Assembly: GCA_030153785.1 (NCBI GenBank)
Contig: JASKLF010000008.1
Location: forward strand, 23,753 to 87,752
Source: a bacterium
GTDB lineage: Bacteria > Synergistota > GBS-1
Reading direction: 5' to 3'
Length of the DNA stretch: 64,000 bases
Below are positions 1 to 64,000 of this stretch, piece by piece. The notes under the pieces were generated by a model. It was not told the origin of the DNA, did no database searches, and was given only the letters and a program-made list of their open reading frames with translations. The position numbers and the translations under genes were made by a program. How positions within the stretch are numbered: the stretch's first letter is position 1; each line of letters opens with the position of its first letter.

Positions 1-1
1 G

Positions 2-1117
2 GTTACCCTTGAGTTTAGAAATGCTGATGTAAGAGATGTCCTTAGGGCTCTTGCCAAAGCTGTTGAAGTTAATATTATTATTGATCAAGAGGTGTCAGGT
101 AATATTACTGTTGCCTTCACCGATGTTCCTTTTGCTCAGGCTTTTGAGTGGGTTTTGAAACTTTCTGGTTTAAGTTATAGAAACTTGGGATATACGCTAG
201 TAGTAGGTAAGGAAGAGAGACTTAAAGAGCTTTTCGATAGGAAGGATACAAAAGTTTTCTTATTATCAAACGCTATGGCGTCTGATATTGTAAAGCTGGT
301 CTCATCTATGACAGGGGTGGAAAATATAGCTGTTGATCCGAGAATGAACGCTCTTATAGTTAAGGGTTCCCCTGCGGATATTGAGAAAGTAAAGGATGTT
401 ATAGATCTTTTGGACAAAGAGGTTCCTCAGGTCATGGTTGAAGCTCGACTTGTTGGTGTTTCCCTTGAAAGCGGTAAAAGCCTTGGATTTGTTTTGTCTA
501 ATGTTTCTAAGGGTAAGTTTTACAACATAAGTGTGGATCCTACTTCTCAAATAACTATAAGCTACAGTAGCGATGAAAAAGCGGCGGCAGCATTCGATGC
601 AACTATAAATGCTTGGATTTCTTCTGGAAAGGCAAAGGTTCTTGCTAGTCCGAGTGTAGCCACTTTGAGTGGATTAAAGGCAGTGATTAACCTGACGCGT
701 GATTATAAATATTATAGCAGAGTTGAAGAGATTCAAGATAGCGAGAGAACTATAACTCAGAAATGGGAAACAATTACATATGGTCCCCAGCTTATCATTA
801 CTCCTTATGTTGGAGAGGATAATAAGGTAACCCTCGATATAGATATTGATGTGAGTATAGTTACAAGATGGATAGAATATGCTGGTCAAAGGATACCAGA
901 GATAGGTCACAGAAAAGTTACAACTAAGTTAAGAGTAAAGGATGGTCAGCCTATAATAATCGGGGGGTTAATTACGGAAGAAGATATTAAGAACTTGTTT
1001 AAGGTTCCTCTATTGGGAGACATACCTTTTATAGGCCACCTTTTCAGAAGTGAAACCTCCTCTCGTATGAGAGAAGAGGTAGTTTTAATTGTTACCCCGA
1101 GGATTCTAAAGAATTAG
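2..1117 (+). CDS. pilQ: Type IV pilus / T2SS secretin PilQ (5' truncated by the window edge)
   Basis: The frame is open from base 2 (VTLEFRNADVRDVLRALAKAVEVNIIIDQEVSG, an N0/STN-like domain). It continues through an N3 domain (VDPRMNALIVKG), PQVMVEARL and the secretin C-terminal motif KVPLLGDIPFIGHLFRS...EVVLIVTPRI. It lies directly upstream of pilB/pilT/pilC. Confidence 0.88.
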   Translation, partial: VTLEFRNADVRDVLRALAKAVEVNIIIDQEVSGNITVAFTDVPFAQAFEWVLKLSGLSYRNLGYTLVVGKEERLKELFDRKDTKVFLLSNAMASDIVKLVSSMTGVENIAVDPRMNALIVKGSPADIEKVKDVIDLLDKEVPQVMVEARLVGVSLESGKSLGFVLSNVSKGKFYNISVDPTSQITISYSSDEKAAAAFDATINAWISSGKAKVLASPSVATLSGLKAVINLTRDYKYYSRVEEIQDSERTITQKWETITYGPQLIITPYVGEDNKVTLDIDIDVSIVTRWIEYAGQRIPEIGHRKVTTKLRVKDGQPIIIGGLITEEDIKNLFKVPLLGDIPFIGHLFRSETSSRMREEVVLIVTPRILKN

Positions 1118-1128
1118 GTGATTTTAAG

Positions 1129-2793
1129 ATGACAAAGAGAAAAAAATTGGGAGAGCTTCTGGTAGAGGCTGGTGCTATAACTCAGGCACAGCTTGCGAGG
1201 GCTCTAGAGGAACAAAAGAGAACAGGTGAAAGGCTTGGGGCTATACTTGCAAAGCAAGGTGTTATAAGTGATAAAGATATCGCAAGCGTTATAGCAAAGC
1301 AATTAGGTATTCCGTTTATTTCTCTAAGGAAGGAAAAAGTAAATCCTAAGGTTTTAAGTATGGTTCCCGAGAGCTTTGCGAGAAGAAATCTTTTAATTCC
1401 GATCGATATAAAGGATGGCAAACTTCTTGTTGCTATGGCCGATCCTTTAAATGTTCTCGTTAGGGATGAGTTAGCTTTACTGACGGGATATGACGTGGAT
1501 GTTTGTGTCGCTCCAAGTAGCGAGATTAAACAGCTTATAGAAGAGCTTTACGGGGTGAGAGGTAAGGTGGAAGCCTTAGTTCGTGAAAGGGAGGAAGCGA
1601 GAGAGGAGCCTGCTTTGCCTGATACGGAGATAAATGATGAAGAACTTGCCCCCGTTATTCAGGTGGTTAATAGCATTATATCTCAGGCTATACGCAGGAG
1701 AGCGAGCGATATCCACATAGAGCCTCAAAGTGAAGGGGTTCTCGTTAGATTCAGGATTGATGGAGTCTTAAGGCACGTCATGGAGTTGCCTAAAAGTGTA
1801 CACGCTCTGGTAACTACAAGGATAAAAGTTATGGCAGGTATGAATATAGCCGAAAGAAGACTTCCTCAAGATGGGAGAATTTTTATATCAAGTGATGGTA
1901 GCAATATAGATTTAAGGGTTTCCACTCTTCCCACAATCTTCGGCGAGAAGATAGTAATGAGAATTCTTAATAGAGAAGATATACTAATTGGTTTGGACAA
2001 GCTGGGGCTTTGGGATGACATGTTGGATGAAATTCGTAGGCTGATATCTAAACCTTATGGAATGATCCTTGTAACCGGTCCCACGGGAAGCGGTAAAACT
2101 ACCACGCTTTATTCAATATTAAAGGAATTGAACACAGTTGAAAAAAACATAGTTACTATTGAGGATCCCGTAGAATACCAACTTGAGGGAGTGAACCAGG
2201 TTCAGGTGAATGAGAGGATAGGGTTAACTTTTTCTAACGTTCTTAGAAATATCTTGAGGCAAGACCCCGATATTATAATGGTTGGAGAAATCAGGGATGT
2301 AGAAACTGCTGAGATAGCGGTAAGATCGGCTTTGACGGGCCACTTGGTTCTTTCTACCTTGCATACGAATGATGCTCCAAGTGCTATCACACGACTCATA
2401 GATATGGGAGTTGAGCCTTATTTGGTTGCCTCTTCTCTTATAGGTGTTATAGCTCAACGTTTGGTTAGAAGGATCTGCCCTCACTGTAAAGAAAGTCGGA
2501 CCGTCGAAAATGGGGATATTTGGGTAGCTGAGGGATTGCCTCCTGGCAGTGTATACTATGTTGGTAAAGGATGTGAAGAGTGTGGGGATACAGGCTATAT
2601 GGGGAGGACGGGAGTATTTGAGCTGATGTTGATAAGCGAAGAAATTCAGCGCTTGACAGTAGAAAGGGCTTCCGCTTCTAAAATAAGAGAACAGGCTATA
2701 AGGGAAGGCATGGTTACACTTAAGGATGATGGGGTAAGGAAAATTAGGGCTGGGGTTACAACACCAAGTGAGGTAATGAGGGTGGTGTTTTAA
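1129..2793 (+). CDS. pilB: Type IV pilus assembly ATPase PilB (GspE/PulE family) with MshEN-like N-terminus
   Basis: N-terminal KKLGELLVEAG...RLGAIL repeats, ASDIHIEP, Walker A GPTGSGKTTT, LRQDPDIIMVGEIRD, TGHLVLSTLHTN and Zn motif CPHC...CEEC. Confidence 0.93.
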   Translation: MTKRKKLGELLVEAGAITQAQLARALEEQKRTGERLGAILAKQGVISDKDIASVIAKQLGIPFISLRKEKVNPKVLSMVPESFARRNLLIPIDIKDGKLLVAMADPLNVLVRDELALLTGYDVDVCVAPSSEIKQLIEELYGVRGKVEALVREREEAREEPALPDTEINDEELAPVIQVVNSIISQAIRRRASDIHIEPQSEGVLVRFRIDGVLRHVMELPKSVHALVTTRIKVMAGMNIAERRLPQDGRIFISSDGSNIDLRVSTLPTIFGEKIVMRILNREDILIGLDKLGLWDDMLDEIRRLISKPYGMILVTGPTGSGKTTTLYSILKELNTVEKNIVTIEDPVEYQLEGVNQVQVNERIGLTFSNVLRNILRQDPDIIMVGEIRDVETAEIAVRSALTGHLVLSTLHTNDAPSAITRLIDMGVEPYLVASSLIGVIAQRLVRRICPHCKESRTVENGDIWVAEGLPPGSVYYVGKGCEECGDTGYMGRTGVFELMLISEEIQRLTVERASASKIREQAIREGMVTLKDDGVRKIRAGVTTPSEVMRVVF

Positions 2794-3851
2794 TGGGAGA
2801 ACTTTTAGAACTTATGTCAAAAATGGTGGAACTTGATGCCTCAGACTTACACTTAGCAGTGGGGTTGGAGCCAGTTTATAGAGTTCATGGCCGGCTTCAA
2901 ACCTGTGAAGGCTGGGAAAAACTTACCCCTTCTAAAATTGGAAAGCTTATCGATGAAATATTAGATCCATTTAGAAAAAAAATCTTTGAGGAAAATAAGG
3001 AGCTTGATTTTGCTTATGAGATAAAAGATAAAGCACGATATCGTGTGAATCTGTTTTTCCATAGGGGCGTTCCAGGTGCTTCTATAAGATTGATTCCTAA
3101 TAGAATAAGGAGCATAGAGGAACTCGGGTTACCTACGATACTTAAGGATTTAGCTACGAAACTTAGAGGTTTAATATTGGTAACAGGTCCTACAGGCAGT
3201 GGTAAGAACACCACCTTGGCCGCTATGATAGATTATATAAACGAAAATTTTTCTAGGAAAATTATAACAATAGAGGACCCCATCGAATATGTTCATAACC
3301 ACAAAAAGAGCCTCATAGTCCAAAGGGAGGTTGGTATAGACACCAATAGTTTTGCTTCTGCTCTTAGGCATGCTTTGCGACAGGACCCTGATGTTATATT
3401 AATTGGTGAGATGAGAGACCTTGAAACCATTTCGACAGCCATAACGGCTGCTGAAACAGGCCACCTTGTGATGGCAACTCTTCATACACCTGATGCGCCA
3501 CAGACCATAGATAGGATAATAGACGTTTTTCCTACTCACCAGCAAAATCAAGTTAGAGTTCAGCTGGCCAATGTTATTCAGGGTATAATTTCTCAGCAGT
3601 TATTACCTAAAAAGGGTGGCGGTAGAGTGGTAGCCGTTGAAGTGATGATAGCGACACCGGCGGTTAGAAACTTGATTAGAGAGGGTAAGATAGCACAGAT
3701 ATATTCCCTTATTCAAACGGGTTCCAAGTTTGGGATGCAAACGATGGACCAGGCTATAGCTAAGTTATATAAAAACGGTCTTGTGGAGAAAAACGTTGCT
3801 ATGGAGTTTGCTCATAATCCTGAAATCCTTGAGAAGCTAATCGGATTTTGA
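2793..3851 (+). CDS. pilT: Type IV pilus retraction ATPase PilT
   Basis: ASDLHL, GPTGSGKNTT, TIEDPIE, LRQDPDVILIGEMRD, AAETGHLV, and the PilT-type AVRNLIRE and GMQTMDQ motifs. Confidence 0.93.
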   Translation: MGELLELMSKMVELDASDLHLAVGLEPVYRVHGRLQTCEGWEKLTPSKIGKLIDEILDPFRKKIFEENKELDFAYEIKDKARYRVNLFFHRGVPGASIRLIPNRIRSIEELGLPTILKDLATKLRGLILVTGPTGSGKNTTLAAMIDYINENFSRKIITIEDPIEYVHNHKKSLIVQREVGIDTNSFASALRHALRQDPDVILIGEMRDLETISTAITAAETGHLVMATLHTPDAPQTIDRIIDVFPTHQQNQVRVQLANVIQGIISQQLLPKKGGGRVVAVEVMIATPAVRNLIREGKIAQIYSLIQTGSKFGMQTMDQAIAKLYKNGLVEKNVAMEFAHNPEILEKLIGF

Positions 3852-3863
3852 GGGTGATTTTAA

Positions 3864-5084
3864 GTGCCTTTCTACTTATATAGGGCTAAGACATCAAGTG
3901 GGGAGATAGTAGAAGGTAGAAGAGAAGGAGAAAACGAGAAATTTGTTTATTACAGGTTGCGAGAGGAAGGCCTTTTCCCTCTGTATATAAAAGAGGAGAA
4001 AAAACTTTTTTCAAGGGATGCTGGGGAAAGAGGAATTATTCTAAGAAGAGTTTCTATCCGAGATCTTGCTATACTAAGCAGGCAACTTGCGACTATGCTT
4101 AAAGCTGGTATGACCATAATTACAGCTTTAGATGTTTTATCTCAGCAGACTCCTAACCGCAGATTAAGAATGTCACTACGTTTTATAAAGAGAGATGTAG
4201 AGGAAGGGGTTTCTCTTGCTGAAGCGATGTCTAAGCATAGAGCTTTGTTTAGTGACCTTTATGTGAGCTTGGTTAGAGCTGGGGAAGCTGGTGGTGTGTT
4301 AGACGACGTTTTGGAAAGATTGGCTTTTCACTTGGAAAGGGAAAATGCGCTAGTTCAAAGGGTTAAAAGCGCAATGCGATACCCTCTTTTCGTTCTTTCC
4401 TTGGCTATAGTGGTTATCTCTCTACTTGTGGGCTTCATAGTTCCTAGGTTTATCACTATTCTTGAGGGTATAGGCGTACCCCTCCCAACTCCTACCAGAC
4501 TATTGGTATCTTTTACTTATTGGCTAGAAGCGAATTATTTTAAATTGCTTCTTATCCCCATTATTTTCTTGGTCTTAATAAGGTTTCTCAAGAATCATGA
4601 TAAGGCGTCTTATTTTTTAGACAAAGTCAAGCTTAAATTACCTGTAATTGGAAGATTGACTTTTAAAGTTACTATGGTAAGATTTTCAAGGACTTTGGCT
4701 ACTCTAAATGCTGCAGCGGTTCCTATCCTTGATTCCCTTGATATGGTTTCGAAGGCTGTTGGCAATAGAGTGATAGGTAAGGCCATATATCTGGCAAAGG
4801 AAGCGGTCCAAGAAGGACAAAGTTTAGCGGATGCTATATCGATTAGTAATGTCTTCCCTCCCATGGTCACTCATATGATTGCAGTAGGGGAAGAAACCGG
4901 AAACTTAGATGAAATGCTTCATAAAGTTGCCGATTTCTATGATGAGGAAGTAGACAATGATATAAGAAGTTTGTCTTCATTGATTGAGCCTATACTCGTT
5001 GTTTCATTGGGGGCGATTGTAGGTTTCATTGCTATTTCTGTTTTTATGCCACTATTTCAGCTTATTGGGGGACTTTCGAAATGA
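3864..5084 (+). CDS. pilC: Type IV pilus inner-membrane platform protein PilC (GspF family)
   Basis: Two T2SSF repeats (RQLATMLKAG...AGEAGGVL; VGEETGNLDEML...LIEP), three TM segments and operon context. Confidence 0.93.
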   Translation: MPFYLYRAKTSSGEIVEGRREGENEKFVYYRLREEGLFPLYIKEEKKLFSRDAGERGIILRRVSIRDLAILSRQLATMLKAGMTIITALDVLSQQTPNRRLRMSLRFIKRDVEEGVSLAEAMSKHRALFSDLYVSLVRAGEAGGVLDDVLERLAFHLERENALVQRVKSAMRYPLFVLSLAIVVISLLVGFIVPRFITILEGIGVPLPTPTRLLVSFTYWLEANYFKLLLIPIIFLVLIRFLKNHDKASYFLDKVKLKLPVIGRLTFKVTMVRFSRTLATLNAAAVPILDSLDMVSKAVGNRVIGKAIYLAKEAVQEGQSLADAISISNVFPPMVTHMIAVGEETGNLDEMLHKVADFYDEEVDNDIRSLSSLIEPILVVSLGAIVGFIAISVFMPLFQLIGGLSK

Positions 5085-6142
5085 AGAAATGGCAAAAGGC
5101 TTTTGAGATAGCTACTTTGAAAGGGTGCGACGCCTATATTATTTCTAACCCAATTAATATAAGATACTTGAGTGGTTATCGCGGAGAGGCTTCTATAATT
5201 GTCTTGACCGAAAACTCCTTCGAGCTTTTCACCGATTTTAGATGTCTGGAAGATGCTGAAAGAGAGTCTGTAAAAGATTGCCATGTTTACGAGGTTCCCG
5301 GTAATGTTAGTCTTATAGATTTCATTCTGAGCAGACTTAAGGGGAAGGGAATTAAGAAGGTAGCTTTTGAGTCAAGGCATGTAACTTATGAGTTTTTCGA
5401 AAAGCTCAAAACTGTCGTTGACCCTTTCCCTATATCTAATGGGGTGGAAAGTTTGAGAAAAGTCAAAACTGAGGATGAGATAGAGAAGATACGGAAAGCG
5501 GGCTTACTCGTTGTGGAGGGATACGAATGGCTTGCGGAAAACTTGAAGGCTGGTGTATCTGAAAGGCATGTGGAAATTCAATTAGAAGCCTTTCTTAAAA
5601 CTCTTGGGGCTGAAGAAAGGGCTTTTCCTTTTATAATAGCTGCGGGTGAGAATGGAGCTAAACCTCATGCTCGGCCTTCTTTAAGGGTTATAAGGGAGGG
5701 TGATTGTGTAGTTTGCGACTATGGCGTAATGTACGATGGTTATAATGTAGATGTAACTCGAACCTTTTTGTTGGGCAGAGTTTCATCAAAGGTTATGAAC
5801 GTGTATGAGAGGGTGAGAGATGTCCAAGAGCAAGTTTTAATTGCAATTAAGCCTGGTGTGGAAGTTAGAAAATTGCACGAGCTTTCTTTAAAGCTTCTTG
5901 GAAAGTGGGGAGAATTTTTCAAACATTCATTAGGTCATGGTGTGGGATTAGAGGTCCATGAAGCTCCAAGGCTTTCTATTAGTAGCGATGAGGTTTTAGA
6001 GGAGGGGATGGTGATCACTGTAGAGCCTGGGGTATATCTTAGGGGGGAGTTTGGTGTTCGTATAGAGGACACCGTTGTAGTCAGAAAAGATGGGGTAGAG
6101 ATTTTAACGCCAATTCCAAAGGAGGGAGTTCTATGTCTTTAA
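5081..6142 (+). CDS. Xaa-Pro aminopeptidase (M24B family, YqhT/PepP-like)
   Basis: Creatinase-like N domain, DYG...DVTRT, HSLGHGVGLEVHEAP and TVEPGVY...GVRIEDTV. Confidence 0.92.
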   Translation: MKKWQKAFEIATLKGCDAYIISNPINIRYLSGYRGEASIIVLTENSFELFTDFRCLEDAERESVKDCHVYEVPGNVSLIDFILSRLKGKGIKKVAFESRHVTYEFFEKLKTVVDPFPISNGVESLRKVKTEDEIEKIRKAGLLVVEGYEWLAENLKAGVSERHVEIQLEAFLKTLGAEERAFPFIIAAGENGAKPHARPSLRVIREGDCVVCDYGVMYDGYNVDVTRTFLLGRVSSKVMNVYERVRDVQEQVLIAIKPGVEVRKLHELSLKLLGKWGEFFKHSLGHGVGLEVHEAPRLSISSDEVLEEGMVITVEPGVYLRGEFGVRIEDTVVVRKDGVEILTPIPKEGVLCL

Positions 6143-6528
6143 AGGAAAAGGTAGCATATATAAAGGGTTTCATTAAGGGCGGAGGGGTGACAGAAAAAAA
6201 TTTTGAGGAAATAGTGAATTTGATAGTAGATGCTTTGGATGACGTGGCTTCCGTACTTGAGGAGTTAGAAAAGAACCAGCTTGACCTTGAGGAGTATGTA
6301 GAGTCCATTGACGATGATTTGGCAAATCTGGAGAAGGAATTTTGGGGAGAAGAAGGCGAAGCTGTTGAAGAAGAGTTCGAAGAGATAGAGTGTTCCAATT
6401 GTGGGGAGATGTTCTTTGTTCCGATTGAAGATTTGTATTCTGAGGAGGAAATAAGATGTCCAGTATGTGGGAAGGCTGTCGTTGTTGGGGAGGTAGAGGA
6501 GGGTGGAGATGGAAAGCAAGCATCCTGA
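6133..6528 (+). CDS. Acidic coiled-coil plus Zn-ribbon protein (CD1247-like)
   Basis: LKEKVAYIKG N-terminus, a very acidic helix (LEEYVESIDDDLANLE), CSNC...CPVC, and a good SD (aaggaggg). Confidence 0.75.
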   Translation: MSLKEKVAYIKGFIKGGGVTEKNFEEIVNLIVDALDDVASVLEELEKNQLDLEEYVESIDDDLANLEKEFWGEEGEAVEEEFEEIECSNCGEMFFVPIEDLYSEEEIRCPVCGKAVVVGEVEEGGDGKQAS

Positions 6529-6898
6529 TGTTAAGGGAGAAATAAAGATAAATGAAGACGTCATAGCCACTATAGTGGCTATGGCTTTGGCCGAAGTAAA
6601 GGGAATAAAGCCTGCTACGGGTGGAAGTTTTATAGAGGAGCTTGCTGAAAAGTTTGGTAAAAAGCCTACCCCGAGAGGAGTAAAGGTCGAAGTAGAGGAG
6701 GGGGAGGTTAGTGTAGACCTTTCGCTCACAGTAGAATACGGCATGAGAATTCCCAACCTTGTGTTGGAGGTCCAGGAAAAGATAAAAAACACCGTTGAAG
6801 AGATGACGGGTTATAAGGTTAGGGAAGTAAATGTGACAATTCAAGGGATACATCTTGGAAGGAAAGAAGAGAAAGAAGAAAGGGAAGGTGAGCTTTAA
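6509..6898 (+). CDS. Asp23/Gls24 family envelope stress protein (YqhY-like)
   Basis: GEIKINEDVIATI...GVKV...VDLSLTVEYG...VQEKIKNTVEEMTG...VNVTIQG. It sits upstream of nusB as yqhY does in Bacillus. Start at ATG 6509 or GTG 6503. Confidence 0.9.
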   Translation: MESKHPDVKGEIKINEDVIATIVAMALAEVKGIKPATGGSFIEELAEKFGKKPTPRGVKVEVEEGEVSVDLSLTVEYGMRIPNLVLEVQEKIKNTVEEMTGYKVREVNVTIQGIHLGRKEEKEEREGEL

Positions 6899-6907
6899 GG
6901 ATATACC

Positions 6908-7318
6908 TTGAAAAGGAGAAGGGGAAGAGAATTAGCTTTACAAATTCTTTATCAGTTTGACTTCAGGCCAAGGCTTACATATGATAAGGCGTTGAAAAGC
7001 TTGCCATTAGAATTAGAACTGCCAGAGGTAAAGTCTTTTACTGAAGAGATAGTTAAGGGCGTTCTCGATTTTAAGGAAGAAATAGACAAACTTATAGAGA
7101 AGCATACGGTTGGGTGGAAGATAGATAGGATGGCTTCTGTAGATAGGAACATTTTAAGAATTGCTCTATATGAGATACTTAGACGAAGGGAAGATGTTCC
7201 CCTTTCTGTCGCCATAAATGAAGCTGTGGAGCTTGCCAAAAAATATGGGACCGAGGAATCTAGTAAGTTTGTAAATGGTGTTTTAGCGAAAATAGTTCGT
7301 GAGGAAGGATTGGAATGA
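6908..7318 (+). CDS. nusB: Transcription antitermination factor NusB
   Basis: RRRGRELALQILYQ, DRNILRIA and AINEAVELAKKYG...FVNGVL. Confidence 0.96.
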   Translation: MKRRRGRELALQILYQFDFRPRLTYDKALKSLPLELELPEVKSFTEEIVKGVLDFKEEIDKLIEKHTVGWKIDRMASVDRNILRIALYEILRRREDVPLSVAINEAVELAKKYGTEESSKFVNGVLAKIVREEGLE

Positions 7319-8109
7319 ACAAATACAAGAAGAAGTTTTTAGGAAGACTAAAATATAGATATAATCTATGGCGTCCTTTGGGGCAAGCCATGGATGACTA
7401 TAAGATGATACTTGATGGAGAAAAAATAGGGGTTGCCGTTTCTGGAGGTAAAGATAGTATAGTTCTTCTGGACCTTCTTTGGAAGCTACTTAAGTTTGCA
7501 CCAATAAAGTTTGAAATTTACTGTTTAACCCTAAATATGGGGTGGCAGGGGTTCGACCCTACACCCATAGAGAGGTTATGCGAAGAGAGAAATATACCGT
7601 TTTTCTACATGGAGACAGAAATAGCAAAGGTTCTCGAACTTAAAAAGGAGAAAGACCCATGTTCTTTGTGTAGCTCGATGCGTAGGGGGGCTTTATATGA
7701 ACTTGCGGAAAAAGTAGGTTGCCATAAAATAGCTTTGGGGCATCACCTTGACGATATCATTACGGCTTTTATGTTGAGCCTCTTTTTTGCGGGTTCTTTG
7801 GAAACTAGCAGACCTTGGGTTCGGTCTGAGTGCGGTAGGTTTGTCATTGTTAGGCCTTTAGCCTATGTTAGGGAGGATGTGATTGTCTCCTATCACAAGG
7901 AGATGGGGCTTCCCTTGGTGGAAAGTAATTGTCCTTATGCTACTTCTAATTATAGAAGCGAGATGAAAAAGATTCTTGCCGAGCTTGAAAAGTTAAATCC
8001 CAATGTTAGAAGTTGTATCCTTAACGCTTTAAAGAAAGGAGGGCTGTTGGATCCAATTGAGCGTGGAAAGATTGATTTGGGAAGCGAGGGAAGCCTTAAA
8101 TGGGTGTGA
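7315..8109 (+). CDS. ttcA: tRNA 2-thiocytidine biosynthesis TtcA-family PP-loop protein
   Basis: VAVSGGKDS, PCSLCSSMRRG, IALGHHLDD, VRPL and a downstream CP motif. Confidence 0.82.
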   Translation: MNKYKKKFLGRLKYRYNLWRPLGQAMDDYKMILDGEKIGVAVSGGKDSIVLLDLLWKLLKFAPIKFEIYCLTLNMGWQGFDPTPIERLCEERNIPFFYMETEIAKVLELKKEKDPCSLCSSMRRGALYELAEKVGCHKIALGHHLDDIITAFMLSLFFAGSLETSRPWVRSECGRFVIVRPLAYVREDVIVSYHKEMGLPLVESNCPYATSNYRSEMKKILAELEKLNPNVRSCILNALKKGGLLDPIERGKIDLGSEGSLKWV

Positions 8110-9088
8110 GGTAGTAGTTGCTCTTTCTGGGGGTATGGATAGCTCTTTGGTTCTCCATGTGGTTGCTAAGGCTGTTTCTAAGGATAAAGTTAGAGCTGTT
8201 ACTTTGGACTATGGAATCTACACTTATGATATATCAAAGATTTCCGCTAAAATGGTGGCAGAAGATGCTGGAGTAAGGCATTTTTTTATAGAAGCTAAGG
8301 AAGCTTTTGAGAAGGTTCATAAGCGAGGCCAAGCCTGTAATAGATGTGTTAGAACGAAATTGGCGATAATAAGGGAACATTTCCCTGGTTGTATAATAGT
8401 TACAGGGGCGAATCTAACTGATAGTTGGAGTAGGATAGGCGTAAAGCGTTTTAAGGATATATATGCCCCTCTTTTAAACCTTAGCAAATCTGAAATAAAG
8501 AGTTTTGCGGAGGAGCTCGGCGTCAGGTATTACAGAATAGGAGAGGGCGTTTCTAGGGAAGGATGTAAAGTAAAGCATTTATGGAAGCCTCTTGTTGCTC
8601 CTGAATACCATGGGATGGCCGTTTGCTTGGCTAATGATATTTTGTTGTCGTTTTTGAGACAGAACTCCTTTAATTTTAAGTTTGCTAACGTTAAAGTGGT
8701 AGGACCGCTGAGTAAAAATATAGCGCTTATTAATGTAAGTCCTCTTTTGCCTGATAGTCTTAAAGAAAAGCTCAGGGAAGAACTCCTTTCTGTTAGAGAA
8801 ATAGATGAAGTTTATTTCTTAGAGGGGAAGTATCTTTTGAAGGTTAAGGCAAATCCTTCTATCTATCTTGTTGAGAGCTCTAAAAGGGACTTGGAACAAG
8901 GAAAGTTCAAAAAGGAAGTAGCATGTGATATTGAAGTAGAATGGTTGCTCTCGGGGAATAAAAGGTTACGGACCTTCCATGTTGTAGATGCTGTTAAGGA
9001 GGTGCAAAAGGTTGGTTCCTCCAGCACTGACGTGGGAAAACGGATTTCTGTACATTTTGGACCAGAGGTTGCTTCCTCATGTTGTTGA
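8057..9088 (+). CDS. Uncharacterised PP-loop ATPase (ExsB/QueC/LarE-like) with CxxC...C motif
   Basis: ALSGGMDSS, TLDYG, ACNRC, TGANLTD, PLLNLSKSEIK and EGCKVKH. The exact start and function are uncertain. Confidence 0.65.
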   Translation: MSVERLIWEAREALNGCEVVVALSGGMDSSLVLHVVAKAVSKDKVRAVTLDYGIYTYDISKISAKMVAEDAGVRHFFIEAKEAFEKVHKRGQACNRCVRTKLAIIREHFPGCIIVTGANLTDSWSRIGVKRFKDIYAPLLNLSKSEIKSFAEELGVRYYRIGEGVSREGCKVKHLWKPLVAPEYHGMAVCLANDILLSFLRQNSFNFKFANVKVVGPLSKNIALINVSPLLPDSLKEKLREELLSVREIDEVYFLEGKYLLKVKANPSIYLVESSKRDLEQGKFKKEVACDIEVEWLLSGNKRLRTFHVVDAVKEVQKVGSSSTDVGKRISVHFGPEVASSCC

Positions 9089-10040
9089 GTATATAAAATG
9101 TGAAGACCATAACGATGTTGCTCGTGCCATCAAGGAGATGGCAGTAAGAGGGGCCCCTGCTATTGGTATAGCAGCGGCTTATGGAGTGGTATTAGGTGTA
9201 AGGAAATATTCTTTTGGTAGGTTAGAGGAGATAGTTCAGACGTTAGCTAAAACTCGACCGACGGCTGTTAACTTGTTTTGGGCTCTTGAAAGGATGAGGG
9301 AAAAAGCTGTAAGAGCATCATCTTGGATAGAGCTTCTCGATGAAGCGAAAAACATACATGAGGAAGATATAAGAGCTAATGAAACCATGGGAAGGTATGG
9401 AGCGGAGCTTATACCTGATGGGGCCGGCATACTGACCCATTGTAATGCCGGTGCTCTTGCAACAGGAGGTTTAGGAACTGCGCTTGGCGTCATAAGGATG
9501 GCCTTTCGTCAAGGAAAGAGAATACGTGTTTATGCTGATGAGACTAGACCTGTGCTTCAAGGGGCAAGGTTGACTACCTGGGAGCTTATGATGGATGGTA
9601 TCGATGTTACCCTTATAACGGATAACATGGCGGGCTATCTTATGGCGAAGGGAGAAATAGATTTGGTAATAGTTGGAGCTGATAGGATAGCTTCTAATGG
9701 AGATGTAGCAAACAAGATAGGAACCTATTCTCTTGCTGTTTTGACTAAACATCATGATATTCCCTTTTATGTTGCTGCGCCAACTTCTACTATAGACCTT
9801 AAGGTTCGCTCTGGGAGAGAAATACCAATTGAAGAAAGGGATCCAAGAGAGGTTAGGGAGATCGGAGGTGTAAAAATAGCACCGCCCGATGTTAGAGTAC
9901 TTAATCCTGCTTTTGATGTTACTCCAGCTGAGCTGGTAAGCGCTATAATAACGGAGAAAGGAATCTTAAGGCCTCCTTTCGATAAGAGTTTGTATGAGAT
10001 TTTTGGAGGAGGGGGAAACTTTGATCAAGAAAAGATATAG
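8988..10040 (+). CDS. mtnA: S-methyl-5-thioribose-1-phosphate isomerase
   Basis: LDQRLLP, MAVRGAPAIG, TRPTAVNL, LTHCNAGALAT, ETRPVLQGARLT and NPAFDVTP. The true start may be slightly downstream. Confidence 0.95.
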   Translation: MLLRRCKRLVPPALTWENGFLYILDQRLLPHVVEYIKCEDHNDVARAIKEMAVRGAPAIGIAAAYGVVLGVRKYSFGRLEEIVQTLAKTRPTAVNLFWALERMREKAVRASSWIELLDEAKNIHEEDIRANETMGRYGAELIPDGAGILTHCNAGALATGGLGTALGVIRMAFRQGKRIRVYADETRPVLQGARLTTWELMMDGIDVTLITDNMAGYLMAKGEIDLVIVGADRIASNGDVANKIGTYSLAVLTKHHDIPFYVAAPTSTIDLKVRSGREIPIEERDPREVREIGGVKIAPPDVRVLNPAFDVTPAELVSAIITEKGILRPPFDKSLYEIFGGGGNFDQEKI

Positions 10041-12567
10041 CGGACACCAATTGAGAAAAATGTTTTTGGATTTTTTTGAAGAGAGGGGCCATAAAGTTTT
10101 TCCAAGTTTTTCTTTGATTCCTGATGATCCAACTATACTACTCACTATCGCAGGAATGGTTCCCTTTAAACCCTATTTTCTTGGCGAAAAGGAGCCTCCC
10201 GTTAGTAGAGCAACGACCTGTCAAAAGTGTATTAGAACAAATGATATAGAAAACGTTGGTAATACTGCAAGGCATCATACCTTTTTCGAGATGTTGGGAA
10301 ATTTTTCTTTCGGCGATTACTTTAAGAAGGAAGCCATAGGTTGGGCGTGGGATTTTGTTACGAAGGTTTTGGAATTGCCTCAAGAGAGGCTATGGGTTAC
10401 CATTTATGAAGATGACGATGAAGCGTTTGACATCTGGCATAAACTTATAGGACTTCCTGAGGAAAGAATAGTAAGGATGGGAGAGGAAGACAACTTTTGG
10501 AAAGTTGGTCCTGTTGGACCTTGTGGCCCTTGCTCTGAGATTATAATAGATCAAGGGGAAGAGTTTGGCTGTGGTAAGCCTACTTGTGGAGTGGGATGTG
10601 ATTGTGATAGATACCTTGAACTTTGGAATCTCGTCTTTATGCAGTATAACAGAAAAGAGGATGGCTCTTTAGAACCATTGCCCAAGAAAAATATAGATAC
10701 TGGTATGGGATTGGAAAGGCTTGCCTCCGTAATGCAAGGAGTCAGAAATGATTTCGAAACGGATTTGCTCTTTCCCTTGATTAGAAAGACTGAAAGCCTT
10801 TGTGGAGTTAGATATGGAGATAGACCGGAAAGTGATAAGGCATTGAAGATAATAGCGGATCACGTTAGAGCTGTCACTTTCATGATAGCTGATGGAATAA
10901 TGCCTTCTAATGAAGGAAGAGGTTATGTATTGAGAAGAATTCTTCGCAGAGCTGTTGTAAGTGGGTGGAGGCTTGGCTTGGAGAAACCTTTCCTTCACGA
11001 GTTAGTTTCCAAGGTCGTTGAGATGATGGGAGAAGTATATCCGGAGGTAGTTGAAAACCATCGCTTGGCTTCTGAAGTCGTTTTGTTAGAGGAAGAGAGG
11101 TTTAGAAGAACCTTGTCTTACGGGCTTAACCTTTTTGAAAGTTTAGTTTCCAAAGCCAAATCGGAAAATCGTGATCTGTTGTCAGGCGAGGAAGTATTTA
11201 GACTTTATGATACTTATGGTTTTCCATACGAGCTTACAAGGGAGATGGCAAGCGAGTATGGGCTTAAGGTAGACGAAGATGGCTTTCTTAAGGCTATGGA
11301 GGATCAAAGAGAAAAAGCGAGGCGACGTCTTAGGAAGGAAGGTGCCGATAGCTTCTATAGGGATGTTAAGGAGGAAGTGGGAGAGACCATTTTCGTTGGC
11401 TATGAAAGACTGGATTCTCAAGCGAAAGTGTTAAGAATAATGGAGAATGAAGGTTATCTGGAGGTTGTATTAGATAGGACCCCCTGTTATCCGGAAAAGG
11501 GAGGTCAGGTGGGAGACAAGGGGCGAATTGTTGCTGATGGTTTTGAAGGCAAAATAGAAGATACTTTTTCTCCGGTAGAAGGTTTAATTATTCATAAGGT
11601 TGTTCCAATCGAAGGGGTTCTAAAGGAAGGCGATTTGGTAAGGGTAGAAGTAGACGCTTTTTTAAGAAGAGAAACAGCTAAGCATCACACCGCTACTCAC
11701 CTCCTTCATCAAGCTTTATGTGATGTCTTGGGTGAGCATGTTAAACAATCGGGATCCTTAGTTACGCCGGAGAGACTTAGATTTGACTTTTCGCATTTTT
11801 CTCCACTCAGGCCGGAAGAAATAGAAAAGATAGAGAGGACGGTAAACGAAAAAATTTGGGAAGACCTTAAAGTAGAAGTCTTAAAGATGGAGCTGGATGA
11901 AGCGAAGAGATTGGGGGCCAAAGCATTGTTTGAAGGAAGATACGGCGAAAAAGTAAGGGTCTTAAAGATAGGCGATTATAGCTTGGAGCTTTGTGGGGGT
12001 ACTCATCTCGATAGAACTGGGCTGATAGGACTTTTTAGGATTGTTTCTGAGACTGGGATAGGAGCTAATCTCCGCAGAATAGAAGCTGTTTGCGGTAAAG
12101 CAGCTTTTGAATATACCAAGGCCTTTGAAAAAGAGCAAAGTGAGAGGATTTTTCATCTTGAAAATAGAGAGGAAGAGCTAATCAAGCTGTTAAGGGAAAA
12201 GAACTTGGAGATAGGCAGGCTATATCTTGAGAGGGTTTCTCCTAAGACGGTAAAAGGTGTAACTGTTTTTTCCTCCTTCCTTCCAGGTTTAGAAGTGTCA
12301 GATTTGAGAGTTCTCGGGGATGAAATAAAGTCGCAGCTTAAAAGTTGTGTGGTTATTTTAGGTAGCGGGGAAAGAAACAGGGCTGTTTTGGTGACAATGG
12401 TCACACCTGATTTAATTAAGGTGGGTTGGGATGCCTCAAAGATTGTCAGAACTATAGGTTCTTTAATCCAAGGTGGAGGTGGCGGCAAGCCCGGATATGC
12501 CCAAGCCGGGGGTAAGGATACACAAAAGCTTAAGGAGGTTTTAAGTAACATCGAGGCCTATCTATGA
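10021..12567 (+). CDS. alaS: Alanine--tRNA ligase
   Basis: AGMVPFKPYF, QKCIRTNDIENVG, HHTFFEMLGNFSFGDYFK, editing motifs HTATHLLH and ELCGGTH, and C-terminal GGGGGKPGYAQAGG. TTG start at 10021 after a ggaggagg SD. Confidence 0.98.
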   Translation: MIKKRYSGHQLRKMFLDFFEERGHKVFPSFSLIPDDPTILLTIAGMVPFKPYFLGEKEPPVSRATTCQKCIRTNDIENVGNTARHHTFFEMLGNFSFGDYFKKEAIGWAWDFVTKVLELPQERLWVTIYEDDDEAFDIWHKLIGLPEERIVRMGEEDNFWKVGPVGPCGPCSEIIIDQGEEFGCGKPTCGVGCDCDRYLELWNLVFMQYNRKEDGSLEPLPKKNIDTGMGLERLASVMQGVRNDFETDLLFPLIRKTESLCGVRYGDRPESDKALKIIADHVRAVTFMIADGIMPSNEGRGYVLRRILRRAVVSGWRLGLEKPFLHELVSKVVEMMGEVYPEVVENHRLASEVVLLEEERFRRTLSYGLNLFESLVSKAKSENRDLLSGEEVFRLYDTYGFPYELTREMASEYGLKVDEDGFLKAMEDQREKARRRLRKEGADSFYRDVKEEVGETIFVGYERLDSQAKVLRIMENEGYLEVVLDRTPCYPEKGGQVGDKGRIVADGFEGKIEDTFSPVEGLIIHKVVPIEGVLKEGDLVRVEVDAFLRRETAKHHTATHLLHQALCDVLGEHVKQSGSLVTPERLRFDFSHFSPLRPEEIEKIERTVNEKIWEDLKVEVLKMELDEAKRLGAKALFEGRYGEKVRVLKIGDYSLELCGGTHLDRTGLIGLFRIVSETGIGANLRRIEAVCGKAAFEYTKAFEKEQSERIFHLENREEELIKLLREKNLEIGRLYLERVSPKTVKGVTVFSSFLPGLEVSDLRVLGDEIKSQLKSCVVILGSGERNRAVLVTMVTPDLIKVGWDASKIVRTIGSLIQGGGGGKPGYAQAGGKDTQKLKEVLSNIEAYL

Positions 12568-12968
12568 GATATCTGGGACTGGACTGGGGTGAGAAAAGGG
12601 TAGGCATTGCGATAAGCGATGTAGAAGGTAAAATTTCAACTCCTCTTAAGGTTGTTAGTAGAGAGGCCTTGATTAAGGAACTTTTTGCTTTAAGGGAGGA
12701 ATTTGGAGAGTTCGAAATAGTTTTAGGTCTTCCCGCTCGGACTGATGGCCTTCCTGGGGCTTCGGAGAAGGAGGTAATAAAGCTTAAGCAGGAATTGGAA
12801 GAGCTCGGCTTTAAGGTCCATTTATGGAAGGAATGGTTTTCATCAGTGGAGGCGAAGAGGATTCTTGATTTATGTGAAGTAAAAGGTGGAAGAAAGAAAG
12901 ATAGTATAGATAAGATATCAGCAGCTTTAATTCTGGAATCTTATCTGAGGAGTGTTAGCGGTAAGTGA
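12564..12968 (+). CDS. ruvX: Pre-16S rRNA nuclease / Holliday junction resolvase-like YqgF (RuvX)
   Basis: YLGLDWGEKRVGIAISD, VLGLP and IDKISAALILESYL; follows alaS. Confidence 0.9.
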   Translation: MRYLGLDWGEKRVGIAISDVEGKISTPLKVVSREALIKELFALREEFGEFEIVLGLPARTDGLPGASEKEVIKLKQELEELGFKVHLWKEWFSSVEAKRILDLCEVKGGRKKDSIDKISAALILESYLRSVSGK

Positions 12969-15382
12969 TGGACAAAAAGGAACTTACCCCTGCATTGCAG
13001 CAATATATGGAGATAAAAGAAAGATACAAAGATGCAATAGTTTTCTTTAGAATGGGAGATTTCTATGAAATGTTTTACGATGACGCATATGTGGCAGCGC
13101 GCGAGTTAGGGCTTACACTTACAGCGCGGGATAGGGAGAAGAAGGTTCCTCTTGCAGGTGTTCCTTATCATTCTGCCGATACATACATTCGTAGACTTGT
13201 AAAAAAAGGATATAAGGTTGTTATATGTGAACAAGTGGGCGAAACAAGGGGTAAAAAGCTTGTAGAAAGGAAGGTTGTTCGTGTAATCACACCTGGGACT
13301 GTAGAGAGCGAAGAGGGGGATGCTAATTACATTGTTTCCATATTTCCTTCTGGTAATACTTTTGGTATAAGTTATGCTGATTTGATTAATGGTGATTTTT
13401 ACTTGACCGAGATTGACGAAAAAGATTTAATCTCTGAAATAGGAAGGCTCTCTCCTGGCGAAATTCTTTTGCCTGAAAATATAGATGTAGAAGAGATTCC
13501 AGAGGAAATTCCAAGAACCTTTTTGTCAAAAGCTGATTTTGAGTGGAAAAACGCTGAGGAGACCTTAAAGCGACATTTTGGTATTAGAAGCTTAGAGAGT
13601 TTTGGTTGTAAAGATAAGCTTATTGGCATATCAGCAGCGGGGGCTTTGCTTTCCTATCTTTATAGGACCCAGCTTGTTGATTTAAAGCACATAACCCAAA
13701 TAAAGATTCACCAACCCAAGGATTTTATGATTTTAGATTATACTACTCAGAAGAATCTTGAGCTTATTAAGGGGCTTCACGGTAATGATGAGGCAACGCT
13801 ATTTGGTGTTCTTGATAAAACAAGGACCTCCATGGGTAGGAGATTATTAAAGCTTTGGATTTTAAACCCCCTTCGCTCTAAGGATAAGATAAATCAGAGG
13901 CTGGAGAGGGTAGAATGGTTTTACAATAACTTTGATATTCTTCGAAAGATTCGGGAGACCCTTGGAGGGATCTATGATATAGATAGAATCTTAGGCAGAG
14001 TTGGATTAGGCACCTTTACCGCAAAGGATCTTGCCATGTTAAGAGACTCTTTAAGAAAGATTCCGGATTTGATAAGCCTTCTTAACGATGCTGTCTTGTT
14101 CAAGGAACTACTTGATTCCCTTTTTGAAAGTTTAGATATATTCGAAATGCTTGATGAAGTTTTGGTTGATTTGCCTCCTCATTCTATTGAGGAGAACGAC
14201 TTTGTGAGGGCGGGATATGATGAAGAGCTTGACGAGCTTAAAAACCTTTTAGTGGAAGGGAGACAATGGATAGCTTCTTTTGAGGAGAGAGAAAGGAATC
14301 GAACGGGTATAAAGTCCCTTAAGGTTGGTTACAATAAAGTTTTCGGTTACTACATAGAGGTTACAAAGGCAAACTTGAATATGGTTCCTCCTGATTACGA
14401 GAGGAAACAGACACTGACCCAGGCGGAGCGATTTATAACAAAGGAACTAAAGGAATATGAAAATAAGATTTTAAGCGCAGAGGATAGGATATTGGAGAAG
14501 GTCGCTGAGATAAAGCAGAAATTGGGGGAAAAAGTTTTAAGAAGGGCAGATTCTCTAAAGAGACTATCGAGTTCTATTGCAGAGATAGATGTTCTTGCCT
14601 CTCTTGCCTTTGTCGCTCTTGAAAATGGGTATGTCAGACCCGAGATAACCGATTCTAACCTGATTATCATAGAAAAGGGAAGACATCCTATTGTGGAGCA
14701 CTTCGTGGGTAGAGATCGGTTTATTCCTAACGATGCCTTTTTGGAGCCTTCTAAGTGCAGGATTATAGTTCTGACTGGTCCGAATATGGCGGGTAAGTCA
14801 ACCTATCTTAGACAGGTAGCCCATATTGTTATAATGGCACAAATGGGAAGTTTTGTGCCTGCGAAATTGGCTAGGATAGGCATAGTAGATAGGATCTTTA
14901 CCCGTATAGGCGCTATGGATGACCTCGCAAGGGGAGAGAGCACCTTTATGATAGAAATGTCGGAAACCGCAAATATTCTTAGAAATGCTACTTCTAGGAG
15001 TTTAGTTATTTTGGATGAAATAGGAAGAGGCACGAGCACTTATGATGGCTTAAGTATTGCATGGGCTGTTATAGAATATCTCTATAATTTTGTAGGAGCA
15101 AAGGTTCTCTTTGCAACCCACTATCATGAATTAACGGAGCTTGAAAAATACTTGCCTGCACTTAAGAATTATCATATGGCCGTTAGCGATGATGGAGGTG
15201 AGCTCACCTTCTTGTATAAAGTTCAACCTGGAAGCGCGAACAAAAGTTATGGAATAGAGGTTGCTAAGATTGCCGGACTTCCGTCGGAGGTTATAAGGAG
15301 AGCCAATGAGATTCTTAGAAGACTTGAAAGCAAAGAATCAAAAATGTTTTCCCCCAAGCAGCTTGTGTTATTTAGCGATTAA
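12965..15382 (+). CDS. mutS: DNA mismatch repair protein MutS
   Basis: FFRMGDFYEMF, GVPYH, TGPNMAGKSTYLRQ, STFMIEM, DEIGRGTST and FATHYHEL. Confidence 0.98.
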   Translation: MMDKKELTPALQQYMEIKERYKDAIVFFRMGDFYEMFYDDAYVAARELGLTLTARDREKKVPLAGVPYHSADTYIRRLVKKGYKVVICEQVGETRGKKLVERKVVRVITPGTVESEEGDANYIVSIFPSGNTFGISYADLINGDFYLTEIDEKDLISEIGRLSPGEILLPENIDVEEIPEEIPRTFLSKADFEWKNAEETLKRHFGIRSLESFGCKDKLIGISAAGALLSYLYRTQLVDLKHITQIKIHQPKDFMILDYTTQKNLELIKGLHGNDEATLFGVLDKTRTSMGRRLLKLWILNPLRSKDKINQRLERVEWFYNNFDILRKIRETLGGIYDIDRILGRVGLGTFTAKDLAMLRDSLRKIPDLISLLNDAVLFKELLDSLFESLDIFEMLDEVLVDLPPHSIEENDFVRAGYDEELDELKNLLVEGRQWIASFEERERNRTGIKSLKVGYNKVFGYYIEVTKANLNMVPPDYERKQTLTQAERFITKELKEYENKILSAEDRILEKVAEIKQKLGEKVLRRADSLKRLSSSIAEIDVLASLAFVALENGYVRPEITDSNLIIIEKGRHPIVEHFVGRDRFIPNDAFLEPSKCRIIVLTGPNMAGKSTYLRQVAHIVIMAQMGSFVPAKLARIGIVDRIFTRIGAMDDLARGESTFMIEMSETANILRNATSRSLVILDEIGRGTSTYDGLSIAWAVIEYLYNFVGAKVLFATHYHELTELEKYLPALKNYHMAVSDDGGELTFLYKVQPGSANKSYGIEVAKIAGLPSEVIRRANEILRRLESKESKMFSPKQLVLFSD

Positions 15383-15399
15383 AATGGGGTGTTTTTATC

Positions 15400-17028
15400 T
15401 TGAGAAGAATTCTTAAGTTACCGCAGGAAGTTGTTGCTAAAATAGCAGCAGGTGAGGTTGTTGAAAGACCTGCTTCTGTGGTTAAGGAGCTTGTAGAGAA
15501 TGCCTTGGATGCCTTTTCTAAGGAAATAAGGATTTATGCTAAGGAGGGAGGAAAAGATTTAATAAAGGTTTCCGATGATGGAGTTGGAATACCAGCAAGC
15601 GATGTAGAGCCTGCTTTTGAAAGGCATGCTACTAGTAAGATAAGTGCTTTAGATGATTTAACAAAGCTGGAGACTTTAGGTTTTAGGGGAGAGGCTTTGC
15701 CAAGCATTGCGGCGGTTTCAAAGGTGGAACTTATTACTAAAGCTCAGGAGGAAGATATCGGGACTCGGATAATTATAGAAGGTGGGAAGAAGGTTTTTAA
15801 GGAAAACGGATTCTTTAGGCAAGGCACAACCATAACGGTTCGTTCTCTATTTTATAATTTACCTTTAAGAAGGAAGCTCTTGAAAAGTTCTTCTACAGAG
15901 TGGAACAGGATTCTTAAGATAGTTTTAGCTTACATTCTTGCTTTTCCGGAAGTTAAGTTCTATCTTTACAAGGGGGAAGAGCTCTTTTTAAGTAGCGGTA
16001 CCAGCTTGGAGGAAAGCTTAAAAAGAGTGTTTGGTGGTGATTTTTTGAAAAATATGCGCCAAATTAGCTTTGCCCAAGAGAAATATAGTGTTTCAGGATT
16101 CGTTTCCGCTTGGGGGGAAGGAAGCGGAGAGTTTTTTATTTTTGTAAATAACAGGCCTGTTAAAAGTGACATTATTAAAAAGGCGGTGGCAGAAGCTCTT
16201 TCAATTCCCCCGGGTAGATTTCCCGTTAGAGGTTTTATAAAAATCAATGTAAACCCTTCTCTTATTGATCAAAACGTTCATCCTGCTAAGTTAGAAGTTA
16301 GATTTTTTGAACCTGGTGCAGTTTATTCTGCCGTTTACAATGCTATTAGAAGAGCTTTTTCGATAAGGGAACCCTCTTTTGGAGGCTTTAGGAGCTCTGT
16401 CCCGAAATTTTCTGACGAGGAAAGCTCTTTATCTTTTAAGGAGAGCTTGTTTGAATATGAATGTAAAATAAAGGGAGAAGAAAAGAAACGTTCCCCAATT
16501 AGGGTTCTTGCTCGAACAAGTAAAGGCTATTTTTTAGCTGAAACTGAAGATGGCATTTGGATAATAGACCCTCATGCCCTTCTTGAAAGGTTACTTTTTG
16601 AAAGATTAAGAAACACAAGAGTTACCGTTCAGCTAATTGCTCCGATTGTTCTCCACTATGATTCTTATCTTTCATCGGTGATAAAAGATAAAATTGAAGT
16701 TTTAAAGGAAGTTGGTTTTGAATTAGAGGAGTTTGGCGGGAATGCCTTTTTGCTTAGGGGGGTGCCTTCTCCTTTATCGAATTTAAGACTGAATTGGGGG
16801 GAGGCCATAAAATCTTTATTTAAAGAGGGTAGCTTGGATTTGATTAAGGCATGGGCTGATCTTGCTTGTCATGCGGCCCCTAAGCTGGGAGATATTGCAA
16901 CTCCTGAAGACATGCAAAGATTGTTAAATGAACTGTATGGATTTGGTGATTTTGATCTTTGTCCTCACGGGAGGCCTATAAGATACTTCTTGAGCTACAG
17001 GGAGATAGCGAAGTGGTTAGGAAGATAA
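15400..17028 (+). CDS. mutL: DNA mismatch repair endonuclease MutL
   Basis: IAAGEVVERPASVVKELVEN, RHATSKI, GFRGEALPSI, a C-terminal DPHAxxERxxxE motif, ACH and CPHGRP. Confidence 0.96.
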   Translation: MRRILKLPQEVVAKIAAGEVVERPASVVKELVENALDAFSKEIRIYAKEGGKDLIKVSDDGVGIPASDVEPAFERHATSKISALDDLTKLETLGFRGEALPSIAAVSKVELITKAQEEDIGTRIIIEGGKKVFKENGFFRQGTTITVRSLFYNLPLRRKLLKSSSTEWNRILKIVLAYILAFPEVKFYLYKGEELFLSSGTSLEESLKRVFGGDFLKNMRQISFAQEKYSVSGFVSAWGEGSGEFFIFVNNRPVKSDIIKKAVAEALSIPPGRFPVRGFIKINVNPSLIDQNVHPAKLEVRFFEPGAVYSAVYNAIRRAFSIREPSFGGFRSSVPKFSDEESSLSFKESLFEYECKIKGEEKKRSPIRVLARTSKGYFLAETEDGIWIIDPHALLERLLFERLRNTRVTVQLIAPIVLHYDSYLSSVIKDKIEVLKEVGFELEEFGGNAFLLRGVPSPLSNLRLNWGEAIKSLFKEGSLDLIKAWADLACHAAPKLGDIATPEDMQRLLNELYGFGDFDLCPHGRPIRYFLSYREIAKWLGR

Positions 17029-17942
17029 TAATAGTTATTTTAGGACCTACAGCGGTAGGGAAAACAGATATCTCTATCAGTATTGCTGAGAAATTCGAGT
17101 GTGAAATAATCTCTGTTGATTCGAAACAAATATATAAGCTTATGGATATTGGAACTGCAAAACCGCCGCGTGAAGTAAGGGAAAGAATTCCTCATCATCT
17201 TATCGATATCGTTTTTCCAGATGAGATTTACACGGTGGGGGATTTTTGCGTAGATGCTGCTAAACTTGTTGAGTCCATCTCTGTTCGAGGAAAAGTTCCT
17301 CTAATGGTTGGTGGTACTGCCCTTTATTACTGGCTTTTTCTTAGGAACCCGATTTCCAATTTGCCTAAAGCGGACCACGAATTGCGAGAAGAGCTTATTA
17401 AATTGGGAAAGAAGAAACTTTATGATAAATTGTTGGAAGTAGACCCCATAAGTGCGAATAGAATTCATCCTAATGATCTTCAAAGAATCGTTCGTGCCTT
17501 GGAGGTGTTTTACCTTACGGGTAAGCCTTTAAGTTATTGGCTTACTTTTGAGGCAGAAAAAAGCGATAAGTACGAGGTTCTTTGGTTGGGATTAAATAGA
17601 GATAGGAATGAACTTTACGAGAGGATAAATCGTAGGGTGGACGAAATGATATCTAAAGGTCTTGTAGAAGAAGTTAGAGGTTTGCTTGACATGGGATATT
17701 CTCCTGATTTACCTGCTTTGAGAGGTCATGGTTATAGGGAGATTTGTGACTATTTTAAGGGGAAATGCTCGTTGGAAAGAGCCATAGATGAAATTAAAAA
17801 GGACACAAGGAATTACGCCAAAAGACAACTAACGTGGTTTAGAAAATGGAAGGATGTAGAATGGTTTCATCCCGATGAATCTGATAAGGTAGTAACGAGG
17901 GTGGGAAGGTGGTTAGATGCAAGGTTTAAGCAAATACGTTGA
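17013..17942 (+). CDS. miaA: tRNA dimethylallyltransferase
   Basis: GPTAVGKT, ISVDSKQIYK, DIGTAKP, VGGTALY and YAKRQLTWF. GTG start at 17013 with a ggag SD. Confidence 0.97.
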   Translation: MVRKIIIVILGPTAVGKTDISISIAEKFECEIISVDSKQIYKLMDIGTAKPPREVRERIPHHLIDIVFPDEIYTVGDFCVDAAKLVESISVRGKVPLMVGGTALYYWLFLRNPISNLPKADHELREELIKLGKKKLYDKLLEVDPISANRIHPNDLQRIVRALEVFYLTGKPLSYWLTFEAEKSDKYEVLWLGLNRDRNELYERINRRVDEMISKGLVEEVRGLLDMGYSPDLPALRGHGYREICDYFKGKCSLERAIDEIKKDTRNYAKRQLTWFRKWKDVEWFHPDESDKVVTRVGRWLDARFKQIR

Positions 17943-18414
17943 TATGGCTCTAAAATTAGGGGCTGTCGAGGCTGTCCTTGCTCCTGTGGAAAAGCTTGTT
18001 ATTGACTATCGCTTTTATCTTAAGTGTAGGTTTGGTTGTCCTAATTGGAACAAATATTGGACTTGTCCCTCTGCGCCGGGATTTCCGGCCCCTTGGGAAT
18101 TCGAGAATATTATCAGATCTTATTCCATCTTTTTAGCAATTCATACTTTATGTGAGGAGGATAATCAGAAGATATCTTTCGAGATTGAAGAGTCGGCATT
18201 TAAAGATGGCTTTTTGCTTGCCTTTAGCATATCAGGTTGTTCAATTTTATGTAACCGTGATTGCACTTACCCTGATTCTCCTTGTAGGTATCCACAAAGG
18301 GCGCGTCCTACTCCTTCTGCGGTATGTATTGACGTTTATAAGACTGCAAAATTGCTTTCAATGAATTTCGAGTTTGGAAAACCTGATTGGTATAGCTACG
18401 TTCTTTTGTTATGA
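17917..18414 (+). CDS. Cys-rich predicted metal-binding protein (DUF2284-like)
   Basis: KCRFGCPNWNKYWTCP, GCSILCNRDC...CRYPQRARP and IDVYKTA. Confidence 0.75.
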   Translation: MQGLSKYVDMALKLGAVEAVLAPVEKLVIDYRFYLKCRFGCPNWNKYWTCPSAPGFPAPWEFENIIRSYSIFLAIHTLCEEDNQKISFEIEESAFKDGFLLAFSISGCSILCNRDCTYPDSPCRYPQRARPTPSAVCIDVYKTAKLLSMNFEFGKPDWYSYVLLL

Positions 18415-19304
18415 AGATAATAGTCTCTCCTGAAATTGGTTTTTGTTTTGGTGTTAAAAGAGCCGTTAATATGGTGGAGAAACTCCTTAGCGAGTTAGAA
18501 GAGGTTTACGTTGTTGGAAGCTTAATCCACAACTCCTTAGAGATGGAGCGCTTACGTCATAAGGGGTTAATTAGTGTAAAAAGTGCTGAGGATGTTCCTG
18601 CAGGTTCTATTGCTGTTGTAAGGTCTCACGGGCTTAAAAAAGAAGAGATAGGACTGCTTATTAAGAACAAGGTTAAGCTAATTGATACCACTTGCCCTTT
18701 TGTTAAACGAGTTAAGAGCGAGGCACAGCGCATGTTGGAAAAGGGTTACAAGGTCTTGTTGTATGGAGATCCTGAACACCCTGAGGTTCAAAGCGTTACC
18801 AGTTACCTTGAAGGCGAAGTTTTAGTGGTTAGGGAAGAAGGGGACTTGGATTTTATTTCTATATTTGATAAAATAGGCTTAGTATCTCAAACTACTCAAG
18901 AACTAGATGCTTTTATAAAAATGGCGATAGCTGTTTCTCGAAGAGCAAGAGAAGTAAGAATCGTTAATACCATATGTGATGCCACTGTTAGAAGAAGAAG
19001 AGCTTTGATGGATTTGATTTCAAGGAGCGATGCTCTCTTAATTGTGGGTGGGAAGAATAGCGCCAACACAGGAAAGTTAGCAAGCTTATCTAAAAAATAT
19101 TTAGGGGAGAAGACTTACCATATTGAGTTTCCCAAGGAAATTTCAAGGGGGTGGTTTGAGGGTATAGAGCGTTTAGGTCTAGCCAGTGGTGCTTCTACGC
19201 CTGACTGGCAGATAGGGGTGGTTTTGGCTATATTGAAAAAGTATGGGGGTGAAGTTTGTAATGAATGTGGTTCAGATAAACGAAGGTACTCCTTATCCCA
19301 TTGA
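18411..19304 (+). CDS. ispH: 4-hydroxy-3-methylbut-2-enyl diphosphate reductase
   Basis: GFCFGVKRA, LIHN, RSHG, DTTCPFV, HPEV, SQTT, TICDAT, SANT and GASTPDW. Confidence 0.96.
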   Translation: MKIIVSPEIGFCFGVKRAVNMVEKLLSELEEVYVVGSLIHNSLEMERLRHKGLISVKSAEDVPAGSIAVVRSHGLKKEEIGLLIKNKVKLIDTTCPFVKRVKSEAQRMLEKGYKVLLYGDPEHPEVQSVTSYLEGEVLVVREEGDLDFISIFDKIGLVSQTTQELDAFIKMAIAVSRRAREVRIVNTICDATVRRRRALMDLISRSDALLIVGGKNSANTGKLASLSKKYLGEKTYHIEFPKEISRGWFEGIERLGLASGASTPDWQIGVVLAILKKYGGEVCNECGSDKRRYSLSH

Positions 19305-20736
19305 GATTCGACAGCCCCAAAAAGGAGATATCGTCGAAGGGAGAATTGTGCAGGTTAAACCGGAAGAGATAATAGTAGATATAGGAACGAAAACGGAGGG
19401 GGTGATCCCTCAAAGAGAATGGTCGGCGCCATTTATTGTTGAAAAGGATAAAGAGCCAGCGGCAGGAGATAAAGTAAAGGTTTATGTTTTAGACATAGGA
19501 AAAGGAGAAGATGGTTTAATTCGTCTTTCAAGATGGCGTGCTATTTTCGAAGAGGCATGGAATTTCATAAGGGATGCTAAGAATGAGGAGAAGATAATAA
19601 CAGTAAAAGGGCTCAGGAAAGTTAAAGGTGGTTTAATGGTTGACGTTTTTGGAGTGGAAGGATTTATTCCACTATCTCACCTTTCTCTTCCTGACAAACC
19701 TGTGTCTCCTTGGAAATTTAAAGATAAGGACATTCAGGTTAAAATTGTAGAAGCTGACAAGAGAAGAAGAAGAATAATTCTCTCAAGGAGGGCAGTCCTC
19801 GAAGAGGAGGTTCAGAAGGAGAAGGAAAGATTTTTCTCGGAGTTACAGGAAGGAGCTATCGTGGAAGGTAAGGTTAGCGGTATCACAAAATTTGGAGTTT
19901 TTGTTGATTTAGGACCGGTAGAGGGATTAATTCATTTGAGCGAGCTTTCATGGGGTAGAGATGTAAACCCAAGAGATGTGGTGAGGAAAGGGCAAAAAAT
20001 TAAGGCAAAGGTTATAGAATTTAACCCGGAACAGGAGCGCATTTCTTTGAGTTTGAGACAGCTTCAACCTGATCCATGGAGTACAGTTGAAGAAAAGTAT
20101 AGGCTTGGGGAAGTTTACGAGGGTAGGGTGACGCGAATAACTAACTTTGGGGTTTTTGTTGAGCTCGAGCCAGGAGTTGAAGGAGTCATTTTCTTGAGAG
20201 ATTTAGATTGGGATAGGGTAGATAATCCTAGAAAGGTATTAAGGGAGAACCAGAGGATAAAAGTGAAGGTTCTGAGCTTGGACGCTTCTCAGAAAAGAAT
20301 GAGGCTGGGAAGAAAACAACTTTTGGACCCGTGGGATGGCGTTACGGAACTCGTAAGAGAGGGAGATATTATTAAGGTTAAGGTCACAAAAATTGCGGAC
20401 TTTGGTGCTTTTGCGGAGATTAAACCCGGTGTTGAAGGACTTATTCACGTCTCACACTTGGCTAAAGGGAGAGTAAAACATCCCAGTGAGTGTGTCCGAG
20501 AGGGAGACGAAGTAGAAGTAAAGGTTCTTGAGGTAAGACCTGAAAGTAAGAGAATAAGGCTAAGTATAAGGGAGCTCATTCTTGAGAAAGAGAGAGAAGA
20601 AAAGAGAAGGAAAGAGGAGGAAAGGAAAGAACAGGAGGAAAAACTTAAGGAAGATATGAAGGAGATAATAGGTGAGGAACCTACCATAACAATGGGAGAT
20701 ATCATGAATTGGAAGAAACTCCTAAAAAGCAAGTAG
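19261..20736 (+). CDS. rpsA: 30S ribosomal protein S1 (five S1 repeats plus a charged tail)
   Basis: Five recognisable S1/OB repeats (e.g. FGVFVDLG..EGLIHLSEL). ATG at 19261 after a gggggtga SD. Confidence 0.93.
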   Translation: MNVVQINEGTPYPIEIRQPQKGDIVEGRIVQVKPEEIIVDIGTKTEGVIPQREWSAPFIVEKDKEPAAGDKVKVYVLDIGKGEDGLIRLSRWRAIFEEAWNFIRDAKNEEKIITVKGLRKVKGGLMVDVFGVEGFIPLSHLSLPDKPVSPWKFKDKDIQVKIVEADKRRRRIILSRRAVLEEEVQKEKERFFSELQEGAIVEGKVSGITKFGVFVDLGPVEGLIHLSELSWGRDVNPRDVVRKGQKIKAKVIEFNPEQERISLSLRQLQPDPWSTVEEKYRLGEVYEGRVTRITNFGVFVELEPGVEGVIFLRDLDWDRVDNPRKVLRENQRIKVKVLSLDASQKRMRLGRKQLLDPWDGVTELVREGDIIKVKVTKIADFGAFAEIKPGVEGLIHVSHLAKGRVKHPSECVREGDEVEVKVLEVRPESKRIRLSIRELILEKEREEKRRKEEERKEQEEKLKEDMKEIIGEEPTITMGDIMNWKKLLKSK

Positions 20737-21243
20737 GTGATAATGCCTTTGAAGGAAAGGTTCAAATTGAGAATATATGGAGACCCTATACTTCGCAGGA
20801 AGACCGAAGAGATAAAGGAATTTAATGATTCCTTATCTTCCCTCGTAGAGAGAATGATAAAAGTGATGTTTGAAAAAGATGGCATAGGATTAGCTGCCCC
20901 CCAGGTGGGGATTTCCAAAAGAATTGCAGTAGTTCTTAAGGATAATGAGCCAAAGGTTTTAATTAATCCCACTGTTGTGGAAGCTAGCACTGACATGGTT
21001 GAAGAAAAAGAGGGTTGTCTTAGTTTTCCTGAGATTTACGAGGTTATAAAGAGACCTCGGTGGGTTAAAGTTAAAGCTTTCGATCTCGATGGCAAAGAAT
21101 ACCTGATCGAAGGTGAGGGGCTTTTGGCGAGAGCTCTACTTCATGAGATAGATCATTTAGATGGTAAGCTTATAATAGATTATCTCTCGCCAGCGCGTAG
21201 AGCTATTATAAAATCTAAGATGAGGAAGTTGTGGGCAAAGTGA
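20737..21243 (+). CDS. def: Peptide deformylase
   Basis: GIGLAAPQVG, EGCLS and HEIDHLDG. Confidence 0.97.
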   Translation: MIMPLKERFKLRIYGDPILRRKTEEIKEFNDSLSSLVERMIKVMFEKDGIGLAAPQVGISKRIAVVLKDNEPKVLINPTVVEASTDMVEEKEGCLSFPEIYEVIKRPRWVKVKAFDLDGKEYLIEGEGLLARALLHEIDHLDGKLIIDYLSPARRAIIKSKMRKLWAK

Positions 21244-22148
21244 AAATAGTTTTAGCTGGAAGTGGAAAGTTTGGGATACCTTCTTTTGATCGAGTTTGTA
21301 GAGCTTTTGATGTTATAGGAGTTATAACGCAGAAGGATAAGCCTAAAGGGAGAGGCTATAGGTTATCTCCCACACCGGTTGCTATTTGGGCAGAGAACAA
21401 AGGCTTAAGAGTGTGGAAGCTCTCTTCAATAAGGGAGTTTTCTCCCGTAGGAGATCTCCTGTTAATAATAGATTGTGGTTTTATAATTCCCCGTGATATT
21501 ATAGAGGCCTACCCTCAAGGGGTGATAGCTCTTCATCCTTCTCTGCTCCCAAAGTATAGAGGACCGGACCCCATAAGAAGGGTGTTGCTATCTGGGGAGA
21601 CGGAAACGGGGGTAACTACCTTCTTTGTCACTGATAGAGTTGATGCTGGTGATATAATACTTCAGGAAAAAGTTAGAATAGGAGAAAGGTGTTCCTATGG
21701 TGAGCTTTTTAGCATATTGGCAGAAAAAGGTGCCGAGCTTGTGGAAAAGACACTGGACTTGATAAGATTAGGGAATGTCATCAGAAAACCGCAGTCTGAT
21801 GAGGAAGCTACTTATGCTCCTAAACTCCGAAAGGAAGATCGCTTTATAAACTGGAGTCAATCTTCGGTTTACATAGATAGACTTATTAGAGCATTGAGTC
21901 CTGAACCAGGGGCTTTGACAACTTTTAGGGGCAGGCTTTTGAAGGTCTTTGAGTCTGAACCAGTTATAAAAGGATGTAATGGACTTCCAGGAGAGGTTGT
22001 AGATATAAAGGAAGAGGGAATTATGGTCTGTACAGGAGAAGGTGCTCTATTGATTAAAAAGCTTCAGCCTGAGGGTAAAAGGGTAATGTTTGCTACGGAA
22101 TTTTGCTGTGGTTATAAACCTTTAAGGGGTGAGGTTTTAGGAAAATGA
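21231..22148 (+). CDS. fmt: Methionyl-tRNA formyltransferase
   Basis: TQKDKPKGRG, LHPSLLPKYRG, ETGVT, DAGDI and ATYAPKL; follows def. Confidence 0.95.
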   Translation: MGKVKIVLAGSGKFGIPSFDRVCRAFDVIGVITQKDKPKGRGYRLSPTPVAIWAENKGLRVWKLSSIREFSPVGDLLLIIDCGFIIPRDIIEAYPQGVIALHPSLLPKYRGPDPIRRVLLSGETETGVTTFFVTDRVDAGDIILQEKVRIGERCSYGELFSILAEKGAELVEKTLDLIRLGNVIRKPQSDEEATYAPKLRKEDRFINWSQSSVYIDRLIRALSPEPGALTTFRGRLLKVFESEPVIKGCNGLPGEVVDIKEEGIMVCTGEGALLIKKLQPEGKRVMFATEFCCGYKPLRGEVLGK

Positions 22149-22609
22149 AAGCAGAATACATTAACCCGTTTGTTAGCGCTTTTTTTAATGTTTTGAAGCA
22201 AACAACTCAAATTGATGGTAAAAGAGGTCAGTTAACGTTGGGAACGAACTTCCTATCTCCTTATGAAGTAGCTGTTATTATAGGCTTGATAGGAGATTTA
22301 GAGGGTCAGGTGGTTTATACTATGCAAGAAGATGTGGCTAAGAACTTGGCTTCTGCTATGATGATGGGTTTTCCTGTAGAGGAGTTAAACGATCTTGCGA
22401 GAAGTGCTATAAGTGAGTTTGCAAATATGGTTACAGGAAATGCTGTTATACTTCTTGGATCTAAAGGTTTAAAGATTAACATTTCTCCTCCTACTTTGGT
22501 GAAGGGCAAAGATATAGAAATCACGTTTGAGGTTCCTATGCTAAGTATCCCTATTTCTACTCCGCTTGGGGATATGGAAATCGATGTTGCCATTCGAGAG
22601 AAAACCTAA
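22145..22609 (+). CDS. cheX: Chemotaxis phosphatase CheX
   Basis: MKAEYINPFV N-terminus, IGLIGDLEG, SAISEFANMVTG (ExxN motif) and ISPP. Confidence 0.88.
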   Translation: MKAEYINPFVSAFFNVLKQTTQIDGKRGQLTLGTNFLSPYEVAVIIGLIGDLEGQVVYTMQEDVAKNLASAMMMGFPVEELNDLARSAISEFANMVTGNAVILLGSKGLKINISPPTLVKGKDIEITFEVPMLSIPISTPLGDMEIDVAIREKT

Positions 22610-22669
22610 GTTTTAAATGGTGGTTCTAATGTTTAGTTTCTTTTTGATGTCATGGGGGGTGAAGAGGCG

Positions 22670-22876
22670 GTGGCAAGGATTGTTATCGATGGGGAGAGGT
22701 GCAAGAGTTGCGGATTATGCGTTAAGGCCTGTCCACAGCAGCTTATAGTTATCTCGACTAAGCTAAATAGCAAAGGCTATAGACCTGCAATGTTTGTAGA
22801 TGCTGACGGAAAATGTATAGGATGTGCTTTTTGTGCTATTTCTTGTCCTGATGTCGCTATAGAGGTTTACAGGTGA
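22670..22876 (+). CDS. 2x[4Fe-4S] ferredoxin, delta subunit of the 2-oxoacid:ferredoxin oxidoreductase
   Basis: CKSCGLCVKACP and CIGCAFCAISCPD. GTG at 22670 is the likely start. Confidence 0.92.
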   Translation: MARIVIDGERCKSCGLCVKACPQQLIVISTKLNSKGYRPAMFVDADGKCIGCAFCAISCPDVAIEVYR

Positions 22877-22893
22877 AAAGGGGGGATGCCGGT

Positions 22894-23961
22894 ATGGGAG
22901 AAAAGCTTCTCATGAAGGGCAATGAGGTTTTCGCGGAAGCTGCTGTGAGGGCAGGTTGTAGGTATTTCTTTGGGTATCCAATAACGCCTCAAAATGAAAT
23001 TCCGGAATACATGTCTTGGCGTTTGCCTGAAGTGGGTGGAGTTTATCTTCAAGCCGAGAGCGAGGTTGCCGCTATTAATATGGTTTTTGGAGCCGCTGGT
23101 GCGGGAGGCAGAGTTCTAATATCTTCCTCAAGTCCTGGTATAAGTTTAATGCAGGAAGGGATCTCCTATATAGCAGGTGCTGAGTTGCCTTGTGTGATTA
23201 TAAACGTGGTTAGAGGAGGACCAGGGTTGGGAGGTATCTTACCAGCTCAATCGGATTACTTTCAAGCTACTAAGGGAGGAGGGCATGGAGATTATCACCT
23301 TATAGTTCTGGCTCCACATACTCTTCAGGAAGCATTTGATCTTACCATGCTTGCTTTTGAGTTAGCTGATAAATATAGGAACCCTGTAATGGTATATGCT
23401 GATGGTTTCTTGGGGCAAATGATGGAACCTGTTGAGTTAAGAGATCCGATAGATCTCTCTTCCCTTCCTCCAAAGCCTTGGGCTATCACTGGTGCAAAGG
23501 GACGAGAAAGAAATCTTATTAAGAGTTTATATTTAGAGGGAGAGAAGTTAGAGGCTCATAATTTTAAGTTGAAAAAGAAGTACGATGAAATAGCAAAAAA
23601 TGAGGTTAGATACGAACTTTATATGATGGATGACGCAGAAGTTGCGATTTCTGCATACGGGACAAGTGCGAGAATATCTAAAACAGCTATAAAAATACTT
23701 AGGGAGAAGGGATTTAAGATTGGCCTTATAAGGCCAATAACTCTTTTTCCTTTTCCCTACTCCATTTATGAAGAGTTAGCAGATAAACTGAAGTATGTAC
23801 TTGTGGTTGAGATGAGCATGGGGCAGTTTGTCTATGATGTGGATTATGCGCTTAAAAGAAAAGTGCCGGTTGATCTTTTGCCTCATGCTGGAGGTATTGC
23901 TCCCACATATGAGGAGATCGTGTCTCGCGTGATGGAGAAACTTGGGGGGGAGGGGAGTTAA
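22894..23961 (+). CDS. vorB: 2-oxoacid (probably 2-oxoisovalerate):ferredoxin oxidoreductase alpha subunit (VorB-type)
   Basis: [33 protein letters not shown], and RGGPGLG...QSDY...GGGHGD. Confidence 0.88.
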
Positions 23962-23962
23962 C

Positions 23963-24706
23963 ATGAAACAAGTGTTTGCTCGTCCTAAGAGCATGTTTGA
24001 TAAGCAAATGCACTATTGTCCTGGCTGTGGTCATGGAATTCTTCATAGGATTGTTGCCGAGGTTATAGATGAGCTTGGCATAAGGGAAAGAGCGGTTGGG
24101 GTTGCTCCTGTAGGGTGTTCAGTGTTGATTTACGATTATATAAATTGTGATATGTATGAAGCAGCTCATGGAAGGGCTCCTGCCGTGGCTACGGGGTGTA
24201 AAAGGGTTAATCCTGATTTAATTGTTTTTACTTATCAAGGGGATGGTGACCTTGCTTCAATAGGTATTTCAGAGATAATACATGCAGCAAACAGAGGGGA
24301 AAGAATAACGACTATTTTCGTAAACAATGCAATATACGGTATGACAGGCGGGCAAATGGCCCCTACCACTCTTTTAGGACAGAAGACAACTACTTCTCCC
24401 TTTGGAAGAGCCCCCGATAGGGAAGGTTATCCCATTAAAGTATCGGAGCTTCTGTCCGTTTTAGATGGTTCTGCATATATAGCTCGTGGCTCGCTTTCAT
24501 CTCCTCAAAAGATAATCCAAGTAAAAAGGTACGTCAAAAAGGCTTTTGAGACACAAATTAAGAATATTGGTTTTGCGTTGGTTGAGGTTTTGTCTATGTG
24601 TCCCACTAATTGGGGAATGTCACCGGTTGACGCACAAAAGTGGGTTGCTGAGGAGATGGAGAAGCTCTACCCATTAGGAGAATTTAAGGTTCCAAAGGGA
24701 GAGTGA
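23963..24706 (+). CDS. 2-oxoacid:ferredoxin oxidoreductase beta subunit (TPP-binding)
   Basis: [22 protein letters not shown], the TPP motif GDGD...[11 protein letters not shown], and CPTNW. Confidence 0.92.
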
Positions 24707-24712
24707 TTTAAA

Positions 24713-25255
24713 ATGTTTGAAAGCATAATTCTAGCGGGTTTTGGAGGGCAGGGGATACTTTTAGCGGGTAAGTTACTTGCTTTGGCTGGAATGAAAGAAG
24801 GGAAACACGTTACTTGGATTCCCTCTTATGGGCCTGAGATGAGAGGGGGAACCGCAAATTGCACGGTGATAATATCCGATGAACCCATAGGTTCTCCCAT
24901 TGTAACTTTTCCAAAAGTTTTGTTCGCCTTTAATCAGCCTTCTTTAGAAAAGTTTCTTCCGAAGCTTTTGCCAGGAGGAATGCTTATCTACGATAGCTCT
25001 TTGGTCAACTACGACGGTAGCAGGGAAGACATAGAGGTAGTGGGAATTCCAGCGACCAAGGATTCTGTTGAACTTGGTGACCGAAGAGTGGCTAATCTAA
25101 TCATGGTTGGAGCTTATATTTCTAAGAGGGGTTTCCCAAGTGAAACTGCTTTTCTCTCGGCATTAAAAGAGGCTTTAGGAGATAAAAAAGCTTCCATGCT
25201 AGAAATTAACGAAAAGGCTTTCAGGAAGGGATTGCAGTATGGAAAAAACACTTAA
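24713..25255 (+). CDS. 2-oxoacid:ferredoxin oxidoreductase gamma subunit
   Basis: AGFGGQG, SYGPEMRGGTA, ANLIMVGA and NEKAFRKG. Confidence 0.92.
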   Translation: MFESIILAGFGGQGILLAGKLLALAGMKEGKHVTWIPSYGPEMRGGTANCTVIISDEPIGSPIVTFPKVLFAFNQPSLEKFLPKLLPGGMLIYDSSLVNYDGSREDIEVVGIPATKDSVELGDRRVANLIMVGAYISKRGFPSETAFLSALKEALGDKKASMLEINEKAFRKGLQYGKNT

Positions 25256-25775
25256 TAGGATGCTAATATATGCAGGAAAGGTGTTAAATTTAAGGGTAGA
25301 CGAGGTCATTTTAGAAGATGGTAAAAAAGCCAAAAGAGAGGTAGTGGAGCATAAAGGGGCTGCTGTGATCATACCTGTTTTGGATGATGGTAAGATTGTT
25401 ACAGTTAGGCAATATAGATATCCTGTTGGAGAGGAATTAATAGAGTTGCCGGCAGGGACTTTGGAGAAGGAAGAAGCTCCGATTGATGCTGCTAAACGGG
25501 AGCTTTTAGAAGAGACGGGTTACATGGCTAAAGATGTGCAAGAGCTCGCTTGTTTTTACTCTAGTCCCGGCTTTTGTAATGAGAAGATGCATCTCTTTTT
25601 GGCAACCAATTTGGTTGAAGGAGCACAAAAGCTTGAAAGCGATGAAAAGGTTCAAGTTGAAGTATATTCTGTAGATGAGCTGAAGGAGATGATTAGAAAG
25701 GGGGAAATAAAGGACGCTAAAACGATAGCAGGTATTCTTTATTATCTTCTTTTATGGAATGAAAGAACTTCTTAA
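25239..25775 (+). CDS. nudF: NUDIX hydrolase, ADP-ribose pyrophosphatase
   Basis: REVVEH, QYRYP, the Nudix box ELPAG...AAKRELLEETG, SPG and DAKT. Confidence 0.9.
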   Translation: MEKTLNRMLIYAGKVLNLRVDEVILEDGKKAKREVVEHKGAAVIIPVLDDGKIVTVRQYRYPVGEELIELPAGTLEKEEAPIDAAKRELLEETGYMAKDVQELACFYSSPGFCNEKMHLFLATNLVEGAQKLESDEKVQVEVYSVDELKEMIRKGEIKDAKTIAGILYYLLLWNERTS

Positions 25776-26637
25776 CGAATTTAAAGGTTTTCTTGTAAGC
25801 GAGAGAGGAGTCTCTCAAGGCACCGTTAATTCCTATACAACGGATGTTGTAAGCTTCCTTGAGTATATGGAACAAGGTGGAGTTAGTGATGTTGAGGAAG
25901 CCCTTAAGGATTACATAGCTCATTTAAGAGTTATAGGTGCTAAAGAGTCTACAATCTTGCGGAAACTTGCTTCTATAAAAGCTTTTCTTGAGTTTTTGGT
26001 GACCCTGGATCCTCAAAAGTATGGTGGGGGATCCAGGGTACCTTCTATTTCTCTTAAAAAACAATTGCCTCTTTTTCTTTCTCATGGAGAAATTGTAAAG
26101 TTCCTTGAATCTATTCCTACCCAAGACTTAATAGGAATTAGAGACAGGGCTATATTTGAGTTGCTTTACGCTTCTGGGCTAAGGATATCTGAGCTTGTCA
26201 ATCTTAAAGTTAGTGACCTAAACTTTAAAGAAGGGGTTCTGAAATGTATAGGAAAAGGCGCTAAGGAGAGAATGGTTCCTGTGGGCAAGGATGCTCTTTA
26301 TTGGATAGAAAAGTACCTAAATGAGGTTAGGCCTAAGCTGATCCAAGGAAAGAAAGATTTAGGTTTTTTGTTTTTGAGCAAGCGAGGAGGTAAAATATTA
26401 AGAGAAACTGTATGGCATAGATTTAAACTTTATATTTCGAAGGCTGGTCTAAGCACGAAATATACGGTTCATTCTTTGAGACATACGTTTGCTACCCATT
26501 TGCTTGAGGGAGGGGCTGATTTAAGAACCCTTCAGGAAATGTTAGGTCATGCTAGCCTTACAACTACACAGGTATATACTCACGTAGATTTGGAAAGATT
26601 AAAAGAGGTATATAAAAAGAGCCATCCAAGGGCATAG
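25759..26637 (+). CDS. xerD: Site-specific tyrosine recombinase XerD
   Basis: RDRAIFELLYASGLRISEL, GKGAKER, HSLRHTFATHLLEGGADLR, LGHASLTTTQVYTHV and a terminal HPRA. The context is nudF-xerD-punA. Confidence 0.92.
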   Translation: MKELLNEFKGFLVSERGVSQGTVNSYTTDVVSFLEYMEQGGVSDVEEALKDYIAHLRVIGAKESTILRKLASIKAFLEFLVTLDPQKYGGGSRVPSISLKKQLPLFLSHGEIVKFLESIPTQDLIGIRDRAIFELLYASGLRISELVNLKVSDLNFKEGVLKCIGKGAKERMVPVGKDALYWIEKYLNEVRPKLIQGKKDLGFLFLSKRGGKILRETVWHRFKLYISKAGLSTKYTVHSLRHTFATHLLEGGADLRTLQEMLGHASLTTTQVYTHVDLERLKEVYKKSHPRA

Positions 26638-26643
26638 GAGAGG

Positions 26644-27447
26644 ATGGATATGGGTTTGTTGAAGAAGGTAGAAGAGTGTGTGGAATTTCTCAGAACAAGA
26701 TTTAAGAACAAAAGTCCGTATATAGGGATAGTTTTGGGTAGCGGGCTTGGTAGTACTGCTGAAGAATTGGGAGCTACGGGATTCATCCTTTACAAGGATA
26801 TTCCTAATTTTCCTTTGACAACGGTGCCAGGGCATGATGGCAAACTTTGGATAGGGGAAAGGAACGAGAAGACGTTTATAGTTTTACAGGGAAGAGTTCA
26901 TTTTTATGAAGGTTATACGATGGAAGAAGTTACTTTTCCCATAAGAGTTTTGGCCTTATGGGGTGTAAAGATTTTAATAGTTACTGCTTCAGTCGGAGGG
27001 ATAGCGGAAGGAGTGAAACCCGGCGAATTACTTTTGCTCAAGGATCATATAAATTTGATGGGAGATAATCCTCTGAGAGGTAGTGAGGCTGTCAGCTTTG
27101 GCGATAGATTTGTAAACATGAAGAATGCATACGATTTTGAGCTTAGGGAGCTTGTTAAGACCAAGTTTGGTCTGAGGGAAGCTGTATATGCTGCTCTTTC
27201 AGGCCCTTCTTATGAGACTCCTGCGGAAATAAAAGCGCTTAGGTTACTTGGAGCAGATGTGGTTGGGATGTCTGTGGTTCCCGAAGTTATCGTCGCTCGG
27301 CAAATGGGACTGAGGGTTTTGGGTATTGTAGGTGTTGCTAACTTGGCGGGAGAAGATATTGTTACACACCAAGAAGTTTTAAAAGCGATGAGCAAGTGTA
27401 AAGAGCGATTGAGGGAGGTAATATCTTTTTGTTTAGGTGAGCTATGA
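26644..27447 (+). CDS. punA: Purine nucleoside phosphorylase I (trimeric type)
   Basis: VLGSGLG, TVPGHDG, QGRVHFYEG, GPSYETPAE and VGMS. Confidence 0.93.
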   Translation: MDMGLLKKVEECVEFLRTRFKNKSPYIGIVLGSGLGSTAEELGATGFILYKDIPNFPLTTVPGHDGKLWIGERNEKTFIVLQGRVHFYEGYTMEEVTFPIRVLALWGVKILIVTASVGGIAEGVKPGELLLLKDHINLMGDNPLRGSEAVSFGDRFVNMKNAYDFELRELVKTKFGLREAVYAALSGPSYETPAEIKALRLLGADVVGMSVVPEVIVARQMGLRVLGIVGVANLAGEDIVTHQEVLKAMSKCKERLREVISFCLGEL

Positions 27448-28736
27448 TGATACCTTCTGAGATTATTCGCAAAAAAAGGGATGGTTTAGAGCTTGCGAGG
27501 GAAGAAATCGTTGGTTTTGTTGATGGCTTCCTTCGTGGTGAAGTAGCGGACTATCAAATTGCAGCTTTTTGTATGGCTGTTTACTTTAGGGGAATGACGC
27601 TTGATGAGACAAGGGCATTGACAGAAGCTATTGCTTGGTCTGGTAAGTGCTTGAATTTGAAATGCATTAAGGAGCCCAAGCTTGATAAACATAGTACGGG
27701 CGGCGTTGGGGACAAGACGAGCTTAGTTTTGGTACCTTTGATGGTTTCTTGTGGTTTTCTCTTTCCAAAACTTTCAGGGCGAGGGCTTGGTTATAGTGGA
27801 GGAACCATTGATAAGATAGAATCGATACCCGGTTTCAGGACTAGCTTGTCTGTTAGGGAAATCAAAAGAAACTTGGAGAGCGTGGGAGGAGTTATAGCAG
27901 GGCAAAGCCCAGAGTTAGCTCCTGCCGATAAAAAGATTTATGCCTTGAGAGATGTTACGGCTACCGTGGAATCTATACCTCTTATTGTTTCAAGTATTAT
28001 TGGTAAGAAACTTGCTTCTGGAACGGATGTATGGGTGTTCGATGTTAAGGTGGGGAAGGGAGCGTTTATGAAGGAAATAGACGAGGCTAGAAAGCTTGCT
28101 CAAACTTTGGTTACACTATCGCAGCAGTTTGGTAAGAAAGCAAGTGCTTTCATAACAGATATGAATCAGCCGCTGGGTAATAGTGTGGGGAACTCTCTCG
28201 AGGTTGAAGAAGCTATTTATACGTTGAAGGGAGAAGGGCCTTCAGATTTGAAAGAAGTGGTTTTGTCCTTAGGAGTCGCTTTAAGTGAACTTGCGGGAAG
28301 ACCACTGAGTAAAAGTGTTTTAAGAAAGAAGCTTGAAAGCGGAGAGGCACTTGACGTGTTCGTAAAGATAGTTGAAGCCCAGGGAGGAGACCCCCGTGTT
28401 GTAGAGGATACCAGACTTATGCCTTATGCTACATATGTTCGAATAGTAGAAGCTGAGAGAGAAGGTCATATTTCCTCGCTTGATGCGGAAAAGATTGGGT
28501 TGGCAGTTCTTTTTCTTGGCGGGGGTAGGCGTAGAAAAGAAGAAGAGATAGATAGAGGTGTTGGTATTAAGCTGTTTAAGAAAGAAGGGGATCGCGTCTA
28601 CAAGGGAGAACCTTTAGCGGAAATTTGGTATTCTTCTGAAACTGATCTGGAACGTGCCTTTGGACTTGTTAAAAGTGCTTATGAAATATCGGAGGAATTT
28701 AAAGGTAGAAGGACGCTTATATATGAAAGAATATAG
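27444..28736 (+). CDS. pdp: Pyrimidine-nucleoside (thymidine) phosphorylase
   Basis: KKRDG, DKHSTGGVGDK, KLSGRGLG..GGTIDK, LRDVTATV and DVKVGKGAFM. Confidence 0.95.
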   Translation: MMIPSEIIRKKRDGLELAREEIVGFVDGFLRGEVADYQIAAFCMAVYFRGMTLDETRALTEAIAWSGKCLNLKCIKEPKLDKHSTGGVGDKTSLVLVPLMVSCGFLFPKLSGRGLGYSGGTIDKIESIPGFRTSLSVREIKRNLESVGGVIAGQSPELAPADKKIYALRDVTATVESIPLIVSSIIGKKLASGTDVWVFDVKVGKGAFMKEIDEARKLAQTLVTLSQQFGKKASAFITDMNQPLGNSVGNSLEVEEAIYTLKGEGPSDLKEVVLSLGVALSELAGRPLSKSVLRKKLESGEALDVFVKIVEAQGGDPRVVEDTRLMPYATYVRIVEAEREGHISSLDAEKIGLAVLFLGGGRRRKEEEIDRGVGIKLFKKEGDRVYKGEPLAEIWYSSETDLERAFGLVKSAYEISEEFKGRRTLIYERI

Positions 28737-30072
28737 AGCCTTTGTGTTAGACGAAGGTATATGTTGGTTTAGTAAAGAGGAAATTTCAATTTATAAGAGG
28801 TATGGCTTATTAGAGGAAATGAAATATTATCTTTTTTCTTCCCCGCCAAAGTTAAGAGGATATCCTCTTCGGGTCTGTGAACTATTGAAGAAAATCGAAA
28901 ATGCATCCTTTTATCCTAAGTTATCGGGGCTTATTGAAGCAGTTTCTGAGATAGGGGGAAAACTTTATCTGGTTGGGGGAAGCGTAAGAGACCTAATCTT
29001 ATATGGTGATATACTTAGGGAACCAGATTTGCTGGTAGATGCAGATGTGTCAATCTTTTTGGAGTCTCTGCTGAAAAGAGGTATATCCTTGAAGGAAATG
29101 ACGCCATTTTTGACCTTAAAGGTTATTGTAGAAGACGAACTCTTCGATGTGGCTTTTTGTAGAAAAGAGTTTTATGAAAGACCAGGAGACTTACCTAAGG
29201 TCTCTATTGCTTCTTTAATGGAGGATATGTATAGGAGAGATTTTACTATAAATGCAATGGCTTTAGGGATATGCGGTGAAGAAAAGGGGATGCTTTACGA
29301 TCCCTTTTTTGGTTTAGAGGATTTAAGTAAAGGATTACTTCGTGTAATTAGGCCTTATTCTTTTATTGAAGATCCAACAAGGATAGTTAGGGCTGTTAGG
29401 CTGAAGATGCGGTTTTCTCTGGAGTTCGAGGACGAGACGTTGAGGCTTCTTAGAAAAGCGGTAGAGAAAGGAGCATTGCGACTTATAAGTTGGGTTAGAT
29501 TGTGGAGGGAGTTTGAAGAGTTTTTTAAGGAAGAAAATGCCATAGAGGGAATTTTCTTGATGGATAATCTTGGCATTTTTGAAAGTATAGGATTAACTTT
29601 GGAGGAAAAAGAAAGAGAGGTTTTAATGAAATTAAGGCAAGAGAGCCTTCTTCCAGAGGAAAAAGAAAGGTATATGTTATATGCGCTGTTTGGTATGAAA
29701 GGGGAGGATGAAGCACGAGAATGGGGTTTAAGATTTCAACTTTCTAAAAATATCAGGGAATCTCTTGTCATGGCTTCTTTTTGGAGGGATCTTGATAGGT
29801 TGAACTTTGGCAGAAAATATCAGATTATGAAAAAAGCCGATGAGAGTCTTGTTAGGTTTTGGTCTATATGCATTGGTAGAGATTTAACGGATTTGTGGAA
29901 AAAAATTGTGAGTGAGAGACCAATCTTATCTCAGGAGGAAATAAAGAAAATGGCCTTAAACAAGGGAGTCGAATATGGTAGGATAAAGATGGAAGTTTTG
30001 AGGTTGCAGATAGAAGAAGGTTTGAAATCTAAAGGTGATATCTTAAGAAGGTTAGGAAAGGAGAGTGTTTAG
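28723..30072 (+). CDS. Class II tRNA nucleotidyltransferase (CCA- or A-adding enzyme)
   Basis: YLVGGSVRD, R.E.Y..PG.LP, EDMYRRDFTINAMA, LYDPFFG and SFIEDPTRIVRA. ATG at 28723 is the likely start. Confidence 0.85.
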   Translation: MKEYRAFVLDEGICWFSKEEISIYKRYGLLEEMKYYLFSSPPKLRGYPLRVCELLKKIENASFYPKLSGLIEAVSEIGGKLYLVGGSVRDLILYGDILREPDLLVDADVSIFLESLLKRGISLKEMTPFLTLKVIVEDELFDVAFCRKEFYERPGDLPKVSIASLMEDMYRRDFTINAMALGICGEEKGMLYDPFFGLEDLSKGLLRVIRPYSFIEDPTRIVRAVRLKMRFSLEFEDETLRLLRKAVEKGALRLISWVRLWREFEEFFKEENAIEGIFLMDNLGIFESIGLTLEEKEREVLMKLRQESLLPEEKERYMLYALFGMKGEDEAREWGLRFQLSKNIRESLVMASFWRDLDRLNFGRKYQIMKKADESLVRFWSICIGRDLTDLWKKIVSERPILSQEEIKKMALNKGVEYGRIKMEVLRLQIEEGLKSKGDILRRLGKESV

Positions 30073-30074
30073 GG

Positions 30075-30665
30075 GTGTTAACTTCTTTTTCTGATTTGAT
30101 ATTAAGTTTTCCTGCCGTTATAATAGCTTTGAGCTTTCACGAGTATGCTCACGCGTGGGTTGCCGATAAGCTGGGAGACCCTACACCACGATTTACAGGA
30201 AGGCTCACTATAAATCCACTTGCGCATCTTGATGTTTTAGGGACGATAATGCTTTTGTTTTTCAGATTCGGGTGGGCTAAGCCAGTAATGATAAACCCAG
30301 ATAATTTTAGGAAACCCAAGAGAGATATGGCCTTGGTTGCTATTTCTGGTCCCTCTATAAATTTTCTTTTAGCACTGCTTTTTGCTGTTCCCTTTAAGCT
30401 TGGAATCCATATGGGATGGGCTACGGAGAGATTTTTCTTCAATGCTCTTATCATTAACATATCTCTTATGGTCTTCAATTTAATTCCTCTTCCGCCACTT
30501 GATGGGTCTAGAATAGTGAGTTATTTCCTTTCGTACAGACTTGAACGGTATTACAGGGAAATAGAGAGATACAGTATGCTTATACTTTTGCTTCTAATAG
30601 GATTGGGAGTCATAAGAAAAGTTATGCTACCTATAATATTCTCAATACTGTATTTTCTGATTTAA
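30075..30665 (+). CDS. Site-2 protease family (M50) membrane metalloprotease
   Basis: HEYAH, GDPT...GRLTINPLAHLD, GWAKPV and FNLIPLPPLDGS. Confidence 0.93.
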   Translation: MLTSFSDLILSFPAVIIALSFHEYAHAWVADKLGDPTPRFTGRLTINPLAHLDVLGTIMLLFFRFGWAKPVMINPDNFRKPKRDMALVAISGPSINFLLALLFAVPFKLGIHMGWATERFFFNALIINISLMVFNLIPLPPLDGSRIVSYFLSYRLERYYREIERYSMLILLLLIGLGVIRKVMLPIIFSILYFLI

Positions 30666-30681
30666 GGGGTGGTTACTTGAA

Positions 30682-30960
30682 GTGAAAGTAGCCCGCTTAA
30701 AAGCCAAGGTATATGGATTGGTTCAAGGTGTTGGTTTTAGGTATTTCGTTAAGCGTGAAGCGCAGAAGCGTGGAATAACTGGATGGGTTAGGAATAACGC
30801 TGATGGTAGTGTTGAGGTTCTTGGAGAAGGAGATAGAGGTTTGCTTGAAGAGCTTCTTAATCTGCTTCATAAAGGGCCTACTTTTGCTTCTGTTGCCCGT
30901 GTGGATTATGTTTGGGAGGAATATAAAGGTGAGTTTGAAACTTTCGAGATAAGATATTAA
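30682..30960 (+). CDS. acyP: Acylphosphatase
   Basis: VYGLVQGVGFR, GWVRN..DGSVEV, GP and a terminal FEIRY. Confidence 0.95.
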   Translation: MKVARLKAKVYGLVQGVGFRYFVKREAQKRGITGWVRNNADGSVEVLGEGDRGLLEELLNLLHKGPTFASVARVDYVWEEYKGEFETFEIRY

Positions 30961-30977
30961 TCGAAGGGGGACGCGAA

Positions 30978-31730
30978 ATGGCGATATTGCTTACAAATGA
31001 CGATGGTATACATTCAGAAGGATTACTGGCTTTGATAAAGAAACTGAAAGATATAGATGAACTAGTTGTGGTTGCTCCCGATTCTGACAGAAGTTCCATT
31101 GCTCATGCAATAACTTTACGTAGACCTTTGAGACTTAACAGAGTTAGTGACCTTGTGCTATTAGACGGTTGTGAGGAGGTTTATACCTGTGATGGAACTC
31201 CGGTTGATTGTGTTATTCTTGGGGTCAGTGAAGTTCTGAAGGGTAAAGAAGTAAGAGCCATCGTATCTGGAATAAATAGGGGTTTAAATTTGGGAATAGA
31301 TATAATTTATTCAGGAACTGTTGCCGCTGCAATGGAGGGAGCCCTACTTGGAATAACATCTGTGGCTATTTCTGCTGATTCTTCGGATAAAACTATTTTT
31401 GAAGAAGCAGCCTCTTTCATCAAGGATTTTCTGCCCGAATTGCTTAAGAAAGGTCTTCCAGGCCATACCTTTTTAAATATAAATTATCCCAGAAATCCTC
31501 GGGGGATTAAGTTTACAAGGCAAGGTTATAGAGTTTATTCAGGTAGAGTTTTAAGATACGAGGACCCTTGGGGGAGAAGTTGTTACTGGATAAGCGGAGA
31601 TGTTATAGAGAAACTTGAATACGAAAGTGATATATGGGCCGTATCTAATGGTTATATATCTATAACGCCTCTTCATGTGGATTTAACTAATCACGATTGT
31701 TTAAACTCCCTTCGGGAGTGGTTTATGTGA
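30978..31730 (+). CDS. surE: 5'/3'-nucleotidase SurE
   Basis: LLTNDDG, VVAP, GTPVDCV, SGINRGLN, YSGTVAAAMEG and ISITPL. Confidence 0.96.
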   Translation: MAILLTNDDGIHSEGLLALIKKLKDIDELVVVAPDSDRSSIAHAITLRRPLRLNRVSDLVLLDGCEEVYTCDGTPVDCVILGVSEVLKGKEVRAIVSGINRGLNLGIDIIYSGTVAAAMEGALLGITSVAISADSSDKTIFEEAASFIKDFLPELLKKGLPGHTFLNINYPRNPRGIKFTRQGYRVYSGRVLRYEDPWGRSCYWISGDVIEKLEYESDIWAVSNGYISITPLHVDLTNHDCLNSLREWFM

Positions 31731-32140
31731 TAGAGTTTATTGATCATACAGCGGATGTAGGGATTAGGGTAAAAGCTAAAAGCCTTGAGGAATTATTTAA
31801 GGAAGCTGCCTATGGGTTGCTAAATATAATGTTCTCTTTTGAGCGAGATTCTTTTCCTTTGGAAGAAGAGGTCTTGATAAAACTGAGTGCTGAAGATCCT
31901 GAGGAACTACTTATTGCTTGGCTTAATGAGCTTATCTATCTTTTTGAAAGTAAGTACTATGCTTTTAGAAATATAAAGATTATGGAAATAACTGAGACGA
32001 CCCTAAAAGCCAAGGTGGAATGTTTCAAAGTACGGAAGGAGGAAGTGGTTTGTTACGTAAAGTCAGCAACTTATCACAATTTAAGCCTACATAGGACTGC
32101 AGATGGCTTTTATGAAGCTACTGTCATATTTGATATATAG
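31727..32140 (+). CDS. Archease
   Basis: DHTADVG at the N-terminus, EELLIAWLNELIY, VKSATYH and a C-terminal VIFDI. The GTG start overlaps the surE stop (GTGA). Confidence 0.92.
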   Translation: MIEFIDHTADVGIRVKAKSLEELFKEAAYGLLNIMFSFERDSFPLEEEVLIKLSAEDPEELLIAWLNELIYLFESKYYAFRNIKIMEITETTLKAKVECFKVRKEEVVCYVKSATYHNLSLHRTADGFYEATVIFDI

Positions 32141-32152
32141 GAGGTGTGTTTT

Positions 32153-32947
32153 ATGGAAATTAAAGCTGACATAGGGGTTTTTGGGGGGAGCGGTTTTTAT
32201 GAGCTTATGGAAGATTACGAAGAGGTGAAAGTTGAAACTCCTTATGGAGCGCCGAGTGATAAAATTGCAATTGGAGAGATAGCGGGGAAAAAGGTTGCTT
32301 TTTTACCAAGGCATGGTAAAGACCATCGTTATCCTCCTCACATGATTCCCTATAGGGCAAATCTTTATGCCTTTAAGAAGCTGGGTGTGAAACGAATCAT
32401 TGCTCCTTGTGCTGCAGGTAGTCTTCAAAAACATGTTAAGCCGGGGGATTTTGTTGTTTGCGATCAGCTGGTTAACAGAACATTTCGGAGAATAGATACC
32501 TTTTATGATGGGCCTATCGTAACTCATGTAAGCTTTGCAGATCCTTATTGCCCTGAGCTTAGAAGGGTAGCTATCGAGGTTATAAAAGAGCTTAATATTC
32601 CTCTTCATGAAAAGGGAACCGTTGTTGTAATAGAGGGCCCTCGGTTTTCTACAAGGGCTGAGAGTAGATGGTATTCTCAAATGGGGTGGGAAGTTATAAA
32701 TATGACTCAATATCCTGAATCTATATTAGCTCGAGAACTTGAGATGTGCTATGTTAATATATCCCTTATAACCGATTACGACGTGGGAATCGAAGGAGAA
32801 GTTGGTCCTGTGACTGCGGAAGAAGTAATAAGGATTTTCAAAGAGAATGTGGATAAGGCCAAAAAAGTAGTTTTTAAGATGATAGAGAGGATTCCTCTTG
32901 AGAGGGAATGTAAATGTGGAGAGGCTTTGAAATATGCAAGAGTTTAG
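32153..32947 (+). CDS. mtnP: S-methyl-5'-thioadenosine phosphorylase
   Basis: GVFGGSG, TPYG.PS, LPRHG, EGPRFSTRAES, NMT..PE..LARE and TDYD. Confidence 0.92.
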   Translation: MEIKADIGVFGGSGFYELMEDYEEVKVETPYGAPSDKIAIGEIAGKKVAFLPRHGKDHRYPPHMIPYRANLYAFKKLGVKRIIAPCAAGSLQKHVKPGDFVVCDQLVNRTFRRIDTFYDGPIVTHVSFADPYCPELRRVAIEVIKELNIPLHEKGTVVVIEGPRFSTRAESRWYSQMGWEVINMTQYPESILARELEMCYVNISLITDYDVGIEGEVGPVTAEEVIRIFKENVDKAKKVVFKMIERIPLERECKCGEALKYARV

Positions 32948-33701
32948 ACAAAAGATAAAGGTTTTTGCTAAACTTCTCTTTGAGAATAAGCCATCGGTTG
33001 TTTTTACGGGAGCTGGCATGTCAACAGCTTCTGGCATACCTGATTTTAGGAGTAAAGATGGTCTCTGGAGTAAGGTTGACCCTTTTAAAGTTGCTTCTAT
33101 AGAAGCTTTGGAAAGAGATCCAGCCACATTTTACGAGTTCTATAAAAAGAGGCTGGCTATGCTCTTGGATGCTGAGCCTAACGAAGGGCATAAGATACTG
33201 GGAAGACTTGAAAGGGCGGGTTTTATCCAAGCGATTATAACTCAAAATATAGATGGACTTCACCAGAAAGGGGGGTCATCCAAAGTTATTGAACTTCATG
33301 GGAATATGAATCAAGCCCACTGTATGAGGTGTGGAAAGGCCATTTCCTCAACGGAGCTATTAAATATACTTGATAAAGAGAAGATCCCCTATTGTGAGTG
33401 TGGTGGGATATTCAAGGTTGATGTTGTTTTATTTGGTGAGCCGCTTCCTGAGCGGGCTATTACTGAAGCTATTAATCTTACGCGTGGTGGTTATCTTTGG
33501 ATAGTACTTGGGTCTTCCTTATTGGTAATGCCTGCTGCTGATCTTCCAAGGCAGGCATTACTTCATGGCAGTCCTCTTGTTATAGTTAACAGAGATCCTA
33601 CTTATCTTGATGAGTATGCAGATATTGTTTTTCGTGAAGATATCGTTAGTGTATTAAAAGCTTTGGAGGAGGAAATCTATGCGCAGGGTTATATCCCGTA
33701 A
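32934..33701 (+). CDS. cobB: NAD-dependent protein deacylase (Sir2/CobB family)
   Basis: TGAGMSTASGIPDFR, ITQNIDGLH, ELHG, Zn cysteines, VVLFGE, GSSL and VN. Confidence 0.92.
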   Translation: MQEFRQKIKVFAKLLFENKPSVVFTGAGMSTASGIPDFRSKDGLWSKVDPFKVASIEALERDPATFYEFYKKRLAMLLDAEPNEGHKILGRLERAGFIQAIITQNIDGLHQKGGSSKVIELHGNMNQAHCMRCGKAISSTELLNILDKEKIPYCECGGIFKVDVVLFGEPLPERAITEAINLTRGGYLWIVLGSSLLVMPAADLPRQALLHGSPLVIVNRDPTYLDEYADIVFREDIVSVLKALEEEIYAQGYIP

Positions 33702-34872
33702 AGAAGCTGTTGAGCTATTGGCATCGAGTGGAACAATAAGCTTTAATAAGAAACGTGTAGGTTTAGCAGAAGCTTTTGGGAAAAGGGCAGGTGAGCCTTT
33801 GAAGGCGCCATTTGATCTTCCCCAACTATCTAGGTCTACTCGTGATGGGTATGCTGTAAATCATTTAGATGTTAAGGGAGTTTCTGAGGCGTTGCCCGCC
33901 TTTTTAAACGTGGTTGGGGAGGTTAAAATAGGAGAAATCCCCTCTTTCTCTATATCCCTCGGGGAGGCAGCAAGAGTTTTTACCGGTTCGTACCTTCCGA
34001 ACGGTGCTGATGCAGTGGTAATGGATGAATTTGTGGAGGAATCTTCAGGAGTGATAGAGGTCTATAGATCTGTTGCTGCTGGTGAGAACGTAATTTCGGC
34101 GGGTGAAGATTGTTTACAGGGGTCAACGATCTTAAATTTTGGAGAGAAGATCAGTGTTGGAAAATTAGGATTGCTTGCGGCCTACGGTTTTGATAGCGTC
34201 AATATCCTTGATGTTAAGGTGGGAATAGTTTCTACGGGAGATGAAATAGTTTCTCCCGGTTCTCAACTTAGCTCTGGCAAAATATACGACATTAATTCCT
34301 TTACTCTTTATGCTCTTTTGAAGAAATGGGGAGCAAATCCTTATATCCACACTCCCGTTCCTGATGATCTAGAAATGCTTAAAAAGGTTCTTGAGGAGCT
34401 TTTGGATAACAGCGATGTAATAATTTTTTCCGGGGGAAGCTCTGTTGGAACCCGCGATCATACCAAGGAGCTTTTTAAGCTTTTTAATGGCAAATTAATT
34501 ATAGAAGGAATAAATATATCACCAGGTAAACCTACGCTTGCAGGATGGGTAAAAGATAAACTTGTTTTTGGTCTACCGGGGCATCCTGTTTCTAGTGTAG
34601 TTTCGGCGAGAGTTTTTCTTATACCTGTTATAGAGAGAATTTTGGGAATAGATGGAGAACCTGTTCTATATCTTCCTGTGCTTTCAAATCTTCCCTCAAA
34701 GTTAGGTGTGGAGGAGTTCGTTTGTGCCTCGGTTAATGAAAAAGGGGTTTTCCCCATATTGGGTAAGTCTGGAGCGATAAGCAGGATAGCTAATGGCGGA
34801 TTCTTAATTAAAATCCCTGATGGTGTAGAAGGCTACAAAGAAGGAGAGGTGGTCGAAACCTGGAGTATTTAA
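33679..34872 (+). CDS. moeA: Molybdopterin molybdo/tungsto-transferase MoeA
   Basis: STRDGYA, TG..LP.GADAVVM, STGDE, DIN, SGGSSVG.RD, PGKPT and GLPGHPVS. Confidence 0.92.
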   Translation: MRRVISRKEAVELLASSGTISFNKKRVGLAEAFGKRAGEPLKAPFDLPQLSRSTRDGYAVNHLDVKGVSEALPAFLNVVGEVKIGEIPSFSISLGEAARVFTGSYLPNGADAVVMDEFVEESSGVIEVYRSVAAGENVISAGEDCLQGSTILNFGEKISVGKLGLLAAYGFDSVNILDVKVGIVSTGDEIVSPGSQLSSGKIYDINSFTLYALLKKWGANPYIHTPVPDDLEMLKKVLEELLDNSDVIIFSGGSSVGTRDHTKELFKLFNGKLIIEGINISPGKPTLAGWVKDKLVFGLPGHPVSSVVSARVFLIPVIERILGIDGEPVLYLPVLSNLPSKLGVEEFVCASVNEKGVFPILGKSGAISRIANGGFLIKIPDGVEGYKEGEVVETWSI

Positions 34873-36728
34873 AAGGGGTTCTTCCAAGAGAGGAAGCTTT
34901 AGAGAAATGGTTAACGGAAATTAACGTTTCTCCCTTGGGTGAGGAGAAAGTTCCCTTGCGAAACGCGGTAGGGAGGGTTACTTCGCGCCCCGTATTTGCA
35001 ACCATTTCTTCCCCTTCTATAAAACTTTCGGGAATGGATGGTTTTGCGATAAAATCTTCCACTACCATAGGAGCTACGGAGGTAAAACCGGTTTTAATAG
35101 AGGATTATTTTCCTGTAAATACAGGTTTTCCTGTTCCCCAGGAGTATGATGCTGTTCTCCTAAAGGAGGAGGCTTTGTTTGAGGGATCAAAATTAAAGGT
35201 TTTAAGAAGCCTTAGATCTGGGGAAAATATTAGATTCCCGGGAGAAAACTTTTCTCAAGGGGAACTGCTTGTGGAATCTTGTAGACGTTTAACTTTTCAG
35301 GAATTGCAAATGCTCGCCGCTTCTGGTATTAGCGAGGTTTGGGTGTGGAAAAAGCCAAAGGTTTGTTTTATTCCTGTTGGAGACGAGCTTGCGTTGGTTG
35401 GTAAGGATCTTGATGGTAAGCTTGCTTATGAGAGCAACTCTTTCATATTACAACCTCTTATTGAAGAGTGGGGAGGAGATGTAGTTGTCAAAGAAATAGT
35501 GCCTGATGATTACGATGTTTTGTTTAATACACTAAAAGCGGAATCGGAAAACTATGATCTGTTAATAGTGGGTGCTGGTTCCTCTAAAGGTGGCAGGGAT
35601 TTTACAGCTGATGTAATATCTGCGTTGGGGGAAGTTATCGTTGATGGAATAGCTTGTAGGCCAGGTAAGCCCCTTATTTTAGGTAAGATAAAAAATAAGC
35701 CTGTTATTGGTTTGCCAGGCTACCCTGTTTCTGCATGGGTAGCTCTTACTTTTTTTGTCTATCCTTTGATCTGCAAGTATTTGGGATTGTATCCTTCTTC
35801 TCCCGAGAAGATAGAAGCTTGCATCTCTAAAGGTATTGTTTCTACTGAGGGGATAGAGGAGGTCATAAGGGTTAGGCTTGCGAAGATTTCTGAAAGGTGG
35901 ATAGCTGTTGCTTTGCCTCGAGGGGCGGGTAACATATCTTCTTTGGGGAAGGCCGACGGGTATATAGTTATTCCCAGAGATGTGATTGAACTTGAAAGAG
36001 GAGCAAGGGTTGAAGTCAACCTTTTGAAGAAAAGGGAAACCCTTGAAAAAACCATCCTTTTTATTGGGAGTCATGATCTTATTCTTGATTTGCTTGCTGA
36101 TGAAGTAGCTAAGAATTACCCTGAACTTCGGTTTGTCCCTGTTCATGTGGGCAGTTTGGGAGGGTTGTTTGCTCTCAAGAACAGGGAAGCCCATATTTCG
36201 GGAATACACCTTTTCGATGAGAAGACAGGTATCTACAACATACCCTTTATAGAAAGGCATTTGGCGGGAGAGAAAGTAGAAGTAATAAAGCTCGTTTATA
36301 GAGAGCAGGGTTTAATGATCAGGCCTGGGAATCCTAAGGGAGTAAAGGGGCTGTCTGATTTGGTTAGAGAAGATATTACTTTCGTGAATAGGCAACGTGG
36401 ATCTGGTACGAGGATACTTCTCGATTATTTGCTTAAAAGGGAGGGAATCATTCCGTCTTCTATCAAGGGATATGAAGATGAGGAATTTACTCATCTTAGT
36501 GTTGCTATTAGGGTAGCTTCCGGTAGTGCTGATGTGGGGATGGGGATCTATGCGGCGGCTAAAGCAATGGGTTTAGATTTTATCCCTTTGTTTGAGGAGG
36601 AGTACGATCTGGTTACTCTTAAGGAGTATTTAGATTTGCCATTTTTGAAGGCTTTACTCTCCATAATTGATAGTGAAACCTTTAAGAACAGGGTTCTATC
36701 GCTGGGAGGTTACAGATGGGCGAGGTAG
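34860..36728 (+). CDS. MoeA fused to a C-terminal periplasmic-binding-protein-like (LysR substrate-binding type) domain
   Basis: The MoeA part has MDGFA, PVGDE, ESNS, PGKP and GLPGYPVS. The PBP part has GSHD, VGSLGGL, HL.D..TG.YN, REQGL, NRQRGSGTR and THLSVA. The start is proposed at CTG 34860; the ORF track gives TTG 34935. Confidence 0.88.
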   Translation: MEYLKGVLPREEALEKWLTEINVSPLGEEKVPLRNAVGRVTSRPVFATISSPSIKLSGMDGFAIKSSTTIGATEVKPVLIEDYFPVNTGFPVPQEYDAVLLKEEALFEGSKLKVLRSLRSGENIRFPGENFSQGELLVESCRRLTFQELQMLAASGISEVWVWKKPKVCFIPVGDELALVGKDLDGKLAYESNSFILQPLIEEWGGDVVVKEIVPDDYDVLFNTLKAESENYDLLIVGAGSSKGGRDFTADVISALGEVIVDGIACRPGKPLILGKIKNKPVIGLPGYPVSAWVALTFFVYPLICKYLGLYPSSPEKIEACISKGIVSTEGIEEVIRVRLAKISERWIAVALPRGAGNISSLGKADGYIVIPRDVIELERGARVEVNLLKKRETLEKTILFIGSHDLILDLLADEVAKNYPELRFVPVHVGSLGGLFALKNREAHISGIHLFDEKTGIYNIPFIERHLAGEKVEVIKLVYREQGLMIRPGNPKGVKGLSDLVREDITFVNRQRGSGTRILLDYLLKREGIIPSSIKGYEDEEFTHLSVAIRVASGSADVGMGIYAAAKAMGLDFIPLFEEEYDLVTLKEYLDLPFLKALLSIIDSETFKNRVLSLGGYRWAR

Positions 36729-37693
36729 GATTGAAGGATAGATTTGGAAGAATTATAAGCTATCTTAGGGTTTCTGTGACGGATAGGTGTAACCTCCGAT
36801 GTAGATATTGTATGCCTCCCGAAGGAATCGAGTTAATTTCTCATGAAGAAATCTTAAGATACGAGGAATTAACAACAATCTTAAAGATTTTTGTTGGTCT
36901 TGGCCTTAAAAGAGTCCGTTTTACGGGGGGAGAGCCTCTCGTCAGAGAAGGATTTGTTTCCTTCTTGAAGAGAGTTCGGGAAAAATTTCCTGCTCTGGGT
37001 ATTTCTTTGACCACTAATGGGATCCTTCTTAAGAAATTTAGAGAGGAGTTGTCTAGCATAGCTTTGGACTCCCTTAACATTAGTTTGGACACTCTTGACC
37101 CCGAAAAGTATAGATGCATAACACGTTTAGGGAAAATCGAAGATGTTTGGGAAGGTATACATGCTTTCCTTAATGGGAAAACGAGGCTGAAGCTTAACGT
37201 GGTGGCTATCAAAGGTTTTAATGACGATGAGGTCTTGAAATTTGTGGAGTTGACCAAGAGGTTTAACTTGATAGTAAGATTTATCGAATTTATGCCTGTA
37301 AACACCGTTGTTTGGAAAGAGGGTGACTTCCTTTCAATAGTTGAGATAAAGGAGATAATAGAGAAGAAATACTTATTAAAGGAGTGTGGTTATGAAAATG
37401 GAGCTGGACCGGCCAAGTATTATACTCTCCCGTGGGGTGGGAAGATTGGATTCATCGGTGCAGTTAGCCAACACTTTTGTGAAAACTGTAATAGGATAAG
37501 GTTGACAGCTGATGGGAGATTGCGAACTTGTCTATTTGGGGGTCCAGAGTTAGATGTTAAGAAGCTTATTAGGAGTGGCTTGAGGGAGGGAGAAGTTTCT
37601 ATATTGATAAGGGATATTCTTCAGCATAAGCCTAAGAATCGTTTTGAGATAGCCTTCAAAGAAGATAGCTATATGTCGAGAATAGGAGGGTGA
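36716..37693 (+). CDS. moaA: GTP 3',8-cyclase MoaA (radical SAM)
   Basis: YLRVSVTDRCNLRCRYCM, TGGEP, TTNG, RFIEFM, CENCNRIR...C and a C-terminal IGG. Confidence 0.97.
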   Translation: MGEVGLKDRFGRIISYLRVSVTDRCNLRCRYCMPPEGIELISHEEILRYEELTTILKIFVGLGLKRVRFTGGEPLVREGFVSFLKRVREKFPALGISLTTNGILLKKFREELSSIALDSLNISLDTLDPEKYRCITRLGKIEDVWEGIHAFLNGKTRLKLNVVAIKGFNDDEVLKFVELTKRFNLIVRFIEFMPVNTVVWKEGDFLSIVEIKEIIEKKYLLKECGYENGAGPAKYYTLPWGGKIGFIGAVSQHFCENCNRIRLTADGRLRTCLFGGPELDVKKLIRSGLREGEVSILIRDILQHKPKNRFEIAFKEDSYMSRIGG

Positions 37694-38145
37694 GAGTTTT
37701 GGCTGAAATGATAGATGTTTCCGGTAAAGAGTTAAGCGAAAGGGAGGCAGTGGGCTATGCTAAAGTTGTTTTAGGAGAGAAGGTTTTTAAAGCTCTAATT
37801 GAAGGAACTTTACCCAAAGGGGATCCACGGGAACCGGCTCGTATAGCTGGTATCCTAGGAGCAAAGAAGACAGCCGAGCTTATTCCTTTATGCCATCCGA
37901 TAAAGTTGGATTACATTTGTATAGACTTTAATCTTGTTCCTGATCAATCTGCTATAGAGATAACTGCAAAAGCCAAAGCTAGAGAGCGTACAGGAGTCGA
38001 AATGGAAGTCTTAACAGCCGTTGCTGTATCTGCTTTAACCATTTACGATATGTGTAAGGGGCTGGACAAAGGTATAGTGATAGAAGAAATATGTCTTTTG
38101 AGCAAAAGGGGAGGTAAAAGCGGTGACTTTGTTAGGGAAAAGTAA
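37690..38145 (+). CDS. moaC: Cyclic pyranopterin monophosphate synthase MoaC
   Basis: MIDVSGK, KGD, AKKT..LIPLCH, TGVEMEVL, TIYDMCK and KRGGKSG. Confidence 0.96.
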   Translation: MRVLAEMIDVSGKELSEREAVGYAKVVLGEKVFKALIEGTLPKGDPREPARIAGILGAKKTAELIPLCHPIKLDYICIDFNLVPDQSAIEITAKAKARERTGVEMEVLTAVAVSALTIYDMCKGLDKGIVIEEICLLSKRGGKSGDFVREK

Positions 38146-38992
38146 GGTTATCTCTGTTAACTCGCTTTCAACCTCTGGTAGAAAACTTCCTACTTTTGAA
38201 CTAATGTTTTTCTTAGGAGAGGAAGTAATTGTGTTTTCTGTTGAAAACCTTGTAGGAAAGAGTATTCCACCTTCAGAATTAAGGGGTTTCGTTGAAGATA
38301 TAACGATCGATGGCATTTCTTATGTTGACCCAGGTAATTATCTGAGGCTCGGCGAACTTGTAGTAAAAGTTAAATCGGTAGGCGTTGATAGTGTACCAGT
38401 GAGCTCTAAACGAGGCGAAATTGTGAGGCAACAGGGATTGTGGTGCGAAGTTAAAAAGGATGGTAGAGTGAAAGTAGGAGATATGGTGTATGTAATGAGG
38501 CCCATCAGTGTTGGAGTTATAGTGGCAAGCGATAAAGGATCCAAGGGGGAAAGGGAAGATATAAGTGGAAGGGTAATAGAGGAGAAAATAATAGAAATTG
38601 GGGGAGAGGTTAAACACTATTTCATTGTTCCAGATGAGATTGATGTGATATCTAAGAAAATAAAGGAGTTAGCAAGTCTTGGTTGCGACCTTGTTTTGAC
38701 GAGCGGAGGTACTGGTTGGAGTAAAAGAGATGTAACGCCTGAGGCTACTATTAGAGTTATAGAAAAAGAAATTCCTGGACTGGCGGAGATTATGAGAATA
38801 GAAGGGTATAAAAGAACGCCATTTTCTGTTCTATCTCGAGCTGTTGCTGGTATAGTTGGAGAAACTGTGGTTATAAATCTTCCTGGCAGTCCCAAGGGGG
38901 TTAGGGAAAGTTTAGAGCTTTTGATGCCTGTTTTATTACACGGAATTGGCGTTTTGAAAGGATGGGACAGAGAGTGTGGAAAGATAAAATAA
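38123..38992 (+). CDS. MogA/MoaB molybdopterin adenylyltransferase with a divergent MOSC-like N-terminal domain
   Basis: The C-terminal half has SD...REDISG, VPDE, TSGGTG...RDVTPEA, SRAVAG and INLPGSP. The N-terminal half has F.EDITIDG, LRLGE and GLWCEV..DGRVKVGD, resembling MOSC. Confidence 0.8.
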   Translation: MTLLGKSKVISVNSLSTSGRKLPTFELMFFLGEEVIVFSVENLVGKSIPPSELRGFVEDITIDGISYVDPGNYLRLGELVVKVKSVGVDSVPVSSKRGEIVRQQGLWCEVKKDGRVKVGDMVYVMRPISVGVIVASDKGSKGEREDISGRVIEEKIIEIGGEVKHYFIVPDEIDVISKKIKELASLGCDLVLTSGGTGWSKRDVTPEATIRVIEKEIPGLAEIMRIEGYKRTPFSVLSRAVAGIVGETVVINLPGSPKGVRESLELLMPVLLHGIGVLKGWDRECGKIK

Positions 38993-39795
38993 AACTTGTA
39001 GTTGTAGATTTAGATGGTACTCTTCTCTCAAGGGATGGTGATGTAGAGCCACATGTTGTGGAAGAATTTAAAAGGGTCAGGGATCTCGGTATAAGGGTTC
39101 TTGTTGCTACTGGAAGATTAACGATGGCTGCACGGGAGTTTGCTAAAAAGATAGGCAGTGATCTTCCTATTATATCCTGCAATGGAGCTCTTATAGAGAG
39201 TCTTGAAGGGGAAATATTGTTTACCATGCCTATCAGCAAGGTTGTTTTGTGGGATATACTAAGAATGTTGAAAATGGTGCCAGGATTTTTCCCTCACTTT
39301 TTTACTCCTCATAGAATGCTGGCTTTGAAAATGTCTGAGGTTTTAAGGTTTTATATTAACTACGTCAAAGAGGAAATTTTAGTTGCAAGAGATTTGGAGG
39401 AAGTGTTTAGGGAAAAGACGATTCTGAAAGTTCTCCTGCTTGCCGAAACTCCTAAGTTGGTAGATAGGTATTTATCTTTTTTCAAGAACTATCTAAACGG
39501 TAAGGCTTATGTGGCGAGGTCTTTCCCTACTTATGTTGAAGTAGTTAATCCCAAAGCTAACAAGGGCACTGCTTTAGAATGGATTCTTGAAAAGCTTGGT
39601 TATAATTTAGATCAGGTTATGGCATTTGGTGATAGCGAAAATGATATAGAAATTTTCAAACGCGTAGGTTTGCCCATTGCTGTTTCTAATGCAGATCCGG
39701 CGTTAAAGAAACACGCTTATTATGTTACAAAACGCCCCTTAGGGGATGGGGTAGTGGAGGGGTTACAGCTTTTTCTGGGAGGAAAATGCAGGTAA
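38962..39795 (+). CDS. Cof-type HAD-IIB family hydrolase
   Basis: DLDGTLL, ATGR, NGA, KG.AL and AFGDSEND. The start may be GTG 38974. Confidence 0.92.
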   Translation: MGQRVWKDKIKLVVVDLDGTLLSRDGDVEPHVVEEFKRVRDLGIRVLVATGRLTMAAREFAKKIGSDLPIISCNGALIESLEGEILFTMPISKVVLWDILRMLKMVPGFFPHFFTPHRMLALKMSEVLRFYINYVKEEILVARDLEEVFREKTILKVLLLAETPKLVDRYLSFFKNYLNGKAYVARSFPTYVEVVNPKANKGTALEWILEKLGYNLDQVMAFGDSENDIEIFKRVGLPIAVSNADPALKKHAYYVTKRPLGDGVVEGLQLFLGGKCR

Positions 39796-40649
39796 TAATA
39801 TTAACTGGTCTTTCGGGGGCAGGAAAATCTTTAGCGTTAAGAAGCTTAGAAGATATTGGTTTTTTCTGTATTGATAATCTTCCTCCCGTTTTGATTCCAA
39901 AACTCGTAGAATTATCTCTTCTTTCTACAGGACTTGAAAGGATAGCTCTGGTTATAGACATACGAGGAAGAGATTTTCTTGATCATCTGAAAACGAGTAT
40001 TTCTTTTCTTAAAGAGAGGGGAATTACTTTTAAAATGATCTTTTTGGAAGCAAATGACGAAGTTATTATAAGGCGGTTCGAAGAAACGAGAAGGCCTCAT
40101 CCTCTTCAAGGAGGTCTTCTAAACATCAGGGAAGCCATAGAAAGGGAAAAAGAAATGCTTCGTCCATTAAGGGAAGTAGCAGATGTTATTTTAGATACTT
40201 CTAATATGCCCCCTTCTGCTCTTAGGAACACTATAAAAGGAATTGCAGTTAGGGAAGAATTACGACCATTTTCAATGTTTGTTGTCATATATTCCTTTGG
40301 CTTTAAATATGGTATTCCTCTTGAAGCAGATATAGTTTTTGATCTCAGATTTTTACCTAACCCGTATTACGTGGAAGGTCTAAGGAAACTAAGTGGGTTA
40401 GACAAGGATGTTAAAGAATTTATTTTTTCAAAAGAAGTAACCAGGGAGTTTCTTAACAAACTTTATGAATTGCTCGATTTTTTACTTCCAAGATACGTGG
40501 AAGAAGGAAAGAGTTATGTAAATATTGCTTTCGGCTGTACTGGGGGTAGGCACCGTTCAGTTGTAATATCAGAGGAAGTTGCTAAATATTTACGAGAGAA
40601 AGGTTATTTAAACCTCAAGGTGGTGCATAGAGACATAGGTAGAGAATGA
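39786..40649 (+). CDS. rapZ: RNase adapter / nucleotide-binding protein RapZ (YvcJ)
   Basis: TGLSGAGKS, DNLP, DIRG, RRPHPL, SFGFKYG, RFLPNP and GCTGGRHRSV. Confidence 0.96.
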   Translation: MQVIILTGLSGAGKSLALRSLEDIGFFCIDNLPPVLIPKLVELSLLSTGLERIALVIDIRGRDFLDHLKTSISFLKERGITFKMIFLEANDEVIIRRFEETRRPHPLQGGLLNIREAIEREKEMLRPLREVADVILDTSNMPPSALRNTIKGIAVREELRPFSMFVVIYSFGFKYGIPLEADIVFDLRFLPNPYYVEGLRKLSGLDKDVKEFIFSKEVTREFLNKLYELLDFLLPRYVEEGKSYVNIAFGCTGGRHRSVVISEEVAKYLREKGYLNLKVVHRDIGRE

Positions 40650-41836
40650 AGGGATGGCTATTACCAGGTATCGGTCTTAAAAGATGGATAGGAGTTTCTA
40701 TAGTGGGCGGCTTCTTGAGTGGTTTGGGATTAGGTAATCTTTTCGCCACTTACATAGATGCTTTGTTCATTTTATTAGGCTTGTTTTTAGTGGTTGCAGG
40801 CTTTCTTAAATTTTTTCTTTCTCTTGATTTTGAGCTTCGCAAAAGAGGGGTATGCTTAGAACATATATATACAGGGGAATACCGGAAAGATCCGAATGTG
40901 GTAGCAATAGGAGGGGGAACAGGCCTTTCTACCTTGTTAAAAGGACTAAAGAGGTATACATCTAATCTAACTGCCGTGGTTGCAGTAAGTGATGAAGGAG
41001 GGTCTACTGGTAGGATAAGAAAGGAGTGGGGGGGAGTAGGGATAGGGGATATCAGGAATTGCCTACTGTCTCTCGCAGATGAGAGTAATCCGTGGGTTCC
41101 TTTATTGAGCTACAGGTTTGAAAGGGGTGAATTAAGGGGGCACTCTTTAGGTAACCTGGTATTGCTTGCTCTTGCCGAGAGTGAAGGAAATTTTCTTTCG
41201 GGTGTTAATAGGTTAAAAGAGATGTTGGGGATAAAGGCTAAAGTTTATCCTGTTACTTTGAGTGATGTAAGGCTTAAAGCTTATTTTGAAGATGGAAGCG
41301 TTGTAGAGGGGGAAACAGAAATTCCCAGGGTTGGCAAAAGGATAACAGGTATGGAAATTATCCCCCCTAAGGCTTCAGTGACTCCCCATGTAGTAGAATC
41401 TATTAGTAGGGCAGATATAGTAGTTATAGGACCAGGTAGCCTTTATACGAGCATCATTCCTAACCTTTTGTTTAAAGATATGGTCGATGCTATAGTGAGT
41501 TCACGGGCAGTTAAGGTTTATGTGTGCAACATAATGACACAGCCGGGAGAAACTATAGGGTTTACCGTAGTTGACCATATCAGAGAAATAGAAAAGTACT
41601 TGGGAGCGGGAAGTATTGACTATGTAATAGTTAATATTGGAACTATCTCTCCTGAGATTCTGAAGAGATATAAAGCAGAAGGAGCAGAGCCTGTCAAAAT
41701 TGATAAGCTTGAAAATATGGTTAGACCTATTCTAGTTTATTCAGATTTGGTTTCTGAATTTGGGGAAGTGGTAAGGCATGATCCTTATAAGTTGGCCGAG
41801 TTAATTTTGAGAATTTTTAAGGAAGGGAGAAGTTAA
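40646..41836 (+). CDS. yvcK: YvcK/GlmR (CofD-like) gluconeogenesis factor with N-terminal TM helices
   Basis: GGGTG, DEGGSTG, GDIRNC, GH.LGN, GPGSLYTSI, NIMTQPGET and RHD. Confidence 0.93.
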   Translation: MKGWLLPGIGLKRWIGVSIVGGFLSGLGLGNLFATYIDALFILLGLFLVVAGFLKFFLSLDFELRKRGVCLEHIYTGEYRKDPNVVAIGGGTGLSTLLKGLKRYTSNLTAVVAVSDEGGSTGRIRKEWGGVGIGDIRNCLLSLADESNPWVPLLSYRFERGELRGHSLGNLVLLALAESEGNFLSGVNRLKEMLGIKAKVYPVTLSDVRLKAYFEDGSVVEGETEIPRVGKRITGMEIIPPKASVTPHVVESISRADIVVIGPGSLYTSIIPNLLFKDMVDAIVSSRAVKVYVCNIMTQPGETIGFTVVDHIREIEKYLGAGSIDYVIVNIGTISPEILKRYKAEGAEPVKIDKLENMVRPILVYSDLVSEFGEVVRHDPYKLAELILRIFKEGRS

Positions 41837-41838
41837 AA

Positions 41839-42675
41839 GTGTCTTTCTATACTTCCTTGAGGGAAGAAATAGTGGAAAAGCTAGCTTTAACTGAGGATGG
41901 TATAAAAGCTGAAATATCTGGATTCTTGGCTACAAAGACAGACCCCTCTCTTAAGGTGAGGTTTGATTTGCCTGCGGAAGCGAGGAAGTTCTGTAAGTAT
42001 TTGGATATTTTGCAGGAGAGACATTCGTTACGGTTTGAACCTGGCTCGGGATACGAAATACTCCTTAAAAGGTTTCCAAATTTCGCAAAGGTACCGACAG
42101 TCTATTTGAATGATACCTTGTGGGGGGACTTTTTAAGGGGACTCCTATGGGGGTGTGGTAGTATGATAAAGCCTTGGAAGGGATACCATCTCGAGATAGG
42201 CATACCTTACTATGAACTTGCTTTGTCTATCGAGGGTTTTTTGAAAAAGCGAAGTTTTATTCTTAGCCTTAGATTCAAAAAGGGCAGGTATTATCTGACG
42301 TTCAGAAACATGTCTAGTATAAGTTTGCTTCTTAAGGCCATAGGAGCTGAGCGTTCTCTTAAGAAGCTTCAAGATGTTTGGTATTTCAAAAAGATTAGGG
42401 AACGAGCTAACAGAGAGGCTAACTGTGATATTGCTAATGCTGAGAGAATAGCTTTCTCATCTCTTAAAGATAGAATCCTTATAGGTCAACTGGGTAGCAA
42501 ATTAGAGGAGCTTCCTCGTGAACTAAGAGAGATAGCTGAGCTTAGATTAAAGAACCCATCATTAAGTTTAAGGGAAATAGGGGCTCTTATGGACCCCCCG
42601 CTTTCGAAGATGGGTGTTTACAGAGCTCTTAGAAGAATAAGAAAGCTTTCTGAAAAATGGAAGGAGGTAGATTAA
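41839..42675 (+). CDS. whiA: DNA-binding protein WhiA (divergent)
   Basis: FLRG...GS...P...YHLEI, NREANCD.AN, and a C-terminal HTH LR..P.LSL.EIG....PLSK.GV. Third gene of rapZ-yvcK-whiA. Confidence 0.88.
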   Translation: MSFYTSLREEIVEKLALTEDGIKAEISGFLATKTDPSLKVRFDLPAEARKFCKYLDILQERHSLRFEPGSGYEILLKRFPNFAKVPTVYLNDTLWGDFLRGLLWGCGSMIKPWKGYHLEIGIPYYELALSIEGFLKKRSFILSLRFKKGRYYLTFRNMSSISLLLKAIGAERSLKKLQDVWYFKKIRERANREANCDIANAERIAFSSLKDRILIGQLGSKLEELPRELREIAELRLKNPSLSLREIGALMDPPLSKMGVYRALRRIRKLSEKWKEVD

Positions 42676-42677
42676 TA

Positions 42678-44558
42678 TTGTTTTTGTGGAAACCCAAGAT
42701 AAACAGTTTCGAAAAGGGGGTTTCAAAAGAATGGATTGCTCGTGATGGGAGGGATAGCTTTGCCGCCATTACACTTTTTGAGGTTCCTACGAAAGATTTC
42801 CATGCCCTTTTCTGCAAAAATGGAGAACCTTTGCTTGTAAAATTTGAAGAAAAAATTAAAGTGGGTAGGAAAGAGTGTTTTATTTCGACAAACAGATATT
42901 CAGGTGTGGTCTACCCTGATGGATACAGATATATAGTAGGTGTGGAATTTAACCCGTTTCCTACCTATATTTACTCGATAAATGAGGCGCTAGTTAAGAA
43001 GCGCGTACTGTTTGTGGGAGAAAACCTGCTTGTAAATTATTCTGTTGTTTCTTGCATAGAGCCTGTTCATTTCGAGATTTCTCCTCTTCTCCCTAAGACT
43101 TCGGAAGATTTTCCTGTGCAACATAATATAGAATCTGGGACAATAGTTGATGTTAGTAGAGATAGGTTTAAGGTCATCATAAAGGCAACTTCTGGTGAGT
43201 ATAAAGCTCGTTTCAAGATTTATGAAAACGTGGAGTACATGGATAGCGGTGAAAAGAGAGTTTTTTGGAGTCCAGGGACTTTCGTATTTTCCCTCAAGAA
43301 TGGAGAAAGTGTTACTTTAGAAGTTTCATCGCAGGCTAAATTAACAGATCTCGATTTTGATAAACTGTGGGGGATGAAAAAAAGGCTTTACAAGAGTTTG
43401 TTAGAGAGAGTGCCGTGTAAGGACGCTTTCTTATCCGCTTTGCTAAATACGGGTAGTTTCCTTGTTGTTGATAGGTCAGATTTAAAAACAATTGTTTCTG
43501 GTTATCCATCCCTCCGAGAGGACGCGATGTCAACGTTTGTTTCTCTCCCCGGACTTTTGCTTGCGGGGGGTAGATTAAATGATGCTAAGCTTTGTTTCCT
43601 TAGGTGGTTCGATTACTTTAAAGATGAAAGAGGGATTCCCTTCGAAATAATGGAGGAAAGGGGAATCTATAAAGGAGTAGACTCTACTTTATGGCTTATC
43701 TTTTCACTTGGTAAATTTTTGGCTTATACGAATGATGTTGATTTTGTGAGACCTATTTACCCTAAACTTATAGATTTCGTTGGATATCTATTAGAAAGTA
43801 AAAGAGTGGATAACGATGGTTTGCTTATTGAAGAGGATCCAAGCTATAACTGGATGGGAATAAAAGTGAATGAAGAGTTTATCGTGGAGAGAAAAGGAAA
43901 ACTTATAGAGATCAACGCTCTTTGGTATAATGCCCTTTGTCTTTTGAGGAGAATAGCCGATGTATTTAATATTAAGTATGATTATGAATTTCTTTTAGAT
44001 AAGGTTAGAGAAAACTTTATTCGAACTTTTTGGCTGGCCGAGGAAGAGTATTTCAAAGATAGTGATGAAGCGAAGGAACTTAGGCCTAACCAGGTTATAG
44101 CTTTGTCTCTTCCTTTTGTTTTTGTTCCTAAGGAAGTAGGCAGGAAAGCTCTTAACAGCGTGTGGAGACATCTTTATACAACTTATGGCTTAAGAACTTT
44201 GGCTCCTCTTGATAAAAAGTACAAGGGAAGGGAGGAAGGAGACGAGATTCAGAGAATAAAGGCACGCTTTAGAGGAATGGCATGGCCTTGGCTTTTGGGA
44301 CATTTCTTTACTGCTTTGAGAAGGTACTTTCCTGAGAAAAAACATGTATTGGAAACAATGTGGATGCCCTATACAGCCCATATAGAAGAAGGGTGTATAG
44401 GGGGAATTGCTGAGGTTTTTGATGGAAGCATGCCTTATGAAGCACATGGAGATATTTTGTATGCTCCCAGCCAAGGAGAGGTGATAAGGAGTTTTATAGA
44501 AGATGTTAGGGAAGTTAGGCCTCCCTACGAAGACTTATGGAGTGAGGAGTTAATATAG
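42678..44558 (+). CDS. Glycogen-debranching enzyme / amylo-alpha-1,6-glucosidase (GH133-like) homolog, possibly inactive
   Basis: GDE N domain (EW), GYP, SLPGL, D.TLW, RKGK.IEINALWYNAL, LRPNQ, GLRTL.P, WPWL and AEVFDG. Several catalytic motifs have diverged. TTG at 42678 follows aaggagg. Confidence 0.8.
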   Translation: MFLWKPKINSFEKGVSKEWIARDGRDSFAAITLFEVPTKDFHALFCKNGEPLLVKFEEKIKVGRKECFISTNRYSGVVYPDGYRYIVGVEFNPFPTYIYSINEALVKKRVLFVGENLLVNYSVVSCIEPVHFEISPLLPKTSEDFPVQHNIESGTIVDVSRDRFKVIIKATSGEYKARFKIYENVEYMDSGEKRVFWSPGTFVFSLKNGESVTLEVSSQAKLTDLDFDKLWGMKKRLYKSLLERVPCKDAFLSALLNTGSFLVVDRSDLKTIVSGYPSLREDAMSTFVSLPGLLLAGGRLNDAKLCFLRWFDYFKDERGIPFEIMEERGIYKGVDSTLWLIFSLGKFLAYTNDVDFVRPIYPKLIDFVGYLLESKRVDNDGLLIEEDPSYNWMGIKVNEEFIVERKGKLIEINALWYNALCLLRRIADVFNIKYDYEFLLDKVRENFIRTFWLAEEEYFKDSDEAKELRPNQVIALSLPFVFVPKEVGRKALNSVWRHLYTTYGLRTLAPLDKKYKGREEGDEIQRIKARFRGMAWPWLLGHFFTALRRYFPEKKHVLETMWMPYTAHIEEGCIGGIAEVFDGSMPYEAHGDILYAPSQGEVIRSFIEDVREVRPPYEDLWSEELI

Positions 44559-45737
44559 TTTCTCTTTTAGAAATTTTTTCCAGAGGAAGCTGATTAGCAA
44601 GGTTGATGGCAAGGATATAAGAGATATGGTTTGAAAGGAAAAGCTTATATCTCTTAAGGAAGAGGTTGCACCTACGATTATTGGTGCTAAGACGTAGCCT
44701 AAATCCATCGTTATCCAAGCCACTGCGGAGGCTTTTGGCCTTAGTTTGACAGGAGTTATGTCTGATGCTATTGCGAGTAGAAACGGGAAGCTTATCGCCA
44801 TTCCACTTCCATAAGTTATGGAAAGCAATAGGAAATGGAATTTCGTTGATGCTTTCCCCATTAGAAAGGTAGAGATTGTCATAAGAAGAAGGGAAATGCC
44901 CAGCCATCTATATCTATTAAGCCGGTTTAATACTTTGTTACCTAATATTCTTATTATTAGAGCAACAGAGGCATTTATACTCAGGAAAAAGGAAGGGTTA
45001 AGTCCTTTCTCATAAAGAAGGCTTGATGCATACATGAGAATTGTTCCATTTATTATTGAGAACGTGAGGATTGAAATTATGTAAGTGAAAATACCCCTTA
45101 TTTTGAATAGTTCCCTGTATGTTCCCCAAACTATATTTTCAGAAAGTTTGTTTTCTTCAAGCTCTATATCTTTGACTTCTTTAAGAAAAAGAGAGACAAG
45201 GAAAAAAAGTATTGAAAAAGCTAGAAACATTAACAGATAAGCTTTGTAAAGTCCGGATTTTATAAAGTAGCTTGCAATGGGTACGAAAAAGAGTTGGGGA
45301 GAAACATAGCAAACCGAGATCCAGGCAAAAGAGCCTCCCCTAACTCTTTCTGGGACTATGAGAGATTGATAAGCGGTAAGAAATACAGTGCCTATTCCAT
45401 AACCTAATCCGCTCAAAAGGCGCAAAAAGGCTATAATTTTAGAATCTGTCGTAAGGGCAAGTCCTATGGAGCTTACGATTATAAAAAAAGATGTTAGAAG
45501 AGAGGCTTTTCTGATGCTGAAACGTTCGAGTATAATACTTCCTGTAGGTCTTATAACTAAATTCGCTACATAGAATAGACTCATGAGTATTCCTATTTGA
45601 AGGGGATTAATACCGACAATTTGCAGATATATTGGATACACCAGAAACATTCCCAAATAGGAGTTCAACATTAAGGTGGAAAATAAGGATATTACAAAGG
45701 TTTTTTGCCAACGTTGTGGTTTTGTTTGTTTTCTCAT
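44550..45737 (-). CDS. Major facilitator superfamily transporter
   Basis: About 12 hydrophobic segments, a motif-A-like RPTGSIILERFSIRK, LRLLSGLG, P.RVRG and DLG...AP. It is the only substantial minus-strand gene. Confidence 0.88.
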   Translation of the reverse strand: MRKQTKPQRWQKTFVISLFSTLMLNSYLGMFLVYPIYLQIVGINPLQIGILMSLFYVANLVIRPTGSIILERFSIRKASLLTSFFIIVSSIGLALTTDSKIIAFLRLLSGLGYGIGTVFLTAYQSLIVPERVRGGSFAWISVCYVSPQLFFVPIASYFIKSGLYKAYLLMFLAFSILFFLVSLFLKEVKDIELEENKLSENIVWGTYRELFKIRGIFTYIISILTFSIINGTILMYASSLLYEKGLNPSFFLSINASVALIIRILGNKVLNRLNRYRWLGISLLLMTISTFLMGKASTKFHFLLLSITYGSGMAISFPFLLAIASDITPVKLRPKASAVAWITMDLGYVLAPIIVGATSSLRDISFSFQTISLISLPSTLLISFLWKKFLKEKLY

Positions 45738-45799
45738 GGCGATTATAATTATACCTTAAAGGGGTTCTTAATCAAGTGGATAAAGGAGGATGGATTATA

Positions 45800-48349
45800 G
45801 TGCAATTGGATACCGAAGTTTATAAACTTTCTCCGGAGGAAGTAATAAACATAATGGGTAGTAACGAGGTCTCGGGTCTCTCTGAAGATGAGGTTAAAAA
45901 AAGATTAGCCACTTTCGGTCCTAATAGGATAGAAGAGGAGAAAAAGAAGAGTCCTTTAACTATGTTTCTTTTGCAGTTTAAAAACCCAATGAGCTATCTC
46001 CTTGGTTTTGCTGCTCTTATAAGTTTTTTAGTGAAAGAGACGCTTGAAGCCCTTTCTATCCTAATTGTGCTTGTAATTAATTCGATTATAGGATTTTTTA
46101 TGGAGTACAAAGCTGAAACAGCTTTAGAAAGCTTGAGAAAAATGGTTTCCGTGAGTGCTCTTGTCCTTAGAAATGGTGAACTGAAAAAGATTTCTGCAGA
46201 AGAAATCGTACCGGGAGATATAGTAGTAGTAGAAGCGGGAGATGTAGTTCCTGCCGACATTAGGCTTATAAAAGCAGAGAACCTTGAAGTAGACGAAAGC
46301 ATTCTTACAGGGGAGTCTACTCCTGTAGCTAAAACTTCGGAAAAGCTTTCGGGAAACTTGTCTGTTCATGACAGAACTAATGTCTTATACGCAGGAACTC
46401 ATGTAGTTAAAGGGAGAGGGTGGGGAGTTGTTTATGCTACAGGCATGAGGACGGAGTTCGGGAAGATATCGAAAGCATTGCAGTTTGTGGAATCTCCCAA
46501 AACCCCCTTGGAGAAGAGGCTTGAATCTTTTAGCTCTTTTATGCTTAAGCTGGTAATTATAATAGGAACCATTATCTTCTTTTTAGGTGTATTAAAGGAT
46601 TACCCTCCTCTTAAGATGCTTGAGACTGCAATAGCTCTTGCAGTAGCAGCTGTGCCGGAAGGGCTCCCTGTAGTTGTGACGATAACTCTGGCAGTGGGAG
46701 TTTACAAAATGGCCAAGAAGAATGCACTAATCAGGAATCTTGCATCTGTTGAAACTTTAGGAAGCTCTACTGTAATTTGTACAGACAAAACGGGAACTCT
46801 TACCGAAAATAGGATGAAAGTTGCTTTTGAATTTTTTATCGACGATTTTTCAAAAAGAAAGGCGTTAGAAGTGGCTGTCTTGTGCAACAATGCTTTTGTT
46901 TCCGATGCTAATTATGTAGGAGACCCTATGGAAGTTGCTCTTCTTAGATGGGCTTTCGAGAATGGGATTGATATTAAAGAGTTGCGAGGTCAAAATCCTC
47001 GGGTTAGGGAAATCCCGTTTGATTCGAGGCTGATGAAAATGATCACGTTTCACAATAATTTTGTAGCTGTCAAGGGGGCTCCAGAGAGACTCTTGTCCGA
47101 TTGCAAATATGTGTATAGAGGACAAAAAATTATGGAACTTGAAGACGGCTTTAAAAGCGAAGTTTTGAAAGCTGTTGGGGATGCCGCGTCTAAGGCTATG
47201 AGGACGCTTGCTTTTGCAACAGGAGAAGACGAAGAGAATCTTGTATTTCTCGGGTTTGTTGGGATAAGAGACCCTCTTCGGCCTGAAACGAAAGAGGCAG
47301 TTGCGAAATGTAAAAGTGCTGGGATAGAAGTAGTAATGCTTACGGGGGATCATTTGATCACAGCTTATGCCATAGCGAGAGAAGCTGGAATAGTGACTGA
47401 AGATGAAGTTAAGCCCCTTAGTGGTGAGGACATTGAGAGGCTCGAAATCGATGAACTCTATGACGCGGTGATGAGATCCAAGGTTGGGGCGAGGATCCTT
47501 CCCGAACATAAACTAAAGGTGGTTGAAACATTGCAAAGTAAGGGGCATGTGGTAGCGATGACGGGAGATGGTGTAAATGATGTTATTGCTTTAAAGAAAG
47601 CGGACATAGGTATAGCTATGGGGATAACGGGTACTGAGGTTGCAAAAGGGGCTTCTGATATGGTGCTTCAGGATGATAGATTCGCTACCATAGTTGATGC
47701 TATTGAAGTCGGGAGAGTTATTTTTGACAATGTCAGAAAGGTAATATATTTTCTTCTTTCTTGTAACATCAGTGAAGTTCTGGCTGTTTTATTAGGAGTT
47801 TTATGGTCAAAGGGACTTTTACTCTCTCCGCTTCAGATTCTCTGGATAAATCTGGTGACAGATGTTTTTCCCGCTTTAAGCCTTTCTTTTGATCCCCCGG
47901 AGGAAGATGTTATGAAAAGACCTCCTCGACCTGTTAAGGAAAGTTTTCTTACAGGAAGGCATTATTTTGGCATCTTTTCTTATGGATTTTTGTTTGCCCT
48001 TTTTTCTGTTATGCTTGCATGGGGTTCTATGGTTTTTAGGGGTGCAGATGTACTTTTAGCCAGAACATACCTATTTCATACTATTGTTTTTTCTCAGATA
48101 CTACATTCGTTTAATCTAAGGGGAAAGGGAATTGTAGCAAAATTTAAAAATATCTTTTCTAATAAGTTCCTTCTTTTGGGAGGCGGTATTTCTCTCCTCT
48201 TACAGGTAACCGTTACTTATTTACCCCTTTTTCAGGACATTTTAAAATTATATCCTTTGCATCTGGTAGATTGGGTTTTTATATTCTTGGGAGCATTTCT
48301 TTCTATTCTCATTGGAAATCTTTTTGAATCGATCTGCTGTAAGGATTAG
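45800..48349 (+). CDS. Cation-transporting P-type ATPase (P2A, Ca2+-type)
   Basis: LTGES, VAAVPEGLP, DKTGTLT, KGAPE, DP.R, TGD, MTGDGVND and QILWINLVTD. GTG at 45800 after aaggagg. Confidence 0.93.
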   Translation: MQLDTEVYKLSPEEVINIMGSNEVSGLSEDEVKKRLATFGPNRIEEEKKKSPLTMFLLQFKNPMSYLLGFAALISFLVKETLEALSILIVLVINSIIGFFMEYKAETALESLRKMVSVSALVLRNGELKKISAEEIVPGDIVVVEAGDVVPADIRLIKAENLEVDESILTGESTPVAKTSEKLSGNLSVHDRTNVLYAGTHVVKGRGWGVVYATGMRTEFGKISKALQFVESPKTPLEKRLESFSSFMLKLVIIIGTIIFFLGVLKDYPPLKMLETAIALAVAAVPEGLPVVVTITLAVGVYKMAKKNALIRNLASVETLGSSTVICTDKTGTLTENRMKVAFEFFIDDFSKRKALEVAVLCNNAFVSDANYVGDPMEVALLRWAFENGIDIKELRGQNPRVREIPFDSRLMKMITFHNNFVAVKGAPERLLSDCKYVYRGQKIMELEDGFKSEVLKAVGDAASKAMRTLAFATGEDEENLVFLGFVGIRDPLRPETKEAVAKCKSAGIEVVMLTGDHLITAYAIAREAGIVTEDEVKPLSGEDIERLEIDELYDAVMRSKVGARILPEHKLKVVETLQSKGHVVAMTGDGVNDVIALKKADIGIAMGITGTEVAKGASDMVLQDDRFATIVDAIEVGRVIFDNVRKVIYFLLSCNISEVLAVLLGVLWSKGLLLSPLQILWINLVTDVFPALSLSFDPPEEDVMKRPPRPVKESFLTGRHYFGIFSYGFLFALFSVMLAWGSMVFRGADVLLARTYLFHTIVFSQILHSFNLRGKGIVAKFKNIFSNKFLLLGGGISLLLQVTVTYLPLFQDILKLYPLHLVDWVFIFLGAFLSILIGNLFESICCKD

Positions 48350-48446
48350 GTTGCTTGGTCTTTTTAAACTCTCTCTGGTGGGGTTAACAGTGACCAGGGG
48401 CGGTTATACTATATACGATACCCTTATTGGTAGAATTGACTTACAC

Positions 48447-48475
48447 TTGACAACAATTTGATACGGGGGTATCAT
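48447..48475 (+). promoter_or_regulatory. sigma70-type promoter overlapped by a CsoR/RcnR-like palindromic operator
   Basis: TTGACA (48447-52), a 17-nt spacer and TATCAT (48470-75). The palindrome TGATAC-GGGG-GTATCA (48459-74) covers the spacer and -10. Confidence 0.65.
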
Positions 48476-48496
48476 ATGATAAGGGAGGGATTTGAA

Positions 48497-49063
48497 GTGA
48501 AAAAGATAACTAGAGATGAGGCTTTGAAGTTAATAGAGAAATACGTTAAAGATAAGAATATGAAGAAGCATCTTTTCGCTGTTGAGGCGATTATGAAAGC
48601 GCTTGCCGAAAGATTCGGAGAAGACGAAGAAAAATGGGCATTAGTGGGGTTGCTTCACGATTTAGATTATTTAGAAACGAAGTCTACATTTGAAAAGCAC
48701 GGCTTTAGGGCTGTAGAAATCATTAAGGAAGAAGGCTATGAGATTTCAGAGGATATGGCGAGAGCTATAATATCTCACGCCTCCCATGATGGATGGGAGC
48801 CTAAAACTTTGATGGAAAAAGCACTATACGCTACAGACCCCCTCACCGGACTAATAGTGGCATCTGCACTAATCCATCCCGCTAAAAGACTTTCCTCTAT
48901 AGACACAGAATTCATTTTAAAAAGGTTTAAAGAAAAAAGATTTGCTGCTGGGGCAAACAGGGATCAAATTAAAAGTTGTGAGGAATTCGGTTTGAAGTTA
49001 GAAGAATTTGTAGATATAGGCTTTAGGGCGATGTTGGGTATTTCGGAGGTATTAGAACTTTGA
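48497..49063 (+). CDS. HDIG-domain metal-dependent phosphohydrolase
   Basis: H...VEA.M, GLLHDLDY, HG, AI.SH, D.LTGLI.A and F.AGA.R. GTG at 48497 after a gggagg SD. Confidence 0.88.
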   Translation: MKKITRDEALKLIEKYVKDKNMKKHLFAVEAIMKALAERFGEDEEKWALVGLLHDLDYLETKSTFEKHGFRAVEIIKEEGYEISEDMARAIISHASHDGWEPKTLMEKALYATDPLTGLIVASALIHPAKRLSSIDTEFILKRFKEKRFAAGANRDQIKSCEEFGLKLEEFVDIGFRAMLGISEVLEL

Positions 49064-49872
49064 GGGTAAAGATTACGATTTTAGTAGAAAACAAGGTTAA
49101 AAGGTTGCCCTTTGGTGCTGTTGGAAGACATGGATTGTCTATGTTAATAGAGTTTGACGATGGTTTTAAATTGCTTTACGATACGGGGCCGAGTTGGGAA
49201 ACTTTGCTTCATAATGCTTCTTTGTTGGGCAGAGCTATTAAGGATGTAAGTATGATAGCTATATCCCATGGTCATCACGATCATGGAAATGATCTAATTC
49301 CTCTCTTAGACTATATTGGAAGAAGTCACCTTCCAGTTGTAGTTCATCCTAAGGCCTTTGATAAGAAGGCTGATATAAAAATGAATTCTACAAAAGATGC
49401 TATTAAGGATATGGAAGCTGATCTGATTCTTATTAGCGAGCCTACTGAGATTCGTGAGGGAGTATGGTATTCAGGAACTGTCCCAAGAATGGAAGGAAAT
49501 CCAATCCATCCTGTTAGAGACGAGGCTACAGGTGAAATTATAGATGAAGTATTGGATGACACTGCTTTGTATTTATTTAGTAGTGAAGGTGGGATAATAT
49601 TAACAGGGTGTGGGCATAGTGGAATAACGAATATCATAAACCACGCAAAGGAAGTATTAAAAATCGACAGAATTCATGCTGTGATAGGCGGGTTTCATGG
49701 TATTGGTCAATCTAAAAACGACCTTGAATGGAGTGCAAAGCGACTTTTATCAGAGGATATAAAAGTTTTAGCGCCGTGTCATTGTTCTGGCTCTCTCGTT
49801 AATTTGTTATCTAATTCTCCATATTTGGTCGATGTAGCCGTAGGTACGGAGTTGGATTTTTATCTCTTTTAA
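49060..49872 (+). CDS. MBL-fold metallo-hydrolase (COG1237-like)
   Basis: HGLSMLIE, LYDTG, ISHGHHDHG, TGCGHSG, GGFH and PCHCSG. Confidence 0.88.
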   Translation: MRVKITILVENKVKRLPFGAVGRHGLSMLIEFDDGFKLLYDTGPSWETLLHNASLLGRAIKDVSMIAISHGHHDHGNDLIPLLDYIGRSHLPVVVHPKAFDKKADIKMNSTKDAIKDMEADLILISEPTEIREGVWYSGTVPRMEGNPIHPVRDEATGEIIDEVLDDTALYLFSSEGGIILTGCGHSGITNIINHAKEVLKIDRIHAVIGGFHGIGQSKNDLEWSAKRLLSEDIKVLAPCHCSGSLVNLLSNSPYLVDVAVGTELDFYLF

Positions 49873-49879
49873 AAGAACA

Positions 49880-50836
49880 ATGTGGTATAAGGTTTTCGTT
49901 TTCTTGCTTGTCCTGGTAGGTTCAATAGGCTTTTTTGTAGATAGTAGTGAGGCAGGTAAGGTTTACTTTTCGCTTGTTACAGGTAGCATTGGAGGGACTT
50001 ATTATCCCGTTGGAAACGCCTTGGCTACGGTAATTAATAAATATGTTCCCGATGTTTACGTTATAGTGGAAACAGGGAATGCCTCGGTAGCTAATTGCTT
50101 ATTACTTAGTAGAGAGGAAGCAGAAATGGCTTTTGTTCAGAACGATGTTTTGGATTGGGCTTATAAAGGGAAGTATTTTTTTAGCAAACCTATTAAAAAT
50201 ATTCGTGTTTTTTCAGCCTTATATCCAGAAACAATACACATAGTTGTATTAAAAAAATCTGGGATCAATACTATTTATGATTTGAGAGGTAAAAGAGTAG
50301 CTGTAGGGGAGATCGGAAGCGGGACGGAGATTAACGCGAGGATATTACTCGAAGAGGCGGGCATTTCTTATAAAGATTTGGATGTTAGGTATTTGGAGAG
50401 TGGCACGGCAGCTCAGTACATGAAGGACGGGAAAATAGACGCGTTCTTTTATACAGTAGGCTATCCTGCTTCTGTAATCGAGGATGTGGCTGCAAGTCAG
50501 GAGATAAAAATCTTGTCTTTGAGCAAGGAGCTTATCAGAAAGGTTAAAGAAAAATACACTTGGTTTGTTCCAGATTTTATTCCTCCCAAAACTTACACCA
50601 ATCAAGATGAAGGAGTAGATACTCTATCTCTTATGGCGGTTTGGGTAGGGCTATCGACGATCCCTTCTGACTTAGTTTATAAAATGGTTAAATCTCTTTT
50701 TGAACATATAGAAGAAATATACTTTGTTCATCCTAAGGCGAGATTTATAAGCCTTGACACAGCATTGAAGGGAATATCTACTCCTTTGCACGATGGTGCG
50801 GAGAGGTTTTACAGGGAAAGAGGTTTGTTTAAGTAA
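49880..50836 (+). CDS. TAXI-family TRAP transporter solute-binding subunit
   Basis: Signal peptide, TGSIGGTYYPVG, T.ASVAN, QND, LYPE, G..GSGTE, DGKIDA and PLHDGAERFY.E.G. Confidence 0.93.
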   Translation: MWYKVFVFLLVLVGSIGFFVDSSEAGKVYFSLVTGSIGGTYYPVGNALATVINKYVPDVYVIVETGNASVANCLLLSREEAEMAFVQNDVLDWAYKGKYFFSKPIKNIRVFSALYPETIHIVVLKKSGINTIYDLRGKRVAVGEIGSGTEINARILLEEAGISYKDLDVRYLESGTAAQYMKDGKIDAFFYTVGYPASVIEDVAASQEIKILSLSKELIRKVKEKYTWFVPDFIPPKTYTNQDEGVDTLSLMAVWVGLSTIPSDLVYKMVKSLFEHIEEIYFVHPKARFISLDTALKGISTPLHDGAERFYRERGLFK

Positions 50837-51266
50837 ACTACAAACATTTTTGGTCTTACTAATTTTATATTTCATCCATATTTTCGGAGATGGGGGAGAG
50901 TTATACCTATTAGTTAACGAGGGAGACCTTTTAGTATTGAGGAGTGTAAATTCTTATACCTTTATGCCAACAGAAGATTACCTAGTTTTTCGGCACGGAA
51001 CCTTGTTGTTTTGGGGAGAAAAAACTTTTTTGGGTGGTCCTGCAAATCCATCGGAAAAGGATAAAAGGGCTATTTCATGTGAGGACGGATCCTTTTTGTT
51101 TTATGGAAATCCTGTTGCTTTACCAAATCCTATCTATGTTAGGGTAGATCAGAGGTATAAAAATGAACTTATTTTTCGAGGGAAGTCTTATAATCTCTGT
51201 CGTTATGTGAAAAAGAAAACTGTAGTTAAAATTGGAATTGTCAAGGTTCGGGGAATGAAAGAGTAG
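50793..51266 (+). CDS. Small exported protein, possibly the DUF1850-like TAXI-associated protein
   Basis: An N-terminal hydrophobic stretch and an S.....P.ED-like segment, in the position DUF1850 genes normally occupy after TAXI receptors. The start is uncertain. Confidence 0.45.
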   Translation: MVRRGFTGKEVCLSKLQTFLVLLILYFIHIFGDGGELYLLVNEGDLLVLRSVNSYTFMPTEDYLVFRHGTLLFWGEKTFLGGPANPSEKDKRAISCEDGSFLFYGNPVALPNPIYVRVDQRYKNELIFRGKSYNLCRYVKKKTVVKIGIVKVRGMKE

Positions 51267-51276
51267 ATAATCGAGG

Positions 51277-51534
51277 GTGGTGAAGAGGGTGAAAAATTCC
51301 CTGAGCGAGATAAGAAAAAAGATAGAGGCTCATCTTGGTGAAAAGGTTAGGGTGAGAGCAAATAAAGGAAGAAAGAAAATCGAGGAAAAATATGGGGTAT
51401 TAGAGGAAACCTATCCTTGTCTTTTCACGGTAAAGATTGTAGAAGCTGGCCATAAAGTTTCTTATAGCTATGCAGAACTTCTTACAAGAGAGGTGGAAGT
51501 CGAGTTGTGTTCGACCCGCCAAAAGATTCTCTGA
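51277..51534 (+). CDS. veg: Veg family protein
   Basis: IRKKIEAHLG..V...AN.GRKK...G.L.ETYP..F.V and SYSYAELLT; upstream of ispE as in Bacillus. Confidence 0.9.
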   Translation: MVKRVKNSLSEIRKKIEAHLGEKVRVRANKGRKKIEEKYGVLEETYPCLFTVKIVEAGHKVSYSYAELLTREVEVELCSTRQKIL

Positions 51535-52379
51535 AGGAAGAAGCGTTTGCTAAGATAAATCTTGGTCTTTGGGTATTAGGAAAGAGAAAGGATGGTTACC
51601 ACGAAATAGTAACTTTCATGCATGAAATTGATTTAAAAGATGATCTTTGGATGTGGAGGAGTGAAACTCTCTCTTTTTTAGTAGAGGGAATGGAGATAGA
51701 GCATGACAATACTGTAACTAGAACTGTTCGAAAGCTCCAAGAAATTACCTCTTTTTCAAAAGGCGCCAAGATTTTGCTTACTAAACGAATTCCCCCTCGA
51801 TCTGGATTAGGGGGAGGAAGCTCAGACGCTGCCGCTGCTATTAGGGGATTCTTGAAAATTTGGAACTTGTCTCTTGATAGAGAAAGGATATTTGATGTGG
51901 CTTCTCAAATTGGTAGCGATGTCCCCTTCTTCTTAGAAGGGGGGTTTTGTCTGTCGAGGGGAAGGGGGGAAAGGATCGAAAAGATAGATTTTTCTTTGAG
52001 AGAAGACTTTTTGGTTCTTCTGGTTTTCCCCGGGATTGGATTACTAACCAGCGAGGTTTATTCCTGGATGGGTTCTTCCTATTCTAATTTGCCAAATGTG
52101 GATAAGGTGGTTGAAGCATTTAGAACGGATGATTGGGAATTTCTCAGAGGTTATCTTAAAAACGATTTGGAAAAACCCGTTTTTGAACGTTATCCCAATT
52201 TACGGTATGTTAAGGAAGTGTTGTTAAGTGAAGGAGCGTTAATTTCACTAATGTCTGGTAGCGGATCTACTATATTTGCTATTTTTGATGGTTCTTTTAG
52301 TCAAATTGAGCAACTAAAGAGAAAGATAGGGAAGGGGTTTTCTTTTATTCTTACACGGTTTAAAAGAAGGAATGGTTAA
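51507..52379 (+). CDS. ispE: 4-diphosphocytidyl-2-C-methyl-D-erythritol kinase
   Basis: AKINLGL...KRKDGYHEI, KRIP..SGLGGGSSDAAA, GSDVPFF, NDLE and MSGSGST. Confidence 0.96.
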   Translation: MFDPPKDSLKEEAFAKINLGLWVLGKRKDGYHEIVTFMHEIDLKDDLWMWRSETLSFLVEGMEIEHDNTVTRTVRKLQEITSFSKGAKILLTKRIPPRSGLGGGSSDAAAAIRGFLKIWNLSLDRERIFDVASQIGSDVPFFLEGGFCLSRGRGERIEKIDFSLREDFLVLLVFPGIGLLTSEVYSWMGSSYSNLPNVDKVVEAFRTDDWEFLRGYLKNDLEKPVFERYPNLRYVKEVLLSEGALISLMSGSGSTIFAIFDGSFSQIEQLKRKIGKGFSFILTRFKRRNG

Positions 52380-52926
52380 GAAAGAAATTAATTTTCGGTT
52401 GTTTTATAAGGTCACATACGCTCTTCTAATAGTTTTATACCTTAACGGCATAAGTTCTGCTTTAAGTATAGAGGTCTACTTTAGCCCTAAAGGCGGTTGT
52501 GAAAACAGGATAGTAGAGCTTATTGACGCAGCTCAAAGTTCTATAGATATTGCCATGTATACTTTTACTAACTCAAAAATAGCAAGAGCCCTGGTTAAGG
52601 CACACGAAAGAGGTGTTAAGATTCGCGTCCTTCTCGACGGGCAAGAACGCCAGAATAGGTATTCTAAAGGAGTCTTTCTTGAGAAAAGGGGAATCTTTGT
52701 CGCTTATGATAGGATGCCAGGTTTGATGCACAATAAATTTTGCATAATAGATGATTCTATAGTAATTACGGGAAGCTATAATTGGACAGCCACTGCGGAG
52801 GAAAAAAATGAAGAGAATCTTCTTGTAATTCATGATGTTGATATAGCTAAAACTTACAAAAATAGATTTGAATATTTGTTGAAGATAAATGTACCTTGGT
52901 GGATCAGGATACTTAAAAGACCTTGA
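52372..52926 (+). CDS. Exported phospholipase-D-like endonuclease (Nuc-like, single HKD motif)
   Basis: Signal/TM segment, VYFSP.GG, IDIAMY.FT, A..RGV.IR, MHNKFCIID and TGSYNWT..A...NEEN. Confidence 0.85.
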   Translation: MVKKEINFRLFYKVTYALLIVLYLNGISSALSIEVYFSPKGGCENRIVELIDAAQSSIDIAMYTFTNSKIARALVKAHERGVKIRVLLDGQERQNRYSKGVFLEKRGIFVAYDRMPGLMHNKFCIIDDSIVITGSYNWTATAEEKNEENLLVIHDVDIAKTYKNRFEYLLKINVPWWIRILKRP

Positions 52927-53446
52927 GATAGTTAGGAAACAGATAAGAAAAAGGATAAGCGGATTTTTGAAGGTTTCTAGAAGATGTAGATGGGGTTACC
53001 CTCAGGTAATAATGTGTTATCCTTTGAAGGAAGGAAAACCATTTCCTACCCTTTATTGGTTGACATGTCCTTATTTAAATAAGTGTATAGGTGAGCTTGA
53101 GAGTAAAGGAGTAATCCTTAGTTTAGCTAAGAAAGTTCAAGATGATATTGGAATTAGGAGAAGGCTAGAGCGGGCCAACAATGAGTATGCAAGAATGAGG
53201 TTTTCTTTATTAAGCGATTCTATAAAGGAATTTCTGAGGGAGAAGTTTCCCTCTTATTTAGAGTCTATCAGAGATAGGGGGATTGGTGGAGTTTCGAGCA
53301 CAGAAGGGATAAAGTGCCTTCATGCACATCTCGCTTACTCCCTTGCAGGAGGAGAGACTCCTGTGGGTGAAGAGGTACTCAAATTGCTTCCTAGCGTAGA
53401 ATGCCTTGACAGTCCTAAATGTGCTATGATAGAATCTTGCAGGTAA
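52889..53446 (+). CDS. DUF501-family protein
   Basis: RC.WG.PQV, PFPTLYWLTCP, LES.G, GIGG and KCLHAHLA. Confidence 0.85.
   Translation: MYLGGSGYLKDLEIVRKQIRKRISGFLKVSRRCRWGYPQVIMCYPLKEGKPFPTLYWLTCPYLNKCIGELESKGVILSLAKKVQDDIGIRRRLERANNEYARMRFSLLSDSIKEFLREKFPSYLESIRDRGIGGVSSTEGIKCLHAHLAYSLAGGETPVGEEVLKLLPSVECLDSPKCAMIESCR
53406..53435 (+). promoter_or_regulatory. Putative sigma70 promoter for the rplU operon, inside the end of the DUF501 gene
   Basis: TTGACA (53406-11), an 18-nt spacer and TAGAAT (53430-35) preceded by an extended -10 TG. Confidence 0.5.
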
Positions 53447-53476
53447 TTTGGGTTGCTAAAGGGGGGTTAAAGGGAA

Positions 53477-53791
53477 ATGTATGCAGTAGTTGAGATAGGA
53501 GGAAAGCAGTACATTGTCGAACAAGGTAGCGTAATAAAGGTTGAAAAATTAGATGCTCCTGAAGGCCATTTTCTGGAAGTTGATAAAATTCTTTTTCTTA
53601 AAACTGATGATGGTAGCCTCATAGGAAGTCCATATGTTGAGGGAGCTAAGGTTAGGTTTAAGGTTTTGGAGCACGGTAAGGATAAAAAGATAATTGTTTT
53701 CAAGTACAAAAGGAAAAAGAATTATAGAAGAAAAAGGGGACATAGACAGCTTTTTACAAAGCTTGAAGTTGAAAATATAGTTCTTTCCTGA
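53477..53791 (+). CDS. rplU: 50S ribosomal protein L21
   Basis: MYAVVEIGGKQY and KIIVFKYKRKKNYRRKRGHRQ. Confidence 0.98.
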   Translation: MYAVVEIGGKQYIVEQGSVIKVEKLDAPEGHFLEVDKILFLKTDDGSLIGSPYVEGAKVRFKVLEHGKDKKIIVFKYKRKKNYRRKRGHRQLFTKLEVENIVLS

Positions 53792-53793
53792 GC

Positions 53794-54108
53794 ATGCTCG
53801 AAATAAGAATTTTGGATAAGAAGGATGCTATATGCGTAAGAGCGGAAGGCCATACGGGTTATGCGGAAGAAGGAAAGGATATAGTATGTGCGGGAGTTTC
53901 CGCACTGCTTCAGACTTTACTTATGTGGCTTGCAGAGGAATACGGTGATAGATTGGAAGTGGAAAAGAGGAAGGGATTTTTGCAAGTTACTTTCCCGGCA
54001 GAAGAAAAAAGTAGATTTGTTTTTTCCGTTTTTTTAAAAGGGTTGAGAGAAATTGAAAGAATTTATTCAAAGCATCTTGATATCAAGGAGGTGAAAAATG
54101 ATGTTTGA
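53794..54108 (+). CDS. prp: Ribosomal-processing cysteine protease Prp (YsxB)
   Basis: GH.GY...[11 protein letters not shown] with the catalytic His and Cys; lies between rplU and rpmA. Confidence 0.93.
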
Positions 54109-54388
54109 TTTGCAGCTTTTTGCTCATAAAAAGGGCGGTGGAAGCAGCCAAAATGGGAGGGATAGCCATAGCAAAAGACTTGGGGTTAAAAGATATGATT
54201 TGCAATTTGTGAGAGCCGGGAATATAATAGTTCGTCAAAGAGGGACAAAGATCCACCCTGGTAAGAATGTAGGAATGGGAGATGATTTTACTCTTTATGC
54301 TCTTATAGATGGATATGTTAAGTTTGAGCGACTTGATAAGAAAAGGAAAAGAGTTAGCGTTTATCCTGAACCCATCGTATCGGCATGA
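54098..54388 (+). CDS. rpmA: 50S ribosomal protein L27 with a cleavable N-terminal extension
   Basis: [21 protein letters not shown]...RLGVK and RQRGT. Confidence 0.98.
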
Positions 54389-55641
54389 TAGATTTTGTTA
54401 AGATATACGTAGAAGGAGGAAGAGGCGGAAACGGAGCGATAAGTTTTAGAAAGGAGAAATATGTTCCCCGTGGAGGCCCTGATGGTGGAGATGGTGGAAA
54501 AGGGGGGGATGTTATTCTTGTGGTAGATCCCTCCCTTTCTACTTTATTGGATTTCCGTTATAAACGGTTTTTCAAGGCTGAAGATGGGCAACATGGAGGG
54601 GGTAAAAACAAAAAAGGCAAAGATGGGGAAGATGTTATTATAAGAGTTCCCCCGGGGACTATTGTTAAAGATGCGGAGACAGGGAAGGTAATGGCTGATC
54701 TCGTAGAACCCGGTGAAAGATTTGTGGTTGCTAGGGGTGGGCGAGGAGGATATGGTAATGCTCATTTTAAATCTCCTACCAATCAGGTTCCCCGAATAGC
54801 TGAAAAGGGAGAAAAGGGAGAGGGAAGATGGATAATATTGGAGTTGAAGATCATAGCTGATGTTGGAATAGTGGGCATGCCTAACGTAGGAAAATCTACG
54901 CTAATTTCTGCGCTTTCTGATGCTAAACCCAAAATAGCTGACTACCCGTTTACTACTTTATCTCCAGTTCTTGGAGTTATGGAAGCAGGAGAGGGAGAAA
55001 GAATAATTTTAGCTGACATACCTGGAATCATAGAAGGAGCTCACAAGGGAAAAGGATTGGGAATAAAGTTCTTAAAGCATGTAGAAAGGACCAAGCTTCT
55101 TCTCCATCTTGTTGATATGTCTTATTCATTTGACAAGATAGTACAGAATTTCAATGTGGTACTTGAAGAGATGAGGTCTTTTTCGGCAAGACTTGTTTCT
55201 AAACCTCAAATAGTAGTTGGGAATAAACTTGATTTGGTTCAAGACAGTGATAAAATAAAAAAGCTGAAAGGCTTTTTTGAAGAGAGAGGCTATGATTTTG
55301 TGGCTATTTCTGCTCTTCATAAGAAAAACGTTGGTGACCTCATAGATTTATTGATTAAAAAGGTAAAGAGCTTACCTGTTGAAGTTGAGAGAGAGAAAGT
55401 GGATTACGTGCCTCAATCTCGGCCTCTCAGGATTTATAAGAGCGGGAATATTTTTGTTGTTGAGGGTGATGAGATAGAAAGACTGGTTTCTATTACAGTT
55501 TTCGAAAGTGAGGAAGCTTTAGTAAGGTTTCATAAGGAATTGAGAAAACTGGGGATTGAGGACAAGCTTAAGGAGTTGGGAATTAAGGAAGGAGATACAG
55601 TTAAAATAGGAGATATGGAGTTCGAATACAGAGAGGGATAA
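54385..55641 (+). CDS. obgE: GTPase Obg/CgtA
   Basis: Gly-rich Obg domain, [22 protein letters not shown] and a C-terminal OCT domain. Confidence 0.97.
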
Positions 55642-55648
55642 GTTCAGC

Positions 55649-56248
55649 ATGAATAGGATTGGGTTGATGGGTGGCACCTTTGATCCTATACATTATGGTC
55701 ACTTGTTAGTTGCTGAAGAGGTTCGCCAGATTTTCTCCTTGGATAAAGTTATATTTGTTCCCGCGAAAATCCCCCCCCATAAGATAAATAAGAAGATCAG
55801 CGATCCTGAAGATAGGTACATTATGGTTCTATTGGCCACATTAGATAATCCTTTCTTTGAGGTTTCTCGTTTGGAGATAGATAAGGAAGGAGTCTCTTAT
55901 ACCATAGATACGGTTAGACAGTTTAAAGAAAAACTGGGGAAAGATTCACAGCTTTTCTTTATTACTGGAGTAGATATAATATTGGACCTTCAAGCTTGGA
56001 AGGAACCAGAGGAACTTTTACGTTTGTGTAGATTTATAGCTGTTACAAGGGCGGGGTATGATCTTGAGGTATTGAGAAGAAAACTTCCTAAAGAGTTTTT
56101 GGAAAGAATAGATATTGTGAGGATTCCTTCACCTCCAATTTCTTCGACCGATATAAGGAAAAGAGTCAGAAGAGGAGAGAGTATAAAGTATCTAGTTCCC
56201 CCGTTGGTTGAGGAGTTTATTAAAAAGAAAGGGTTGTATTTGGTATAA
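55649..56248 (+). CDS. nadD: Nicotinate-nucleotide adenylyltransferase
   Basis: GGTFDPIHYGH, PPHK, SYTIDT and ISSTDIR. Confidence 0.96.
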   Translation: MNRIGLMGGTFDPIHYGHLLVAEEVRQIFSLDKVIFVPAKIPPHKINKKISDPEDRYIMVLLATLDNPFFEVSRLEIDKEGVSYTIDTVRQFKEKLGKDSQLFFITGVDIILDLQAWKEPEELLRLCRFIAVTRAGYDLEVLRRKLPKEFLERIDIVRIPSPPISSTDIRKRVRRGESIKYLVPPLVEEFIKKKGLYLV

Positions 56249-57444
56249 TGGTTTTAGGAAGTAAAATGATGGTCGTGAGATTTTTGGGAGAATCTAAGGT
56301 AATGTTTATAATCTTGGCTATAATGGGTATTGTTATTGGAGGGGGTATCAGATTTTATAGTCTACTTAACCCCGATGTAGATGTAGTTAGAGCATCACTG
56401 GTTAATGAGAAGGATGAATTTCTAAATGTTCTTTTTGTAGGTATAGATAGTGTTGAGGGTTCTCACAGAGCGGATGTTATAATGCTGATAACTTTTGATT
56501 TAAAAGGGAAAAGAGTCCGAGTTTTGTCTATTCCAAGAGATACGAGAGTTAGGATTCCAAACCGAGGCTGGACGAAGATAAACCATGCTTATGCTTATGG
56601 GGGGATAGATCTTTTGAAAGAAACCCTGAGAGAGTTTATAGGACTGGATGTGGACCATTATATCACATTGGATTATAAAGGATTCGTCCGCTTGGTGGAC
56701 CTCATTGGTGGTGTAGAGTTGTATGTAGAGAAGAATATGAGATACAAGGATAAATGGGCTGGCTTTTATATAAACCTTAATAAGGGGTATCAGAAGCTTG
56801 ATGGAGAAAAAGCGCTACAATATGTAAGGTTTAGAAATGATCCTGAAGGAGATATAGGTAGGATAAGGAGACAGAAAAAATTTTTAGAAGCGGTGTTTAA
56901 CAAGCTTTCTAAAGAAGAGGTGGTGAAAAAGCTACCTTCTTTGGCATTGGAGGCTATAAAGTTCGTTAAAACGGATTTTACTCCTGAGCAAATTTTTTAT
57001 TTACTATCTTTGTTTAAGAATATCAGTTTAAACCAGATTAAGTGGTTTATGGTGCCAGGCAAACCTGATCTAATAGATGGAGTTTCCTATTGGTTACCTG
57101 ATTTGGATAGACTTAACTTAGTTCTGAAAAGCTCTTTTAAGGAAGATCGCTTTGTTTTTGAAGATGAAAGGACTATAACAGTAGAAGTGTTAAACGGAAA
57201 TGGGGTATATGGAGGGGCAGCTAGTGTAGCTAGGATTTTAGAGGGATATGGTTACAGAATTGTTAGAATAGGGAACGCCGATAGATTTGATTATTCTATT
57301 ACAAGGGTTATAGATAATACAGGAGAAAAGGTTGCGATTGCAAGAAAAATTACCGAAATATTGGGTTATGGGGTTTTTTCTAGCGAAAGAAAAGAATCAC
57401 AAGCTGATATTACAATAATATTAGGAAAGGATATGAGAAGATGA
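56248..57444 (+). CDS. LCP family protein with a LytR C-terminal domain
   Basis: TM anchor, RAD.IM, SIPRDTRV, KINHAY, ALQYVRFR...GDIGRI.RQ and C-terminal VEVLNGNG...DITIILGKD. Confidence 0.92.
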   Translation: MVLGSKMMVVRFLGESKVMFIILAIMGIVIGGGIRFYSLLNPDVDVVRASLVNEKDEFLNVLFVGIDSVEGSHRADVIMLITFDLKGKRVRVLSIPRDTRVRIPNRGWTKINHAYAYGGIDLLKETLREFIGLDVDHYITLDYKGFVRLVDLIGGVELYVEKNMRYKDKWAGFYINLNKGYQKLDGEKALQYVRFRNDPEGDIGRIRRQKKFLEAVFNKLSKEEVVKKLPSLALEAIKFVKTDFTPEQIFYLLSLFKNISLNQIKWFMVPGKPDLIDGVSYWLPDLDRLNLVLKSSFKEDRFVFEDERTITVEVLNGNGVYGGAASVARILEGYGYRIVRIGNADRFDYSITRVIDNTGEKVAIARKITEILGYGVFSSERKESQADITIILGKDMRR

Positions 57445-57794
57445 AATTCCCTACAAAAGATTTACTAAAAAAGATTGTAAATCTGTTAGAGCAGCACAAG
57501 GCAGAGGATATTGTAGTTCTTGATCTATCAGAGTTAAGTTATGTAACTGATTTCTTTGTTATATGCACCGGTCGGTCAGAAACTCACCTTGAAGCTCTTG
57601 CTGAGGAATTAGAGTTCGGACTTAAAAGAGAAGGTATAATGGTGTGGGGAGTGGAGGGGAGGAAGGGAGGAAGATGGATTCTCCTTGATTACGGGGACAT
57701 TGTCGTCCATATATTTACTCCAGAAGGCAGACTCTTTTTTGACCTTGAACGAATCTGGAACCAAGCGAGAAAGGTGGAACCGCATAGTTTATAG
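57441..57794 (+). CDS. rsfS: Ribosome silencing factor RsfS
   Basis: KAEDIVVLD, DFFVICTG, W.LLDYGDIVVHIF and F.DLE.IW. Confidence 0.96.
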   Translation: MKFPTKDLLKKIVNLLEQHKAEDIVVLDLSELSYVTDFFVICTGRSETHLEALAEELEFGLKREGIMVWGVEGRKGGRWILLDYGDIVVHIFTPEGRLFFDLERIWNQARKVEPHSL

Positions 57795-57795
57795 T

Positions 57796-58452
57796 ATGGA
57801 TTTCTCAAGTGAACATATTTATAAAATTAAGCTCTTGCACAGAGAGCTTTTACAGGAGATAAAAGGAAAATTAGAATCTTTTAAAGAGATATGGACGAAG
57901 AGAGATGACGAGCGTATGTGGGAAGAGTTGGTTTTTTGCCTTCTTACCCCCCAGTCTAAAGCAGAGATGTGTTGGAGGGTTGTGGAAAATCTGAGGTCAA
58001 AGGGGTTGCTTTTTAAAGGAAGTGTGGAGGAAATTTGTAGGGAGTTGAGCGGGATTAGGTTTAGGAATAGGAAGGCGGAATACATTGTAGATGCACGTAA
58101 TTTTTTCTTTAATTTTGGGAAACCAGCGGTGAGTAGGCTTTTAGAATCTGTGGGGTCTCCCTTTGAAATGCGAGAATGGCTTGTGAGCAACGTAAAGGGA
58201 ATGGGATATAAGGAAGCAAGTCATTTTCTAAGGAACATAGGTTTGGGGGAAGATATGGCAATATTGGACAGGCACATTCTAAAATGTATGATGGATATAG
58301 GTCTTCTTGATAAACTTCCTTTGACTATGTCGAAAAGGGGCTACCTTAGAATTGAAGACATTCTAAGAAAGTTTTCGGAAGATATAGGAATAGCTTTGTC
58401 TCACTTGGATTTTGTTTTCTGGTATTTGAGAACAGGGAGAATTTTTAAATGA
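57796..58452 (+). CDS. ogg: 8-oxoguanine DNA glycosylase/AP lyase (OGG2, archaeal/Thermotoga type)
   Basis: EELVFCLLT, RF...KA.YI, REWLV.NVKG.G.KEASHFLRN.G, AILDRHIL, LD...W and a terminal K. ATG at 57796 immediately follows the rsfS stop. Confidence 0.9.
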   Translation: MDFSSEHIYKIKLLHRELLQEIKGKLESFKEIWTKRDDERMWEELVFCLLTPQSKAEMCWRVVENLRSKGLLFKGSVEEICRELSGIRFRNRKAEYIVDARNFFFNFGKPAVSRLLESVGSPFEMREWLVSNVKGMGYKEASHFLRNIGLGEDMAILDRHILKCMMDIGLLDKLPLTMSKRGYLRIEDILRKFSEDIGIALSHLDFVFWYLRTGRIFK

Positions 58453-58468
58453 TTCTTTAGGAAAGGGA

Positions 58469-58894
58469 GTGAAATGTTTGAAAACCCCAAAAGAAATCTT
58501 AAAAAGTAAGGGCATAAATCCTTCCTATCAGAGAATAAAGATATTAGAGTATCTTCAGGGGAATAAAAGCCATCCTACAGTAGAGATGATATATAAGGAC
58601 TTAGCTCCCAAAATTCCCACATTATCTAAGACGACTATTTATAATACTTTAAAGCTTTTTGCTGAGAAAGGCCTTGTAAGCCTATTAGTCATAGATCAAG
58701 CAGAGATTCGTGTTGACCCTAATGTTTCTTATCATGCCCATTTTCTTTGTACAAACTGCAACAGGATATCTGACATAGATCTGGATGCTGACTTTTTTAA
58801 CTCTGTGAGAGAAAGAGTAGCAAGCAGCGGTTATAGTGTAAGTGAGATTCAAATAACTCTCAAAGGGGTTTGTAAGGAGTGTTCAAAAGGGTAA
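58469..58894 (+). CDS. Fur-family transcriptional regulator (PerR-like)
   Basis: S.QRI.IL, HPT.E.IY, S..T.YNTL..F, H.HF.C..C..I.D and G.C..C. Confidence 0.9.
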   Translation: MKCLKTPKEILKSKGINPSYQRIKILEYLQGNKSHPTVEMIYKDLAPKIPTLSKTTIYNTLKLFAEKGLVSLLVIDQAEIRVDPNVSYHAHFLCTNCNRISDIDLDADFFNSVRERVASSGYSVSEIQITLKGVCKECSKG

Positions 58895-58922
58895 AGATCT
58901 TCTAAATTCTTCCTTTTTCATC

Positions 58923-58951
58923 TTGACATAAATCGTATTAAGTGATAGACT
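58923..58951 (+). promoter_or_regulatory. sigma70-type promoter of the Trp-leader / symporter operon
   Basis: TTGACA (58923-28), a 17-nt spacer and TAGACT (58946-51) with an extended -10 TG at 58943-44. Confidence 0.8.
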
Positions 58952-58994
58952 ATTTAAAAATTGGTGGAAGCGGAGTTGAGGGGGAGAAAAGAAA

Positions 58995-59069
58995 GTGGAG
59001 AAGAGAAAGGATGGTTTTCTAAAAGTTAAAATTTATGGATTGAATAATTGGTGGTGGCAGGTGCAGTAA
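58995..59069 (+). CDS. Tryptophan attenuator leader peptide (24 aa, MEKRKDGFLKVKIYGLNNWWWQVQ)
   Basis: GTG start after a GAGGGGGAG SD, three consecutive TGG codons at 59049-57 and stop TAA at 59067-69, which lies in the loop of the first attenuator hairpin. Not in the ORF track. Confidence 0.85.
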   Translation: MEKRKDGFLKVKIYGLNNWWWQVQ

Positions 59070-59151
59070 GGCACCTGCCATCCCATGGCTTAAAAAAAAT
59101 AGTTAGGCCATGGAGGCAGGTCGATGTAGACTGTCCTCCATGGCTTTTTTT
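59053..59151 (+). promoter_or_regulatory. Ribosome-mediated transcriptional attenuator (1:2, 2:3 and 3:4 stems)
   Basis: 1:2 is GGTGGCAGGTGC (59053-64) with GCACCTGCCATC (59071-82). 2:3 is ACCTGCC (59073-79) with GGCAGGT (59115-21) plus CCATGGCT (59083-90) with GGCCATGG (59106-13). 3:4 is GCCATGGAGG (59107-16) with CCTCCATGGC (59135-44), followed by T7. Confidence 0.88.
59106..59151 (+). terminator. Conditional intrinsic terminator of the attenuator
   Basis: A 10-bp perfect GC-rich stem, extendable by CAG/CTG, followed directly by TTTTTTT (59145-51). Confidence 0.88.
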
Positions 59152-59200
59152 ATGGGAGCCTGGGGGGCTCCCTAAATTTTTTGAAAGGAGGTTGTTTTAA

Positions 59201-59293
59201 ATGAGCGTAGGAGTTATGGTAGGTTATGTTTTATCTTTTGTTTTCCTTCTTGGAGGGATAGTATACGCGTTGATGGGAGGTAGGAGAATATGA
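59201..59293 (+). CDS. 30-aa single-TM microprotein, probable symporter accessory subunit (MSVGVMVGYVLSFVFLLGGIVYALMGGRRI)
   Basis: Strong SD AAAGGAGGT, ATG at 59201 and one hydrophobic helix with a basic C-terminus. Its stop overlaps the symporter start (ATGA at 59290-93). Not in the ORF track. Confidence 0.8.
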   Translation: MSVGVMVGYVLSFVFLLGGIVYALMGGRRI

Positions 59294-60741
59294 GTTATAT
59301 CATTGCTATAGTAGTTTACATTTTGGCTATGCTGGTCATAGGCTTTGTTAGTTATAGGAAAGAGGGTGAAAGGGGATATTTTCTTGCAGGAGGTAGACTT
59401 GGACCATGGCTTGTTTCCGTTTCTTTCTTTGCTACATACCTTAGTACTAGCGCCTTGTTGGGAGGTGGAGGCAGCGGCTATATTTTTGGCTTCGGCTGGA
59501 GCGCTTACCTTACTATGTTTCACGTCTTATTTGCTGTTTTATCTTGGATAGTAGTAGCGCCTAAACTTAAGGAGTTTGTCGAGGAGAAAGGAATACTAAC
59601 CATACCAGAATTTTTCCGTGTAAGGTACGACAGTAAGGCTCTCCAAGTTATTTCTTCTCTTGTTGTAATTGTTTTCTTTTCGTTTTATATGATTTCTATA
59701 TACAAAGGAGCTTCAAACTTACTTCAGGTCATGATGGGCATACCGTATAAGTATGGAGTGTTTTTGGTTGCCATTCCAGTGATACTTTATACTTCTATAG
59801 GAGGGTTTAGGGCAGTAGTTTTAACGGACTTCGTTCAGGGTATGATTCTTCTTTTCGGCGCGCTCTCTCTATTTGGGGCTTTGGTATACAAAATGGGTGG
59901 GTTATCAGCTGGATTAGAAGCTTTGTCTAAGATTACCCTTCCTGGTGGGGTTTCGGGAAAGGCTTTGATGACACTGGGAGGTTATGGTCCTCCACCGATA
60001 GTCAAATCAGGGATGATGGTGCCTTTCTTGTTGAGCTTAACTTTTGCTATAAGTATAGCTCAGCTTTCCAGTCCTCAACTCATAATAAGGTTTTATGCAG
60101 CAAGGGATAAAGAAGTGATAAGAAAAGGAATGCTTTTAACCCCAATACTTATAGGGTTATTTGCGGTTACCGTTTTCTCTATCGGTCCATTCGCACATCT
60201 TTTTGTCCAAGGTGTTAAGGATCCAGATCTTGTAATTCCTATGTTGGCTCAGAAGATTTTTCCGGAAGCTTTTGCTTCTTTAATTTTAGTGGCGGCTTTG
60301 GCAGCTGCTATGTCGACTATTAACTCGAATTTAATGGTTTTAGCTAGTTCCTTGGTGAAAGATATTTTAGGTTCTAAGAGTGTGAAATTTGCTAGAATAT
60401 CTGTGATTTTCTTAGGGTTAATATCGCCTATTCTAGCTTTAAACCCTCCTGGTATAATAGTTACAATTATAGGGTCCGCATTTTCTGTCATAACGTCTAC
60501 ATTTCTTGTTCCTTTATTAGCAGGACTTTATTCTAAGAATCCGTCTAGATTGGGAGCCGTGTTTTCCATGGTAGGTGCAGTTGCAACATGCATGATATGG
60601 GAGGCCTTTTTCTATAGGAAGTTCTTTATTTACAGTGTGGTTCCTGGATTGATAGTTTCCTTTGTTTGTTATTACGTTGGGGCACTAATAGCTTCACCTG
60701 TAGAGAAGGAAAAAGAGGCCGGCTCACCTACTTCAACTTGA
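59290..60741 (+). CDS. Sodium:solute symporter (SSS; PutP/PanF-like), predicted tryptophan transporter
   Basis: YFLAGGRLG, SFFATYLS, TIPEFF..RY, YT.IGG.RAVVLTD.VQG, PQ...RFY and LAAAMST.NS, with about 13 TM segments. The substrate is inferred only from the Trp attenuator. Confidence 0.88.
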   Translation: MSYIIAIVVYILAMLVIGFVSYRKEGERGYFLAGGRLGPWLVSVSFFATYLSTSALLGGGGSGYIFGFGWSAYLTMFHVLFAVLSWIVVAPKLKEFVEEKGILTIPEFFRVRYDSKALQVISSLVVIVFFSFYMISIYKGASNLLQVMMGIPYKYGVFLVAIPVILYTSIGGFRAVVLTDFVQGMILLFGALSLFGALVYKMGGLSAGLEALSKITLPGGVSGKALMTLGGYGPPPIVKSGMMVPFLLSLTFAISIAQLSSPQLIIRFYAARDKEVIRKGMLLTPILIGLFAVTVFSIGPFAHLFVQGVKDPDLVIPMLAQKIFPEAFASLILVAALAAAMSTINSNLMVLASSLVKDILGSKSVKFARISVIFLGLISPILALNPPGIIVTIIGSAFSVITSTFLVPLLAGLYSKNPSRLGAVFSMVGAVATCMIWEAFFYRKFFIYSVVPGLIVSFVCYYVGALIASPVEKEKEAGSPTST

Positions 60742-60768
60742 AGTAGGTGAGCCAAAAAATTTTTTTTG
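60721..60768 (+). terminator. Long perfect inverted repeat over the symporter stop, probable intrinsic terminator
   Basis: GGCTCACCTACTTCAA (60721-36), C, TTGAAGTAGGTGAGCC (60738-53), then A6 and a T run. Confidence 0.65.
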
Positions 60769-60808
60769 TTTTTAGATAAAAATTTTTGCCTCTAAGGTGC
60801 ATGTTTCA

Positions 60809-60837
60809 TTGACAGATTCGAATCTCCTTGGTAAAAT
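60809..60837 (+). promoter_or_regulatory. sigma70-type promoter of the str operon
   Basis: TTGACA (60809-14), a 17-nt spacer and TAAAAT (60832-37) with an extended -10 TG. Confidence 0.8.
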
Positions 60838-60880
60838 TGGAAAGGTTTTCTGAAGATATTGAGAAAAGGGAGGGAGAGGT

Positions 60881-61255
60881 GTGCCAACAATAAATCAGCT
60901 TGTTAGAAAGGGGCGTAAACCAAAGAAGAGTAAGTCTAAATCACCTGCTCTTCAAGGTTGTCCTCAAAAAAGAGGGGTTTGTACAAGGGTTTATACCGTT
61001 ACACCTAAGAAACCAAATTCTGCTTTGAGGAAGGTGGCGAGAGTTAGGCTAACAAATGGTATTGAAGTTACGGCTTATATTCCAGGAATAGGACATAATT
61101 TGCAGGAGCATGCTGTGGTTTTGATTAGAGGAGGACGTGTTAAGGATTTGCCAGGTGTTAGATATCATATAATAAGAGGCGCTTTAGATGCAGCAGGGGT
61201 TGAAGGAAGAAGACAGAGTCGTTCAAAGTATGGGACAAAGAGACCCAAAAAATAG
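60881..61255 (+). CDS. rpsL: 30S ribosomal protein S12
   Basis: [23 protein letters not shown] and [10 protein letters not shown]. Confidence 0.99.
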
Positions 61256-61274
61256 GAAAGGAGTGCAGTGAGGT

Positions 61275-61745
61275 ATGCCGCGAAAAGGTAAGGTTGAAAG
61301 GCGGTATCTCCCCCCCGATCCGGTGTATGGAAGCTCGTTGGTGACCAAATTTATAAATTACATTATGTTGGATGGTAAAAAAATAGTTGCAGAATGGGTT
61401 TTTTATGAAGCCATGAAGATCATAGAAGAGAAAATGAAGCAAAATCCTCTTGAAGTTTTAGAGAAAGCTGTGGAAAATGTAAAACCCATTCTCGAAGTCA
61501 GGCCTCGCAGGGTTGGGGGAGCGACTTATCAGGTGCCAGTGGAGGTTCCGCCTCACAGACAGTTGTCTTTGGCTGTGAGGTGGATAGTGCATGCTGCTAG
61601 AAGTAAAAAAGGTAAACCTATGGCTGAGAAGTTGGCTCAGGAAATAATGGATGCTTATAAAGGAGAAGGTGCTGCTATTAAGAAAAAAGAAGATGTCCAT
61701 AGGATGGCAGAAGCTAATCGTGCCTTTGCGCACTATAGGTGGTGA
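61275..61745 (+). CDS. rpsG: 30S ribosomal protein S7
   Basis: [16 protein letters not shown] and [15 protein letters not shown]. Confidence 0.99.
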
Positions 61746-61758
61746 TTAAGGTAGTAAG

Positions 61759-63870
61759 ATGTCTGAAAAGAGCGTGGTTTCAGGAAGAGAATATACAATC
61801 GAGAAACTAAGAAATATCGGTATAGCGGCCCACATAGATGCGGGCAAAACTACTACAACCGAGAGAATTTTATTTTATACTGGTCGAATACGTAAAATAG
61901 GAGAAGTTGATGAAGGCACAGCTACTATGGATTGGATGGTTCAGGAGCAGGAAAGGGGAATAACCATAACTGCTGCAGCCACTACGTGTTATTGGAAGGG
62001 GTATTGTATAAATATTATCGATACGCCCGGGCATGTGGACTTTACTGTAGAGGTGGAAAGGGCTCTTCGTGTGTTGGATGGTGTTATAGCGATCTTTTGT
62101 GCTGTTGGGGGAGTTGAGCCTCAATCTGAAACGGTGTGGAGGCAAGCAGATAAGTATCGTGTTCCAAGGATAGCATACGTCAATAAAATGGACAGAATAG
62201 GGGCAGACTTTATGGGTGTAGTGGAGCAGATAAGGAAGAGGCTGGGAGCTAATCCTGTTCCGATTCAATTGCCATTAGGTAGTGAGGAGAACTTTAAAGG
62301 AATTATAGACCTTATAAAGATGAAAGCTTTGGTTTATTTAGATGAGCTTGGAACCCAGTATTCGTATGTAGATATACCTCCTGAGCTTTTAGATGAAGCT
62401 ATGGAAAAAAGAGAGGAACTTATTTCTGCGGTTGCGGAATTTGATGATAATATAGCAGAAAAATATCTTGCAGAACAGCCAATATCCGAGGGAGAAATTA
62501 AAGCAGCTTTAAGAAGGGCATCTCTGGAGTTAAAGGTTGTTCCTGTGCTTTGTGGTTCTTCTTTTAAAAACAAGGGGGTTCAACCGTTATTAGATGCTGT
62601 TATAGATTATCTTCCGTCTCCTTTGGATATTCCTCCTGTTAGAGGTATCAATCCTGTTACGGGTGAAGTTGAAGAAAGAAGGCCTTTTGATGATGAACCT
62701 TTCTCCGCTTTAGCCTTTAAGGTGATGGTAGACCCTTATGTGGGGAAGCTTGTTTTTTGTAGAGTGTATTCGGGAACCATAAGCGCGGGTAGTTACGTGC
62801 AAAACTTTACAAAGGATAAGAGAGAAAGAGTCTCAAGGATTTTAAGGATGCACGCTAATAAAAGGGAGGATATAAAAGAAGCTGGTCCAGGCATGATCAT
62901 TGCTCTACCTGCTTTAAGATTTACTGTTACAGGTGATACTTTAGGTGATCCAAATCATCCTATATTGCTTGAGAAGATGACTTTCCCAGAGCCGGTAGTT
63001 TCAATGGCTATAGAACCTAAGACCCAAGCTGACCAAGTTAAGCTTTCAGAAGCGCTTCAATGGCTTAGTGAGGAAGACCCCACTTTTAGGGTTAGGTATG
63101 ATGAAGAAACAGGTCAAACGCTGATATGGGGTATGGGTGAGCTTCACCTTGAAATAATTGCTGACAGGCTCGTAAGAGAGTTTAAAGTTGGTATAAAACT
63201 TGGGAAACCTCAAGTCGCTTACAAGGAGTCTATAAGGAAACCAGCAGAGGCAGAAGGAAAGTTTGTTAGACAGAGTGGAGGAAGAGGTCAGTACGGTCAT
63301 GTGTGGTTGAGAATAGAGCCCTTACCAGGATATACTGGCTTTGAATTTGAAGATCGAACAGTAGGTGGTTGTATTCCAAAGGAGTTTATCCCTGCTGTGG
63401 AGAAGGGTATAAGGGAAGCTTTAACGGCAGGTGTAGTGGCAGGATATATGGTTACAGGAGTTAAAGCTATCGTCTTTGATGGCTCGTATCATGAGGTGGA
63501 TTCTTCAGAATTGGCTTTTAAGATAGCTGCTTCTATTGCTTTTAAGGAGGCCATGAAAAAGGCAGATCCATTCTTACTAGAACCTATAATGGAAGTAGAG
63601 GTTGTTTTACCAGAACAGTATATAGGGGATGTTATAGGAGATTTAACCAGTAGAAGAGGGAAAATTGAGTTAATAGATCAGAAAGGGAGTACGAGGATTG
63701 TAAAGGCTTTGGTTCCTTTAGCTGAAATGTTCGGTTATGCTACTGTCCTAAGATCGAAAACTCAGGGGAGAGCAACTTATACGATGAAATTCGCCAAGTA
63801 TGAGGAAGTGCCTGTTGAAATAGCTGAGAAATTATTGGCTAAGGGAGCTTTAGGCTCGAAGGTGAAATAA
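61759..63870 (+). CDS. fusA: Elongation factor G
   Basis: [47 protein letters not shown] and [12 protein letters not shown]. Confidence 0.99.
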
Positions 63871-63888
63871 AATTAATCTTCGAAATAA

Positions 63889-64000
<112 letters not shown>

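Follow-up and report, generated by a model that had tools for sequence, protein, structure and literature searches.

The window analysed here is a stretch of 64,000 nucleotides, in which a gene of the sodium:solute symporter (SSS) family lies on the plus strand, as do all features described below. Transcription is predicted to start from a sigma-70-type promoter (58923..58951) with a -35 TTGACA at 58923-28, a 17-nt spacer and an extended -10 TAGACT at 58946-51; it matches the consensus at 10 of 12 positions, which alone is not above chance (12 promoter-like sites versus 8.3 in shuffled sequences). A leader ORF of 24 codons with a GTG start (58995..59069) ends in WWWQVQ, with its three TGG codons at 59049-57, and its stop codon is located inside the loop of hairpin 1:2, the putative anti-antiterminator (59053..59082; 12 bp here and 12-13 bp in all four SSS leaders identified below). 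The antiterminator 2:3 (59073..59121) consists of an outer helix (59073-79/59115-21) and an inner helix (59083-93/59103-13), and overlaps an intrinsic terminator 3:4 (59106..59151) whose stem runs from 59106 or 59107 to 59145 and whose T7 tract occupies 59145-51. An extra hairpin, 5:6, lies 3' of the terminator (59154..59172) and is possibly a second, weak terminator. The ORF of a 30-aa single-helix membrane protein (59201..59293) follows, its stop overlapping the start of the symporter gene (59290..60741; 483 aa; PF00474, E 3e-61), and a 15-bp closing hairpin (60721-53) followed by A6 and T8 (60721..60767 in all) lies upstream of the rpsL promoter.

The promoter, the Shine-Dalgarno (SD)-led 24-codon leader, the 12-bp hairpin, the terminator, the 30-aa ORF and the SSS gene had all been recognized in the initial annotation and are located where it placed them. 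The same is true of the closing hairpin, to which we add that it contains the symporter stop codon and is separated from T8 by six A residues; a program scan reports this hairpin on the minus strand only. The antiterminator is also present, but as two helices, of which only the outer one uses the 3' arm of hairpin 1:2. An Rfam covariance search of the window returned no family at the gathering score, and none of the 15 weak Rfam matches at E up to 10 was a Trp leader model. Control by a T-box was ruled out: there is no Rfam T-box match here, and the one T-box of the genome is on another contig.

Among named relatives, 'bacterium GBS-1' (85%) and a 'Synergistetes bacterium' fragment (76%) are the nearest, so we assign the genome to a Synergistota lineage, not to the Firmicutes. 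Symporter orthologues with 76-87% identity were found in all three other genomes of the family (G001, G002 and G003; the present genome is G000, and L001 and G003, which hold the same locus, were counted once), and in 27 further relatives searched the best match was ~30% or absent. In all four family genomes, the 30-aa ORF and the symporter are preceded by the promoter, a leader ORF that is open and ends WWWQV(L/Q), and the same set of helices; in G002 the leader-symporter unit is in a different gene context. The exact hairpin pattern occurs in 4 of the 268 genomes of the phylum. A paralogous WWWQ leader is found upstream of trpE in each of the three family genomes with a trp operon (trpEGDCFBA in G000, G001 and G003, with trpB2 in G001), which answers for G000 the earlier question of whether Trp biosynthesis genes are encoded. 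A 13-mer over WWWQ has exactly seven matches in the four genomes, four at symporters and three at trpE, and five further matches with one mismatch. In all seven leaders, TTGAC and a -10-like hexamer lie 100-127 nt upstream of the Trp codons, and an SD-led start is in frame with WWW, using the strongest SD in six and the second strongest in the seventh; the four orthologous leader ORFs are open, SD-led and in frame despite the divergence of their 5' sequences.

When the genome was scanned for WW leaders, the symporter leader ranked first of nine (the trpE leader was missed owing to the filters), and an upstream scan of 81 symporter loci revealed no convincing Trp leader beyond the close orthologues. 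A search of 401 genomes from the phylum to which genome G268 belongs found no close symporter orthologue at E 1e-55. A pattern scan of metagenomes gave six matches, of which three were the G003 locus and three, GC-rich, were dropped for lack of a symporter. The genes trpE, trpC, trpA, trpB and trpB2 were not found in G002, whose assembly is 96% complete so that a gap is possible, and a synteny check of trp operon loss in G002 found the neighbouring gene in neither G002 nor G003.

The region 59040-160 folds with -61.7 kcal/mol (z -6.9; none of 200 shuffles as good), and hairpin 1:2, the antiterminator (-28.3 kcal/mol, z -5.9) and the terminator (-28.2 kcal/mol, z -5.75) each have individual z values within -4.3 to -5.9. 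In the leader of the window, masking a ribosome footprint at Trp codon 2 or 3 gave the antiterminator fold, and the leader without a ribosome, or with one at the stop codon, gave the terminator fold; the predicted change from terminator to antiterminator on blocking the Trp codons was thus reproduced. Among all seven leaders, a modelled stall switched the equilibrium fold in three, and the terminator probability was at least 0.84 in the other four. Because the terminator wins at equilibrium under stall in these four, the switch depends on kinetics. The direct-path barrier to the terminator, calculated by starting at the fold adopted when segment 4 has yet to emerge, was 0-6.7 kcal/mol with no ribosome or a ribosome at the stop codon and 10.1-17.1 kcal/mol with a stall at Trp codon 2 or 3, in all seven leaders at both 37 and 65 °C; in the model, a co-transcriptional switch would be expected to show this barrier pattern. 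In the SSS leaders, the inner helix of the antiterminator is present in all modelled states, and the 7-bp outer helix is the switching helix, which in the models decides whether a toehold is available to segment 4.

The leaders also show how the helices have been maintained. Because MAFFT did not keep the seven leaders in register, their base pairs were compared by anchoring on motifs. Most stem positions are invariant among the four orthologous leaders; the triad 59089C-59107G-59144C is U-A-U in G001, which preserves both alternative pairs, and one terminator pair is broken in the same genome. A palindromic hexamer occurs three times, in segments 2, 3 and 4, and is of the CCAUGG type in SSS leaders and of the CCGCGG type in trpE leaders. 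The search for Trp-rich upstream ORFs and covarying stems that had been proposed thus finds a Trp leader at all four orthologues, with covariation that is limited but apt. The U tract, T7 here, is a shorter or broken and weaker run in the relatives. A further hairpin follows the terminator in all seven leaders, and U-rich runs follow both 3:4 and 5:6, most clearly at trpE. Segments 4 and 5 can form a duplex of -22.5 kcal/mol (matched by 2 of 1000 shuffles here and by no more than 4 of 1000 in any of the seven leaders), although hairpin 5:6 often still wins over 4:5 pairing at equilibrium. A relay of two terminators through segments 4:5 is plausible on these models.

Conservation, the paralogous trpE leader and folding together strongly support the initial proposal of trpL-type attenuation with Trp control of the symporter, and we consider it highly likely that a Trp attenuator controls the import of Trp or of a direct Trp source. 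In the modelled sequence of events, segment 2 would be held in hairpin 1:2 in the absence of a ribosome and covered by a ribosome at the stop codon; without a stall, segment 4 would find 59115-21 available as its toehold and the terminator would form. A stall at Trp codon 2 or 3 would free segment 2, the outer helix would hide the toehold and read-through would follow, and the freed segment 4 may pair into the next hairpin (5:6).

TRAP had been mentioned at the outset as a mechanism used instead of such leaders, but it is encoded here and seems to act on the same leader. TRAP (MtrB; 79 aa) scores above cut-off in all four family genomes and in 98 of the 268 genomes of the phylum, and the family protein can be aligned with solved TRAPs across the residues given in PMC1474065 for binding of RNA and Trp, with numbering transferred by alignment. 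Natural TRAP targets are described in the same source as 9-11 NAG repeats (PMC1474065). A predicted TRAP binding site of nine NAG triplets (58968..59009; five GAG and four AAG, spacers 2,2,3,2,1,2,2,1) covers the SD and start codon of the leader ORF. The RNA of this site is unstructured (z +0.6) and overlaps no helix, and the site is clear of the antiterminator (58968-59009 versus 59073-121), unlike that of the B. subtilis trp leader. Nine NAG repeats are also present at the SSS leaders of G001 and G003 and not at that of G002.

We ranked candidate sites with a scoring scheme of our own, set after the leader had been seen; with it, the start of trpE ranked first among the 1,443 starts that a simple gene caller predicted, and only trpE exceeded the leader start. 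Among distinct sites in 60,914 windows of the genome, the trpE start ranked sixth and the leader seventh, with five sites above both. Scores that had not been seen when the scheme was set were 5.85 and 4.6 for trpE of G001 and G003, and 4.6 for trpB2 of G001. Composition-preserving shuffles reached the observed score in 3, 0 and 1 of 2000 cases for the three SSS leaders (3 for G000) and in 0-3 of 2000 for the three trpE starts. Among other WWW leaders of the phylum (30 loci of >120 matches), none had a TRAP score above 2.3.

These sites bear on a simpler account, in which the leader is a plain trpL-type attenuator, TRAP acts only at trpE and trpB2, and the NAG repeats arise only as a by-product where a purine-rich SD is combined with Lys, Glu and Arg codons. 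Several observations fit it: the rank of the site varies with the scheme from 1 to 44 of 1,443 (under three other schemes, the score of the leader is attained by 44, 7 and 33 starts), four of the nine triplets are the weaker AAG, and G002 has TRAP but no good site on its leader (507 of 2000 shuffles as good). In a wrong-spacing control, 547 starts reached the score of the G000 leader, and the G001 leader was still high (14). Against it are the low shuffle counts and the three paralogous trpL starts, which are SD-led as well and yet have low scores (87-1763 of 2000 shuffles as good). The spacing of the NAG triplets is moreover retained in three genomes although the 5' sequences of their leaders do not align. 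We therefore hold the by-product account to be possible but doubtful, and think it fairly likely from the sequence that Trp-loaded TRAP covers the ribosome site of the leader, which then terminates. As the site overlaps no helix, blocked ribosome loading is the simplest TRAP action: Trp-TRAP would wrap the NAG repeats over the leader ribosome site, no ribosome would load and termination would follow by default. Expression would then need both low free Trp and uncharged tRNA-Trp.

The symporter scores above cut-off for TIGR00813 but below the curated cut-offs of PanF (231.7 versus 328 bits) and PutP (210.2 versus 515.5 bits), and far below those of ActP (55.4 versus 1099 bits) and MctC (65.5 versus 670 bits). 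The PutP/PanF-like label given to it initially thus holds insofar as PanF and PutP are its best family scores, but by curated cut-off it is neither. Its structural model has a pLDDT of 95 and its fold matches SGLT, SiaT and CHT1; an ESM Atlas search returned generic SSS clusters only. S342 is invariant in 63 sequences and is adjacent to T343, and by comparison with PutP these residues may correspond to the hydroxyl pair of the Na2 site in core helix 8. In midpoint-rooted trees of 150 of the 234 collected symporters (short and some redundant sequences omitted) and of 54 of these, the symporter belongs to a clade that includes Archaeoglobales proteins at ~50%, and the closer PanF relatives are in another clade. 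In the sister clade (support 0.975; 95), 5 of 11 members have clearly Tyr-rich leaders, four of them with a small ORF, and the gene next downstream of one member (L020) encodes an acyl-CoA synthetase. Database labels of the symporter's relatives read proline or pantothenate symporter. The 30-aa protein is 47-60% identical in all four genomes, with changes mostly at third codon positions, and three orthologues score 15.6-16.5 bits (16.5 here; E 0.007-0.014) with the symporter small accessory protein model NF045580, whose cut-off is 35. It is probably an accessory subunit.

Trp is the simplest cargo because the operon stands alone and is also retained in the genome without trp genes, and we lean towards Na+-driven import of L-tryptophan; a cargo other than Trp or indole-3-acetate appears unlikely. 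Regulation alone does not prove substrate, as C. glutamicum TrpP exemplifies: annotated by homology and neighbourhood, it was concluded in PMC11995493 not to be a Trp transporter. A PF01212 search gave one strong match of ~354 codons per genome.

With the same regulation, the cargo might instead be indole-3-acetate, from which Trp would be rebuilt via an aryl-CoA ligase, indolepyruvate:ferredoxin oxidoreductase (IOR) and an aminotransferase. All four genomes encode IOR alpha above cut-off and PaaK-like ligases, and two paaK paralogues in G000, G001 and G003 have leader ORFs of Phe-rich and Tyr-rich type accompanied by hairpins, which suggests that the salvage of aryl acids responds to starvation in these genomes. 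In G001-G003, the SD of a third PaaK-like gene lies under four spaced NAG triplets, a modest TRAP-like pattern (13-28 of 2000 shuffles as good). The acyl-CoA synthetase gene after L020 points in the same direction, as do a second route supplied by aryl acids in M. maripaludis (cited in PMC4162585) and the carriage of short organic acids by SSS members described in PMC7918813. However, no enzyme is co-transcribed with the symporter, paaK and IOR have no exact WWWQ leader, and the TRAP scores of the iorA and paaK-1/2 starts are 1.15-2.55. The third PaaK-like ligase was not found in G000 (argH is also absent from that assembly), and the ActP and MctC models are far from matching. Indole-3-acetate is on this evidence the main rival cargo, though less probable than Trp.

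More improbable still is import of indole or anthranilate, the precursors named initially, or of proline or pantothenate as the database labels would have it. The trp genes in three of the four genomes and trpB2 in G001 speak for the former, and the best family scores and relatives' labels suggest the latter; but G002 retains leader and transporter with none of the five trp genes sought, within its 96% completeness, which makes a precursor cargo unlikely, the PanF and PutP scores and the clade of the nearer PanF relatives speak against their substrates, and neither proline nor pantothenate uptake would be a sensible target of Trp control. That the leader is untranslated, with TRAP or RNA structure alone setting termination and the TGG repeats being stem sequence, is very improbable: Trp codons 2 and 3 do lie within stem 1:2 and B. 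subtilis TRAP can itself promote termination (PMC3064811), but the TRAP site ends ~45 nt upstream of segment 1, the first TGG, although largely outside any pairing, is invariant, frame is maintained over start-to-Trp distances of 15-20 codons, and the trpE leaders have the same Trp codons with no TRAP site on the leader.

The most far-reaching interpretation, to which we assign a probability of roughly 0.55, is that TRAP (free Trp) and the ribosome (charged tRNA-Trp), which sets a multi-segment attenuator, act in series on one leader, that this SSS clade imports Trp or indole-3-acetate, and that the same lineage combines leader attenuation with TRAP at the trpE start. The output of the operon would be an accessory peptide and a Na+-driven SSS symporter that supplies tryptophan.

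The leader described here differs from E. coli trpL of trpEDCBA in its transporter target, its three Trp codons, the extra downstream hairpin, the predicted TRAP site on the leader start, a two-part antiterminator whose inner helix is present in all states, and the lack of an Rfam Trp_leader match. The Salmonella his attenuator has six alternating segments; it resembles the present leaders in a register shift over more than four segments, and differs in that U-rich runs follow both 3:4 and 5:6 here. B. subtilis trpP is controlled by TRAP at translation. TrpX, TnaT and TrpP, known or predicted Trp importers, are not known to be SSS proteins. The likeness to E. coli trpL (for the mechanism of attenuators, PMC9413887) comprises a short ORF whose tandem Trp codons coincide with segment 1, the U tract and mutually exclusive 1:2, 2:3 and 3:4 helices.

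With the B. subtilis TRAP regulon (PMC1474065, PMC3064811 and PMC7430163), the system shares a TRAP whose residues for binding RNA and Trp are conserved, nine NAG repeats, the placement of sites on ribosome-binding sites and a transport gene among the targets. It differs from that regulon in the site being on the leader ORF start and not on the antiterminator, in its Synergistota host, and in sensing uncharged tRNA by ribosome stalling, compared with T-box and anti-TRAP in B. subtilis. The symporter resembles PutP, PanF, ActP, MctC and SiaT (PMC7918813) in family, fold and the presence upstream of a small membrane ORF, an arrangement that some SSS operons show, and differs in falling below all substrate-specific cut-offs and having its own clade shared with Archaeoglobales; tryptophan is nowhere mentioned in the main text of that review. 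Like the genes of Mtr, TnaB, AroP and COG0733 (PMC12621469 and PMC5343134), it is predicted to be a Trp-responsive uptake gene, but none of these is an SSS protein.

Taken by itself, the attenuator is a classical mechanism with a new target; the probable TRAP gate on the leader ORF is the part that a specialist would not expect. Full-text literature searches, with RegPrecise and subscription reviews of trp outside their scope, found no Trp-importing SSS protein, no Trp leader before one and no TRAP site on a leader ORF. Textbooks present TRAP and ribosome attenuation as alternatives adopted by different phyla; if the reading is correct, TRAP binding at the start of a Trp leader ORF would join both sensors into one two-input gate. 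An unassigned SSS clade that includes Archaeoglobales proteins and is now labelled proline or pantothenate symporter would gain a substrate class, and a TRAP regulon in Synergistota would be indicated.

Among the RNA contigs, run X12 yielded two pieces of the coding region only and X15 a small share, and X11 is probably DNA. DNA of the locus occurs in metagenomes from four studies, of oil, hydrocarbon, shale-gas and terrestrial origin.

In the genome that holds the window (G000), mtrB, the gene for TRAP, lies on the minus strand of contig C4 (79341-79535; locus L191), and it is flanked by dnaE and pfkA in all four genomes of the family. A search of 268 Synergistota genomes yielded TRAP in 98, with a distribution that is patchy by family. 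Ahead of trpE is a leader paralogous to that of the symporter, with the same WWWQ motif (L131; G000 contig C9, minus strand, about 70230-70530; also loci L129 and L130). It contains two U-tailed hairpins, and the trpE start is covered by a TRAP-like site, the top-ranked of 1,443 gene starts in G000 by our own NAG-triplet score, which was set after the symporter leader had been seen. Attenuation and, probably, translational repression would act on the same operon. Second in this ranking (4.6) is the start of G000 C1:69110-70246 (minus strand), whose product, a membrane protein, is YkvI-like by eye; this start is possibly a further TRAP target, or a chance match. A stand-alone trpB2 (L124, contig C10 of family genome G001) carries a TRAP-like site directly 5' of its start, with a score of 4.6.

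In three genomes, leader ORFs rich in Phe or in Tyr, with strong hairpins, precede two paaK-like CoA ligase genes (in G000, minus strand, upstream of C1:143230, L116, and of C7:154847, L120; elsewhere L117, L118, L121 and L122), despite the presence of pheA and tyrA domains. The two ligases probably serve starvation-controlled salvage of phenylacetate and 4-hydroxyphenylacetate. In the other three family genomes, G001-G003, four spaced NAG triplets overlie the SD of a third PaaK-like gene (L201, L202, L203), a candidate indole-3-acetate CoA ligase; this gene did not turn up in G000, and argH of the same block is missing from that assembly as well.

The symporter operon is flanked by rpsL and a PerR/Fur-family regulator (upstream, window 58469-58894) in three of the four genomes. 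In other members of the Synergistota, Tyr-rich leaders and terminators precede sister-clade symporters (L149, L156, L162, L163, L169), and the Cys-rich or mixed Cys/Tyr leader sequences at two more (L155, L157) hint that the sensed amino acid has changed. Elsewhere in the phylum, genes resembling trpE, trpD and trpB lie downstream of NWWW leaders (L225, L226; L211-L213, L215, L220, L222, L223, L231, L234), as does, in two genomes, the gene of a membrane protein that looks NhaC-like by eye. On the minus strand of G000 C1, at about 11515, a leader ORF rich in Ile/Leu/Val with a strong terminator precedes an ilvN-like gene.
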